This document shows, piece by piece, positions 1 through 64,000 of a DNA stretch of 64,000 nucleotides. Position 1 is the first letter of the stretch; each line of letters opens with the position of its first letter. The notes beneath the pieces were generated by a model. It worked only from the letters and a program-made list of their open reading frames with translations. It searched no databases and was not told the DNA's origin. The translations under genes were made by a program, and so were the position numbers. The stretch covers positions 309,830,335-309,894,334 of the forward strand of contig NC_052146.1 of NCBI RefSeq assembly GCF_902713615.1, read 5' to 3'. Source of the stretch: Scyliorhinus canicula (Eukaryota).

Positions 1-37
1 CACCATCAACTCAAACGGAATGAATTTTCACACATAC

Positions 38-154
38 CGGATCGTTTTCTGAGACAAATTGTGACTAAAATTCCTCCAATTAGCACAGGCCCAGCAGCCA
101 GAATGACATAGACAGGTATCAGCATCGAAACTTGATCAGCTTGTGTTTCATTAA
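38..154 (-). CDS. Stalk + transmembrane exon of IgSF receptor gene A (phase 1-1, 117 nt): (x)NETQADQVSMLIPVYVILAAGPVLIGGILVTICLRKRS(x)
   Basis: Hand translation of the minus strand. Acceptor ttcctttcacag|TT at 154, donor TCCG|gtatgt at 38. About 25 uncharged, mostly hydrophobic residues followed by an RKR stop-transfer cluster, with an NET sequon. Not in the ORF track. Confidence 0.85.
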
Positions 155-189
155 CTGTGAAAGGAAATCACATGTTTCAGCCCAAAGGA

Positions 190-1260
190 AACAAATAGAA
201 CTTGCATTTAAAGAGGATCTGGGACACAATAACCTATCCCGAGGTGCTTCACAATCCTGATACCCAGCAAGATATGCAGCAACAGGGGGAGATGGTCAAA
301 GGAATGGGTTTCAAGGGGAATGTTAAAGGAGGAACGAGAGGGGGAGAGGTTTCGGGAAGCAATTCCAGAACTTTAGGATCCAGGCAGCTGAGGGCACGAA
401 TGCCAATGTTGGAGCGATTAAAATTGGGAATGGGGCAAGTGATCAGAATGGCAGCAGCTCAGAGATCAGAGGGTTATGGGGTTGGAGGAGATTGCAGAGA
501 TAGGGAGGAGTTAGGATGTGTAGGATGTGGGGCTGGAGGAGATTACAGAGATTGGGAGGGGTGGGGACATGGAGGGTGTGGGCCTGGAGGAGTTTACAGA
601 GGTAGGGAGGGGTGAGGAGTGGACTATGTGGGGTTGAGGGAGGTTACAGAGATAGGGAGGGGTGGGGATATGGAGGAGGTGGGCAGCAATGTAGCATAGT
701 GGTTATCACAATTGCTTCACAGCTTCAGGGTCCCAGGTTTGATTCCCCGCTGGGTCACTCACTGTGTGGAGTCTGCACCTTTTCCCCGTGTGTGCGTGGG
801 TTTCCTCAGGGTGCTCCGGTTTCCTCCCACAGTCCAAAGATGTGCAGGTTAGGTGGATTGGCCATGCTAAATTGCCATAAATGTCCAAAATTGCCCTTAG
901 TGTTGGGTGGGGTTACTGGGTTATGGGGATAGGGTGGAGATGTGAGCATGGGTAGGGTGCTCCTTCCAAGAGCCGGTGCAAACCCGATGGGCCGAATGGC
1001 CTCCTTCTGTACTGTAAATTCTATGAAAAAAAAATCTATGTGGGGTTGGAGGAGATGACAGAGATAGGGAGGGGTGAGGACATGGAGGATGAGGGGCTGG
1101 AGGAGATTACAGAGATAGGGAGGGGTGAGGACATGGAGGATTTGGGGCTGTGAGAGGTTACAAAGACAGGGAGGGGTGAGGACGTGGGGCTAGAGGAGGT
1201 TACAGAGATAGCGAGGGGTGAGGATGTGGAGGATATGGGGTTGGAGGAGAGGCCCAATCC
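190..1260 (+). repeat. Degenerate GA-rich tandem array (unit ~45-50 bp, ggaggagattacagagatagggaggggtgaggacatggaggat), likely amplified from an L2-type 3' fragment and split by a SINE
   Basis: Repeated ggagattacagagatagggagggg units at ~480-680 and ~1040-1250. The Gly-rich ORFs 202-615 and 1036-1257 are artefacts of this array. Confidence 0.55.
681..1025 (+). mobile_element. tRNA-derived V-SINE (HE1-like)
   Basis: tRNA-like head (gggcagcaatgtagcatagtggtt...ggtttgattcc), V-SINE core gggtttcctc..ggtgctccggtttcctcccacagtccaaagatgtgcagg and LINE-like tail gggccgaatggcctccttctgtactgtaaattctatg. Confidence 0.9.
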
Positions 1261-1282
1261 CTGCCTTATCGCTGTAAATCAA

Positions 1283-1504
1283 CCTAACCAAACCTTTGGA
1301 CAATAAGGGTCAATTTATCATGGCCAATCCACCTACCCTGCACAACTTTGGACTTTACGAGAAAACCGGAGGACCCGGAGAGAACCCACGCAGACATGGG
1401 AGAACGTGTAAACTCAACACAGACTTTCACCTGAGGTCTGAGTCGAACCCGGGTCACTGGCACTGTGAGGTCGCAGTGCTGAAAACTGTGCCACCATGTC
1501 ACCC
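1283..1504 (-). mobile_element. V-SINE copy (partial)
   Basis: Reverse complement of the same SINE core and head. Confidence 0.8.
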
Positions 1505-1780
1505 TTATAGACTAATGCTACCGATTCATACTAAGCTCCAATGTAATATATGTAAGTTTTCTAGTTCCATGTGTTCAGGAACGAAGTTGGGAACAATCTT
1601 TATTTGACCAAGTATTGCACAAAGAGGAAGTGTTACTTCATAGTGTTATAGTAAAGGGGCCTCTGGGAAAGAGTGATCCTAACACAATAGAATGATATAT
1701 TGAGTTTTTAAGTGATTTTGTCCAGGTTTAAATGTGAACAATCTATCCAGGGATGAGAGACAATTTGGTGAATATATGAT

Positions 1781-1963
1781 GGGTGGGATTTACCGACCAC
1801 TCCGCCGCATGTTTTCAACGGGCGGGCAGCTCGACAGCGGGATGTACCGTTCCCACCATTGTCAACAGGATTTCCCATTGACGGCACCTGTTGTCACCGG
1901 GAAGCTTGTGCGCCATCATGGGACTGGAATTCCCGCCGGCATGAACATCCGGTAAATCCCAGT
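1781..1963. mobile_element. Short MITE-like element
   Basis: Inverted termini gggatttaccg (1785-1795) / cggtaaatccc (1950-1960) around a GC-richer core. Confidence 0.55.
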
Positions 1964-2768
1964 GGATATACAAGCAATGAACAACATTTGAATGATTAAT
2001 ACATAATTTGCAACAAATATACACTGAACATAGATTACTTTCCAGAAACTTCTGCTCATGGCCACAGCAACCAAGTAGCTTGGCCCCCTATTCACCACAT
2101 TAAACATTCGCTCCGTCCACCACTGATACACAGGAGCAGCCGTCTGTACCATCTCCAAGATACACTGCATCAACTCACAAATACTCCTTCCACAGCACCT
2201 TCCAAAGCCACAATGTCTACCACCTTGAAGAACAAGGTTAGCAAATGTACAGGAATACCACCACCTGCAAACTCCCCCCTCAGGTCACACACCATCCCAA
2301 CTGGGAAATATCAAATCATTCCTTCACTGTCGCTGGGTCAAAATCCTGGAAGTCCCTCCCTAACAGCACTGTGGGTGTACCTACACCACATGGCATGCAG
2401 CGGTTCGAGAAGTCAACTCCCACCACCTTCTCCAGGGCAGTTTGGGATGGCACATTGCCAATAATGCCCACCAAATATGAATATGAAACAAACAGCTCGA
2501 GGTACCACATTGACAAAAACCTGAGTAAACAAAGGAGAGGGAGAAAGATAGAAACAAAGAGATGGAGAGAAACAGAGAAACATCAATGTATTTAAGTTCT
2601 GGAAGACAGAATCTTTCTGTGAGTAAGACCACATGAGTTCACACAGTCTATTTTCTAATGTGTTCCCTTTACCATTGGGGATTGTGATATTTATCACTTA
2701 CATACCTCCGATACAGTCATGAGTAAGTGGTGATTACTTCAGGATATTGATCTGGAAACTGTACTTAC

Positions 2769-2971
2769 TGGTTACATTCAGCTGTGATCCATTCCCATAG
2801 ATCTCTCCCCACACGGAGCAGTAATAGACGGCAGTGTCACTGGGCTGCACGTTGCTGATTGTCAGGATGAAGGTTTTATTGGCCGTGTCTCGGGAAGGAT
2901 GGAAACGCTCAGTGAAACCCGGACTCCGTTGTGTGTTGTTCTTTATATCATGTGTTAAAAACCCTCTCGAT
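2769..2971 (-). pseudogene. 3' half of a second VJ-type V exon (psi-V1): ...ERV/LTHDIKNNTQRSPGFTERFHPSRDTANKTFILTISNVQPSDTAVYYCSVWGEIYGNGSQLNVT
   Basis: DTAVYYC and YGNG motifs, intact donor ACCA|gtaagt at 2769, and 57 nt identical to the exon at 8043-8387. The 5' half is replaced by a Harbinger terminus at 2972, and an extra T near 2960 shifts the frame. Confidence 0.9.
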
Positions 2972-4334
2972 GGCCGGGATTCTCCCCTACCTGGCGGGGC
3001 GGGGGTCCCGGTGTACCGGAGTGGCGAGAACCACTACGGAATTCTCCGCACCTCTAGGGGCTAGGCCTGCGCCGGAGTGGTTGGCGCCCCGCTGACTGAC
3101 GCGAACGGCCTTTGGTGCCCCACGGACATGGCATCATGCGGAGGAGGAGGATACCTGCTCCTGGTTCCTGTCAAGGTCACCGCAGCCGACCTCAGGATCA
3201 CTCCAGGGTTCAAGCGGGGACCTGTGAGGCATTTCCCAACCGACAGCCCGCAAGTGAACCTGTGAAGTCACGAATGTCCGGTTTTCCCGCGCATCTAACT
3301 ATATAAACTTCAACCTGGACAAGGCCCAACAGGATGCCCGGGAGGTAGGATTCTCCGCTATGGCCGGGATACTCCAGATCCAGGGGGTAATAGATCACAC
3401 GCATGTCGACTGGCTCGCACCGGGGCATCACGGAGTTCCCTTCATCAACAGAAAGGGATTCCACTCCCTGAACCTCCAACTTGTGTGTGACCACCACATG
3501 GAGATCGTGCTCGTGTGTGCACACTTCCCCGGGAGTGTGCACGACAGCTGCATCCTGGGACAGTCAGAGATCCCCGACATCTTCGAGGGACACCCCAGGG
3601 TGAAGGGCTGGCCGTTGGGGGATAAGGGGTAGCCGCTGAGGGCCTGGCTAATGCCGCCAGTGCGGAGGCCGGAGACCGAGGCAGAGACCCGATAACGAGG
3701 CCCATGTGGCCACCCGGGCTGTCATTGAGCGGGGCATCGGACTGCTGAAAATGCAGTTCCCATTCATCGGCCGCTCTGGTGGTGCCCTGCAGTATACGCC
3801 CCGGAGAGTTGTCTGCTTTAGGGTGGTCTGCTGTGCCCTCCACATCCTGGCACAGAAGCGGGTTGACATGCTGGAGCTGGAGACGTATCATACGGCCACC
3901 TCTGAAGAGGAGGCGCTGGAACAGGAGGGGCTGGAGAACGGGCCCGGGGAGGACCCACACGAGATGGAGCACAGTCGGTGGTGGTGAGGGTCCAGCATGC
4001 CCAAAGGACCAGGGAGACCCTAATCCTTGCCCTCTTCACCTCAGGACAGAGGGGCAGCTGGATTGAGCTCCGGATGCCCCTGCGTCCTCTGGCTCTGCCA
4101 GACCTGGCAGCTCCCCACTGTGTGCACCATGGCGTTGATGCCCTCAGCAATGCCCCTCTGTGAGCGGGCCATTCTCTGCAATGCCTCGCCAATGTCCACC
4201 TGTCTCTGTGAATTGAACATGCCCTGCAGTGCCTCAGCAATGCCCACCTTAGACTGGGACATGGTCCACAGCACCTGGAAAAGGGCCACCTGTGTCTGGG
4301 ACATGCTGCCGAGGCTCTCAGCCACGGCCCTCAC
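2972..4334 (+). mobile_element. Truncated PIF/Harbinger DNA transposon: degenerate HARBI1-like DDE transposase (+, ~3130-3990) and convergent C-terminal part of a second ORF (-, ~4041-4334)
   Basis: Motifs GVIDHTHV, NRKGFHSLNLQ, PGSVHD, LGDKG and VIERGIGLLK match the Harbinger DDE domain. Tail-to-tail second ORF. Left terminus ggccgggattctccc. Contains stops and frameshifts, and the right end is lost. Confidence 0.9.
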
Positions 4335-4915
4335 TGATATTTCAGACCAGATGGATGGGGATGGAAAAGGGCTGGGAGTCGCACTACTGAGAATATCACA
4401 GCTGTACTGCGGGAGGACCCCTCAGAGGGCTCATACAGTGCGGCAATATGGGTAGAGCTCAGGAATAGGAAGGGTGCACTTACAATGTTGGGGGTTTACT
4501 ACAGGCCTCCCAGCAGCCAGCGGGAGATAGAGGAGCAGATATGTCGGCAGATTTTGGAAAGGTGTAAAAGCAACAGGGTTGTTATGTGCGTGATTTTAAC
4601 TTCCCCTATATGGACTGGGACCTCCCCTGTATGGACTGGGACTCACTTTGTGCTGGGGGTTTGGATGGGGCCGAGTTTATAAGAAGCATCCAGGAGGGCT
4701 TCATGAAACAAAATGTAGATATTACAACTCAGGAATGTGCTGTACCGGACCTGGTATTGGGGAATGAGCCGCTCAGGTGGTCAAAGTTTCAGAAGGGAGC
4801 ATTTTGGGAAGAGTGACCATAATTCAGTGGGTTTTGAGGTCCTGTTGGATAAATGTGAGACTAGTGCTCAGTGTGAAGGCTAATTATAACAATATTAGTA
4901 GGAACTGAAGAATCT
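4335..4915 (+). mobile_element. CR1/HER1-type LINE ORF2 fragment (APE endonuclease)
   Basis: LGVYYRPP, DFNFP and DLVLGNEP motifs with frameshifts. Confidence 0.8.
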
Positions 4916-4920
4916 AGATA

Positions 4921-5185
4921 ATAATAACCTTTATTAGTGTCACACAGCTATTAAGTTACTGTGAAAATCCTCGCCACTACGGCACCTGTTCGGGTAAACC
5001 GAGGGAGAATTCCGAGGGACGTATTTCTGGAATTTTGCAAGGAAACTGGAGCACCCGGAGGAAACCCAAGTAGGGGTAGGGAGAACATGCAGACTCCGCA
5101 CAGACAGTGACCCAAGCGCGGAATCAAATCTGGGTCCCAGGCACTGTTAAGCAACAGTGCTAATCAATGTGCTACTGTGCCCCCC
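4921..5185 (-). mobile_element. V-SINE copy
   Basis: Reverse-complement SINE core and tail (aataataacctttatt...). Confidence 0.8.
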
Positions 5186-5252
5186 TTGGGGCAGATGGTT
5201 GCGGGTTAATCAACATCTGGCATGAGGGAGGCTGTGATGCTCTTTGTGTTGC

Positions 5253-5600
5253 TTATTTCAGGATGGTTGGCGTAGTGTTCACAATAACCACAAAATAGCT
5301 TGAACTTAAACAAAGCTGTAAATTTATTCACAATACTAACTTGTATTTGACACGTAAACAGTTGATGAATAACATTTAAACACACACATCTACAGCTAAT
5401 CTCACTATTGATATGAACTATGATCTGCTCTCCCTTACACTATCTGTACTTCTGACTCTCTCTAGCTAACTCCTGTACACAATCCCACAAGGCTCAGCAC
5501 TACTGCCTGAAATAGTTGTAACCGTAGCTCCCTCTAGTGGCGACTCGAGACACTTCATAAACTCTTGCAGTTCTTACAGATATGATAATACCACAGGAGG
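5253..5600 (-). mobile_element. Solo-LTR-like element
   Basis: Similar to the LTR-like segment at ~44830-45180. AATAAA on the minus strand and a CTCF-like motif. Confidence 0.45.
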
Positions 5601-6885
5601 ATTTCAAATGTCAGTTACTAGGAATTCAGGATTGGTTTCGGCATGTTCCTGTGAGGAAGAAACATAAGGATGGCAAGTTTCGGGAACCCTGGAAATTGTG
5701 AGGCCAGTCCAAACGCAGAAGGAAGCAATTGTCAGGGTGAGAAGACTGGGAACAGACAAAGCCAGTGAGGAATATAAGGAAAGTAGGAAGGAACTTAAAA
5801 AAGGAGTCAGGAGGGTTTAAAGGAGTCACTGACAAACAGGTTTCAAGGAAGATTCAAGGCTTTTGTCCGGATATGCTCTCTGAATGGAGCAAAGGTCAAT
5901 GGGCGGGGTCCTGAATGAGTTCATCAGCATTCATCAAAGACAAGGACTTGGTGGATGATGAGACTGGGGAAGGTTGTGCAGATAGTCTGAGTCACATTGA
6001 GATCAAAAGGGAGGGAGGAGGTGATGGGCACCTTGAAAAACATTACGGTCGATACGTCCCCAGGACCGAATGAGACCTACCCCAGAATACTGAGGGAGGC
6101 AACGGAGAAATTGCTGGGGCCTTGACAGAAATCAATGTATTCTCACAGGCTACAGGTGATGTCCCAGAGGACTGGAGTATAGCCAATTTTGCTCCTTTGT
6201 GTAAGAAGGGCAACAAGATAATCCAGGAAATTATAGACCGTTGAACCATTCGTGAATGGTAGGGGAATTATTGGAGAGGATTCACTCCCATTTGGAAGCA
6301 AGTGGACGTATCAGCGAGAGGCAGACTGATTTCGCCAAGGGGGGGAGGGGGTCATGTCTCACTAACTTGATTCAGATTTTTTAAGGAATAAATGAAGATG
6401 ATTGGTTAAGGGAGGGCAGTGGAAGCTGTCTACATGGACTTCAGTAAAACCATTGACAAGTTCCCTAATCGCAGACTGGGACAGTAGGTCACGTGACGTG
6501 GGATCAGAGGTGAGCTGGCAAGATGGATACAGAACTGGCTCGGTCACAGAAGACAGAGGGGAGCAGTGGAAGGGTGTTTTTCTGAATAGAAGATTATTTG
6601 CTGTTTGGAGTACATATAAATGATTTGGAGGAAAATGTAACTGGTCTGATTAGTAAGTTTGCAGACGACACAAAGGTTGGTGGAATTGCGGATATCGATG
6701 AGGATTGTCAGAGGATACAGAAGGATGGAGATCGTTTGGAGACTTGGACAGAGAGATGGCAGATGGAGTTTCATCCAGATCAATGTGAGGTAGTGCATTT
6801 TGGAAGGTCTGATATAGTTGAGAAATAAAGAGTAAATGGCAGAATCCTGAAGAGTATTGACAGGCTGAGGGATCTGGGGATCCCT
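5600..6885 (+). mobile_element. CR1-type LINE ORF2 fragments (RT region)
   Basis: INDLEENVTGLISKFADDTK and ERWQMEF motifs, with many deletions. Confidence 0.85.
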
Positions 6886-6959
6886 ATTGGTCAGAGTCAT
6901 CACTCCTGATGTGAAGTCTCCTCCCCACACAATCCATGCTCATTTCACACACACATTCT

Positions 6960-7545
6960 CAGCAACCGAGCCATTTCTTTGTCTCCACAATCAAACCATC
7001 CATTCGACTGACTCTTGCTGCTGGCAATTGGGAGCCACCTCCTGCCCACTGCCAGCTCCTGATCCTGCAATCAGTCTTCACTCTCACCCACAACACTGGC
7101 ACTCCACTGATCAACATCATAACTGATATCTGTGTGAATGTGATGGCCACTGTCTATCCCGCCTCAGAATCTTTCACCTCTCCACTCTGTTTAACACCAC
7201 TGAGCACAGGTTCCTGTTTAAAAGTCTCTGATCCACATTCCAGCCCCTGGCACTGCTCTCTCACGGTCCCACTCCTGCTGCTCACATCATCCGCATTATA
7301 TCAGCACCAAAGGATTTCTCCTCCAGTGTCTGAATGATCGTCTCTGCTGTGTCCCCAGGGCACCATCCCTGGCTCCCTCCTCATCCTCATTTCACCCTCA
7401 GAAACCTGGTCAACATTCCCATCTTCACCATCACTCAGATCAGTCTCTCCACCTCCTCCATTGATCCCAATGTTCTTCCCACTCTCTCCAAATGTCTGTC
7501 CAACATTCGGACTCGGCTAAGACAAAGTTTCTGTGCAGCTCAGTA
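6960..7545 (+). mobile_element. Old L2-type LINE RT fragment
   Basis: TQISLSTSSIDPNVLPTLSKCLSNIR resembles the L2 RT segment after the catalytic motif. Highly degenerate. Confidence 0.45.
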
Positions 7546-7600
7546 AACAGCCAGACGGCACTAACCTCCCCAGACACCCCCTCAGGATAAAGCCAGAGAT

Positions 7601-7872
7601 GCACCTTAGCATTGTGGATAGCACAATCGCTTCACAGCTCCAGGGTCCCAGGTTCGATTCCGGGTGCTCCGGTTTCCTCCCACAGTCCAAAGATCTGCAG
7701 GTTAGGTGGATTGGCCATGAAAAATTGCCCTTAGTGTTGGGTGGGGTTACTGGGTTATGGGGAAAGGGTGGAGTTGTTGACCTTGGGTAGGGTGCTCTTT
7801 CCAAGAGCCGGTGCAGACTCGATGGGCTGAATGGCCTCCTTCTGCACTGTGAATTCTATGTAAATTCTATGT
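7601..7872 (+). mobile_element. V-SINE copy (internal deletion)
   Basis: SINE head, core and tail as at 681-1025. Confidence 0.85.
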
Positions 7873-8042
7873 GGAACTTTGGGGACTTGCTGAAGCTGAG
7901 CTCAGCTTCTTCCCCACAGTGAACCCATCAGTAAGATCACTTTACATCACCTCCTAGCTCTTCATCATCACAAACTCATCTCCAATTCACTCATCTGGAA
8001 GAGGTTATTGCTGTGGGTAATTGGAATGAAAACTCTACTTAC

Positions 8043-8387
8043 TGGTTACATTCAGCCGGCTTCCATTCCCATGGATCCATCCCTGCACTGAGCAGTAATA
8101 GACGGCAGTGTCACTGGGCTGCACGTTGCTGATTGTCAGGATGAAGCTGTTGGAGTCGATGTGTCGGGAAGGCTGGAATCGTTCAGAGGAGCCTGAATAC
8201 CGGGTGGCATAATTACGTTTATTGAGTGCTAAAATCCTCTCCCTCTGTTTCCCTGGCAGCTCCCGGTACCAATAAACATTTCTGTATCTCACTTTGGCGT
8301 TCTGCATGGTGCACTGTAACCGTGCAGTCTGACCCTCTGTGACATGTTCCACACTCGGAGACTGGATAAGGACTGGATCAGTCGCAC
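8043..8387 (-). CDS. Intact V-set Ig exon with germline-joined J-like strand (V2; phase 1-1, 345 nt): (G)ATDPVLIQSPSVEHVTEGQTARLQCTMQNAKVRYRNVYWYRELPGKQRERILALNKRNYATRYSGSSERFQPSRHIDSNSFILTISNVQPSDTAVYYCSVQGWIHGNGSRLNVT
   Basis: B-strand Cys, C-strand WYR, D-x-A-V-Y-Y-C and a GxG G strand. Acceptor ttttctctgaaag|GT at 8387, donor ACCA|gtaagt at 8043. Open frame (ORF track 8035-8352). Confidence 0.95.
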
Positions 8388-9251
8388 CTTTCAGAGAAAA
8401 ACAAAATCAGTGAGTTAAATTCTGAGCTGAAAGTTTGCTGTGAGTATTTAAAGGGACAGTCCAGGCAGTAGAAGTTCTGTGTTAAAGAGAGGAAACAGCT
8501 TCTGAGACTGATCTAGTTGTGTTAGTTTGTTAATGATTTCTATCCTGGGGGTTACTCTGTGCTGATCTCAGCAGTACAGATGTGTTGATATAATTGTGAA
8601 ATGCAATATTGTTCTCACACTGTGGAACAGCTCTCTCAAACACACTGACCTCTCCCAGTTAGTGTCTAAATGAATTCCTGGGATGTGGGTGTCGCTGGCT
8701 AAGCCAGCTTTTATTACCCATCCCTAATTGCCCTGAAGGAGGCGGTGGTGAGCTGCCTTCTTGAACTGCTGCAGTCCATGGAGATTGGAGCTATCTTTAC
8801 TGAACCAATAGTGGGAGAGTGTTTCTCACAATAGGAAGCAGGTTTGGGAATTAGATTGGGAAGTGTCTGCAACATTCGAAGAGACAGTCAGACATTTAAA
8901 GGGACAGGACCACCCCTCGGATCAACAGAACCACAGCCTTTTGGGTTTGTGAAAACTGAGGCCTCTCCACAGGTTGGGGTCCGGGGGGTCAGATTGGGAG
9001 GAATGGCGTCTCTATCCCTCCATTCCTCAGCGACTGGGATTTTACCAGCTGCTACTGCAACACGGTGGGCATGGGAGTGGGGGTAACTGAGAGAGATTGG
9101 AAATAAATCTGAGGGAGCCAAACCCCGTCCCTCCAACAGACAGTTTTAATATTGGTAAAGGGCACAGAGCCAGTGGGGGTCCCAGGAGAGGCAAATCGAG
9201 GGAAATACAGCTCAGGTAGTGGGTGAGTCAGTGGATCTCTCAGGAAGGTGT

Positions 9252-9546
9252 TGGGTGGCACAGTGGTTAGCACTGCTGTCTCATTCCGCCAGGGACCCGG
9301 GTTCAATTCCGGCCTCGGGTGACCGTGCGGTGTTTGTACATTCTCCCCGTGTCTGTGTGGGTTTCCTCCGGGAGCTCCGGGTTCCTCCCACAGTCCAGAG
9401 ATGTGCAGGTTAGGTGGCTTGGCCATGTGGGGGATTACCGGGATAGGACGGGGATAGGACAGGGTAGTGAGCCTGGGTGCAGTGCTCTGTCACTGCAGAC
9501 TCCGATGGGCTGAATGGCCTCCTTCTGCACTGTAGGGATTCTATGA
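9252..9546 (+). mobile_element. V-SINE copy
   Basis: gggtggcacagtggttagc head, V core and LINE-like tail. Confidence 0.85.
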
Positions 9547-9639
9547 TCCCTCTCCCATCCCAACTGTGGAAAGTTGGTGATGGGAGGGAGCAGAGAATCC
9601 AGCAGGAGAGGAAATGCCGGAAACACATGGGTATAAAAA

Positions 9640-9990
9640 AGTTTGTAATTCTCCGAAAGGCGGATTAATGGCAGCTCAGTTATCCTGCTGCCTGGTGGTG
9701 TGATTGCAATTCACATTCATTTGCATCTCATGAATACTCAATTTATCAGTAGCTCGTCAATATCCCATCAGGCCTTCCTATCGCGCATCACGCCAGCGGG
9801 AAATCATGTCGGCCTCAAAATCGATTGACAAAGAGGCATGAACGAGATGGACCTCAGTTCCCTCGAGACGTTGAAAAAATGAAATGAAAAAAGAAATGAA
9901 AATCGCTTATTATCACAGGTAGGCTTCTAACGAAGTTACTGTGAAAAGCCCACAGTCTACACATTCCGGCGCCTGTTCAGGGAGGCTTAT
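9640..9990. mobile_element. CpG-rich MITE-like fragment followed by a minus-strand SINE 3' fragment
   Basis: CpG-rich segment 9640-9870, then aaatgaaatgaaa...cgcttatt...ggcttc, the SINE tail also seen at 27455 and 29926. Confidence 0.5.
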
Positions 9991-9999
9991 ACGGAATGT

Positions 10000-11820
10000 A
10001 ACTAACAAATCCTACCTAGAATAGTGCTGCATCACTCCTGTTACACTCAGCACCTCTCTGCTGAAGCGACCTTTTTTGGACTGGGTGTTGTGCATTGAGA
10101 AAGGATTAGTTGGCAATCTAGTTGGGAGAGAGCCCTTGGGGAAGAGTGACCATAACATGTAGGAATTCTTTGTCAAGGTGAATAATGAGGTCATTGATTC
10201 TGAGACCAGTGTCCTGAACCTCATTAAAGGTAACTATGATGGTAGAAGGCATGAGCCTCATTCAGGATAGTATTAGTTTCGAAGAAGAGACATTCAAATT
10301 AGCAAGAAAAAACAATAGACCTGAGGATTGGGAAAAGTTTAAAATTCAGCAAAGGCTCACCAAGGGATGGATTAAGAAGGGGGAAATACAATTTGAAAGT
10401 AAACTCGTGGGGACCATAAAAACTAATTGTAAAAGTTGCTATAGGTATGTAAAGAGAAAAAGATTGGTAAAAACTAATGTTGGTCCCTAATAGTGAGAAA
10501 CTGGGGAATTCATAACAGGGAACCAAGAAATGGCTGAGGAACTAAATTTGTACTTTGCTTCTGTCTTCACAAAGGAAGACATGAATAATGTCCCAGAGGT
10601 TCTGAGAAACACAAATCTAATGAGGAGCTGAAAGAAATTCATCCTTGTAAAGAAATGGTTTTGGGGAAATTAATGGGATTGAAGGCAGACAAATCTCCAA
10701 GGTCCGAAAATCGTCATCCCAGAGTACTTGAAGAAATGGCCCCAGAAAGAGTAGATCCGCAGCGCTGGTTTAGCTCAGTGGGCTAGATAGCTGGTTTGTG
10801 ATGCAGCACAAGGCCAGCAGCGTGGGTTCAATTCCCATACCACCTTACCTGAGCAGGTGCCGGAAAGTGGCGACTAGGGGCTTTTCACAGTAACTTCATC
10901 CGTGTGACAATAATAGGTTATTATTATCCATTGGAGGTCATTTTTCAAAGTTATTTGGACTCTGGAATGGTTCCTACAGATTAGAGGGTGGCTAATGTAA
11001 CCTCGATATTAAAAAAGGAGGTCGAGAGAAAACAGAGAAGCATTGACCAGTGACCCTAACGTCGGGAGTAGGGAAGTTGCCAGAGTCCATTATCAAGGAT
11101 TTCATAGCACAGTATTTGGAAAGTAGTGGTGTAATCACATAAAGTCAGCATGGAAAATCATGCTTGACAAATCTGCTGGAATTCTTTGAAGATGTAACGA
11201 GTATGAGTTTCCCAGGGAGAACCAGTGGATGTGGTTTATTTAGACTTTTGGAAGGCTTTCAACAAGGTGTCACATAGCAGATTAATATGTAAAGTTAATG
11301 TGTCTACAGATGAATAGAAAGCTGGTTAGCAGACAGGAAGCAAAAAGTTGGCATAAATGGGCCTTTTTTTGATTGTCAGTAGTGACTAGTCGGACCCGAA
11401 ATGTTCACATTATATATTAATGATTTGGATAAGGGAACTAAATGTATCATCCCCAAAGTTGGGGGGGGGGGGGTGGGAGAGTGAGCTGTGAGAGGGATAC
11501 AAAGATGCTTCAACGGGATTTGGACAGGCTGAGTGAGTGGGCACATGTATGAGGCTTGAGATATGAGGTGTGACTTAGCCTTGATAGATTGGTGAAAGTT
11601 ACTTAAAAGGATGGCAGTGGGTAGACAATGGCAAACATTCAAGGAACACATGGTGGTACTACAGCAACTGTTCATTCTTGGCACTAAAGCAGAATGGGTA
11701 AGAGGGCCAATCCATGGCTTAGAAAAGAAATTAGAAATAGTATCCGAAGGAAGAAGCATACAGATTAGCTAAGAAAAATAATAAGTCTGAGGATTGGAAG
11801 CAGTTTAGATTTCAGCAAAG
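10000..11820 (+). mobile_element. Deleted/rearranged CR1-type LINE ORF2 fragments with an inserted tRNA-headed SINE (~10759-10925)
   Basis: YRYVKRKRLVKTNVGP and CLTNLLEFFED motifs. Confidence 0.8.
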
Positions 11821-12469
11821 GAGGTGTCATGTGAGAGTACCTTTAATAAATGGATGTATAAGCAATGTCCCTTTAAGAAATGCAGCAGCTCATATTACTG
11901 AAGTGATGTCAGAGGGTGCGGGAAGCTGAGCTCACTTCTGCTTTTAGTTTCAGTTTGAGAGAGAGCAGCTGAAAAGTGCTTGGCTGGTTTGCTGTGAGCT
12001 GTTTGAAAGGTGAATGCCAGTTTTTGAGGAAAAGAGCTTGGGTGTGTCTGTGTGTTTGCAGTGAGCTGGACCAGCTGTGTTCTCTGCCATGAAAGACTAT
12101 CTCTGAATCATTTTGGGTGATTAAAACTCATAATAATAATGTTGTTAACCTGATGTGTTTCTGTTGTTAAAGGTGTTGTGTCTTTTGGAGGTTTGAAGGA
12201 ACATTTTGAGGGATTATTTAGTGTTGTATTATTTTTGGGGTTATCTTTGATGTAAGGGGTGTTAAGTGATCCAATGTTTATTTTAAAAGTTTAAGTTGAA
12301 TTCATGGAATAAACATTGTTTTGTGTTTAAAAACCCATGTGTCCATAATTGTAATACCACACCTGGCGAACAAGCCGTGTGCTTCAAAAGCAACAATCCA
12401 TTCAAGGGAGAGGTTGCTTGAATTCCATGATACATTTTGGGGTTCTGAAAACGCTGCTCCCATAAAAAT

Positions 12470-12484
12470 TGGGGGCTCGTCCGG
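12470..12484 (+). other. Primer-binding site complementary to the tRNA-Pro 3' end
   Basis: TGGGGGCTCGTCCGG directly after the LTR end, matching the standard tRNA-Pro PBS TGGGGGCTCGTCCGGGAT over 15 nt. Confidence 0.85.
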
Positions 12485-14189
12485 TATAAAAGTCTATCTA
12501 TTGGATTGGCTTGTGTGAACTTAAAGACAGTGAAGGAGTGTTGCTTTTCCGGTGTGGTATTTGAGTTTAAGTGTGTTGTGGACAATGGCTCTTTCAGAGG
12601 CTCAGAAGTGTTTGGGGGTGGAGAATGTCACACGCAGTACCTTACGGACAGAGATAAAAAGCAGACTGTTAGATTTGGCAAAAACATTGCAGTTAACATT
12701 CCCTGATAAAATGCAAAAAGATGAGGTAATTATGGCGGTGGATAAGCATTTAAAGTTGAGATAGATTCTGACTCATTGGAAATGGCAAAAATTCAGTTGC
12801 AAATTAAACAAATGGAACATGAGAAAGAATTAAAGCAGCTTGAATACGAAAGAGAGAGAGGGGAAAAAGAAAGAGAGAGAGAGAGAGAGAGGAAAAATAA
12901 AGTGAGAGAGAACAAAAAGAAAAAGAAAGGGAGATACAGCTCAGGGAAAAAGATAAAGAGAGAGAGTTTGAACTTCTGAAAATGGCCATAAAACATGACA
13001 GTCAATTTATATTGGCAGACGTAAAGGGACACATACAGTTGGAGGAGATGGATGAGGATAGTGAGAAAGAGCATCAAAGTCGAAGGCTTGGTGGGAATCT
13101 ATTTAAATATGACCAAGCATTGCCAATGTTTGATGAAAAGGAAGTGGAAGCATTTTTCATTTATTTTGAGGACGTAGCTAAACAAATGAAATGGCCACAG
13201 GACATGTGGGTGCTACTGATTCAAATAAAGCTGGTAGGTAGAGCTTGTGAAGTGTTTGCATCACTATCGGAGGAGGTATCTGGAACGTATGAGGAGGTGA
13301 AGAAATCCATCTTAGGTGCATATGAGCTAGTGCCTGAAACGTACAGACAAAGGTTTAGAAATTTAAGGAAAGAATTTGGACAAACATACATGGAGTTTGA
13401 AAGGCTCAAACAGAGTGACTTTGATAGGTGGATAAGGGATTTGAAAATAGACCAATCGTATGAAGCTCTCAGAGAAATTATACTTTTGGAGGAGTTTAAA
13501 AATTCAATTCATGATGTAGTGAGAACTCATGTGGAAGAGCAGAGGGTTAAAACTGAGAGATTAGCAGCAGAAATGGCAGATGATTATGAATTAGTTCATA
13601 AATCAAAGTTTGGTTTCCGACATCAGTTTCAGCCGGTGAGGGAAAGAAACTAGGGACATGAGAAATACTCAAGTGGTAACGGTAAAGGTGATCTGATGGG
13701 AGACAATAAAGAGAGTGTACCACAGATTAAAAACGAAATCCAGGAGTATGGAAAAGAAATGAAATGTTTCAAATGTTTTCACTGTAATAAACTAGGCCAT
13801 GTAAAGCCACAGTGTTGGTGTTTGAAGAAAAGCACTGGGAAGGCTGATGTGATAAAACAGGATAAGACAGTGGAATTTATTAGAGTGGTAAAGGAAAGCC
13901 CAAGGGGAACGAAGGAGGTGCAATCAATTGTACAGCCTGTTCAAGAAGTAATTGTTAAGAAGGTGTCAGATGTCTTTAAAGAATTTACTTGTGTGGATGA
14001 AGTTTACTCATGTGTATCAGGAGGAGCAGGTAAAGAAGTCACAATTTTAAGAGACACAGGGGCTCGTCAATCTTTAATGGTAGGAGATGAGGAATTATGT
14101 AGTTTGGGAAGAATGTTGCCAGAAAAGGCGGTGATTTGTGGAATTCAGGGTGAGAGGAGTAGCGTTCCATTATATAAGGTAAGGCTGGC

Positions 14190-17100
14190 TTGAGATTCTC
14201 AGCCGGAGCAGGATCCAGGGGGCTGTCGGGAAGGTAAGTTCAACCTTTAAAAACTTACATTGCAGAAGAAGCGTCCTTCAGATTTTTGGCGGGAGCAGGG
14301 TCCAGGGCCCTGTCGGGAAGGTAAGTGTAAACATTAAAAACTTACCTTTAGAGCTCCTGGAAGTCGGGCATGGGGATTTCTGGGAAGATTTGTTAGTACC
14401 TGTATATAAGTTGGGCAGCTGCTAAACTCGAGACACTACACTTGTCGTGTCCCCCACCCTTCCACCTCTTCTAACCTAAGGGGTTGAGTGAGTAACAGGT
14501 AAACTCTTCCTTTTTTTTTCTTGTTTTATTTAGAGGAAGGCAGTGCAATGTTCCTCCTGCAGAATGTTTGAGGTGAGGGATGCCTTCAGTGTCCCTGCTG
14601 ATTTCATCTGTGGGAAGGGCACCCATCTCCAGCTCCTCAGAAACCGTGTTAGGGAACTGGAGCTGGAGCTGGATGAATTTCAGAAGATTCAGGAGGCAGA
14701 TGTGGTCATAGATAGAAACTTCAGGGATGTAGTTACTCTGAAGAATAAAGATAGATGGGTGACGGTGAGAGGGGCTGGGAAGAAGCAGACAGTATAGGGA
14801 TCCCTTGTGGTCGTTCCCCTTAGTAACAAGTATACCGCTTTGGATAATGTTGGGGGACGACTATCCAGGGGTAAGCCAAGGGGTATAGGTCTCTGGCACA
14901 GAGTCTGTGCCTGTTGCTCAGCAGGGAAGAGGGGAGAGGAGTAGAGCAATGGTCATTGGAGACTCCATAGTTAGGGGGATAGATAGGAGATTCTGTGGGA
15001 ACGAGAGAGACTCGCGGTTGGTGTGTTGCCTCCCAGGTGCCAGGGTCCGCGATGTCTCGGATCGTGTTTTCGGGATCCTTAAGGGGGAGGGGGAGCAGCC
15101 CCAAGTCGCGGTCCACATAGGCACCAACAACATAGGTCAGAAAAGGGATAGGGATGTAAGGCAGGAATTCAGGGAGCTAGGGTGGAAACTTAGATCCAGG
15201 ACAAACAGAGTTATTATCTCTGGGTTGTTACCCATGCCACGTGCTAGCAAGACGAGGATTAGGGAGAGAGAGCAGTTGAACACGTGGCTACAGGGATGGT
15301 GCAGGAGGGAGAGTTTCAGATTCCTGGATAATTGGGGCTCATTCTGGGGTAGGTGGGACCTCTACAAATGGGATGGTCTACACCTGCACCAGAGGGGTAC
15401 AAATATCCTGGGGGGAAATTTGCTCATGCTCTTCGGGTGGGTTTAAAGTTCAGCAGGGGATTGGGAACCTGAATTGTAGCTCCAGTATACAGGAGGTTGA
15501 GAGTAGTGAGGTCATGAGTACGGTTTCAAAGCTGCAGGAGTGTACCAGCAGGCAGGAAGATGGTTTAAAGTGTGTCTTCTTCAATGCCAATAGCATCCGG
15601 AATAAGGTGGGTGAACTTGCGGCATGGGTTAGTACCTGGGACTTCGATGTTGTGGCCATTTCGGAGACATGGATCGAGCAGGGACAGGAACGGTTGTTGC
15701 AGGTGTCAGGGTTTAGATATTTCAATAAGCTCAGGGAAGGTGGTAAAAGAGGGGGAAGGGTGGCATTGTTAGTCAAGGACAGTATTATGGTGGCAGGAAG
15801 GACGTTTGATGAGGAGTCGTCTACTGAGGTAGTATGGGCTGAGGTTAGAAACAGGAAAGGAGAGGTCACCCTGTTAGGGGTTTTCTATAGGCCTCCGAAA
15901 AGTTCCAGAGATGTAGAGGAAAGGATTGCAAAGATGATTCTGGATAGGAGCGAAAGTAACAGGGTAGTTGTTATGGGGGACTTTAACTTTACAAATATTG
16001 ACTGGAAACGCTATAGTTCGAGTACTTTAGATGGGTCCGTTTTTGTCCAATGTGTGCAGGAGGGTTTCCTGACACAGTATGTAGATAGGCCAACGAGAGG
16101 CGAGGCCATATTGGATTTGGTGCTGGGTAATGAACTAGGGCAAGTGTTAGATATGGAGGTAGGTGAGCACTTTGGTGATAGTGACCACAATTCGATTACG
16201 TTTACTTTAGTGATGGAAAGGGATAGGTATATACCACAGTGCAAGAGTTATATCTGAGGGAAAGGCAATTATGATGCGATGAGGCAAAGGTAGGATGCAT
16301 CGGATGGGGAGGAGAACTGCAGGGGATGGGCACAATGGAAATGTGGAGCTTGTTCAAGGAACAGCTTCTGCGTGTCCTTGATAAGTATGTACCTGTCAGG
16401 CAGGGAGGAAGTGGTTGAGTGAGGGAACCATGGTTTACTAAAGCAGTTGAAACATTTGTCAAGAGGAAGAAGGAGGCTTATGCAAAAATGAGACGTGAAG
16501 GTTCAGTTAGAGCGCTTGAGAGTTACAAGTTAGCCAGGAAGGACCTAAAGAGAGAGCTAAGAAGAGCCAGGAGGGGACATGAGAATTCTTTGGAAGGTAG
16601 GATGAAGGTTAACCCTAATGCTTTCTATAGATATGTCAGGAATAAAGAATGACTAGCGTAAGAGTGGGGCCAGTCAAGGACAGCAGTGGGAAGTTGTGCA
16701 TGGAGTCCGAGGAGATAGGAGAGGGGCTAAATGAATATTTGTCGTCAGTATTCACACAGGAAAAAGACAATGATGTTGAGGAGAATACTGAGATACAGGT
16801 TACTAGACTAGAAGGGCTTGAGGTTCATAAGGAGGAGGTGTCAGCAATTCTGGAAAGTGTGAAAAAAGATAAGTCCCTGGGCCGGATGGGATTTATCCTA
16901 GGATTCTCTTGAAGCTAGAGAGGCGATTGCTGAGCCTTTGGCTTTGATCTTTATGTCATCATTGTCTACAGGATTAGTGACAGAATACTGGAGGATAGCA
17001 AATGTTGTCCCCTTGTTCAAGAAAGGGAGTAGAGACAACCCCGGTAACTATAGACCAGTGAGCCTTACTTCTGTTGTGGGCAAAGTCCTGGAAAGTTTTA

Positions 17101-18947
17101 TAAGAGATAGGGGGCGCGATTCTCCGCCCCCCCATGACAGGTCGGAGAATAGCGGGAGGGCCTTCCTGACATTTCTCCCGACCTCCCACTATTCTCCCCC
17201 CCTCCACGGCCGCCCCCGACACGAATCGCTGCTCGCCGTTTTTTTACGGCGAGCAGCGATTCTTCCCTATCCGATGGGCCGATTTCCCAGGCCTTTACGG
17301 CCGTTTTCACGAACTGCAACACACCTTCTATCACAGTTCATGAAAACGGCCGCAAAGTGCCGTTCTGCACAACCATGCCACCGATTGGCACGGCCGCACC
17401 ATGGACGTGCCAAGGGTGGCATGGGCCCACGATCGGTGGGCATCGATCGCGGGCAGCGGGTCCGATTCCCGCGCACTCTTTGTCCCTCCGCCGCCCCGCA
17501 GGATCAGTCCGCGGGCAGCTGAGGGGCATGACGGACCGCGCATGCGCGGGTTTGACGCACATGCGCGATGACGTCATCCACGCATGCGCGGGTTGGAGCC
17601 GTCCAACCCATGCATGCGCGGCTGACGTCATCATGCGCGTCAGCTACCGTGAGTCTTGGCGGCCGGGCTTAGCGAACGTTCACTAAGCCTGCGCTGCCAT
17701 TCTTCCCGGGGCCGCGATGCTAGCCCCGACCGGGGGGGGGGTGAATCGGGTCCCGGGATGGGGCGCGGAGGCTGCCGTGAAACACGGCCGGATTCACGGC
17801 AGCCTTTACGACTCTCCGCATTTGCGGAGAATCGCGCCCAGGATGTATAATCATCTGAAAAGGAATAATTTGATTAGAAATAGTCAACACGGTTTTGTGA
17901 AGGGTAGGTCGTGCCTCACAAACCTTATTGAGTTCTTTGAAAAGGTGACCAAACAGTTGGACGAGGGTAAAGCAGTTAATGTGGTGTAAATGGATTTCAG
18001 TAAAGCGTTTATTAAGGATCCCCACATAGGCTATTTCAGAAAATACGGAGGCATGGGATTCAGGGTGATTTATCAGTTTGGATCAGAAATTGGCCAGCTG
18101 TAAGAAGACAGAGGGTGGTGGTTGATGGGAAATGTTCAGCCTGGAATTTAATGCAGAAAAGTGTGAGGTGATTCATTTTGGAAGCAATAACGGGAAGACA
18201 GAGTACTGGGCTAATGGTAAGATTCTTGGTGGTCTGGATGAGCAGAGAGATCTCGGTGTCCATGTACTTAGATCCCTGAAAGTTGCCACTCAGGTTGAGA
18301 GGGTTGTTAAGAAGGCGTACGGTGTGTTAGCTTTTATTGGTAGAGGGATTGAGTTTCAGAGCCATGAGGTCATGTTGCAGCTGTACAAAACTCTGGTGCG
18401 GCCGCATTTGGAGTATTGCGTGCAATTCTGGTCGCCGCATTTTAGGAAGGATGTGGAAGCATTGGAAAGGGTGCAGAGGAGATTTACCAGGATGTTGCCT
18501 GGTATGGAGGGAAGATCTTATGAGGGAAAACTGAGGGACTTGAGGCTGTTTTCGTTAGAGAGAAGAAGGTTAAGAGATGACTTAATTGAGGCATACAAGA
18601 TGAGCAGAGGATTAGATAGGGTGGACAGTGAGAGCCTTTTTCCTCGGATGGTGATGTCCAGCACGAGGGGACATAGCTTTAAATTGAGGGGAGATAGATA
18701 TAGGACAAATGTCAGGGGTACGTTCTTTACTCAGAGAGTAGTAAGGGCGTAGAATGCCCTGCCTGCAACAGTAGTGGAATCGCCAACTCTAAGGGCATTC
18801 AAATGGTTATTGGATAAACATATGGATGATAAGTGAATAGTGTCGATGGGCTTTAGAGTGGTTTCATTGGTTGGCGCAACATCGAGGGCCGAAGGGCCTG
18901 TACTGCTCTGTAATGTTCAATGTTCTATGTTTTATGTTCTATGTTCT
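14190..18947 (+). mobile_element. Near full-length CR1/HER1-type LINE (5'UTR, ORF1 with Cys motif and SGNH esterase domain, ORF2 APE-RT), frameshifted, inserted in the Gypsy pol
   Basis: ORF1 CSSC motif (14543), then VIGDSIVRG, VHIGTN and DGLHL (14907-15446). ORF2 APE 15530-16257 and RT through ~18750 with an internal deletion. Tail of ttctatg-type repeats. Confidence 0.92.
17112..17839. mobile_element. Harbinger-type MITE (728 bp) inserted in a LINE
   Basis: TIRs GGGCGCGATTCTCC / GGAGAATCGCGCCC. AGG is duplicated at 17109-17111 and 17840-17842, and the LINE frame IRDR|MYNHL is restored on removal. Confidence 0.9.
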
Positions 18948-21900
18948 AGTCTAGTGAAGAGTGTTGAAGTGGTAGTAGGAGTAATAGACAAACTATCTTG
19001 TCCAGGAATACAGTTTATCTTGCGTAATGACATAGCTGGATCACAGGTGGGATTGATGCCTACTGGGGTTGATAAGCCAGTGGAAAATCAGACAACTGAA
19101 GTGTTGAAGGACAAATATCCTGGGATTTTTCTGGATTTGTAGCAACAAGGTCACAAAGTCACAGGTTAAGACAAGAGGACAAATCAAAGAGTGAAGATGA
19201 AGTTGAAGCGTAATTATCAGAAACGATTTTTGATCAGATGGTTGAAAAAGAACAAGAACAGGTGGAGGATGAGGCAGATATTTTTAGTTCAGGAAAATTG
19301 GCAGAGTTACAACAGAAAGATGTAGAAATAAACCGGATGTATCAGAAAGCATACACGGAAGAGGAATCGGGCTGTATACCAGAATGTTATTGCCGTAAAA
19401 CTGATGTCTTGATGAGAAAATGGAGACCTTTACACATGCAGGCGGATGAAAAGTGGGCAGAAGTTCATCAAGTAGTATTGCTGGTAGGATATAGAAAGGA
19501 GGTATTGCGAGTTGCACACGAGGTACCAGTGGGAGGTCATTTGGGAATAAGGAAACTCAAGCTAAAATCCAGAAACATTTTTATTGGCCTGGACTACATA
19601 AAAATGTAGTTAAATTTTGTCAATCATGTCACACATGTCAAGTGATAGGGAAACCTTAAGCAGTGATAAAACCAGTGCCCTTAATACCCATTCCAGCATT
19701 TGAGGAACCTTTTACAAGGTCAAAATTGATTGCGTCGGACTGCTTGCTAAAACAAAAAGTGGGGATCAATATCTTTTGGCTATAATGGATGTGTCTACTA
19801 GATTTCCAGAGGCCATTCCAGAACATAATATTACAGCTAAAAAGATTGTGGAGGAGTTACTTAAATTCTTTAGATATGGACTATCCACAGAAATGCAATC
19901 GGATCAAGGATCTAATTTTACCTCATAGTTATTCAAAGAAGTTATGGATAGCTCAGGAATAAAATAATTTAAATCAACTGCGTACCACCCAGATTCGCAG
20001 GGAGCATTAGAAAGGTGGCATCAGACATTAAAGACAATGTTGAGGGCTTATTGTCACAATTATCCAGAGGATTGGGATAAAGGAATTCCATTCGTACTGT
20101 TTGCAATTAGGGATGCACCTAATGAGTCAACCAAATTTAGTCCTTTTCAACTAATTTTTGGTAATGAGGTAACAGGGCTTAAATTGAATAAGGAAAAATT
20201 GGTGGATGAAAAATCGGAAATTACATTATTGGATTATGTGTCAAATTTTAGGGAACGATTAAATAGAACAGTTGAATTGGATAGACAACATTTCAAAGTT
20301 GCATAAAATGTGATGAAATGGATAGCAGAAAAGAAATCCAAAGTTCGTCGTTTTGCAAGTGGAGATAAAGTTTTAGTGTTGTTACCAGTGAGAGGTGAAC
20401 CTTTAAAAGCTAGATTTTGCGGATCTTATCAGATTGAAATTAAATTAAGTGAGGCGAACTATGTGGTAAAAATACCAGATAGAAGGAAGAATCACCGAGT
20501 GTGTCATGTGAATATGCTTAAAAGGTACTATGAAAGGGAAGGAGAGAAAAAGGAGGAGGTTTTAATGATTCTAACTCAAAGTGACGAACCAAATCCAGAT
20601 GGCTGAATTTGACACACCTCAAATTAAATTGGAAAATGAGGATGTTCTTAAAAATTGGGATACATTGTTGAGTTATGTTTCAGAGGAAAAACAAACTGAC
20701 CTGAAAGAGTTATTGATATCACATGGGCAAGTTAGTGGAGATAAATTGGGAAATACTAAATACACTATACATGATGTAGATGTGGGAAATGCTGTTCCAA
20801 TCAAACAACATCCATACAGACGTAACCATTTAAAATTGGAACAGGTTAACAAAGATATTGAGAGTTTGCTTAAAAATGGCATCATTGGAGTCGGTTGTCG
20901 TCAATGGCTTATTTCTAAATTGGATTTACTTAAAGGTTATTGGCAGGTACCTTTATCTGAAAGGGCGAAGGAGATTTCAGCTTCTGTGACTCCAGATGGT
21001 ATATACCAATTCAAAGTTATGCCATTTGGCATGAATAATGCCCCAGCCACATTTCAACGGTTAACTAACAAAGTTGTTTCAGGATTACTCAATTGTGCGA
21101 TATACATCGGCGATCTGGTAACTTTCAGCCAGACATGGAAAGACCATTTAAAACATCTGATGGAATTATTCGCTTGAATTCAGGAGGTGGGTTTGGTGAT
21201 AAACCTAGCCAAAAGTGAATTTGGAAAATCCCAAGTCACTTTCCTTGGCCACACAATCAGACAGGGTCGAATGGTCCCATGGGATGTGAAAACAAAAGTT
21301 ATTGCGGAGTTTCCGATCCCCTCGACATGACGGGAAATAATGCGATTTCTTGGTATGAGTGGATTTTACCGGAAATGTGTCCCCAATTTTAGCAGCGTTG
21401 TCGCTCCACTGACTGACTTGCTCAAGAAGTGTAACAAATTCTAGTGGAAAACGGAGTGTCAGCAGGCAGTTGACAGCCTGAAGGCTGTGTTAACCACTGC
21501 TCCTGTGTTAGCCATCCCAAATTATACCAAACCATTCAAAGTGGCTGTTGATGTGAGTGATGTGGGGGTAGGTGCGGTGCTTCTACAGGATGACGATGAA
21601 GGGCTAGAGCGGCCTATTGGTTATTTTTCAAAGAAATTGAATTCTCACCAGAAAAAGTATTCAACGATTGAGAAGGAGACTTTGAGTTTGGTGCTGGCTT
21701 TGCAACATTTTCACATTTGTGTGACCAGCAAACTATCTGACACCATTATATATACTGATCATAAGGTGCTGACAGTTTTGGAGCGATTCCGGTATAACAA
21801 TGCAAGGCTGTTTCGCTGGAGTTTACTGTTACAGACATTTCATTTAAAAATAGTACATGTGGCAGGGCGATAAATTGTGATCGCTGATGTTTTGTCACGA

Positions 21901-22197
21901 ATGTGATGAACGGAAGCAATTTCAGTTGGAGGAAGAAGAAGGAAATAAAATGGACTATATTATTACACCTATTTGCGTGTGTTATCTTTTGAAATGTAAA
22001 GTGTATTTACTATGTGCATTTCTTAAAGGATGGTGAAAAGGTGAAAAATGAAACATTCTTGAAGTTGATGGGTTTTCTTTCATGGGGGGGAGGTGCCATG
22101 TGAGAGTACCCTTTATGAAATGGGTGTTTAGGAAATGTACTTTAAGAAATGGAGCTAATCATGTTACTGGAGTGATGTCAGAGTGTGGGTGGAGCTG

Positions 22198-25100
22198 AAC
22201 ATAGAATATAGTACATTATAGCGCAGTACAGGCCCTTCAGCCCTCGATGTTGAGCCGACCTGTGAAACCACTCTAAAGCCCGTCTACACTATTCCCTTAT
22301 CGTCCATATGTCTATCCAATGACCATTTGAATGCCCTTAGTGTTGGCGGGTCAACTACTGTTTCAGGCAGGTCATTCCACGCCCTTACTTCTCTCTGAAT
22401 AAAGAACCTACCTCTGACATCTCTCCTATATCTATCTCCCCTCAATTTATAACTATGTCCCCTCGTGCTGGACATCACCATCCGAGGAAAAAGGCTCTCA
22501 CTGTCCACCCTATCTAATCCTCTGCTCATCTTGAATGCCTCAATTAAGTCACCTCTTCACCTTCTTCTCTCTAATGAAAACAGCCTCAAGTCCCTCAGCC
22601 TTTCCTCATTAGGGCCGGGATTCTCCCCTACCCGGCGGGGCGGGGAGGGTCCTGGCGTAGCGGAGTGGCGCCAACCACTCTGGCATCGGGCCTCCCCAAA
22701 GCTGCGGAATTCTCCACACGTTTAGAGGCTAGGCCCGCGCCGGAGTGGTTTCCGCTATGCCGACTGATGCCAAAACCGGCACCAACAGCCTTTGACGCTA
22801 CGCCGGCCGGCGTCGGGGATGGCCAAAAGGCCTTCGCCAGTCCGCGCATGCGCCATGTGTCAGTGGCCGCTGACGTCACCACCGGCGCATGTGCGGTAGG
22901 GGGGTCACTTCCGCCTCCGCCGTGGTGGAGGCCGTGGCGGCGGCAGAAGAAAAAGAGAGCCCCTACGGCACTGGCCCGCCGGCCGATCAGTGGGCCCCGA
23001 TCGCGGGCCAGGCCACCGTGGGGGCACCCCTCGGGGTCCGATCGCCCCCCCCCCCCCAAGACCCCGGAGGCCAGCTCGCGCCGCCAATCCCGCCGGTAAC
23101 AGAGTGGTTTAAACCATGTCGGCGGGATTGGCCTGTCAGCAGCGGGACTTCGGCCTATCGCAGGCCGGAGAATCGCCACGTGGGGCACGCAATATGCACG
23201 GGGGGCACGCCGATCGGCGGGGCGTGATTCCCGCTCCCGCCGATTCCCGGGTGGTGGAGAATTCCGGCAACGGCGGGTGCGGGATTTACGCCGGCCCCGG
23301 GCGATACCCCGATCCTGCGGGGGTCGGAGTATTCCGCCCCAGATCTTCACTCCATATCAGGCAACATTCTGGTAAATCTCATCTGCACCCTTTCCAATGC
23401 TTCCACTTCCTTCCTACAGTCCGGCGACCAGAACTGTACGCAATACTCCAAATGCGGCCGCACCAGAGTTTTGTACAGCTGCAACATGACCTCATGGCTC
23501 CGAAACTCAATCCCTCTACCAATAAAAGCTAACACACCGTACGCCTTCTTAACAACCCTCTCAACCTGGGTGGCAACTTTCAGGGTTCTATGTACATGGA
23601 AATCGAGGTTTCTCTGCTCATCCACACTACCAAGAATCTTACCATTAGCCCAGTACTCTGTCTTCCTGTTATTCCTTCCAAAATGAATCACCTCACACTT
23701 TTCTGCATTAAACTCCGTTTGCCACCTGTCAGCCCAGCTCTTCAGCTTATCTATGTCCCTCTGTAACTTGTAACATCCTTCTGCACTGCCCACAACTCTA
23801 CCGACTTTAGTGTAATCTGGAAATTTACTCAGCCATCCTTCTACGCCCTCCTCCACGTCATTTATAAAAATGACAAAAAGCTGTGGCCCCAAAACAGATC
23901 CTTGTGGTACACCACTAATAACTGGACTCCAGTCTGAACATTTCCCATCAACCACCACCCTTTGTCTTCTTCCAGCAAGCCAATTTCTGATCCAAACTGC
24001 TGCATCACCATGAATCCCATGTCTCCGTATTTTCTGCAATAGCCTACCGTGAGAAACCTTATCAAACGCTTTACTGAAATCCGTATACACCACATCAACT
24101 GCTTTACCCTCATCCACCTGTTTGGTCACCTTCTCAAAGAACTCAATCAGGTTAGTGAGGCACGACCTACCCACAACAAAACCATGTTGACTATCTCTAA
24201 TCAAATTATTCCTTTCCAGATGATTATACATCCTATCTCTTATAAACCTTTCCAAGACATTGCCCACAACAGAAGTAAGGTTCACTGGTCTGTAGTAACC
24301 GGGGTTGTCTCTACTCCCCTTCTTGAACAAGGGGACAACATTTGCTATCCTCCAGTCTTCTGGCACTATTCCTGTAGACAAAGATGACTTAAAGATCAAA
24401 GCCAAAGGCTCAACAATCTCCTCCCTAGCTTCCCAGAGTATCCTAGGATAAATCCCATCCAGCCCAGGGGACTTATCTATTTTTACACTTTCCAGAATTG
24501 CTAACACCTCCTCCTTATGAAACTCAAGCCCTTCTAGTCTAGTAGCCTGAATCTTAGTATTCTCCTCGACAACATTGTCTTTTTCCTGTGTGAATACTGA
24601 CGACAAATATACATTTAGCACCTCTCCTATCTCCTCGGACTCCACGCACATCTTCCCACTACTGTCCTTGACTGGCGCTACTCTTACTCAAGTCATTCTT
24701 TTATTCCTGACATATCTATAGAAAGCTTTAGGGTTATGCTTGATCCTACCTGCCAAAGAATTCTCATGTCCCCTCCTGGCTCTTCTCAGCTCTCTCTTTA
24801 GAGCCTTCCTAGCTAACATGTAACTCTCAAGCGTTCTAACTGAACCTTCACGTCTCATATCTTTACATAAGCCTCCTTCTTCCTCTTGACAAGTGTTTCA
24901 ACTGCTTTAGTAAACCACGGTTCTCTCGCTCGACCACTTCCTCCCTGCCTGACATGTACATCCTTATCAAGGACACGCAGTAGCTGTTCCTTCAACAAGC
25001 TCCACATTTCCATTGTGCGCATCCCCTGCAGTTTTCCTCTCCATCCCATGCATCCTAAGTCTTGCCTCATCGCATCATAATTGCCTTTCCCCAGATATAA

Positions 25101-25975
25101 CTCTTGCCCTGCGGTATGTACCTATCCCTTCCCATCACTAAAGTAAACATAATCAAATTGTGGTCACTATCACCAAGGTGCTCACGTACCTCCATATCTG
25201 TCCTGGTTCATTACCCAGTATCAAATCCAATACGGCCTCGCCTCTCGTTGGCCTATCTACATACTGTGTCAGGAAACACTCCTGCACACATTGGACAAAA
25301 ACGGATCCCTCTAAAGTACTCGAACTATAGCGTTTCCAGTCAATATTTGGAAAGTTAAAGTCCCCCATAACAACTACACTGTTGCTTTCGCCCCTATCCA
25401 GAATAATGTTTGCAATCCTTTCCTCTACATCTCTGGAACTTTTTGAAGGCCTATAGAAAACCACTAACAGGGAGACCTCTCCTTTCCTGTTTCTAACCTC
25501 AGCCCATACTACCTCAGTAGATGAGTCCTCATCAAACTTCCTTTCTGCCACCGTAATACTGTCCTTGACTAAGAATGCCACCCTTCCCCCTCTTTTACCA
25601 CCTTCCCTGAGCTTACTGAAATATCTAAACCCAGGCACCTGCAAAAACCATTCCTGTCCCTGCTCTATCCATATCTCCGAAATGGCCACAACATCGAAGT
25701 CCCAGGTACCAACCCATGCTGCAAGTTCACCCACCTTATTCCGGATGCTCCTGGCACTGAATGAGACGCACTTTAAACCACCTTCCTGCCTGCCGGCACA
25801 CTCCTGCAGCTTTGAAACCTTACTCATGACCTCACTACTCTCAACCTCCTGTATACTGGAGCTACAATTCAGGTTCCCAATCCCCTGCTGAACTAGTTTA
25901 ATCCCTCCAGAAGAGAATTCACAAATTTCCCCCCCAGGATATTGGTACCCCTCTGGTCCAGGTGTAGACCATCCT
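22198..25975 (-). mobile_element. 5'-truncated CR1/HER1-type LINE (end of ORF1 plus ORF2) inserted in the Gypsy 3' LTR
   Basis: APE ORF 25153-25827 and RT ORF 23347-24651. 3' tail at ~22198 and LTR sequence resumes at ~25976. Confidence 0.92.
22613..23340. mobile_element. Harbinger-type MITE (728 bp) inserted in a LINE
   Basis: Termini GGCCGGGATTCTCC / GGAGTATTCCGCCCC with AG on both flanks. The left end matches the Harbinger terminus at 2972. Confidence 0.88.
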
Positions 25976-26454
25976 GACCTCTACTTCTGCTTTTTTAGTT
26001 TCATTTTGAGAAAGAGCTTGGGTGTGTTTGTGTTTATCAATGAGCCGCTCTGCTGTTGTGTTCTGCCATCCAAAGACTATCTCTGTATCATTTGGTGCAC
26101 TCATAATTATAAAAAGGTCTCAATATTGAATGTAAACCTAATGTACTCCTGTTTGAAGGTTTGCTAAGTCTTTTGGGTGCAAAAGGACAGCATACAGGTT
26201 ACTTAGTGTTGCATTCTTTGGGGGTGTATTTGATTTACTGGTTGCTAAGATATTCACTGTTTGTTTTAAAAAGGTTAACTTGAGGTCATAGAATAAACAT
26301 TGTTTTGTTATAAAAACCACTGGTCCATTTTCTGCTGTACCACACCTGTAGAGTGGGCCATGTTCTCCCCATACCACAATCTATTAAAAGTTGTGGGTCA
26401 GGTGAACTCCATGATACACTTTGGGGTACTTTAAACCCTGGCCCATAACAACTT

Positions 26455-27900
26455 GAATTACATAACATTGAGAGGGAGGAGGTTTTAACTGTTTTAACAG
26501 ATCTGTAAGTGGATAAATCCCTGGGGCCAGATAAGATGTATTCCAAGTTGCTGTGGGAGAGAAGGGAGGAGATTTCAGCAGCTTTTACAAACAGTTTCAA
26601 TCTTCTCTGGGCACAAGAGGACTGGAGGACAGTTAATGTGGGACAATTATTCAAGAAGGGAAGTGAGGACGTACCAGGAAATTACAGGCCCGTGAGCCTA
26701 ACTTCAGGGGGAGGGGAACTACTGGAAAAGATTCTGAGGGACAGAATTAAGCTCCGCTTGGCGCGTCTAGGACTAATCAAGGATGGTCAGCATGGTTTTG
26801 TCAAAGGGAGAACGAGGCGGGGATTCTTCCCTGGCTGACGCTGAAATCGCAAAACGCAATTCGGCAGAAAATTGGTTCCATCGCCAGGATCGCAGCGGGT
26901 GCCAATTTGACGTTAAATCGCAAATCTCCATCACCATGACAACGGCATTAATGCGGTCCGGAACGCATGTACAGTAAACACTGTTTGATGTCATGAGCGG
27001 GTCTGACCCGGTATTCTCATTGGCCTCGGAATGGTCGGACCCTGGGAAGTAGAGAGGATCAAAGGGACCTTGGTGTGCAGGTTCACAGATCTCAGAAGGC
27101 AGCAGGAGAGGTTGGTAAGGTGGGTAAGAAGGCCAATGGGATTCTTGTCTTTATTAACCGAGGCATTGAATAGAAGAGCAGGGAGGTTGTGCTGGATCTG
27201 TATAAATGCTGGTTAGGCCCCAGCTGCAGTACTGTGTGCAGTTCTGGACACCACACTATAGAAAGGAAATGATTGCTCTGGAGAGGGTGCAGAGGAGATT
27301 CACCAGGATGCTGCCTGGGCTGAAGCGTTTCAGCTACCAACAGAGATTGGATAGGCTGGGGTAGTTTTCCCTGGAGCAGAGAGGCTGAGCGGGAACCTGA
27401 TTGAGGTGAATTAAATTGTGAGGGACAAAGATAGGGTGGACAGGAAGGTACTTGAAATGAAATGAAATAAAATGAAAATTGCTTATTGTCACAAGTAGGC
27501 TTCAAATGAAGTTACTGTGAAAGGCCCCTAGTCACCACATTCCGGCGCCTGTTTGGGGAGGCTGGTATGGGAATTGAACCTGACCTGTCTTGCAATTTAG
27601 CCCAGTGTGTTAAACCAGCCCCTTTTCCCTTAGCGGAGGGGTCAGTAATCAAGGGGCACAGGTTTAAGGTAAGGGGTAGGAGTCTAGTGGAGATGTGAGG
27701 AAAAGCATTTTCACTCTGAGGGTGGTGGGAATCTGGAACTCGCTGCCTGAGAGGGTGGTAGAGGCAGGAACCCTCATAACCTTTCAAGAAGTGTTTAGAT
27801 CAGCAGTTGAAATGCCGCAGATACAAGGCTACGGTCCAAGGGCTGGAAAACGGGATTAGACAGGGAGGTGATGGGTGGCAGGGGTGTGATGGGCCGAAGG
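26455..27900 (+). mobile_element. CR1-type LINE fragments with a MITE-like fragment (~26812-27060) and a minus-strand SINE (~27455-27625)
   Basis: GNYRPVSLTS and QHGFVKG motifs, LINE 3' end, CpG-rich insert. Confidence 0.75.
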
Positions 27901-28057
27901 GCCTGTTTCTGTTCTGCAAAACTCGATGAGAATGAATTCAAACTGTACAGACAGATTTTCAGGCAGCAGAAAATAGTTCCTGACAGGGAAGTTCAAATCC
28001 TGCCATTAGTGAAGTTGAGACACGAGGGAGCTTGTAGATCAACACTGACGCTAAATA

Positions 28058-28271
28058 GTGATGATGTGGAGATGCCGGCGTTGGACTGGAGTGGGCACAG
28101 TAAGAAGTCTTACAACACCAGGTTAAAGTGCAACAGGTTTGTTTCAAACACTAGCTTTCGGAGCACTGCTCCTTCCTCAGGTGAATGAGGAATGAGGAAG
28201 GTGCAGTGCTCCGAAAGCTAGTGTTTGAAACAAACATGTTCAACTTTAACCTGGTGTTGTCAGACTTCTTA
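28058..28271. mobile_element. Penelope-like element terminal repeats in inverted arrangement
   Basis: gtaagaagtcttacaacaccaggttaaag...ctttcggagcactgc (28100-28180) is mirrored by gcagtgctccgaaag...cctggtgttgtcagacttcttac (28202-28271). Confidence 0.7.
28149..28183 (-). ncRNA. Minimal hammerhead ribozyme motif (Penelope type)
   Basis: Minus strand reads CAC-CUGAGGA-A-GGAGC-AGU-GCUCC-GAA-AGCU-A-GUG. This gives the CUGANGA core, stem II, GAAA, a palindromic AGCU stem III, a CUA cleavage triplet and a CAC/GUG stem I. Confidence 0.65.
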
Positions 28272-28689
28272 CGGTAAAAAGTGAGGCAGCAGTTCACCAA
28301 AATAGATTCAGAAATCTGTAACGAGGAGACACAAGATGAGAATAAAAAAAGAGCAGCACTGAACAGTGAAGGGTGGGTCCTGAGAGGGGACCCCCTTAAA
28401 ACCGGATAGCTAGGATAACACTAGAATAGTTCTACATCAGTTGAGTTTATTGAGGATTGAGACTAATGATAGAAAGGACACCCAGTAATCATTATTAACC
28501 ATTAAACATGTATTTTTAGAGCATAACAATAACAAGCATTCAAACTCTTGCTAAAAGCAGCGGCCGCAGTGCATGATGGGATTTATGCTGACTAACTTGC
28601 CCATGTTGTTAAGACAAACAGAATTAGACAGAGATAGTGTGGTTAGCAACTAACTGACCCAGTCAACACAGTCAGCTGAGTGAGCATTT

Positions 28690-29570
28690 CTTATCAGTGG
28701 CCCCAGAATCATGTCTCAGACAATCCATGGTACAAAGAGGAACCAACTTCAACATCCTGCCCCTAGATGAAGAATGCGGTGGGCAGGAACTGGCTGAGAT
28801 AAGCAGCATGGGGATGGGAGATAAACAAGACATAATGGATAAAGAGTCCTGGTAAACAAAAGGTGGCAGAATGTGGTTAAACAATGAGCTGATCACACAG
28901 TCATCATGCTGCTTAAAGTAAACTTCATTGGTCAGTATAAAATTGACAGCTCCAAGGAATGTATCAAGTCCAACTGGAATGGGCTATTGATTTTTGTGAA
29001 ATTGTATAACTGGGGAGCCTGCACCAGTGTAAAGTGGAGTGGTTTTGGCATTTATCCAAATCACTCTCCCGTGTACATTGACCAAGCTTGGAAAATAAAG
29101 CCGTCTTAATGAGAGTTGATGCAGGTCTTTGTGTTCAGCCAATCTGTAACTAAGAGGGAGGAACCCCACGTAAAAGCCAGCTCAGTACTCAGTCCTTGAA
29201 AGCGCTCCGACAAACACAAAGTGAATGAACACAGAATTAGAACTTTTAATATAAATGAGCTGACTTTGTGGGAAGAGGCAGCAACGGGAAAGGAAAATGT
29301 TCTGATGGAACTCAACAACTTTGAAAATCTCCGGTGGAGCTGGAAGGGCAGAGAAAGCGGCAACAATTAGACCGTTTGACACAAAACAAGATGAAAGTCG
29401 GAGCTCTGGAGGAGGGAAAGAGAATGAGCTGCTCTGAGACACAGTGGGCGTCTCCAGATAAAGGAAGAAGAATTGGACAAGAGGCTGTGGCTTTCTCACT
29501 GAACTATGAAGTAAACCGTCTTGGACATTACAGCCTGGAATTCACTTGCTGTTGTGAGGAGGTTCTGGTG
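28690..29570 (+). mobile_element. Possible old L1/Tx1-like ORF2 fragment
   Basis: Degenerate peptides (NHSPVYID, WKIKPS, TLWEEA) loosely resemble the L1 endonuclease C-terminus and linker. Weak support. Confidence 0.3.
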
Positions 29571-29925
29571 TAACAGGTGATTTTGTGCTTTCTAGGATGT
29601 GGTTTGCTGCTGTCTATATTTTACACCCTGGATTCCTGTCTAACCTGAGCCCTCTGTGTGGGCCTTTCCTGAGACTGATGACAGCTTATCACCATCAGTA
29701 ACAACGTTCTGTGTAGGTGTGAGCTCATGGCCTGGAGTTTCTGTGGGTTGAACAGTGTTCAGAATATGTTTCAGACGCAGTAAGGACACATTTGAATTAG
29801 TAATGAGCAAAGGGCCAGAATTCATCAATAATCAGTTTGTAAAAGAAAGAAAGATTTGTATTTATGCAGCACTTTGCACATCTACTCGACATCTCAACGT
29901 GCTTCCCAGCTAATGATGTTCTTTT

Positions 29926-30128
29926 GAAATGAAATGAAATGAAATGAAAATGAAATGAAAATCGCTTATTGTCACAAGTAGGCTTCAAATGAAGTTACTG
30001 TGAAAAGCCCCTAGTCGCCACATTCCGGCGCCTGTTGGGGGAAGCTGATACGGGAATTGAACCGTGCTGCTGGCCTGCCTTGGTCGCCTCTCAAAGCCAG
30101 CGATTTAGCCCTGTGCTAAATCAGCCCC
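29926..30128 (-). mobile_element. SINE copy with (aaatg)n tail
   Basis: Same sequence as 27455-27625 and the reverse complement of the SINE at 10759. Confidence 0.85.
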
Positions 30129-30528
30129 TAGCCCCTTTTGAAGTGTAGTCACTGTTTTAATGCAGGAAAGAGCAGCCAATAAAGAGCAGAGTCTGAGGGA
30201 ACCTGACTGGGAATTCCCATAACAGGAAAATAAAGCTGGAAATGGGGAATAGAAAAGTAGGAGATGAAAGTCGAAGGTGGCAGAAACAATGATCAGCAGC
30301 AAATAGAGTCAAAATAGGGAAAAATCTGAATTAAAAGCTCTCTATCTTAATGTACAAAGCATTCACAATAAAGCAGGTGAATTGATGGTACTAATAGAAG
30401 TAAAGAGGAAAGATCCAATAGGTATGATGGAGACATGGCTGCTGGGTGACCAAGGGTGGGAACTGAATATTCAAGGGTTTTCCACATTGAGGAAGGACTG
30501 GAAAAAAGAAACTGGATGTTATATTCTG

Positions 30529-32950
30529 TGTTGTGGCTCTGCTAAAGGTGCACACAGAAGATCTACTTCTTTGACTAGTAAAATAGATTATTGACAAAAT
30601 GAAAAAGTGGAAAGATAATTAACAAACTATAATATTAACGGTAATGAATAAGTGCATTTTAATGGAGCTACATCTAATACGACTGTCCTCCAGTATGACT
30701 TACTATCACCTGTCAGATCTGTAGAGCCACCTGGTGGATCCTTGTTGCCACCTGCTGGTCAGAGGTCGCACAGAGAACTAGGTACATTAATGGATGAATA
30801 TAGACATTATTGTGTACATACATATCACCACATCCCCCTTCCTTTGCAAATGTTGACATTTACATATGTAACTGTACTTCACCAAACATGACATTCACAA
30901 TGCTTTCAAACATGTAACTACACGGTTCATTACAGATTCAGTCTGTCAGGTTTAAGATGTAATCTGGTTGATCTCCTGAGCAGTGGTGAAGTCGGCGATC
31001 GTGTTTCACCTTCATTTGTCGTTGGTGTTCCTGCTTGTTCGGTATTTATTGCTGCGGATGTTTCTCTGAGCGCTGACTCTGATTGGTGGTCTGTATCCTC
31101 TTCAGGTGTTTTGGGATTACATACCAACTCTTCTGTTGGACAAAACAAAGGGACATTGAACTTTGAACCGCGCTCTTCGGTTTCTCCACAAGACTGAGCC
31201 ATCCTCAGTGATGATGAGAAACGGATGTTGTCGTGGAAATCATAATAAGACAAATTCCTCGAGGTTTGATTTAAGGAAATTAATTTGCACAAATATATTT
31301 GCAGAGAGAGAGTGTTCTAGCTGCAAAGCCATTGCACTGCACTCTGAGATTCCATTGAAGGAAGGATATTTTTTATAGTCTGAAATAACAGCTTGAAGTA
31401 AACAGCCATGTTTATATTAAATAGACCTTGGAAAGTACACAAGATGAAATACATAGTACGTATGTTCTTGCCCTTGGCTAAAACAATTTGAGTACTCATT
31501 TTGTTATCTTTCGGAGGACAATATGATTTCATAACAAGGCCAAGACCAGAATATTTCAGCATTTTCCCTAAAAAGTAGTGTTAATTATAGTCAAGCATTT
31601 CCCAGCATGCTTCTAAATTGGCAACTCATTAATTTCCCTTCCAAAGATGTGGGCCAGCCTGTTGCAGTACCTTTGCCAGCCTTACCCATCTGTTTCCATT
31701 GGCATTCTCCAGCCTAACCGGGTCACCTGGATGTGCTGGCTGGAGCTTCCTGGCGAATCTACCGTAGAACCCCTTCTGCCTCCTTTTCTGAAGCAGCAGC
31801 TTCCGCTCCGGTCCTCGATCCACGGGGTGAGCTGTGATGGAAGGCAGGGTGGTCCGTAGCTACCTGTTCATCAGCAGCTGTGCTGGTGACAGCGCATTGA
31901 TGAGCGGTCAGACCGATAGACCAAAGGTGCCAGATCCATGTCCTCCTGGCTGCCAATGGCTTTCTGCAGTAGGGTTCGCTGGCAGTGCTACCTCCAGATA
32001 ATTACAGATGCAGTCGATGACCAAAAGGTCTCTTCCATTGAAGTGGGAAAGGTCCATGCCCACCTTCTGCCAAGGGGTTGAGATGATTTCCCCCATGTCC
32101 ATCGGCTCTTTGCTCTGCCTGCACTGGAACTCCTGTCAACCATGGCCGTCATGTCTTGGGTGCTGCTGGGCCAATAAACTGTATCCCTAGCCCTGCGCTT
32201 GCACTTTTCAATGTCCAGGTGTCTTCCATGGTGCTTTTTGAGAATGAGTGTCCTCCAGGAATATGGAACCACAATCCTGCGCTGTCGCTGTGGAAATCCA
32301 TTCATTCACTCAGCTCTGCTCTCACATTGTAATAACCTGATCAGGAACCCTTAGGCCATCCCTCGTGGAGATACTTTATTACGTGTTGGAGGACTGTGTC
32401 CTTGGCTGTTTCTTCCTTCATTTGACCTGACTTATCATCAGAGACTGGAAGATCACGTGACAAGATCAACATGTCCTCACCAACCAGGCGTGTTAATGGC
32501 CGTGGCTCAGGGAAGCACGTCAGCGACAATGAGATGCTTGCCTGGTGTGTAGATTAGATCGAAATCATAGCGTTGGAGCTTCATCACTATACACTGGATT
32601 CTCGGGGACATTTCACTGAAATTCTTCGGTGCAATTGAGGCGAGTGGCCTGTGGTCAGTCTCCACAAGAAAGGTCGGAAGACCATACACATTATCATGGA
32701 ATTTGGCCAAGCCATTGATTAAACCAAGTTATTCCTTTTCAATTTGCACATACCTGCATTTCGTCTCTGACATGGAGGCGATTGCCACAGGCAGCCAGCT
32801 GCCTTCTGTATTCTGAAGCAGTAAGACCGCTCCTAGGCAGAGGAAACAATAGCCTGAAGACTGTGTTAAACATACACAGCTTTGTGCTCGCTTTGTCCAG
32901 TTTGAGCTGCCAAAAGCCTTGTGACGCATCCAACTTGCTGAAACACGTCA
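30529..32950 (-). mobile_element. Deleted Ty3/Gypsy element (RT, RNase H and integrase fragments plus 3' LTR 30529-30832)
   Basis: CFSKLDASQGFWQL, VETDHRPL, LQRYDFDLIYTPGK, RARDTVYWP and PWQKVGMDL motifs. PPT ggaaggggga followed by a TG...CA-bounded LTR. Confidence 0.85.
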
Positions 32951-32954
32951 CTGG

Positions 32955-35140
32955 TGTGCATGCATATCACCATACTGGCGATGGGGTAATGTTGATAATA
33001 GTGGATAAGGTCAGTGCAAAGGAGATTAGAGAACAAGAACAAGATGTGAAATCTGGGCTGGGCTAAGAAACAGCGAGGGCGCAGGACACATTGATCAGAA
33101 TTGTTTACAGCCCACCAAACAGTCATGGTGATGTCGGTCATGATATAAGTCAGGAAATTAGATGTGCCTGTGACAAGGTAAATACAGTAATCATGGGTGA
33201 ATTCATTCATAGATACATAGAATATAGGAGCAGGAGGAGGCCTTTTGGCCCTTTGAGCCTATTCCATCATTTATCACCATCATGGCTGATCATCCAACTC
33301 AATAGCCTAATCCTGCTTTCTCCCCATCGCCTTTGATCCCATTCTCCCCAAGTGCTATTTCCAGCCACCTCTTGAATATATTCAATGTTTTAGCATCAAC
33401 TACCTCCGATGGTTCTGAATTCCACAGGCTCACCACTCTTTGGGTGAAGAAATGTCTCCTCAACTCTGTCCGAAATGGTTTACCCTGAATCCTCAGACTG
33501 TGACCCCTGGTTCTCGACACACCCACCTTATATGTTTTACAAAGAACAAAGAACAAAGAAAAGTACAGCACAGGAACAGGCCCTTCGGCCCTCCAAGCCC
33601 TGTGCCGACCATGCTGCCTGACTAAACTACAATTTTCTACACTTCCTTGGTCCGTATCACTCTATTCCCAACCTATTCATGTATTTGTCAAGATGTCCCT
33701 TAAATGTCACAATCGTCCCTGCTTCCACCACCTCCTCCGGCAGCGAGTTCCAGGCACCCACTACCCTCTGTGTAAAAAACTTGCCTCGTACATCTGCTCT
33801 AAACCTTGCCCCTCACACCTTATACCTATGCCCCCTAGTAATTGACCCTCTACCCTGGGGAAAAGCCTCTGAATATCCACTCTATCTATGCCCCTCATAA
33901 TTTTGTAGACCTCTATCAGGTCGCCCTTCAACCTCCGTCGTTCCAGTGAGAACAAACCAAGTTTATTCAACCACTCCTCATAGCTAATGCCCTCCATACC
34001 AGGTAACATCCTGGTAAATCTCTTCTGCACCCTCTCTAAAGCCTCCACATCCTTCTGGTAGTGTGGCGACCAGAATTGAACACTATACTCCAAGTGTGGC
34101 CTAACTAAGCTTCTATACAGCTGCAACATGACTTGCCAATTCTTATACTCAATGCCCGGCCAATGAAGGCAAGTATGCCATATGCCTTCTTGACTACCTT
34201 CTCCACCTGTGTTGCCCCTTTCAGTGACATGTGTACCTGTACACCTAAATCTCTCTGACTGTCAATATTCTTGAGGGTTCTACCATTCACTGTATATTCC
34301 CTACCTGCATTAGTCCTTCCAAAATGCATTACCCCACATTTGTCCGGATTAAACTCCATCTGCCATATCTCCGCCCAAGTCTGCAAACAATCTAAATCCT
34401 GCTGTATCCTCTGACAGTCCTCATCGCTATCCGCAATTCCACCAACCTTTGTGTCGTCTACAATCTGTGCAAGTTCAGCCGGCAGTTAGGAAGGCAAATG
34501 CAATGTCAGCATTCATGTCGAGAGGGCTAGAATACAAGACCAGGGATGTACTTCTGAGGCTGTATAAGGCTCTGGTCAGACCCCATTTGGAGTATTGTGA
34601 GCAGTTTTGGGCCCCGCATCGAAGAAAGGATATACTGGCCTTGGAAAGGGTCCAGAGGAGGTTCACAAGAATGATCCCTGGAATTAGGAGCCTGTCATAT
34701 GAGGAATGGTTGAGGACTCTGTGTCTGTACTCGTTGGAGTTTCGAAGGATGAGGGGGGAGTCTTATTGAAACTTACAGGATACCGCGAGGCCTGGATAGA
34801 GTCGATGTAGAGAGAATGTTTCCATTTGTAAGAAAAGCGAGAACCAGAGGACACCATCTCAGACAAAAAGGGACAATCCTTTAAAACAGAGATGAGGAGG
34901 AATTTCTTCAGCCAGCGAGAGGTGAATCTGTGGAACTCTTTGCCGCTGAAGGCTGTGGAGACCAAATCACTGAGTGTCTTTAAGACAGAGATAGATTGGT
35001 TCTTGATTAATAAGGGGATCAGGGATTATGGGAAGAAGGCAGGAAAATGGGAATGAGAAAATATCAGCCATGATGAATGGCGGAGCAGACTCGATGGGCC
35101 GAGTAGCCTAATTCGTTTCCTATGTCTTATGGTCTTATGG
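32955..35140. mobile_element. Stack of CR1-type LINE 3' fragments in both orientations
   Basis: LVRPHLEY, FTRMLPG and QRVVSLWN motifs on both strands. Confidence 0.85.
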
Positions 35141-35759
35141 CCTTCCAGGACAGAGTGATGTTGCTGCTGAACACACGGCTCATTACTGAGACTATATTTC
35201 AGGGGAAAATACAACAGACAAAATGGATTTGAAAATTCAACTGATTTTCATATTTTCTTCACTGAAACTAATCTAACCTTCGGTATCCCTGATCTCCCCG
35301 TCTGATTGGTTCAAACTGGATTAGGCAATCCAGGATTTCAAATTAACGTGGTATAATTTCTATCTGACGTTTCTCCTGAGAATATGCAAAACATTTGCAC
35401 TCAGCCCCTCATGTGCTTTTCTCATACAAAATTGACCTTGTTAAATCAAGAGAAAAGAACTCCCGATAAGAATGAAGATATATTTTTCCCACCCCCCATC
35501 TCTACAGGACACGGTGGAGGGTCCACACTCTGCAATCACCCTTGGATCATCACAATATCACAAGGACAGTGAGGTTTGATGCAGAAAATGGTGCTTCCCC
35601 TTTCTGGCCCGGTTTGCACTTCTTGTTGTGAGAAGGCAGGACTGAACTCTGGAAGATTAAACAATCACATTTCCAGCAGAGAGCCTTTCCCTTTGAGCGG
35701 CAGGTTGGGAGATGATGAGGATGTTCCTCACTATATTCTGTCTGTGAAACAGATCTGGT

Positions 35760-36922
35760 GAGCTTCACAAATGCTTCACAGCTCCAGGGTCCCAGGTTCG
35801 ATTCCCGGCTGGGTCACTGTCTGTGTGGAGTCTGCACGTCCTCCCCGTGTGTGCGTGGGTTTCCTCCGGGTGCTCCGGTTTCCTCCCACAGTCCAAAGAT
35901 GTGCGGGTTAGGTGGATTGGCCATGCTAAATTGCCCGTAGTGTCCTAAAAAGTAAGGTTAAGGTGGGGGGGGGGGGGTTGTTGGGTTAGGGGTATAGGGT
36001 GGATACGTGGGTTTGAGTAGGGTGATCATTGCACGGCACAACATCGAGGGCCGAAGGGCCTGTTCTGTGCTGTACTGTTCTATAAATCTATAGAGTACAG
36101 GCTGACATTCTACAGCAGCAGTGAAGCTAATGTGTCAGCCTGGCTCAGTTTGGGGCACTTGTATCCCTCAGTCAGAAAGCCGTGGGTTTAGCTGCCTTTT
36201 CAGGAAGTTGAGCTCTCAATTAAAGCTGCCATTCTGGGAAATGAGAGAGAGAAAAGCATTGTCATCATTCAGATGTGTTGTTGCATTGAAAAACTGTGGC
36301 ATTGAGCTGACCGATAGACGATTTAGTCCATAATAAACATCCCAAACAACAAATTTAAAATGAACAGCACAAATTACCACCATTTGTCTGTTAGTTAAAT
36401 GCACAGATTAATTCTATCCACCCCAAATACACCCACTCAATGTACGAATTTACAGATGTATTCAAACCACCCTAAATACACCAATTTAATGAACAGATGA
36501 ATTCAATACACACCACATACACCAATTTAATGTACAGATTAATTCAATCCACCCCAAATACATCCGCTTAATGAACAGGGGCAGCAGGGTAGCATGGTGG
36601 TTAGCATAAATGCTTCACAGCTCCAGGGTCCCAGGTTCGATTCCCGGCTGGGTCACTGTCTGTGTGGAGTCTGCACGTCCTCCCCCTGTGTGCGTGGGTT
36701 TCCTCCGGGTGCTCCGGTTTCCTCCCACAGTCCAAAGATGTGCGGGTTAGGTGGATTGGCCATGCTAAATTGCCCGTAGTGTCCTAATAAAAGTAAGGTT
36801 AAGGGGGGGTTGTTGGGTTACAGGTGTAGGGTGCATACGTGGGTTTGAGTAGGATGATCATGGCTCGGCACAACATTGAGGGCCAAAGGGCCTGTTCTGT
36901 GCTGTACTGTTCTATGTTCTAT
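35760..36922 (+). mobile_element. Two near-identical V-SINE copies (35760-36085, 36577-36922) flanking a degenerate A/C-rich tandem repeat
   Basis: Identical ORF-track peptides in both copies. Units of ~40 bp (aattcaatccaccccaaatacacc...) at 36410-36575. Confidence 0.85.
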
Positions 36923-37233
36923 GTAATCCATCCAAACACACCCACTTAATGTCCAGACTGTCACTCAAACCCATTGTTACATTCAATGAATAACAGAGAA
37001 GAATGGGAATACCGAGGTTTCTGACCCGTGTTCCCAGTCTGTGCAACTGTGTCAGGTGCACTAAACATTCTCAATATGGTGATAAATTCTGCTGTAACTC
37101 TCATGTCCAGTTTGAATGTTCGAACTCTAGAATTCATACAAGTTACAGGTGCAGAGACACCGCAGCACAAACCAGGGAGAGTTCTTTTATAACAAGTTAA
37201 ACTTCTTCAAACCAAACTAAAACTTGTACTTAC

Positions 37234-37285
37234 CCCCAGAAACACAGAGTGACAGAGTCACAACAAAAAGTGTTTTACTGATCAT
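37234..37285 (-). CDS. Signal-peptide (leader) exon: MISKTLFVVTLSLCVSG(G), 52 nt, phase-1 end
   Basis: ATG at 37285, basic N-region, hydrophobic core, strong donor GGG G|gtaagt. Typical IgSF leader exon size, and joins in frame to the V exon at 8387 to give ...CVSGGAT-DPVLIQ. Confidence 0.75.
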
Positions 37286-37460
37286 CTCAACAGAATAACA
37301 ATCCTCTTTATCCACACCGTTTATTGCATGTCCAATAAATACATTGAAGCACAAAGTGTCCCAGCTGACAGAAGCTTCTTTAATCTCCTTTTTCACAGGA
37401 GGGAATGAAGATACAGAGGAAGCAATGACAATGAGCCAATGGCTGCTCCCCTTCTGGGTG
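37286..37460 (-). promoter_or_regulatory. Candidate promoter of receptor gene A
   Basis: Unique sequence upstream of the leader with an ETS/PU-box GAGGAAG (37416-37422) and CCAAT (37436-37440), both read on the + strand. No clear TATA. Confidence 0.35.
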
Positions 37461-38365
37461 GATATTGATAAGCGACGTTTATGATTCACTGAGTGCACGT
37501 TGCCCACATTAAGTTGGTTTAACACAGTTCACACAGTGAGAGACACATTTGCTGCAAAAACGTAAATGGTTGAAACATTTGTTGAAAATCACTGGAATCA
37601 ATCCCTTCTCCCTTTGGTAACAACAACTGGCATTTATGTAGCGGATGTCTCCACCAGTAGGAGAGACTCAAACCCGAGGGCACAGCCTCAGACTGAAGGG
37701 ACAATCCTTTGAAGCTGAAATGAGGAGGCATTTCTTCAACCAGACGATTGTGAATCTGTGGAACTCTTGCCGTAGAAGGCTGTGAAGGCCAAATCATTGA
37801 GTTTCTTTAAGACAGAGATAGATAGGTTCTTGATTAATAAGGGAATCAGAGGTTATGGGGAGAAGGCAGGAGAATGGGGATGAGAAAAATATGAGCCATG
37901 ATTGAATGGCGGAACAGACTCAATGGGCCGAATGGCCTAATTCTGCTCCTTTATCTTCTGGTCTCATTTAGCACCTTAAACATAGAGAAACCTCACAAGG
38001 TTTTTCACAGGAGAGTAACAAACAAAATTCACACCACACCAAAGAAGGAATCATGAGCATAAATAACCAGAAACTTGATCAAATGTTTAAACCCTGATCA
38101 GAGTCTTAAAGAGGAGAGAGAGATGATAACATGGGAGTTGATTAGAAACCCCCCACCCACCCAGTTTAAACAGCAATGTGTGTTCAACCCACACCCATCC
38201 ATTATAATGCAAGCAGAACATCAACTTTTGCTACCTGCTCATTTCTCTGATTTGGTCGATCAGCCTGCTCTAAATGCTCTGTTCATTGGCTGTACACAGC
38301 TGGGGGCCTGATACCGAGAGTTCCTCAGCCTACAGCTAAAGTGTAGGAGCATCGCAGCGCTGGTG

Positions 38366-39870
38366 ATGCTGAGTGTAATAACCTGCACAGGTCACACGGG
38401 GTGGGCTTGATTGTTTACCCCCTAACTCGAGGAGGACGAGCTCCCCCACTAACTACGGGGCTGATAACCGTGTTGTATGAAAGGTCGGCCAGACAGGGAC
38501 TGACCGACACAGAGAGAGGACCCGGTGAGGTATAACTGGGCCTGAAATTGATAATATGGAAAGATGGGTCATTTGAAACATGGAAGTCTGGCAATACCTG
38601 ATTTAAGAAACACGAGAGGATATAGAGAAAGATCCCACAAAGGGTTAACAGCAGCTGCAAAGAGCAGGATTGTAAAATGCAGATAGCCTTAGTCAAGCAG
38701 GCTTAGCAAACACACAGGATTTTTGTATGAAGCTAAAAATAATGGCTCACTCCTTCATTGAAATTAACTATCTTAGTGAGCATCAGGAAAAGCATGGATG
38801 AAGGTTTCAGTTAGGTGATAAATGTAAACCTTTCAAGTTATAACCAAGTGGATTTTTAGCATTACGCTAAAAGCAATGATTCACACCTTCATTGAAGTAA
38901 AATCAGCAGATAGAAAAGAATGACTAGGGGGCAAATATATAGGTGTGAAATTCTGCTAACACCAAGTAAATTAAAGCTAAAATCAAAGTCAAAATTATGA
39001 GCTGGGGACACAATTGGAAAATAAAACTATAGAAATGACAGGAACCTAAATTCACACCCCTATTGAAACCAAAGCATTTTTGAATATCACAAAGGAACTT
39101 TGAAAATCCCAAGGGAACCAATGTAATCAGAGACTTGAGAGGTGAGGTGATGTCAAAATGGATACTTAGTCATATTAGAAAAATTTAGATTTAAGGTACC
39201 TTTTTCAATCCAAGTGAAATAAAAGTTACTTTACAATAAAGTCATAAAAACTTAATGACTGTTGAATGAGAATGTAAACCGAGAGACCAGAGCAGGAACT
39301 ACCAGAACCAGAGGGGGAGAGAGAGAGAGAGAGAGAGAGAGGCAGAGAAGGGACAAGAGAAACAAGCAGAGTCAGCTTACAGCCAGCTCGGTCATGGGAA
39401 AGGGACAGAGCCAAGTAGCCGAGCTAAAACAGCTAATATATCTAAGGAAGACCAGAATTTAAAGAGGAGGAAGAGTCAGCTCAGAGTCAGCTCAGAGACA
39501 GTCAGCAGAGTCAGCTCTCACAGCTCAGTACATGGGAAAGATAGGACATAGCAACCGAGCTCAACAGCGAATACATCTAAAGAAAACCAGACTTTAAAGA
39601 AGATTGATTGTCAAGGTGGGCCTGAAGGTCCCTTCAACCAACCAGAAGGATCCAGAAGCAAGATCTTTTTACTTTTCTGTAAAGACAGTAATTGCATCTT
39701 TTAAAAGAAAAAAAATATAATAATAAAATAACTTAAAAGTTTTAACCTGAAACAGTGGTTATTATTCCAAAGTCTACTTTACTTACTCAGTAATGCGGGA
39801 CCCAGGATCAATGCTGCCAAGTGGTAAGTAGATGAAATCTTTGGTGAAGGTATGGGTTAGACCGGGGGAT
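38366..39870 (+). mobile_element. Long LTR-like repeat segment
   Basis: Begins tgtaataacc, with (ga)n, internal short duplications (gagtcagctc) and AATAAA near 39722. No coding motifs. Confidence 0.4.
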
Positions 39871-41160
39871 AACTTGAAAATACAGTTTGACCTGAATAGC
39901 ACCCACTGAAGCCTGCATCGGAGTCAGGGAGTGAGAATCCCTGTTCACCATATCGAATATCGAATATCGGCACAGGTTCAAGGTGAGAAGGGAGAAAGGT
40001 TAAGGGAGATGTATACTTGTTACTGAGGGGGATGGCCACAGAGGATCCCTGCACTGAATGCTTCCTCCCAGCCCCTCTCTCCGTCACCCATCTATCTTGA
40101 TTCTTTGGAGTAACTACTTCTCTGAAGCTATTATCTGTGACCACCTCTGCGTCCTGAAAGATCCGAAGTTCATCCAGCTCCAGCTCCAGTTCCCTAACAT
40201 GGTTTCTGAGAAGCTGGAGATGGGTGCACTTCCCACAGGTGAAATCAGCAGAGGTACTGACGGCGTCCCTCACCTCAAACATTCTGCAGGAGGAACATTG
40301 CACTGCCTTCCCTGCCATCCCCTCTAGATAAAACAAGAAAAAGAAAGAAAGAGCTTACCTGTTATTCACTCTACCCCTTAGGTTAAAGGAGGTGGAAGTG
40401 TGGGGGACACTACAAGTGTAGTGTCTCAGGTTTAGGAACTGTCTAACTTAAATGCAGGTAAAAATAAAACACTTAACCAGCAACCACTGCGCCCCACACA
40501 AAAACAGCAATCAGCTGTTATGGGCCTGTGCAAACAATTTAAATCTTTACTACTTACCCAGCAGTCACTCTGTCCTCACTCCGACCGAATTCAGCTGGAA
40601 ACTCCCAACAATAATTTTTTTTTAAATGTACTCTCCTTCTCAGCAAGCACTCACTCAGCAACCACTGCACCCCGCACGATAACACCCCAGGGAAAAGAAA
40701 AACTACTTACCAGTCACCAACCAATCACTTACCTGCAGGCTGTGACATCACGGTTAAACTTCTTTCTACTTCTACTGGCCCGGGAGTCTCCCTCTTTATC
40801 TTTACTCAGCTGGGATCCTTACAGTGATTGTTTCCTTTTTTTGGTTAGAGGAGGAGGTAGGGAGGGAAACACTGAAAAAGTGTTTGGGGTTTAACTGTCA
40901 CTTAACAACAGCTCCTCCACAAACCACCTTCAAGATACAGTGACCACAATGCACTGATGCAAATTCTCCCCGCAACAGCCAATCAGCAGCTCTACTCTAC
41001 TGCCCTCTGCTGGATGCTTGCCTTCACTTGAACACGGAGGGTGTCTTGCTTAGGTACACATTCTGGATGCAGTAACCGCAATGCACTGATGCAACTTTTC
41101 CCAGCAACAGCCAAGCAGCATCTCCACTCTACTGCCCTCTGCTGTATTGAACAAGAAAAC
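39870..41160 (-). mobile_element. CR1-type LINE 5' end (5'UTR and ORF1 N-terminus)
   Basis: ORF 39857-40336 (CSSC...CGKC, coiled coil) is homologous to 14543-14797. Confidence 0.85.
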
Positions 41161-41318
41161 TTGAAATAATACACTTGTCCTTCACCCATAACTATACCTT
41201 TACAGATTTATATGGAAAACACAAGTTACAAAATCTACCTCATACTCGAATGTTCGGAGCTCTACTTCTTCCTCAGGCGAATGAAGAGGATTCTTCCAGA
41301 AACATAGATATAGACCAA

Positions 41319-41690
41319 GTCAAAGATGCAAGACGATGCTTTGAATGCGAGCATTTGTAGGTAATTAAGTCTTTACAGATCCGGAGATTTCCTACCAAAT
41401 CCTACCAACTGTCCTGGTGTAAGACAATTCACACCTCTTTAAACTGGGGTTACCCCTATCTCTGGATCTGTAAAGACTTAATTACATGCAAATGCTCGCA
41501 TTCTGAGCATTGTCTGGCATCTTTGACTTTGTCTTTATACATGGTTCTGGAACATACTTCTTCATTCACACAAGGAAGGAGCAGTATTCCAAAAGCTAGT
41601 GATTTGAAACAAACCAATTAGACTTTAACCTGGTGTTGTAAGATCTCTTACTGTGCTCACCCCAGTCCAACGCCAGCATCTCCACATCAT
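41319..41690. mobile_element. Penelope-like remnant with a 70-bp inverted repeat and a degenerate terminal repeat
   Basis: Arms at 41319-41388 and 41458-41527. 41570-41690 is a decayed copy of the 28058-28271 terminus. Confidence 0.6.
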
Positions 41691-42828
41691 ACTCTAATCT
41701 TCGTAGTAAGCACATAGTCCATTGATCCAACAGGTGACCTGTGGTCAGACACACCAAACTCTGAAATCAACTGACAGATGTCAATCTAAACAGACGTCAT
41801 GAATCTCTCATGAATTCTTGCCAGATGTTTCTCACATTATGAGCCATTTGGTGTCACTGTCTTTCACATGATTGTTTCCAATCTCAGAACCTAAGTACTT
41901 GTTTGGAATCTTCTCCCATCCAATGCTTTCCCTTGGGTTCCTTCCACAAGGATCCACCTCCAGGATTTCCATCTCTCCTTCTGATGTTCCTCTCCCCTGG
42001 ATGACCATGTGGATTCAGGCTTTGCCTTCCACACACACTCTCAGGTACCCAGCTGTACTAACAGAACGCCACTGCTCCACAGGCAATAGTCAGGAGTTAC
42101 AGCCCTTCAGTTGTCTCCTTGGATCCCGGGGCTTCTCACAGACCCATTTGCTTTAAGGCTGCTTCTCACTTTAAACCTGGAGCTTTCCTCGGCTCCTCAC
42201 TCTTAACTTCACTGAACAGGATCCCTTCCAGATTCCTTTTTTAATTGCTGAACTTAAAACTCTTCCTTTAGGATTGGCTTCCTGCAGTTCCCTCTCCCAA
42301 TAGACTGGTGATAATTTGGGAACTCCCATTTGACATGGATCAATATCCGAGACCGTGTGGGGTATTTGGGACAGATCAAAGGCAGCCAGGTTTACCCTGC
42401 ACCAACGCCTGTTCCAATTGGCCAAGGAGGTCTTGATGTTGCACCAAAGACACAATCAACAGTGTCAAATTCTGAACCAATGGGGTGTTTGCAGGATGTG
42501 TGTCATTGCTGCCCAGTAATGTGGTTATAATAAGCTGAGACCCAGCGAGCAGGCACACGGCTCACAACTCACCACCTCCAATTCTTCCAACATTTGTGTG
42601 TTTCAGCCACTTCCCCACCATTGAAATTCCTGTTTTTATAAATGTTAGTGCGATTCTGAAAATCCTTTTGTGAAGTGAATGCTGTGATCAGATTAGATGT
42701 GAGTGTCAAGGAGCAAAGTGCAGAGTGCTCCATGCCCCAGCTTCAGGCCCCGAGTTAGCAGCTCAAAGATTCAAGGCCTTCTGCAGGAGCGCAGTGGGAA
42801 AAGCAGATCCCATCAGTTTACACTCCCA

Positions 42829-43400
42829 GGCTGGAATTTTCCAGGCCCTTTGGCTTCAAGGTGGAAAGGCCGGCAAAAGTCTGCAGCTGGGTTCCGCTGG
42901 TGGGTCTGATGCCTTCCTGTTGCCGGGCCCCTTGACCAATGGGAGGAAAGGGGAGCAGGTGGAGTCTGCACCTTGGGCCCTGTTGAACCACTTAATTGGC
43001 CAATTAAGGGCCACTTCCTGCCCTCAGGGGCATTTCTCCTGTGTGGGGAGGGCACACCATCGCCTGGGGAGACGGGCAGATCAGCCCTGGTGCTCTCCCA
43101 GCGGGGTATGTGAGGTGCCTTCCCTTTTGGGAATTCGAGCATCCTGCGGAGCGTCGTCTGGGGAATTGGCTGCCCCACAACAACAGTGTTGCCTCCTGTT
43201 GGTAACCAGCCCCCTTCTCGTTGGCGCTTGCCTTCCCAGCCCACGGGTCCTCAGAGATTGAAGGCAGGCGCCCATCGATGTGCCCTCATCCTCCAGGCAC
43301 AGGCCCAAAAATAGCCACTGCTGAGCTGCCACCCTCTGATTGGTCAGTAGCTCTTTCGGGCAGGCTGTTAACTTTAATAGAATCACAATCCTGGCAATGA
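42829..43400. mobile_element. GC-rich MITE-like element (Harbinger-like family)
   Basis: Starts ggctggaattttcc, is GC-rich and non-coding. A similar fragment lies at ~47420-47990. Confidence 0.45.
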
Positions 43401-43479
43401 CCACATTAAGTGGCTGCCCTCCAGTAAAATGTGGCTCCTGTGTCCCACTGCCCACCCAAACAGAATCATCCCCCAGCCC

Positions 43480-46400
43480 TGTTTCCAACCCCAGTGACAG
43501 GATCCATTATTAAAGATGAGATTGCGGAGTATTGGGAAGTGCATGATAAAATAGGACTGAGTCAGCACGGCTTCGTCAAGGGGAGGTCATGTCTGACAAA
43601 TCTGTCAGAGTTCTTTGAGGATATAACAGGGAAGTTAGACAAAGGAGAACCAGTGGACGTGATCTATTTTCATTTCCAGAAGATCTTTGACAAGTTGCCA
43701 TATAGGAGGCTGTTGAGGGCAGCACGGTGGCACAGTGGTTAGCACTGTGGGTTCACAGCACCAGGGTCCCAGGTTCGATTCCCGGCTTGGGTCACTGTCT
43801 GTGCGGAGTCTGCACGTTCTCCCCGTGTCTGCGTGGGTTTCCTCCGGGTGCTCTGGTTTCCTCCCACAAGGCCCAAAAGACGTGCTGTTCGGTAATTTGG
43901 ACATTCTGAATTCTCCCTCTGTGTACCTGAACAGGCGTCAACATTTTGTGATTAGGGCTTTTCATAGTAACGTCATTGCAATGGAAGCCTACTTGTGATA
44001 ATAAAGATTTGAAAAAATAAAGTTAAGAGCCCATGGTGTTAATGGACAGAGGATTGGCTGACTGGCAGAAGGTAGTGGTGGGGATAAAGGGGTTTTTCAG
44101 AATGGCAGCTGGTGACTAGTGATGTGCCTCAGGGGTCTGTGCTGGGACCACAACTTTTCACAATATACATTAATGATCTGGAAGAAAGAACTGAAGGTAC
44201 TGTTACTAAGTTTGCAGTTGATACAAAGATTTATTTTCCATAATTTAGAGCACCCAATGCATTTTTTCCAATTAAGGGGCAATTTAGAGTGGCCAATCCA
44301 CCTACCCTGCACATCTTTGGGTTGTTGGGATGAAACCCACGCAAACACGGGGAGAATGTGCAAACTCGACACGGACAATGATCCAGAGCCGGGATTGAAC
44401 CTGGGACCTTAGCGCCATGAGGCAGCACTGCGCCACCTTGCTGCCCACAGATGATACAATGATATGCAGAGGGGCAGGTAGCATTGTGGAAGCAGGGGCA
44501 GATGGAATATAATGTGGGAAAGTGTAAGGTTATGCACTTTGATAGGAAGGATGGAGGTATAGACTATTTTCTAAATGGGAAATCAGAAGCACAAAGGGAC
44601 TTAGGTATCCAAGTGCAAAATGAGCTAAGTTTAATGTGCAGGTTCAGTCAGCAGTTGGGAAGGCAAATGCAATGTTCACATTCATGTCAAGAGGGAGAGA
44701 ATACAAGACCAGGGATGTACTTCTGAGGCTGTATAAGGCTCTTGTCAGACCCCATTTGGAGTATTGTGAGCTGTTTTGGGCCCCATATCTAAGGAAGGAT
44801 GTGCTGGCCTTGGAAAGGGTCCAGAGAAGTGCGGTGTTCTTTGTGATTCTTGTTCTGAGGATGGATGTTGTAGTGTTCACAAAGATCACAGAAGCTAAGT
44901 TCATTAACAAAGCTAACATTTATTTACACTACTTGATTAAGCTCAACCACTTACTCCTATAGTAAGCAATAGTCTAGTAATCTACAATCTGCACTCAACT
45001 AACACTAGTCTCTGCACCCTATCTCTAACTGTACTGTCCTCCCCATCACTGCTCTCTCTAGCTCTCCTCCAGCCCTCTCCCAGAAATCTGTGAGTCAGTG
45101 CTTTATGTAGTTCTGCATCTAGCTCCACCTAGTGGTTAATTGTGATATGGCAATAACCCTTTATATTCTGAACATTTCCATAATGTCAAATCCCTCTTTC
45201 TTTGAGAAATGAAATGGGTGAAATTGTTTATGACATTAATTTTTACAGACATGTTTGAGAATGCTTTCATACAGTTAATGCTTTCAAGTCATTTTGCATA
45301 TCATTATTTCACTTTCAGAGTTACCGTCGTTAGTGTTTCTACAAATTAATTTTATTGTGTGGTTTCCTTATTCTCTTCAACATTCTCAATGCCCTTTCAG
45401 TGTCAGAGAAGTTTTCTGTTGTTTGTTCCGTTTGTGTAGTCGGTACAGCAGAGTAGTTAGCACTGTTGCTTCACAGCGCCAGGGTCCCAGGTTCGATTCC
45501 CGGTGTGAGTCACTGTCTGTGCGGAGTCTGCACGCTATCCCCGTGTCTGCGTGGGTTTCCTCCGGGTGCTCCAGTTTTCTCCCACAAGTCCCGAAAGACG
45601 TGTTGTTAGGTGAATTCTGAATTCTCCCTCTGTGTATCCGGACAGGCAGCGGAATGTAGCGATGAGGGGGTTTTCACAATAACTTCATTACGGTGTTAAT
45701 GTAAGCCTACTTGTGACAATAATAAAGATTATTATACCTGCATGCTTACCTTCAGTGACTGGTGTATGAGGACATTAAGGTCTTATTGCACATTCCCCTA
45801 TCCTAATTTATGGCCATTCAGATAATACTCTGCCTTCTTGTTTTTGCTGCCGAAGTGGATAACCTCGCATTTCTCCAAATTATACAGCATCTGCCATTCA
45901 TTTGCCCACTCACTCAACCTGTCCAAACCACACTGAAGGATCTCTGCATCCTCCTCACAGCTCACCCTCCACCCAACTTGGTGTCAGCTACAAATTTGTA
46001 AATATGACATTTTGTTCCTACATCTAAATCATTAATATATATTGTGAATAGCTGGGGTCCGAGCACTGATCGCTGCGATGCCCCATGAGTCACTACTTGC
46101 CAATTTGATTAAGACCCGTTCGTTCCTAGTCTTTGTTTCCAATCTGCCAAACAGTTTTGTATCCATTTCGATACTCTATCCCTAATCCCATGCACTTAAT
46201 TTCACACAAATCTCTTATGTGGGATTTTGCCAAAAGCCTTCTGAAAGTCCAAATAAACCACATCCACAGGCTCCCCCTTGTCATCTCTACTAGCTACATC
46301 CTCGAAAAATTCTGGTCGATTTGTCAAGCAAGATTTCTCTTTCGCAAATCCATGCTGACTCTGACTGACTCTGCCACAGTTTTCTAAGTGCTCTGCAATC

Positions 46401-46990
46401 AAAGCTTTGATTATGGATCCGAGAAATTTCCTCACTACTGACATCAGGCTTCCTGGTCTATAATTCCCTGTTTTCTCCCTTTCTCCTTTTTTAAACAAGG
46501 GAGTGACATGAGTTACCCCCAATCTGCGGGAACTGTTGGGGAGTCTATCGAATCCCGGAAGATGACCACCAATGCATCCACCATTTCTTGAGCCACTTCC
46601 TTAAGTTCTCTGGGATGTAGATTACCAGGTCCTGGGGATATATCAGACTTCAATCCCATCAATTTCCCCAACACTATTTCTCTAATAATATTGATCCCCT
46701 TCAGTTCCTCCCTCTCACTAAACTCTGCGTTCCCCAACATTTCTGGGATCTGAGTTGAGTCCTCATTTGTGAAGACAGAACCAAGGTCGGTGTTCAGTTG
46801 CTCAGCCATTTCTTTGTCCCCTGGTGTAAATTCCCCTGTTTCTGACTGTAAGGGACCTACATTTGTCTTCACCAATATTTTTCTCTTCACGCCCCCATGG
46901 AAACTTTCACAGTCAGTTTTTATGTTCCCACATGTACTCTATTTTCCCATTCTTCATCAATTCCTTGGTCCTTCTTTGCTGGGAGTGTCC
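43480..46990. mobile_element. CR1-type LINE fragments with nested V-SINEs (43717-44010 +, 44236-44445 -, ~45440-45730 +) and an LTR-like segment (~44830-45440 -)
   Basis: QHGFVKGRSCLTNL and LVRPHLEYC motifs plus SINE cores. Confidence 0.8.
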
Positions 46991-48086
46991 AGAATACAGG
47001 AAAGGGAGAGGGTGAGGGAGAGGACTGGAAAACCAAGGATGGAGGGGTCTGAATGAGAGAGAGAGGAAGGAAGAATATTTAACGGATTCTCCCATTAACT
47101 CATCCATGGAAACACAGGAAGTGAAGGAAGAGAAAAAAGAAAACATCTAGAATAAAACATAAAATCACAAGGAATCTACAGAGATAGTGTCAATGATAAG
47201 GAGCTCACACAGACAGTAAGGTACAGCTCATACCCTATATTGTATTGTGATGAGCTCATTAACTGTTCTGTTACTAATGTGTGAGTAACACACGTTTCCT
47301 GATGTCACACTAACTTCTATTGTTCTAGTTTCTGATCTAGACGGGGGTTTCGAATAGTGACATTTCCCATTCAGCCATCCAAAGTGTAGGTGGGTATCAC
47401 ATCCCCACCAACACCGCACCCATTTCACACTCCATTAAGCATTGATTGGCTGGAGGTGGGACCTCGCCCCTCACCCGGGAAGAAATCCCTCCTTAGACAG
47501 CTGCTGTCCAATCTTTTTGTCTGGCTGGGCCCAGGTGCCTGCAGCGCCAGAGGCTGCTGTGGACAGAAGTGGGATTGCATGCAGTCCCTGGGGATGAGGT
47601 CCTGGGAAAACAGGTGAAGGGATATATTCAGAGAATTAAGGTGGGGAGGGTAGGGAAGGTGGAGGGGAGGTGGAGAGTGGTGGATTGGGGTGTTGAGTGA
47701 GAGGCCAGGGGGTGGGGGAGGTACAGGGACATTCAGTGCCTGTTAAAGTTAAAGTTGGCTTCTGATAGAGGCCCCTCCCCACCGCGGTACCCTCCCCCCA
47801 ACCCCCCCATTTTCTACCGAGGCCCAAACATATTTGGGCTTCTTCCATTGGTGGGAAATCCTCCAATTGAGGCTGGGTATTAAATGGCCCATGTGGTCAA
47901 TAATTGGCTACTTAAGGGCCTGACTTGGGGAAAGGGTGAGCAGCCTGTCCAAGGCCTCCCCGGTCCCAGTGTAAAATGCCCGAGAGGTCAGGGTGCGCAG
48001 GAACCCAACGGGAAGTCTGTTTGTGCTGTTTGACATTCACCCCTCGTCTAAAAATGCACCGTGTGAAAGTCAGGCCCTTATTTGCA

Positions 48087-48635
48087 TGTGACAATCCTGA
48101 TTCCTTTGCTGCCAGTCTGGGCTCAAGAAAATTTGAGACGGATTTACAGGTATCAATTATTGTTTATATTAACCAGCTAGCTGGGTGACTCACTCTATTG
48201 GGAGAGCAGGACACCACCAGTCCCCAGCCTCTTCAAAAGCCAGAGTGCAGGACAAAGGAAAAACATCTCATTTCATATACATTCAAGTTGCATCAAGTTT
48301 CACATACAGACGACCAAATAAGGCAACGGTACAAATGCAAAGCTCCCATAGGTTTTCCCGATTTCTCCAGACGATCACCTCTCCTCTGCGAAATCAGAAT
48401 TGGACTGATCTCGGAAGGGGAAAGAGGAAATGGGTCCACAATGTGAGTAGCTGGAAAATTGCCATGTCGATTTTCCTCTCTCTCGTATTCTGCTAACAGT
48501 CTAATCACTCGCATTTGATCAGGTAAGATGGTCTCGATGAAATCAAAGGTCAGTCTGGCGGATTTGAAGAATTAATTTCAGTCGATGCAGGTACGGCTGA
48601 GGGGTTGAACATGATTGTGTGAATACGGAGTAACA
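48087..48635 (-). mobile_element. Solo-LTR-like element (TGTTAC...GTCACA)
   Basis: TG...CA termini. Its 3' ~270 bp is nearly identical to 57693-57965 in the opposite orientation. No clear TSD. Confidence 0.55.
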
Positions 48636-49394
48636 ATTCAGCTGATGTGCAAGTTAGGTGGATTGGACATGATAAATTGCCCTGAGTGTCCAAAATTGCC
48701 CTTAGTGTTGGGTGGGGTTTCTGGGTTATGGGGATAGGGTGGAGGTGTTAACCTTGGGTAGGGTGCTCTTTCCAGGAGCCGGTGCAGACTCGATGGGCCG
48801 AATGGCCTCCTTCTGCACTGTAAATTCTATGATCTATGGTGACTGTTGGAATGTTGCCTAGTCAGTCAGTTGCATGTGAGTTGAAAATTAAAATTGGTTA
48901 TATTAAATTACACTTTAATTCGGTTAAGGTCTTTAACAGGTTGATGGAATGTCATAGAGACAATTCAGTAAAGACCACTGATGGAATGTTCTGGAGACAA
49001 TTCAATTCCGTACAATTAGAATTGGCTAAGTTAAAATTTATTGTTGGGAGATATTTTTTTTTGAGTGAAACAAAGAATTGGGAGATGAATGGCCACTAGG
49101 GGGAACCAGAGACTTGGGAAGTTTAGAACCGTATGGGAGAGCTCTCAGGATTTGCTAAAATTCTATTCTGGTTTCTTTGAAAAATTCAAACTTTTATTGT
49201 TCGGTTAGTTGAGATGAATGAAAGTATAATGATTTGAATTCCTTTTGTTTGAATGGAAATCTCCAACGAATGAATGAGTCCGTTTAATAAGAATTTGTGA
49301 ACATCCTCTGGTATTCCTAGTTTTTAAAATGTTGTGTTTTGCAAAACGAAGTTGCACATCAATTAAGAGGTATACTTCTACTTCAACGAAGTAG

Positions 49395-52245
49395 GAGGTT
49401 CTACTTCTACTTCAACGCCAGGAGCATCCGGAATAAGGTGGGTGAGCTTGCAGCATTGGTTGGTACCTGGGATCTCAATGTCGTGGCGATTTTGGAGACA
49501 TGGGTAGAGCAGGGACAGGAATGGTTGTTGCAAGTTCCAGGATTTAGATGTTTCTGTAAGAACAGAGAAGATGGTAAAAGAGGGGGGGTGTGGCATTGTT
49601 AATCAAGGAAAGTATTACGGAGGTAGAAAGGACGTTTGAGGACTCGTCTACTGAGGTAGTATGGGCCGAGGTTAGGAACAGGAGAGGGGAGGTCACCCTG
49701 TTGGGAGTTGTCTGTAGACCTCCAAATAGTTCCAGAGATGCAGAGGAAAGGATTGCAAAGATGACTCTCGACAGGAGCGAGAGTAACAGGGTAGTTGTTA
49801 TGGGGGACTTTAACTTTCCAAATATTGACTGGAAATACTATAGTTCAAGTACTATAGATGGGTCAGTTTTTGTGCAGTGTGTGCAGGAGGGTATTCTGAC
49901 ACAGTATGTAGACAGGCCAACAAGGGGCGAGGCCACATTGGATTTGGTACTGGGTCATGAACCCGGCCAGGTGTTAGATTTAGATGTAGGTGAGCACTTT
50001 GGTGATAGTGATCACAATTCGGTTATGTTTACTTTAGCAATGGACAGGGATAGGTATATACCGCAAGGCAAGAATTATAGCTGGGGGAAAGGCAATTATG
50101 ATGCTATTCGGCAAGATTTAGGAGGTATAGGATGGAGAAGGAAACTGCAGGGGATGGGTACAATCGAAATGTGGAGCTTTCTCAAGGAACAGCTACTGCG
50201 TGTCCTTGATAAGTATGTACCTGTCAGGCAGGGAGGAAGTTGTCGAGCAAGGGAACCGTGGTTTACTAAGGAAGTTGAAGCACGTGTCAAGAGGAAGAAG
50301 AAGGCTTATGTTAGGATGAGACATGAAGGCTCAGTTAGGGCACTTGAGATTTACAAGTTAGCCAGGAAGGACCTAAAGGGAGAGTTAAGAAGAGCGAGGA
50401 GAGGACACGAAAAGACGTTGGCGGATAGGATCAAGGAAAACCCTAAGGCTTTCTATAGGTATATCAGGAACAAAAGAATGACTAGAGTAAGATTAGGGCC
50501 AATCACGGATAGTAGTGGAAAGTTGTGTGTGGAATCAGAGGAGATAGGGGAAGCGTTAAATGGATAGTTTTCGTCAGTGTTTACACTGGAGAAAGACAAT
50601 GTTGTCGAGGAGAATACTCAGGTTCAGTCGACCAGGCTAGATGGAATTGAGGTTCACAAGGAGGAGGTGTTAGCAATTTTGGAAAATGTAAAAATAGATA
50701 AGTACCTTGGGCCAGATGGGATTTATCCTACGATTTTCTGGGAAGCCAGGGAGGTAATTGCAGAGCCTTTGTCCTTGATCTTTATGTCGTCTTTGTCGAC
50801 AGGAATAGTGCCGGAAGACTGGAGGATAGCAAATGTTGTCCCCTTGTTCAAGAAGGGGAGTAGAGACAACCCTGGTAATTATAGACCTGTGAGCCTTACT
50901 TCGGTTGTGGGTAAAATGTTGGAAAAGGTTATAAGAGAGAGGGTTTATAATCATCTTGAAAAGAACAAGTTGATTAGCGATAGTCAACACGGTTTTGTGA
51001 AGGGTAGGTCATGCCTCACAAACATTATTGAGTTTTTTGAGAAGGTGACCAAACAGGTGGATGAGGGTAAAGCGGTTGATGTGGTGTATATGGATTTGAG
51101 TAAGGCGTTTGATAAGGTTCCCCACAGTAGGCTATTGCAGAAAATAAGGAAGTATGGGATTGAAGGTGAGTTAGCGGTTTGGATCAGTAATTGGCTAGCT
51201 GAAAGAAGACAGAGGGTGGTGGTTGATGGCAAATGTTTATCCTGGAGTTCAGTTACTAGTGGTGTACCACAAGGATCTGTTTTGGGGCCACTGCTGTTTG
51301 TCATTTTTATAAATGACCTGGAAGAGGGTGTAGAAGGATGGGTTAGTAAATTTGCAGATGACACGAAGGTCGGTGGAGTTGTGGATAGTGCTGAAGGATG
51401 TTATAGGATACAGATGGACATAGATAAGCTGCAGAGCTGGGCTGATAGGTGGCAGATGGAGTTTAATGCAGAAAAGTCTGAGGTGGTTCACTTTGGAAGG
51501 AGTAACAGGAATGTAGAATACTGGGCTAATGGCAAGATTCTTGGGAGTGTAGATGAACGGAGAGATCTCGGCATCCAGGTACATAAATCCCTTAAAGTTG
51601 CCACCCAGGTTAATAGGGCTGTTAAGAAGGCATATGGTGTGCTAGCCTTTATCTGTAGGGGGATTGAGTTTCGGAACCACAAGGTCATGCTGCAGCTGTA
51701 CATAACTCTGATGCGGCCGCTCCTGGAGTACTGCGTGCAGTTCTGGTCACCACATTGTAGGAAGGATGTGAAATCTTTGGAAAGCGTTCAGAGGAGATTT
51801 AATAGGACGTTGCCTGGTATGGAGAGAGGGTCATACGAGGAAAGACTCAGGGACCTGAGGTTGTTTTCATTAGAGAGGAGAAGGCTGAGAGGTGACTTAA
51901 TAGAGCCATATAAGATAGTCAGAGGGTTAGATAGGGTGGACAGTGAGAATCTCTTTCCTCAGATGGTGATGACCAACACGAGGGGACATAGCTTTAAATT
52001 GAGGGGTGGTAGATATAGGACAGATGTCAGAGGCAGTTTCTTTACTCAGAGAGTAGTAGGGATGTGGAACGCCCTGCCTGCAATAGTAGTAGACTCGCCA
52101 ACTTTAAGGGCATTTAAGTGGTCCCTGGATAGACATATGGATGAAAATGGAATAGTGTAGGTCAGATAGGCTTCAGATGGTTTCACAGGTCGGCGCAACA
52201 TCGAGGGCCGAAGGGCCTGTACTGCGTGTAATGGTCTATGTTCTA
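49395..52245 (+). mobile_element. 5'-truncated CR1/HER1-type LINE ORF2 (APE-RT), young
   Basis: Long ORFs 49590-50567 and 50577-52160 (KFADDTK), separated by a single break. Intact 3' tail. Confidence 0.93.
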
Positions 52246-52249
52246 TATA

Positions 52250-55200
52250 CTTGGCCGTTAAAGTGAGATTTAAAACGGGGTATGTATTTGAAAGTTCTTT
52301 AGAAAATCAGTAATAATGATTAACATTCTGGCAGTTAATTAGAACATAATTCTCAGGAAGTAAACAAAAAGCAAAATCAAAATGTATAAATTGGGATTTG
52401 TAAATGATTTGTTTCAACTTGGCATTGTCTTGGCTGCTAAAAAAATTAATTAAGAAATAAGAGAACAAAGGAATCTAAATTGAAATGTGAAGATTAGGCA
52501 TTCGGTGTGTGCCATGTGCTCCTTTGTTAGAGGCAGCCATGATGTACCGACAATTAAACATTTTGTTCAGTGTGTTCCAAATTTGTAGAGATTTCAGTAT
52601 TTTCTCTGGAAACTCACTAAACATCAAATTTACTGATCGGGGATTTTCATACAGCAAAGACTATGGATTTTTTTTTGGACTACATTGCAGATGGGGCTTT
52701 AAGGAATAAAGATATGGGACCGGAGCTTAGATTAGGAGTATTACTTGCAGTATCAGGAAATAAGAATCTGATGGCATTAATAAAAATAGATGTGTAAAAA
52801 AGAAAAAATTAAGATACAAACACCAATTGGTAACTAGATGAGATAAGGAAAGCAAAACTAGTAATACCTTTGGCAGTAAATATTACGTATACTGTAAATT
52901 GCCACAAGGATATGTTAATTCCCTGAACCACTTTCAGGCAATAGAAAGGGAGCTGATTAAACATGATTTGGCTTTAATATATATTGATGATGTGTTAATT
53001 AGAGATGATGATCAGGGGGACACATGTTGAAAGAGTGACCAAAATTATTAAAACACTTAGTGAAGTAGGATTTAAAATAGGGTTAAAGAAATGCCAGATT
53101 GGCAGGAGCGAAGTCGACCATTTAGGGTATTCAGTGTCAAAGGCAGGCAGGGAGGCCAGTGTTGGGATGAGAGAGAAAGTTACTAGAATCACAGCGCCTG
53201 TTTCACGAAACGGGGTTCAGCAAATCATGAGAACTTTGGGGTATTTGAGACACCGATGGAAGAATGGTTATGAGAGTATGCAGGCCCTCTTTTTCCTCAG
53301 AGCACCAAAAGTAATTTGTACTTTTAATCACAGCTGATAGAAGCACAGGGGAAGTTGCATTAGAGAATTGGTCCCCAGTTTAATATGATTCATTGTGAAC
53401 ATAATGAAACATCGTGTCAAAGGTGTGGCACGTCCTCTAGCCCAGTAGTATGGTCAAGGAATAATCATATGAAACCTATGAGAATGACAGATACAGCGTA
53501 GTCAGACGATTTGATATTGCATTTAGAACAATAGAAATGGGGAAATGCTTCGGATCAAAGCAATACTGGTGATTGAAGTTTGTGATGACCTGGGGATGTA
53601 AAATTAGCCTAACAGTGCTTAGAGACTGTATCACTGCAATGATGCCGTGCCACAGGATAGATCATATCCCCCAACCACTCGGTCAAGGGAAAAAGGAATG
53701 TTTGGGTGTGGGTGTGAGGATGCCAGTGAATTGAAACCAGTTAGCAGCATCAATAGGACAGGTGATACAGTGAAAATGTCATGTTCGGAACTTAACTTTC
53801 AAAAAATCCTGTCACAATCAGAATTTAAAACATTGAAGTAGATTAGCAATATCCGAAATATAGCAGGGAAAGTTTCGACCTGATTGAATCACTGAGTTAG
53901 AAAAAGAGGAATGGTGGAAATGGAAATCTGGAAGTCCTGGAGAGGATACTTCTGGAATATCCAAGCAAACATAGGAAGATACAAATCAAGAAATAGGGCC
54001 CTCTCCGCCTTTGACCTGTTCATTTGGGTTTCAGATGAAGCAACAATAATACAGATGACGAACCTGAACAACACTCTGGAGAAGAATGTGTCAGACAGTA
54101 TAAAAAAAAACTAATGATACAATTGGCTACATATTTGTGGGAATTAAATGATAGAGCCCGGAAGAAAAACCTTACGGGTTAGCAACAAATCAAAATATCA
54201 AATTATTACTGAATAGTGAAACCTCCGGTCAGACATCTCTAACTGGACGTTAGTTGATGGATGATCTGTGGTCTCCAGGAGGGGCGTATTACACGGTGGA
54301 GTTATTAAGGGTCTCGGCAAACAGCAGCGACTGACGAGGAACCCCCGTATTTTAAATGACAATAGTTTAATAAACTTGGCAGCTTGCTGCCATGAGGGGA
54401 AATTTGTTACCAATGCAGCAACCAATATAGCATTGGAGACTTTCACAGTCATTACAGACGAAATGTCCTGTAAGTTGTGAGGGACTGTTATGTATGGATT
54501 CAACTGGGTTGTAACCACAAAAAGTTAACTGTATTAAATGTGCAAGTGGTGTTATTAAAAAAAAATGAATAACGACAAGTATACACTTCATGCTGTAAGG
54601 AAAATGATAACAGACAAAAGGAGTTTAAAGAAAACTGAGCTATTGTCTCAAGTAAGCCAGGGCTGGCAGGCTACATGGTTCAGTACAATGTTCAACGTCA
54701 GTGTAAGGAAGTCAGGAATAGAAACAGGATCGGTTGAAGCTCTTGCAATTAATAAAGCAAGATAATCAGTAGATAATACATGATATCATAATATTCCATT
54801 CCCATGAGAAACGGAAAGCACTTCCTACATTAAAATAAAACCCAGTGAGGGATAGATTATCATAGAATTTACAGTGCAGAAGGAGGCCATTCAGCCTTTT
54901 GGTCACTGATGGACTGAGTTGTGTGCTGTTTCTAAGGGATATGAGGAAGCTTTTACTGTGCTCCTACCCCAAGGTAGTCAGATGCCTTGGAGGTAGTGGG
55001 ACACACGGATATAGCTATTGTGTTACCTTCCTGAGCGGTGACAGCTATGGTTCACGGTGATTGGACTTGAGGAAAGCAGAACACAAAGGATCTATCGACA
55101 CTGGTCTGTGAGATGGATGCATTTACCATTGATTTCCGTGCACAGTTTACAAATCATGACATACAAATGACAAGGATGAGGGATAGTTGCTAGTCAGTAC

Positions 55201-55380
55201 AACTATAAGAGGGATATAAACCCTACAGCAGGATTCAGCTCAGAGTTAGCTCTCATAGCTTGGTCATGGGGTTTTACCTGATGCATGGATTAATAATACT
55301 TGTTATTATAATTGTATACTGTATAATCATTGGATGCCTCAATATGTGTTGTAAGCTGGCTATGGCTCAGATGATGCCGA
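52250..55380 (+). mobile_element. Degenerate endogenous retrovirus with spuma/loki-like RT (52866-53250) and env-like remnants (~53400-54770)
   Basis: KLPQGYVNS...IYIDDVLI...GFKIGLKKCQIGRSEVDHLGYSVSKAGR. Downstream are Cys-rich, hydrophobic and heptad-like fragments. RNase H and integrase are absent. Confidence 0.6.
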
Positions 55381-55399
55381 TAGACTTGGCCCATCATTA

Positions 55400-57434
55400 C
55401 TCACCAAGATGACATCCCGTTACTGGTGGCCATCACACCAGAAGGAAGCTGGACGGAGAGCCAGAGGCTGTAAAAAAGTGATGAGGTGCTTATGTACGGA
55501 ATACCAGCTCAGTGAAGTTCTGATAACGGGCCCCATTTTATTGGACAGATTAACGAGGAGTTCTGCTCCCAGTTGAGTATACGCCAGCAGTCCACTGTGC
55601 GTACTGGTCACAGACGGCCGGGTTGGTTGAGAGACACAATCAGACCCTCAAAACCAACATGGCCAAATTACGAGTGGACAGGGGGTTAACATGGTTTAAG
55701 TTGCCCCCCGTTGCCCTCTTACAGCTGCGGGTCACATCTGCGGGATCGGCCTGGCTCTCTCCTGCCGAGATCATTTATGGCAGGCCCATTAGAACCCCCT
55801 GCTACCTGCCTGTTCCCAGACTGGCCCAGTTTCACCATATGACTGAAGAAAGGACTATGTTCTAGCCCTCACTACAGCCCTCAAGGAACTCCATAGCCAG
55901 GTTTGAGCAGCTCACCCGTCACCGTCCCCATTACATAGCTCGCTTGAAAAATGAAAAATGAAACATCAGTGCAGCCTGGTAGTTATGTCATGGTTAAGAA
56001 CTGGACTCGGAAAGGGTTGGAGCCACAGTGACAGGAGCCCGTCCAAGTTCTCCTTACCACCCCCGCTGCAGTTAAAGTGGAGGGGCTGAGTGCTGGGTCT
56101 ACCTCCACCACTGCAAAATGGTTGGTCACTAACCTGCCCCCTTTCCCCAGCGCTGTTTTACAGGTGTGGAGCATGATGGATTGGATACGGGCCACCTGTG
56201 CTGTCTTCGGCTTTGCCTCACTTGGAACACCATCTATACCTGTAATCCCGACCAAACTACAAGGACATTTCACTTATGCAGAGGTGACGTTCTCCAATAC
56301 CCCCATGTACGAGGGCATAGTATCGACTCATGGTAGGTTATCAAGTTAAAGAACAATGAAGGGCTCATGAAACAATTATATCGGTCCCAGCGATGGGAAG
56401 GGAACATTGCATGTACATTGCCTTGTTTTAGAGTAAATGTACATTTGATTTTGGATGTGATAAGACTGGTGCCATAAAGGTAAATTCAGACCGTGTGGAG
56501 GGGGTAGGAAAAGGTTGATGGGGAGAGAGGAGGAATAGCAAGAGGACAGAACAAGTAAGAAGGGAGGCACAATGAGAACGCAGGTTATCAGGAGGTATAC
56601 TTACTTCACTTAGGACCCAGAACGAAGGGAACCTGGGCAGCATGAATCTCTTCTACAAAATCTACCACCGCATGTATGGCCAGGGACAGGTTGTCTGCTA
56701 CCCGAACCCTGCATCGGTGTCTAGGTTATTGTCCGTCTCACCGCTTTGGGGAACTCCCCAAAATGGTGGTTCACTGTCAGCGTTCCGAACCACCGCACGA
56801 GCAAGTTACCCTTCCTTATGATCCGGGTTCGGCCCCACCAGCTATTTGCCTTCCCCTTCCTCGGGATAACTCCCATTCACAGTATGATAAGCTTCAACGG
56901 TGGGGAGCGTATATACCTAGCCACTTCACTCCCAATAGAGATTCCCGGTCATACGAGAATTGTTTCAGCAGTGAGGGGTACGGCTGTTTGCTGGTAGAGA
57001 TGGAAATGAATATAACCTTTCTGTTCTCCACTTGTACTGATCGGAAGTGTTGCATAACCCTGACATCAGGTCAATGCGTCTGTTACAATGCCACTTGTGT
57101 CCCGCTGAAGGCAGGCCTTCAGCTTTGTGGCTGGGTGAATGTCTCCCATATCACTGTGGGAACTAGGGCTTTCCGCATTGCTAGGAAGGCCGAATGGGCA
57201 TTCCAAAGCTGGATAAACTGGGCTACTGGGGGATTCCTGCTCAACCGATATACTGATTGTGATGCTAGCCTGTATACGGATCAAGGATACTACTTCTTTA
57301 ATGGCACAGCGACCAATGTTTTGTCACCTCCATTTCCCCGCCAAATTGCTATCGGGACTCTAGTCCCTACCACAGTCCCCTGCCCCTCTGCGTGTGAGCA
57401 GTCTCAGCAGAATCCTGCCAGAGGGGAATCCTGA
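55400..57434 (+). mobile_element. Class I (gamma/epsilon-like) ERV remnant: integrase C-terminal half plus env SU-like ORF
   Basis: DNGPHF, LVERHNQTLK, SPAEIIYGRP and VLLTTPAAVKVEG motifs. Cys-rich ORF 56676-57434. Confidence 0.75.
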
Positions 57435-57692
57435 GCACAGCTAGGGATTGGACCAATAGGTTATCATGAAATTATAAAAGGAGTGAGAGGAAATGAACAG
57501 AAAGGCATAATGGGTAGTTAGGCCACGTTAGGAGTAAAACTTTACAGCAGTAGAATAAGGAGTTAGGTTAGTGGACTTTTAAACATCAACTGGGATTCAA
57601 GGCAGGAAGAGGGGGATGGGCAGCCACGAAGACCATTTGTTTGTTGCCAGGGATACTGGGAAAAGGAGCCTCAGACCAGGTTAAGGAATATG

Positions 57693-57965
57693 GGGAAAGC
57701 CTATGGGAGCTTTGCATTTGTACCGTTGCCTTATTTGGTCGTCTGTATGTGAAACTTGATGCAACTTGAATGTATATGAAATGAGATGTTTTTCCTTTGT
57801 CCTGCACTCTGGCTGTTGAAGAGGCAGGAGACTGGTGGTGTCCTGCTCTCCCAATAGAGTGAGTCACCCAGCTAGCTGGTTAATATAAACAATAATTGAT
57901 ACCTGCAAATCCGTCTCAAATTTTATTGAGCCCAGACTGGCAGAAAAAGAATCAGGATTGTCACA
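57693..57965 (+). mobile_element. LTR-like 3' segment shared with 48087-48359
   Basis: Near-identical inverted copy ending ggattgtcaca. Confidence 0.6.
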
Positions 57966-59060
57966 TGGTCGCATCCTGCTGATTGGCTGGTTGGAGTTGT
58001 AGAAACACTTCAAACAAAAGTGAGAGAAACAATCGGATATTACCGGCAAAAACTTCCAGAAACAACTCACACTGCAGACCAGCCAAGAATAAACAATTAA
58101 AAATAAACCTAGCGAATCACACAAAATAGTTTCCACACCATTTTATTTATCAGTATATAATAATTCCTGTGTATACAGTCAAGATTTTAATATCAAACTC
58201 TCAAAAAATATTTGTCTCAAAAATGTGAATAAATTGATCCCAAGTATTGTTATTCCTGCAATTTATTTCTTTCCTAATCCTAGTGAATCTGTGACACTGG
58301 GCCCACTGCAGGCTGTGTACTGACAGTATTCCCAATGTTCCCATAGGTGACACATTCCAATGAATGGATGATGAAGGAATGGCTGATGTAAACAATCTGT
58401 ATGGTGTGTGACTGGGAGGTAACTTGGAATTGAAGAACCAGGTCTAATTGTAGACCAGTATCAGCTTCTTCATTAGCAGGGGTGGAGGGAGAGTGTGAAA
58501 TCATTAGCAAATACCCTCCTTATTGACACAGATCCAGGTGATTATTGAAGCAGCGGAAGATGGCTGAGCCTAGGAGACAACTCTGATGTGCTGGGGTTGT
58601 GGTAATTGGCCCTTTGACCACATTTGAATTCCATTCTGCAAGCGCTCCTTGGCGCTATCATCAGCTGGTTTCAAATTGGTCACCAACACCAGTCCGGCTC
58701 CGAATTCTCCAGTGATCTCTGGCCACTCTCCACAGCAACGTGTCCCATTCAAACCCCTTCCCAGGGATCCAGGAGGAGGCAGAGCACAGGTTTCTCTCCA
58801 TCACCGGGGCCTCTAGGGTTGAGCCCAGACTAATCCACATCTCAACAATCTCTCCACAATCCACACTGACACCCAGTGGAAAGGATTAGTCACTGACCAA
58901 TATTTCACAATTATTAGTCCTTAATACTGCAAAGCAAAACCAACAGTTACAAATATTTCCCTCAATGAAAGGAAATGATAAATGCAATGTGCTTTTATGA
59001 CAGAAATGGTTGTAGCAATATTCACAAAGCAAATAATGTCTTCTTAGGCAAATTACAGAC

Positions 59061-59066
59061 TTTATT
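59061..59066 (-). other. Candidate polyadenylation signal of gene B
   Basis: AATAAA on the minus strand just beyond the minisatellite. Alternative sites at 58262 and 58142. Confidence 0.35.
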
Positions 59067-59119
59067 TCATGAACAATGTTCTCAGCCCAGTGTGACATTT
59101 GGGCAATTTCAGTCTCTAC

Positions 59120-60437
59120 AGTAATATCAGGGTGTGTGTGTCCAGTAATATCAGGGTGTGTGTGTCCAGTAATATCAGGGTCTGTGTGTCCAGTAATATC
59201 AGGGTCTGTGTGTCCAGTAATATCAGGGTGTGTGTGTCCAGTAATATCAGGGTGTGTGTGTCCAGTAATATCAGGGTCTGTGTGTCCAGTAATATCAGGG
59301 TCTGTGTGTCCAGTAATATCAGATTCTGAGTGCCCAGTAATATCAGGGTCTGTGTGTCCAGTAATATCAGGGACTGAGTGTCCAGTAATATCAGGGTCTG
59401 TGTGTCCAGTAATATCAGGGTCTGTGTGTCCAGTAATATCAGGGTCTGTGTGTCCAGTAATATCAGAGTGTGTGTGTCCAGTAATATCTGGGTCTGTGTG
59501 TCCAGTAATATCAGGGTTTGTGTGTCCAGTAATATCAGAGTTTGTGTGTCCAGTAATATCAGGGTTTCTGTGTCCAGTAATATCAGGGTTTCTGTGTCCA
59601 GTAATATCAGGGTCTGTGTGTCCAGTAATGTCAGGGTCTGCGTGCCCAGTAATATCAGGGTCTGTGTGTCCAGTAATATCAGGGTCTGAGTGTCCAGTAA
59701 TGTCAGGGTCTGTGTGTCCAGTAATATCAGGGTCTGAGTGTCCAGTAATATCAGGGTCTGTGTGTCCAGTAATATCAGGGTCTGTGTGTCCAGTAATATC
59801 AGGGTCTGAGTGTCCAGTAATATCAGGGTCTGAGTGTCCAGTAATATCAGGGTCTGTGTGTCCAGTAATATCAGGGTCTGAGTGTCCAGTAATATCAGGG
59901 TCTGAGTGTCCAGTAATATCAGGGTCTGAGTGTCCAGTAATATCAGGGTCTGTGTGTCCAGTAATATCAGGGTGTGTGTGTCCAGTAATATCAGGGTCTG
60001 TGTGTCCAGTAATATCAGGGTCTGAGTGTCCAGTAATATCAGGGTCTGTGTGTCCAGTAATATCAGGGTCTGTGTGTCCAGTAATATCAGGGTCTGAGTG
60101 TCCAGTAATATCAGGGTCTGAGTGTCCAGTAATATCAGAGTCAAGAGTGTCCAGTAATATCAGGCTCTCAGTGTCCAGTAAAATCAGGGTCTGTGTGTCC
60201 AGTAATATCAGGGTCTGGGAGGGTCTGTGTGTCCAGTAATATCAGGGTCTGTGTGCCCAGTAATATCAGGGTCTGTGTGTCCAGTAATATCAGGGTCTGG
60301 GATGGTCTGTGTGCCCAGCAATATCAGGGTCTGGGAGGGTCTGTGTGCCCAGTAATATCAGGGTCTGGGATGGTCTGTGTGCCCAGCAATATCAGGGTCT
60401 GGGAGGGTCTGTGTGCCCAGTAATATCAGGGTCTGGG
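59120..60437. repeat. 24-bp minisatellite (tccagtaatatcagggtctgtgtg), ~45 regular units then longer variant units
   Basis: Direct inspection. It produces the long 8-residue-periodic ORFs on both strands. Confidence 0.98.
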
Positions 60438-60573
60438 ATTTACGATCTCGCTCTGATATTGTTGAGAGATTGAAGCCGTTGAAATGTGCAGGAAATGCAG
60501 AGATGATTGTGATTGGATGGGGTTTTGGTCACTGCTGCTTGTCCCACTGGTTAATTGTTGCTGGTTTTGAGGT

Positions 60574-60690
60574 TTAAGAACGTTGAACAACAGCATACTC
60601 CGCCGTGCTTTCAGTCAGTGATACTGCCGGCTGCCTGGTATCTGGGCAATGGAATCGAAGCTCAGCATATTTACATTCCCCTTCACCTGA
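60574..60690 (-). CDS. Terminal cytoplasmic exon of receptor gene B: SGEGECKYAELRFHCPDTRQPAVSLTESTAEYAVVQRS*
   Basis: Hand translation. Phase-0 acceptor tattggattacag|TCA at 60690 and TAA at 60574-60576. Two YxxL/V motifs 24 residues apart. Too short for the ORF track. Confidence 0.8.
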   Translation of the reverse strand, partial: SGEGECKYAELRFHCPDTRQPAVSLTESTAEYAVVQRS

Positions 60691-61300
60691 CTGTAATCCA
60701 ATAGAAATATTGATCAGTATTTATTTCCACACAGAATGGAAGAATGTCTGTCAACAGATCGAACGGTATTATTATTAATAACTGAATGATTTCTTCTTCT
60801 TTGCCTTTCTCTCTGGAAGGTACTGACTGGCCGCTGGGATGTGTTTTGTATTGACTCGGGTCGCTCTGCTACAGCTGTGAATTTGTGCAGAGCAAGATCC
60901 CACAAATAACAATGTGACAATGACCAATCAGCTTTGGTAACGTTTTTTCGGGATAAATATCACCCAGGACATTAAAGGATGATTCCTCTGCCCATCTTCC
61001 AAATATTCCCAGGGAATATTTTACATTTCATGTCCTTATACCTCAGGGACTGCAGCAGTTCAAGAAGGCAGCTCCCCACCACCTCCTCAATGATAGAATC
61101 CCGCTGCCAGCGAACAGCGCGCGGCCGAGGAACATGCGTCTGGGGGCCCGAGAATCCAGTCCCCAGTGTTAGAATGTAAGTTATTGTTTTCAATGGCATG
61201 ATCTGTCCAAACACCAATCACGCGGAAGAGAATCACATTTTTCGCTTCTCTACAGAGTTTAGGCCCCACGGTGACTTTCTCACGGACGCAGAGGGGCTCA

Positions 61301-61555
61301 AAATCACCCCTCAACAAATCACCCCTCAGCAAATCACCCCTCAACAAATCACCCCTCAACAAATCACCCCTCAACAAATCACCCCTCAACAAATCGCCTC
61401 TCAACAAATCACCCCTCAACAAATCACCCCTCAACAAATCACCCCTCAACAAATCACCCCTCAACAAATCACCCCTCAACAAATCACCCCTCAACAAATC
61501 ACCCCTGAGAAATATCACACCTCAAAAATATCACACCTCAAAAAATCACCCCTCA
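61301..61555. repeat. 15-bp minisatellite (aaatcacccctcaac) x ~13 plus degenerate units
   Basis: Direct inspection. Source of the LLRGD/ITPQQ/KSPLN repeat ORFs. Confidence 0.97.
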
Positions 61556-61675
61556 AGTTTCAGGTTGGAAACCCACACAAACTCTGTCCCCAACTTTAAC
61601 CTGGTCACATAGAAGGTGCTAGAAACTTTTCAAAAAATGTCTGAGAATATAAATAAGCAGTGATTCTGCAAGTCA

Positions 61676-62012
61676 GTGTGTGTGTGAGAGAGAGAGAAAG
61701 AGATGGCGACAGAGTGAAGGAGAGAGGGTGGTGGCACGCGTGAGGGAGAGGGCAGCAATGTGAGAGTAGATGTTTGTGTGTGAGAGGGTGAGTGTCTGTG
61801 TGTATGAGGGTGTGTGTGTGTGAGAGGCTGTGTGAGAAGATGTGTCTGAGGGTGTGTGTGGGTGCGTGTGTGAGAGGGAGTGTGAGACAGTGTGTGTGAG
61901 GATGTGAGTGTGTGTGTGAGAGGGTGTGAGAGTGTGAAAGTGTATCTGTGAGTGTGTGAGAGAGGGTGTGAGAGTTTGTGTGAGTGTGAGTGTGCCAATA
62001 TATGAGTGTGTG
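61676..62012. repeat. Low-complexity (TG/GA)-rich tract
   Basis: gtgtgtgagagggtgtg degenerate repeats. Confidence 0.9.
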
Positions 62013-62366
62013 TGATGGAGTGGGAAGTTGTGAAACTTCCCCCCCCCCAGGTTTAAACTAACCTTCTGAGTTACTGTTAATTCCAGTTTTCTGCAGTTTA
62101 TTAGTAAATTGGTTCACAGAACCCAATAGATTTGAAAAATATGCCATCACCAACTAATTGAAAACACGTTGTGCAGACAGACAGGTGGAGCGGAGAAATC
62201 AGAGCAGGTTGTCTATCACTCTCCTGTCTGTAACAGGATTGATTTGTAAACTACAGTAACATTCAAACTCCTCCTCTTTCATTGATGTGGTTCCTATTTT
62301 GGGAAATGGCAGCAAATCTAAAATGCAGCAAAGAACAACAGCTAAGCCCCATTTCCATTTCCTTAC

Positions 62367-62419
62367 CAAAGGAGCAGGAGGGGATTCTTGAACCTCTTGA
62401 TTGCTGCTCCGTGTTTTAT
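62367..62419 (-). CDS. Short first cytoplasmic exon of gene B (53 nt, phase 1-0): (D)KTRSSNQEVQESPPAPL
   Basis: Strong acceptor gtgttttcttttag|AT and donor TTG|gtaagg. Phases bridge a phase-1 TM exon end to the phase-0 terminal exon at 60690. Confidence 0.65.
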
Positions 62420-62579
62420 CTAAAAGAAAACACAAAGATGTTTCTTCAGAATAGATCCATGTAAAGGCCGAGCTCAGGAAACTGGGAATGATAACAAATG
62501 ACAATTCCGGAGTGACTTGGGCAGTTTTCCCGGGAGACATGAGGCCTCCTCTCCGTTATAAAGCTCATCAGAGAAATCA

Positions 62580-64000
62580 GAAACTCACAGAACAGGAGGA
62601 GGCCATTCAGCCCATTGAATCTGTGCTGATTCTTTAAAGGGCCATTGTGCCTAATCCCACATTCCTGCTTTTTATCCGGAATCCTGTAAATTCCTGAGAC
62701 ATACACAGAAACGTGGAAAATAGAATCAGGAGGAAAATCAGGCCCTTCGAGCCTGCTCCCCCATTCATTATGAACATGGCTGATCATCAAGTTCAATGCC
62801 CTGATCCCGCCTTCCCCCCATATCCCCCGATCCCTTTAGCCCCAAGAGCAAAATCTAATTCCTTCTTGAAATTACACAACATTTTGCCCTCAACGACTTT
62901 CTGTGGGAGTGAATTCCACAGATTCACCTCTCTCTGGGTGAAGAAATTTCTCCTCACCTCAGTTCTCAAAGGTTTACCCCTTATCCTCAAACTATGACCC
63001 CTAGTTCTGGACTCCCCCACCATCGGGAACATTCTTTCTGAATCTACCCTGTCTAATCCTGTTAGAATTTTAGAAGTTTCTATGAGATCCCCTCTCACTC
63101 TTCTAAACTCCAGTGAATATCATCCTAACCCACTTAGTCTCTCCTCATAGGACAGTCCCACCATCCCAGGATTCAGCCAGGTAAACCTTCGCTGCTCTCC
63201 CTCCATAGCAAGTACCTGCCCAACTCTCTTTGAAGATGATTTCTGGAATCAGCTTCCACCACATTTTCCGGGCGAGCGTTTCAGATCCCGACAATTCTCT
63301 GAGTGAAAAACATTTCTCCCCGTCTCCCCATTCGATCTTTACCCAATGATTTTCAATCTCTGATCTCTAGTTGTTAACCCACTCGCCAGAGCAAATAGTT
63401 TTTCTCTCTTAATTCAATCAAAACTCTCATCTCAAACTAATCGGTCAACTCTTAACCATCTCCAATCCCAGGAATCCCTCTGAGAAATGACAATGTGATC
63501 ACTCTACAAGGATATTCCAGATGCTGGTGAAATATCGGAGGCCGCTTCGTGGACTTTCTATGTCTGAAAGTTTATCATTTTGGGGTCACTCACTGTAACA
63601 GCACAGGAACAGGCCCTTCGGCCCTCCAAGCCTGCACCGATCCAGATCCTCTATCTAAAACTGTCACCAATTTCTAAGGATCTGTATCCCTTTGCTCCCT
63701 GCCCAGTCATGTGTCTGTCGAGATACATCTTAAATGTCGCTCTCGTGCCCTCCTCTACCACCTCCGCCGGCAATGCGTTCCAGGCACCCACCACCCTCTG
63801 CGTAAAGAACTTTCCACGCATATCTCCCTTAATCTTTTCCCCTCTCACCTTGAACTCATGACCCCTAGTAATTGAGTCCCCCACTCTGGGAAAAAGCTTC
63901 TTGCTATCCACCCTGTCTATACCTCTCATGATTTTGTAGACCTCAATGAGGTCCCACCTCAACATCCGTCTTTCTGATGAAAATAATCCTAATCTACTCA
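62580..64000 (-). mobile_element. CR1-type LINE 3' fragments (62580-63230, ~63260-63450, 63590-64000)
   Basis: RGDLIE..KI..G.DRVD, RGH and FFTQR motifs with LINE tails. Confidence 0.85.

What the first reader, a model, noticed from the sequence alone, without database searches (positions are those of the whole stretch)
60574..62419. Twin-tyrosine cytoplasmic tail with PD-1/SIRP-like spacing but non-canonical flanks
Seen: ECKYAELRF and STAEYAVV with Tyr-Tyr spacing of 24 residues, the second near the C-terminus, preceded by a short 53-nt exon. Established: ITIM (I/V/L/SxYxxL/V) plus ITSM (TxYxxV/I) pairs about 23-26 residues apart recruit tandem-SH2 phosphatases (PD-1 VDYGELDF...TEYATI has the same short-exon plus terminal-exon layout). 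Here the -2 positions are Cys and Ala, so SHP-1/SHP-2 preference may differ. Inference: an inhibitory receptor.
Basis: partly seen in the sequence, partly recalled or inferred. Interest (0 to 1): 0.75.

Follow-up and report, generated by a model that had tools for sequence, protein, structure and literature searches.

The report
Shark receptor tail with three tyrosines
These two small exons are the real, spliced end of a catshark immune-receptor gene. They encode a brake-type signalling tail that is conserved between shark families, but its tyrosine motifs miss the textbook definitions and its function is untested.

Summary
A 53-nt exon (62367-62419) is spliced with GT..AG ends to a last coding exon (60577-60690). 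Together they read (D)KTRSSNQEVQESPPAPL / SGEGECKYAELRF...STAEYAVVQRS*.

Transcript-like contigs from two species labels carry exactly this joint. They also run upstream into an exon outside the window that ends ...DQNPVYATVD. The tail therefore has three tyrosine motifs, not two.

The same tail ends RefSeq "uncharacterized" proteins of Scyliorhinus canicula, S. torazame and Mustelus asterias. These have two or three antibody-like V(J) domains, an uncharged membrane span and this tail.

All three tyrosines and the 24-residue spacing are kept in Mustelus, where the last motif is a textbook ITSM (TEYSAV). In Scyliorhinus none of the three passes the strict ITIM or ITSM pattern.

Sister proteins are 95% identical up to the 53-nt exon and then end in a canonical ITAM. 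Two S. torazame genes are annotated with both endings as isoforms.

An inhibitory role through SHP or SHIP recruitment is the best reading, but it is inferred, not shown.

The scan has already met this gene family at several other places on this chromosome.

The parts
62367..62419 (-). 53-nt cytoplasmic exon. It enters in phase 1 and leaves in phase 0, and encodes (D)KTRSSNQEVQESPPAPL.
   Evidence: AG and GTAAGG flanks. Covered by spliced contigs of X7, X3 and X12. 94% identical to residues 315-332 of P0003 and P0006.
60691..62366 (-). Intron of 1676 nt with GT..AG ends. It is filled with a 15-nt tandem repeat, GT-rich simple sequence and a short dispersed repeat.
   Evidence: Joint 60690 to 62367 in contigs of X3 and X12. 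Repeats.
60577..60690 (-). Last coding exon, 38 codons: SGEGECKYAELRFHCPDTRQPAVSLTESTAEYAVVQRS. The second tyrosine codon (Y2, in CKYAEL) is at 60667-60669 and the third (Y3, in AEYAVV) at 60595-60597.
   Evidence: 95% identical to the C-terminus of P0001 and 94.7% to that of P0003. An X7 contig is identical to the window over 60445-60640.
60574..60576 (-). Stop codon TAA.
60441..60573 (-). Start of the 3' untranslated region. It was seen in contigs down to the edge of the laid stretch and runs on into a 24/34-nt minisatellite.
   Evidence: Contigs of X3, X7 and X12 cover 60441/60445 to 60690/60640. Minisatellite.
59061..59066 (-). Candidate polyadenylation signal AATAAA, just past the minisatellite. 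Inferred only.
   Evidence: It is the first TTTATT/TTTAAT on the plus strand below the stop codon. No read evidence.

Best explanation
The two exons are the last two coding exons of one gene in a large tandem array of catshark immune-type receptor genes, probably of the small-spotted catshark.

The protein family is a type I membrane protein. It has a leader, two or three antibody-like V domains with a built-in J motif, a short stalk, an uncharged membrane span and a cytoplasmic tail of about 85 residues. The V, membrane-span and NPVY exons of this particular copy lie beyond the window's end.

The tail carries three tyrosine motifs that all read Y-A-x-(L/V):
- NPVYATV, in the exon before the 53-nt exon;
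- ECKYAELRF, 30 residues on;
- TAEYAVV, 24 residues further.

Most likely mechanism (inferred): after ligand engagement next to an activating receptor, Src-family kinases phosphorylate the tyrosines. Pairs of phosphotyrosines 24 or 30 residues apart then dock the tandem SH2 domains of SHP-1 or SHP-2. pYAEL may also bind SHIP, and the NPxY may bind a PTB adaptor such as Dok or Shc. Together these would damp signalling.

The gene is the brake-type partner of sister genes or isoforms that have the same ectodomain, membrane span, NPVY exon and 53-nt exon but end in a different last exon encoding a canonical ITAM.

Shown: the exons, the splice, presence in transcripts, membership of the family and motif conservation. 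Inferred: phosphorylation, the partners and inhibition.
For: - Splice joint with GT..AG ends in contigs of two species labels.
- An X7 contig of 681 nt joins the 53-nt exon to 610 nt of upstream mRNA. That mRNA begins with codons for DQNPVYATVD, which is not the genomic continuation, so the contig is cDNA-derived.
- An X7 contig is 100% identical to the window over 196 nt of the last exon and the 3' untranslated region.
- The only hit for the 38-residue exon among 1.84 billion representatives is the C-terminus of a 342-aa S. torazame V-set protein (E 5e-15).
- A tail-region search finds S. canicula, S. torazame and Mustelus asterias proteins with the layout V-set, V-set, membrane span, tail.
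- Window versus Mustelus: the motif blocks are 26/32 identical against 12/31 elsewhere (Fisher p = 8e-4). The spacing between the second and third tyrosines is 24 in both, and the Mustelus third motif TEYSAV is a canonical ITSM.
- The membrane span has no charged residue and is followed by KKR.
- Type B tails read YxxL-x7-YxxI (ITAM) on a backbone 95% identical to the type A protein.
- Alanine at pY+1 and L/V/I at pY+3 are preferred by SHP SH2 domains, and cartilaginous-fish PD-1 also has alanine at pY+1 (PMC12151841).
Against: - In Scyliorhinus, position -2 is P, C and A, so none of the three motifs matches (S/I/V/L)xYxx(I/V/L) or TxYxx(V/I). A hydrophobic or threonine residue at -2 matters for SHP SH2 binding.
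- The ITAM-tailed twins also carry NPVYATV, so that motif cannot be purely inhibitory.
- All three motifs also fit the YxxPhi sorting signal.
- The contigs that show the joint differ from the window at 5-7 of 250 bases, including D to G in CPDT. They may come from an allele or a near-identical paralogue.
- The one raw-read RNA run that was laid (X20) had no reads on the exons.
- The upstream exons of this copy were not seen, so an inactive copy is not excluded.
- No binding or functional data exist.
Confidence: 0.6

Rival explanations
1. The tail is mainly a trafficking signal. NPVY and the two YxxPhi motifs (YAEL, YAVV) would drive clathrin-mediated uptake or sorting of the receptor through AP-2 and PTB-type endocytic adaptors, without phosphatase recruitment.
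For: All three motifs fit YxxPhi. NPVY is the core of the LDL-receptor uptake signal (own knowledge). None passes the strict ITIM or ITSM pattern. NPVYATV is shared by ITAM-tailed twins, as expected of a general trafficking motif.
Against: The aromatic residue of FxNPxY is absent (DEDQNPVY). The exact spacing of 24 is kept across shark families while the linker sequence drifts, which fits a two-site SH2 ligand better than independent sorting signals. Acidic residues precede each tyrosine, as in kinase substrates. The swap of the last exon against an ITAM points to a signalling role.
Confidence: 0.15
2. The tail is a switch-type or activating tail. The last motif would act like a SLAM-family ITSM that recruits SAP/EAT-2-type adaptors, or the tail would recruit Shc/Grb2 through NPxY, giving a co-stimulatory or context-dependent output.
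For: The Mustelus orthologue has a canonical TxYxxV. NPxY can bind Shc (own knowledge).
Against: Scyliorhinus has alanine at -2 and glutamate at -1. PMC12151841 notes that high-affinity SAP binding needs a hydrophobic -1 residue. The family already has a dedicated ITAM ending for activation.
Confidence: 0.1
3. This particular copy is a dead or orphan tail. The exons would be intact by recent duplication, while the transcripts seen come from near-identical paralogues.
For: The joint-bearing contigs differ from the window by 2-3%. No protein with the window's exact tail (QES.., KYAEL, CPD) was found among proteins of 188-598 aa. The RefSeq models in the array span 139-185 kb and look chimeric. 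Raw run X20 shows no reads.
Against: An X7 contig matches the window perfectly over 196 nt where X3 shows four differences. Splice sites and frame are intact.
Confidence: 0.15

Closest known systems
PD-1 and BTLA cytoplasmic tails (ITIM plus ITSM, bidentate SHP-2 ligands)
   Same: Two tyrosine motifs about 24-25 residues apart, the second near the C-terminus. A short cytoplasmic exon is followed by the last exon. The motif cores resemble the PD-1 consensus (I/V)(D/E)Y(A/G)(E/V)L(D/E)F and (T/V)EYATIx(F/Y): YAELxF and EYAxV.
   Different: Position -2 is Cys and Ala, not I/V and T/V. There is an extra NPVYATV motif upstream. The ectodomain is two or three V(J) domains, not one IgV. It is a member of a large tandem array, not a single-copy gene.
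Fc gamma RIIA / Fc gamma RIIB type paired receptors (own knowledge)
   Same: Near-identical ectodomains and uncharged membrane spans. The opposite signal is written in the receptor's own tail: ITAM in one, inhibitory motif in the other. Here the two types are 95% identical up to the last exon.
   Different: The ectodomains are V(J)-type, not C2-type. The inhibitory version has three ITIM-like motifs, not one canonical ITIM. In S. torazame the two endings are annotated as isoforms of one gene.
Teleost novel immune-type receptors (NITR)
   Same: Diversified multigene clusters of non-rearranging V domains with a J or J-like motif. Most are inhibitory through ITIM or ITIM-like ('itim') motifs (PMC2442602). 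By that paper's definition, all three motifs here are ITIM-like.
   Different: NITRs are reported only from bony fish. They have a V domain alone or V plus a six-cysteine I domain, and their activating forms use a charged membrane span with Dap12. Here the layout is V-V(-V), and the activating forms carry their own ITAM.
SIRP-alpha, PECAM-1, G6b-B, LAIR-1 and KIR tails (own knowledge)
   Same: Multiple Yxx(L/V/I) motifs 23-30 residues apart that dock the tandem SH2 domains of SHP-1/2. G6b-B's ITSM is TIYAVV, compared with AEYAVV here. KIR and CEACAM1 genes also have a 53-bp cytoplasmic exon.
   Different: Those tails meet the ITIM/ITSM consensus at -2. No sequence homology to this tail was detected: the 38-aa exon hit only its own family among the representatives.

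Membership tests
ITIM | (S/I/V/L)-x-Y-x-x-(I/V/L) | tested here: not met
   A pattern scan of the window tail and all type A homologues gave no match. Position -2 is P (NPVYATV), C (ECKYAEL) and A (TAEYAVV). The definition is as quoted in PMC12151841.
ITSM | T-x-Y-x-x-(V/I) | tested here: not met
   There is no match in the window or in any Scyliorhinus sequence, where the threonine sits at -3. The Mustelus orthologue does match (TEYSAV).
ITIM-like ('itim') as used for NITRs | An ITIM that lacks the consensus residue at either the first or the last position only | tested here: met
   All three motifs keep Y and L/V at +3 and fail only at -2. The definition is in PMC2442602.
Bidentate tandem-SH2 (SHP-1/SHP-2) ligand | Two phosphorylatable Yxx(L/V/I) motifs roughly 20-30 residues apart in a cytoplasmic tail | tested here: met
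   The spacings are 30 and 24. The 24 is kept in Mustelus (27 and 24 there). The range itself comes from own knowledge of PD-1, SIRP-alpha, KIR and PECAM-1.
Bidentate tandem-SH2 (SHP-1/SHP-2) ligand | Phosphorylation-dependent binding and activation of SHP-1/2 | not testable with these tools
ITAM | Yxx(L/I)-x6-8-Yxx(L/I) | tested here: not met
   This tail has spacings of 24 and 30. The alternative type B last exon of sister proteins does match (YTALQQPTSSVYSEI), but no such exon exists in the window.
NPxY (PTB-binding) motif | N-P-x-Y in the cytoplasmic tail | tested here: met
   NPVY is read from the loose ends of the X7 and X12 contigs and is present in all 16 family proteins. Its exon lies outside the window.
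IgSF V-set type I receptor | Signal peptide, V-set domain(s), a single membrane span, tail inside the cell | tested here: inconclusive
   Met for the homologues: V-set E 1.8e-29 to 3e-52, an uncharged span followed by KKR, and antibody V domains as best solved relatives. This copy's own upstream exons lie outside the window, apart from 30 nt seen in contigs.
PD-1 (PDCD1) orthologue | A single IgV ectodomain, plus the tail consensus (I/V)(D/E)Y(A/G)(E/V)L(D/E)F ... (T/V)EYATIx(F/Y) | tested here: not met
   The homologues have two or three V(J) domains and many paralogues. The tail matches only 5 of 8 and 4 of 8 consensus positions (for the consensus).
NITR | V (with J) alone or with a six-cysteine I domain; activating forms have a charged membrane span; bony fish only | tested here: not met
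   All ectodomain units are V-set with J-like ends. The membrane span is uncharged in both tail types.

The most novel reading that the evidence does not exclude
In this shark receptor family one gene could write opposite signals by its choice of last exon. The same V(J)-V(J) ectodomain, membrane span, NPVY exon and 53-nt exon would be spliced either to the twin-tyrosine, ITIM/ITSM-like exon found here or to a canonical ITAM exon. A cell could then turn one ligand specificity from brake to accelerator by alternative 3' exon use. Two S. torazame genes are annotated in RefSeq with exactly such isoform pairs (first 286 residues identical). For the window's own gene no ITAM exon lies within the 23 kb down to the next gene's leader. 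So the switch would need a cassette upstream of the window's end, or it applies only to other copies.
Probability: 0.2. Interest if true: 0.75.

Novelty: new variant of a known kind. Interest (0 to 1): 0.5.

Why it matters
Sharks are the oldest living lineage with antibodies and T-cell receptors. This tail belongs to a large, unnamed family of non-rearranging, antibody-like V(J) receptors for which I found no paper.

The tail shows that the two-site phosphatase-docking layout is kept across shark families: motif cores of Y-A-x-L/V and a fixed 24-residue spacing. The residue that textbook definitions treat as diagnostic (position -2) is not kept. Pattern-based ITIM/ITSM scans would therefore miss these receptors.

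The family also pairs brake-type and ITAM-type endings on one backbone by swapping only the last exon. That gives a clean natural system for asking how paired receptors arise and stay matched.

Tried and rejected
- **Paralogue tails in the window.** blastn and tblastn with both exons found none.
- **ITAM-type last exon, membrane-span exon or NPVY exon in the window.** None was found, even with word size 2.
- **Upstream exons in 62420-64000.** The stretch holds only CR1/LINE-like tail debris.
- **The search for homologous proteins with the 66-aa tail.** No candidates came back, which reflects the length filter and not absence.
- **Mustelus tail as query.** No further species were found.
- **DNA of homologous loci.** The X2 isoforms are not on record, because only the longest product of a gene is kept. 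Exon layout in other species and the order of the two last exons could therefore not be checked.
- **Raw oligo-dT run X20.** No reads lay on the exons. The tissue is unknown, so this is not evidence of silence.
- **Chance explanation.** Rejected on the splice evidence and the homology, not on the motif itself, which is common by chance.
- **PD-1, CD28-family or NITR membership.** Rejected on ectodomain architecture.
- **Literature searches for the family.** Nothing specific was found.

Full report
**What is in the sequence**

The last coding exon runs from 60690 down to 60577 and reads SGEGECKYAELRFHCPDTRQPAVSLTESTAEYAVVQRS. The stop codon TAA is at 60576-60574.

The upstream exon is 62419-62367, exactly 53 nt. 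It is preceded by TTTTCTTTTAG and followed by GTAAGG. The last exon is preceded by TTGGATTACAG.

The 53-nt exon starts with the second base of a codon and ends on a codon boundary, so the two exons join in frame as (D)KTRSSNQEVQESPPAPL|SGEGEC.... The two tyrosines are 24 residues apart.

The coordinates and the description in the finding are therefore correct.

**Is it more than chance?**

The motif pair alone is not. Two YxxL/V/I motifs 20-30 residues apart occur 23 times in the stop-free six-frame segments of this window. The case rests on transcripts and on homologues.

**Transcript evidence**

I laid four runs on 60441-62700.

- Contigs of X3 (organism A) and X12 (organism B) carry a joint from 60690 to 62367. 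It skips 1676 nt with ends CT..AC on the plus strand, which is GT..AG for a minus-strand gene.
- At 62420 the contigs of X7 and X12 leave the genome and continue with 30 letters. Reverse-complemented, these read GACCAGAACCCTGTGTATGCAACAGTGGAC (DQNPVYATVD) in X7, and the same with a final GGC (G) in X12.
- One more G follows, which completes the split codon G|AT. This is not the genomic continuation, so these contigs derive from spliced RNA.
- It also means the preceding exon, which is not in the window, supplies a third tyrosine motif.
- The X7 contig of 681 nt extends 610 nt further upstream.
- Another X7 contig is identical to the window over 60445-60640, where X3 shows four differences. The window's own version, or an identical copy, is therefore present in that run.

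Caveats:
- The joint-bearing contigs differ from the window at 5-7 of 250 bases. One difference is 60641 T>C, which changes CPDT to CPGT. They may represent an allele or a near-identical paralogue.
- The runs are only guessed to be RNA.
- The single raw oligo-dT run (X20) had no reads on the exons.
- The 3' untranslated region continues at least to 60441, into a minisatellite of 24-nt units with 34-nt variant units at its upper end (59119-60438).
- The first AATAAA on the minus strand is at 59066-59061. It is a candidate polyA signal without read support.

**What the tail is attached to**

The 66-residue tail found nothing in the word-indexed search, because of that tool's length filter. The 38-residue exon was then scored against all 1.84 billion representatives. 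It hit one protein, P0001 (E 5e-15, 95% identity, residues 305-342 of 342). This is XP_072363841.1, an "uncharacterized protein" of Scyliorhinus torazame.

A search with that protein's tail region found:
- S. canicula LOC119976739 (P0003, 370 aa);
- S. canicula LOC119965573 (P0006, 409 aa);
- more S. torazame proteins;
- Mustelus asterias XP_078086639.1, which is misnamed "immunoglobulin gamma-1 heavy chain-like" (P0005, 480 aa).

All share one build:
- a leader;
- two or three V-set domains (Pfam E 1.8e-29 to 3e-52) that end in J or J-like motifs (FGNGTRLNV, SGNGSQLNV) and whose best solved relatives are antibody V domains;
- a short stalk;
- an uncharged membrane span (for example VIVLSTGIILAFVVLFCFALLTCYLV) followed by KKR;
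- the tail ...IPDEDQNPVYATVDDKTRSSNQEVQE.PPAPLSGEGECKYAELRF...AEYAVV.

The tail is therefore cytoplasmic.

No protein with the window's exact tail was returned (it reads QES, KYAEL and CPD where P0003 has QEA, KYAGL and CPG). This copy may be unannotated or modelled differently. The two S. canicula models span 139 and 185 kb and probably jump between array members.

I could not check it.

**Conservation**

All type A tails keep the three tyrosines.

Against Mustelus, which belongs to a different carcharhiniform family, the tail is 60% identical overall. The three motif blocks are 26/32 identical and the rest 12/31 (Fisher p = 8e-4, with blocks chosen after seeing the alignment).

The block GEGEC.YAELRFH is 12/13 identical, including the unusual Cys at -2. 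DQNPVYATVD is 10/10 identical.

The linker between the second and third tyrosines is mostly different in sequence but is exactly 24 residues in both. In Mustelus the last motif is TEYSAV, a canonical ITSM.

**Formal motif tests**

None of the three motifs in Scyliorhinus matches (S/I/V/L)xYxx(I/V/L) or TxYxx(V/I). Position -2 is Pro, Cys and Ala.

By the looser convention used for teleost NITRs, an ITIM-like motif lacks the consensus residue at the first or last position only (PMC2442602). All three motifs qualify under it.

All three read Y-A-x-(L/V). Alanine at pY+1 and L/V/I at pY+3 are among the preferences reported for SHP SH2 domains. Cartilaginous-fish PD-1 also has alanine at pY+1 in its ITIM (PMC12151841).

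The first motif is also an NPxY.

**The ITAM twin**

The cluster members show a second kind of last exon after the same 53-nt exon: NL(K/E/D)(D/A)SPADSDPTY(T/M)ALQQPTSSVYSEI... This is YxxL-x7-YxxI, a canonical ITAM.

In S. canicula, P0003 (twin-tyrosine ending) and P0006 (ITAM ending) are 95% identical over the first 332 residues and differ only in the last exon.

In S. torazame two genes are annotated with isoform X1 (this ending) and X2 (ITAM ending), with identical first 286 residues. In line with this, the X2 products are not on record as separate genes.

In the window there is no ITAM-type exon anywhere. The next gene of the array starts 22-23 kb downstream on the same strand. Its leader MISKTLFVVTLSLCVSGG is at 37285-37232, and its V exons are at 8406-8038 and 2994-2752.

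The window's gene therefore appears to carry only the twin-tyrosine ending, unless a second cassette lies upstream of the window's end.

**Best reading**

This is the brake-type member of a paired receptor family. Supporting points are the uncharged span, three ITIM-like motifs at spacings of 30 and 24, acidic residues before each tyrosine, and an ITAM-bearing counterpart with the same ectodomain.

The likely mechanism is recruitment of SHP-1/2 by pairs of phosphotyrosines, with possible SHIP and PTB-adaptor input. This step is inferred from established knowledge of PD-1, SIRP-alpha, KIR and Fc gamma RIIB and is not shown here.

The non-canonical -2 residues, the presence of NPVYATV in the ITAM forms too, and the fit of all motifs to YxxPhi sorting signals keep three rivals alive: a trafficking tail, a switch-type tail, and an inactive copy.

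**Comparison with known systems and novelty**

The tail works like the ITIM/ITSM tails of PD-1 and BTLA. The family is built like the Fc gamma RIIA/IIB pair, with ITAM or inhibitory motifs in the receptor's own tail. Its genomics resembles NITR clusters. It is a member of none of them by the tests above.

I found no paper on the family. The proteins are predicted in RefSeq under uninformative or wrong names.

Notes of this scan report the same family at several other places on this chromosome, including ITAM-tailed copies and a tail-to-tail pair just before this window. The finding is therefore one more copy of a family the scan has already met.

- the exact splice;
- the third motif;
- conservation of motifs and spacing in Mustelus;
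- the observation that the two opposite endings are exchanged as a single last exon, and are annotated as isoforms in S. torazame.

Noticed in passing
window 37232-37285, 8038-8406, 2752-2994 (minus strand): This is the next gene of the same array. Its leader exon MISKTLFVVTLSLCVSGG is 100% identical to P0011 residues 1-18. It has a complete V(J) exon, then a second V(J) exon of which only the 3' half is recognisable, so that exon may be damaged. Its membrane-span and tail exons must lie before the window's start.
   Followed up: partly
window 59119-60438: A minisatellite of about 46 copies of a 24-nt unit, plus 8 copies of a 34-nt variant, lies directly downstream of the stop codon. It is probably inside the 3' untranslated region. 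It gives long false ORFs in several frames.
   Followed up: partly
window 61301-61556 and 61771-61992: The intron holds a 15-nt tandem repeat (AAATCACCCCTCAAC, 17 copies) and GT/GA-rich simple sequence.
   Followed up: no
window 61040-61084: A stretch of about 45 nt has very high depth in all four runs and loose ends on both sides. It is a piece of a dispersed, highly transcribed repeat and not part of the gene.
   Followed up: no
window 62796-63119 and 63654-63998 (minus strand); 49578-52157 (plus strand); 12901-14190 (plus strand): These are transposon remains. Two are CR1/LINE-like 3' ORF tails just upstream of the 53-nt exon. One is a long endonuclease and reverse-transcriptase ORF. One is a gag-like ORF with a zinc knuckle. 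Most of the window is such debris.
   Followed up: no
P0002/P0008 and P0010/P0007 (S. torazame RefSeq): Two genes are annotated with isoform pairs that are identical for 286 residues and then end either in the twin-tyrosine exon or in a canonical ITAM exon.
   Followed up: partly
P0003 and P0006 (S. canicula LOC119976739, LOC119965573): These RefSeq gene models span 139 kb and 185 kb for proteins of 370-409 aa. They probably stitch exons of different array members. P0006 also ends in a duplicated, truncated ITAM segment.
   Followed up: no
window 60641: T>C in contigs of X3 and X12 changes Asp to Gly in CPDT. All database homologues have Gly, so the window's Asp is the unusual state.
   Followed up: partly
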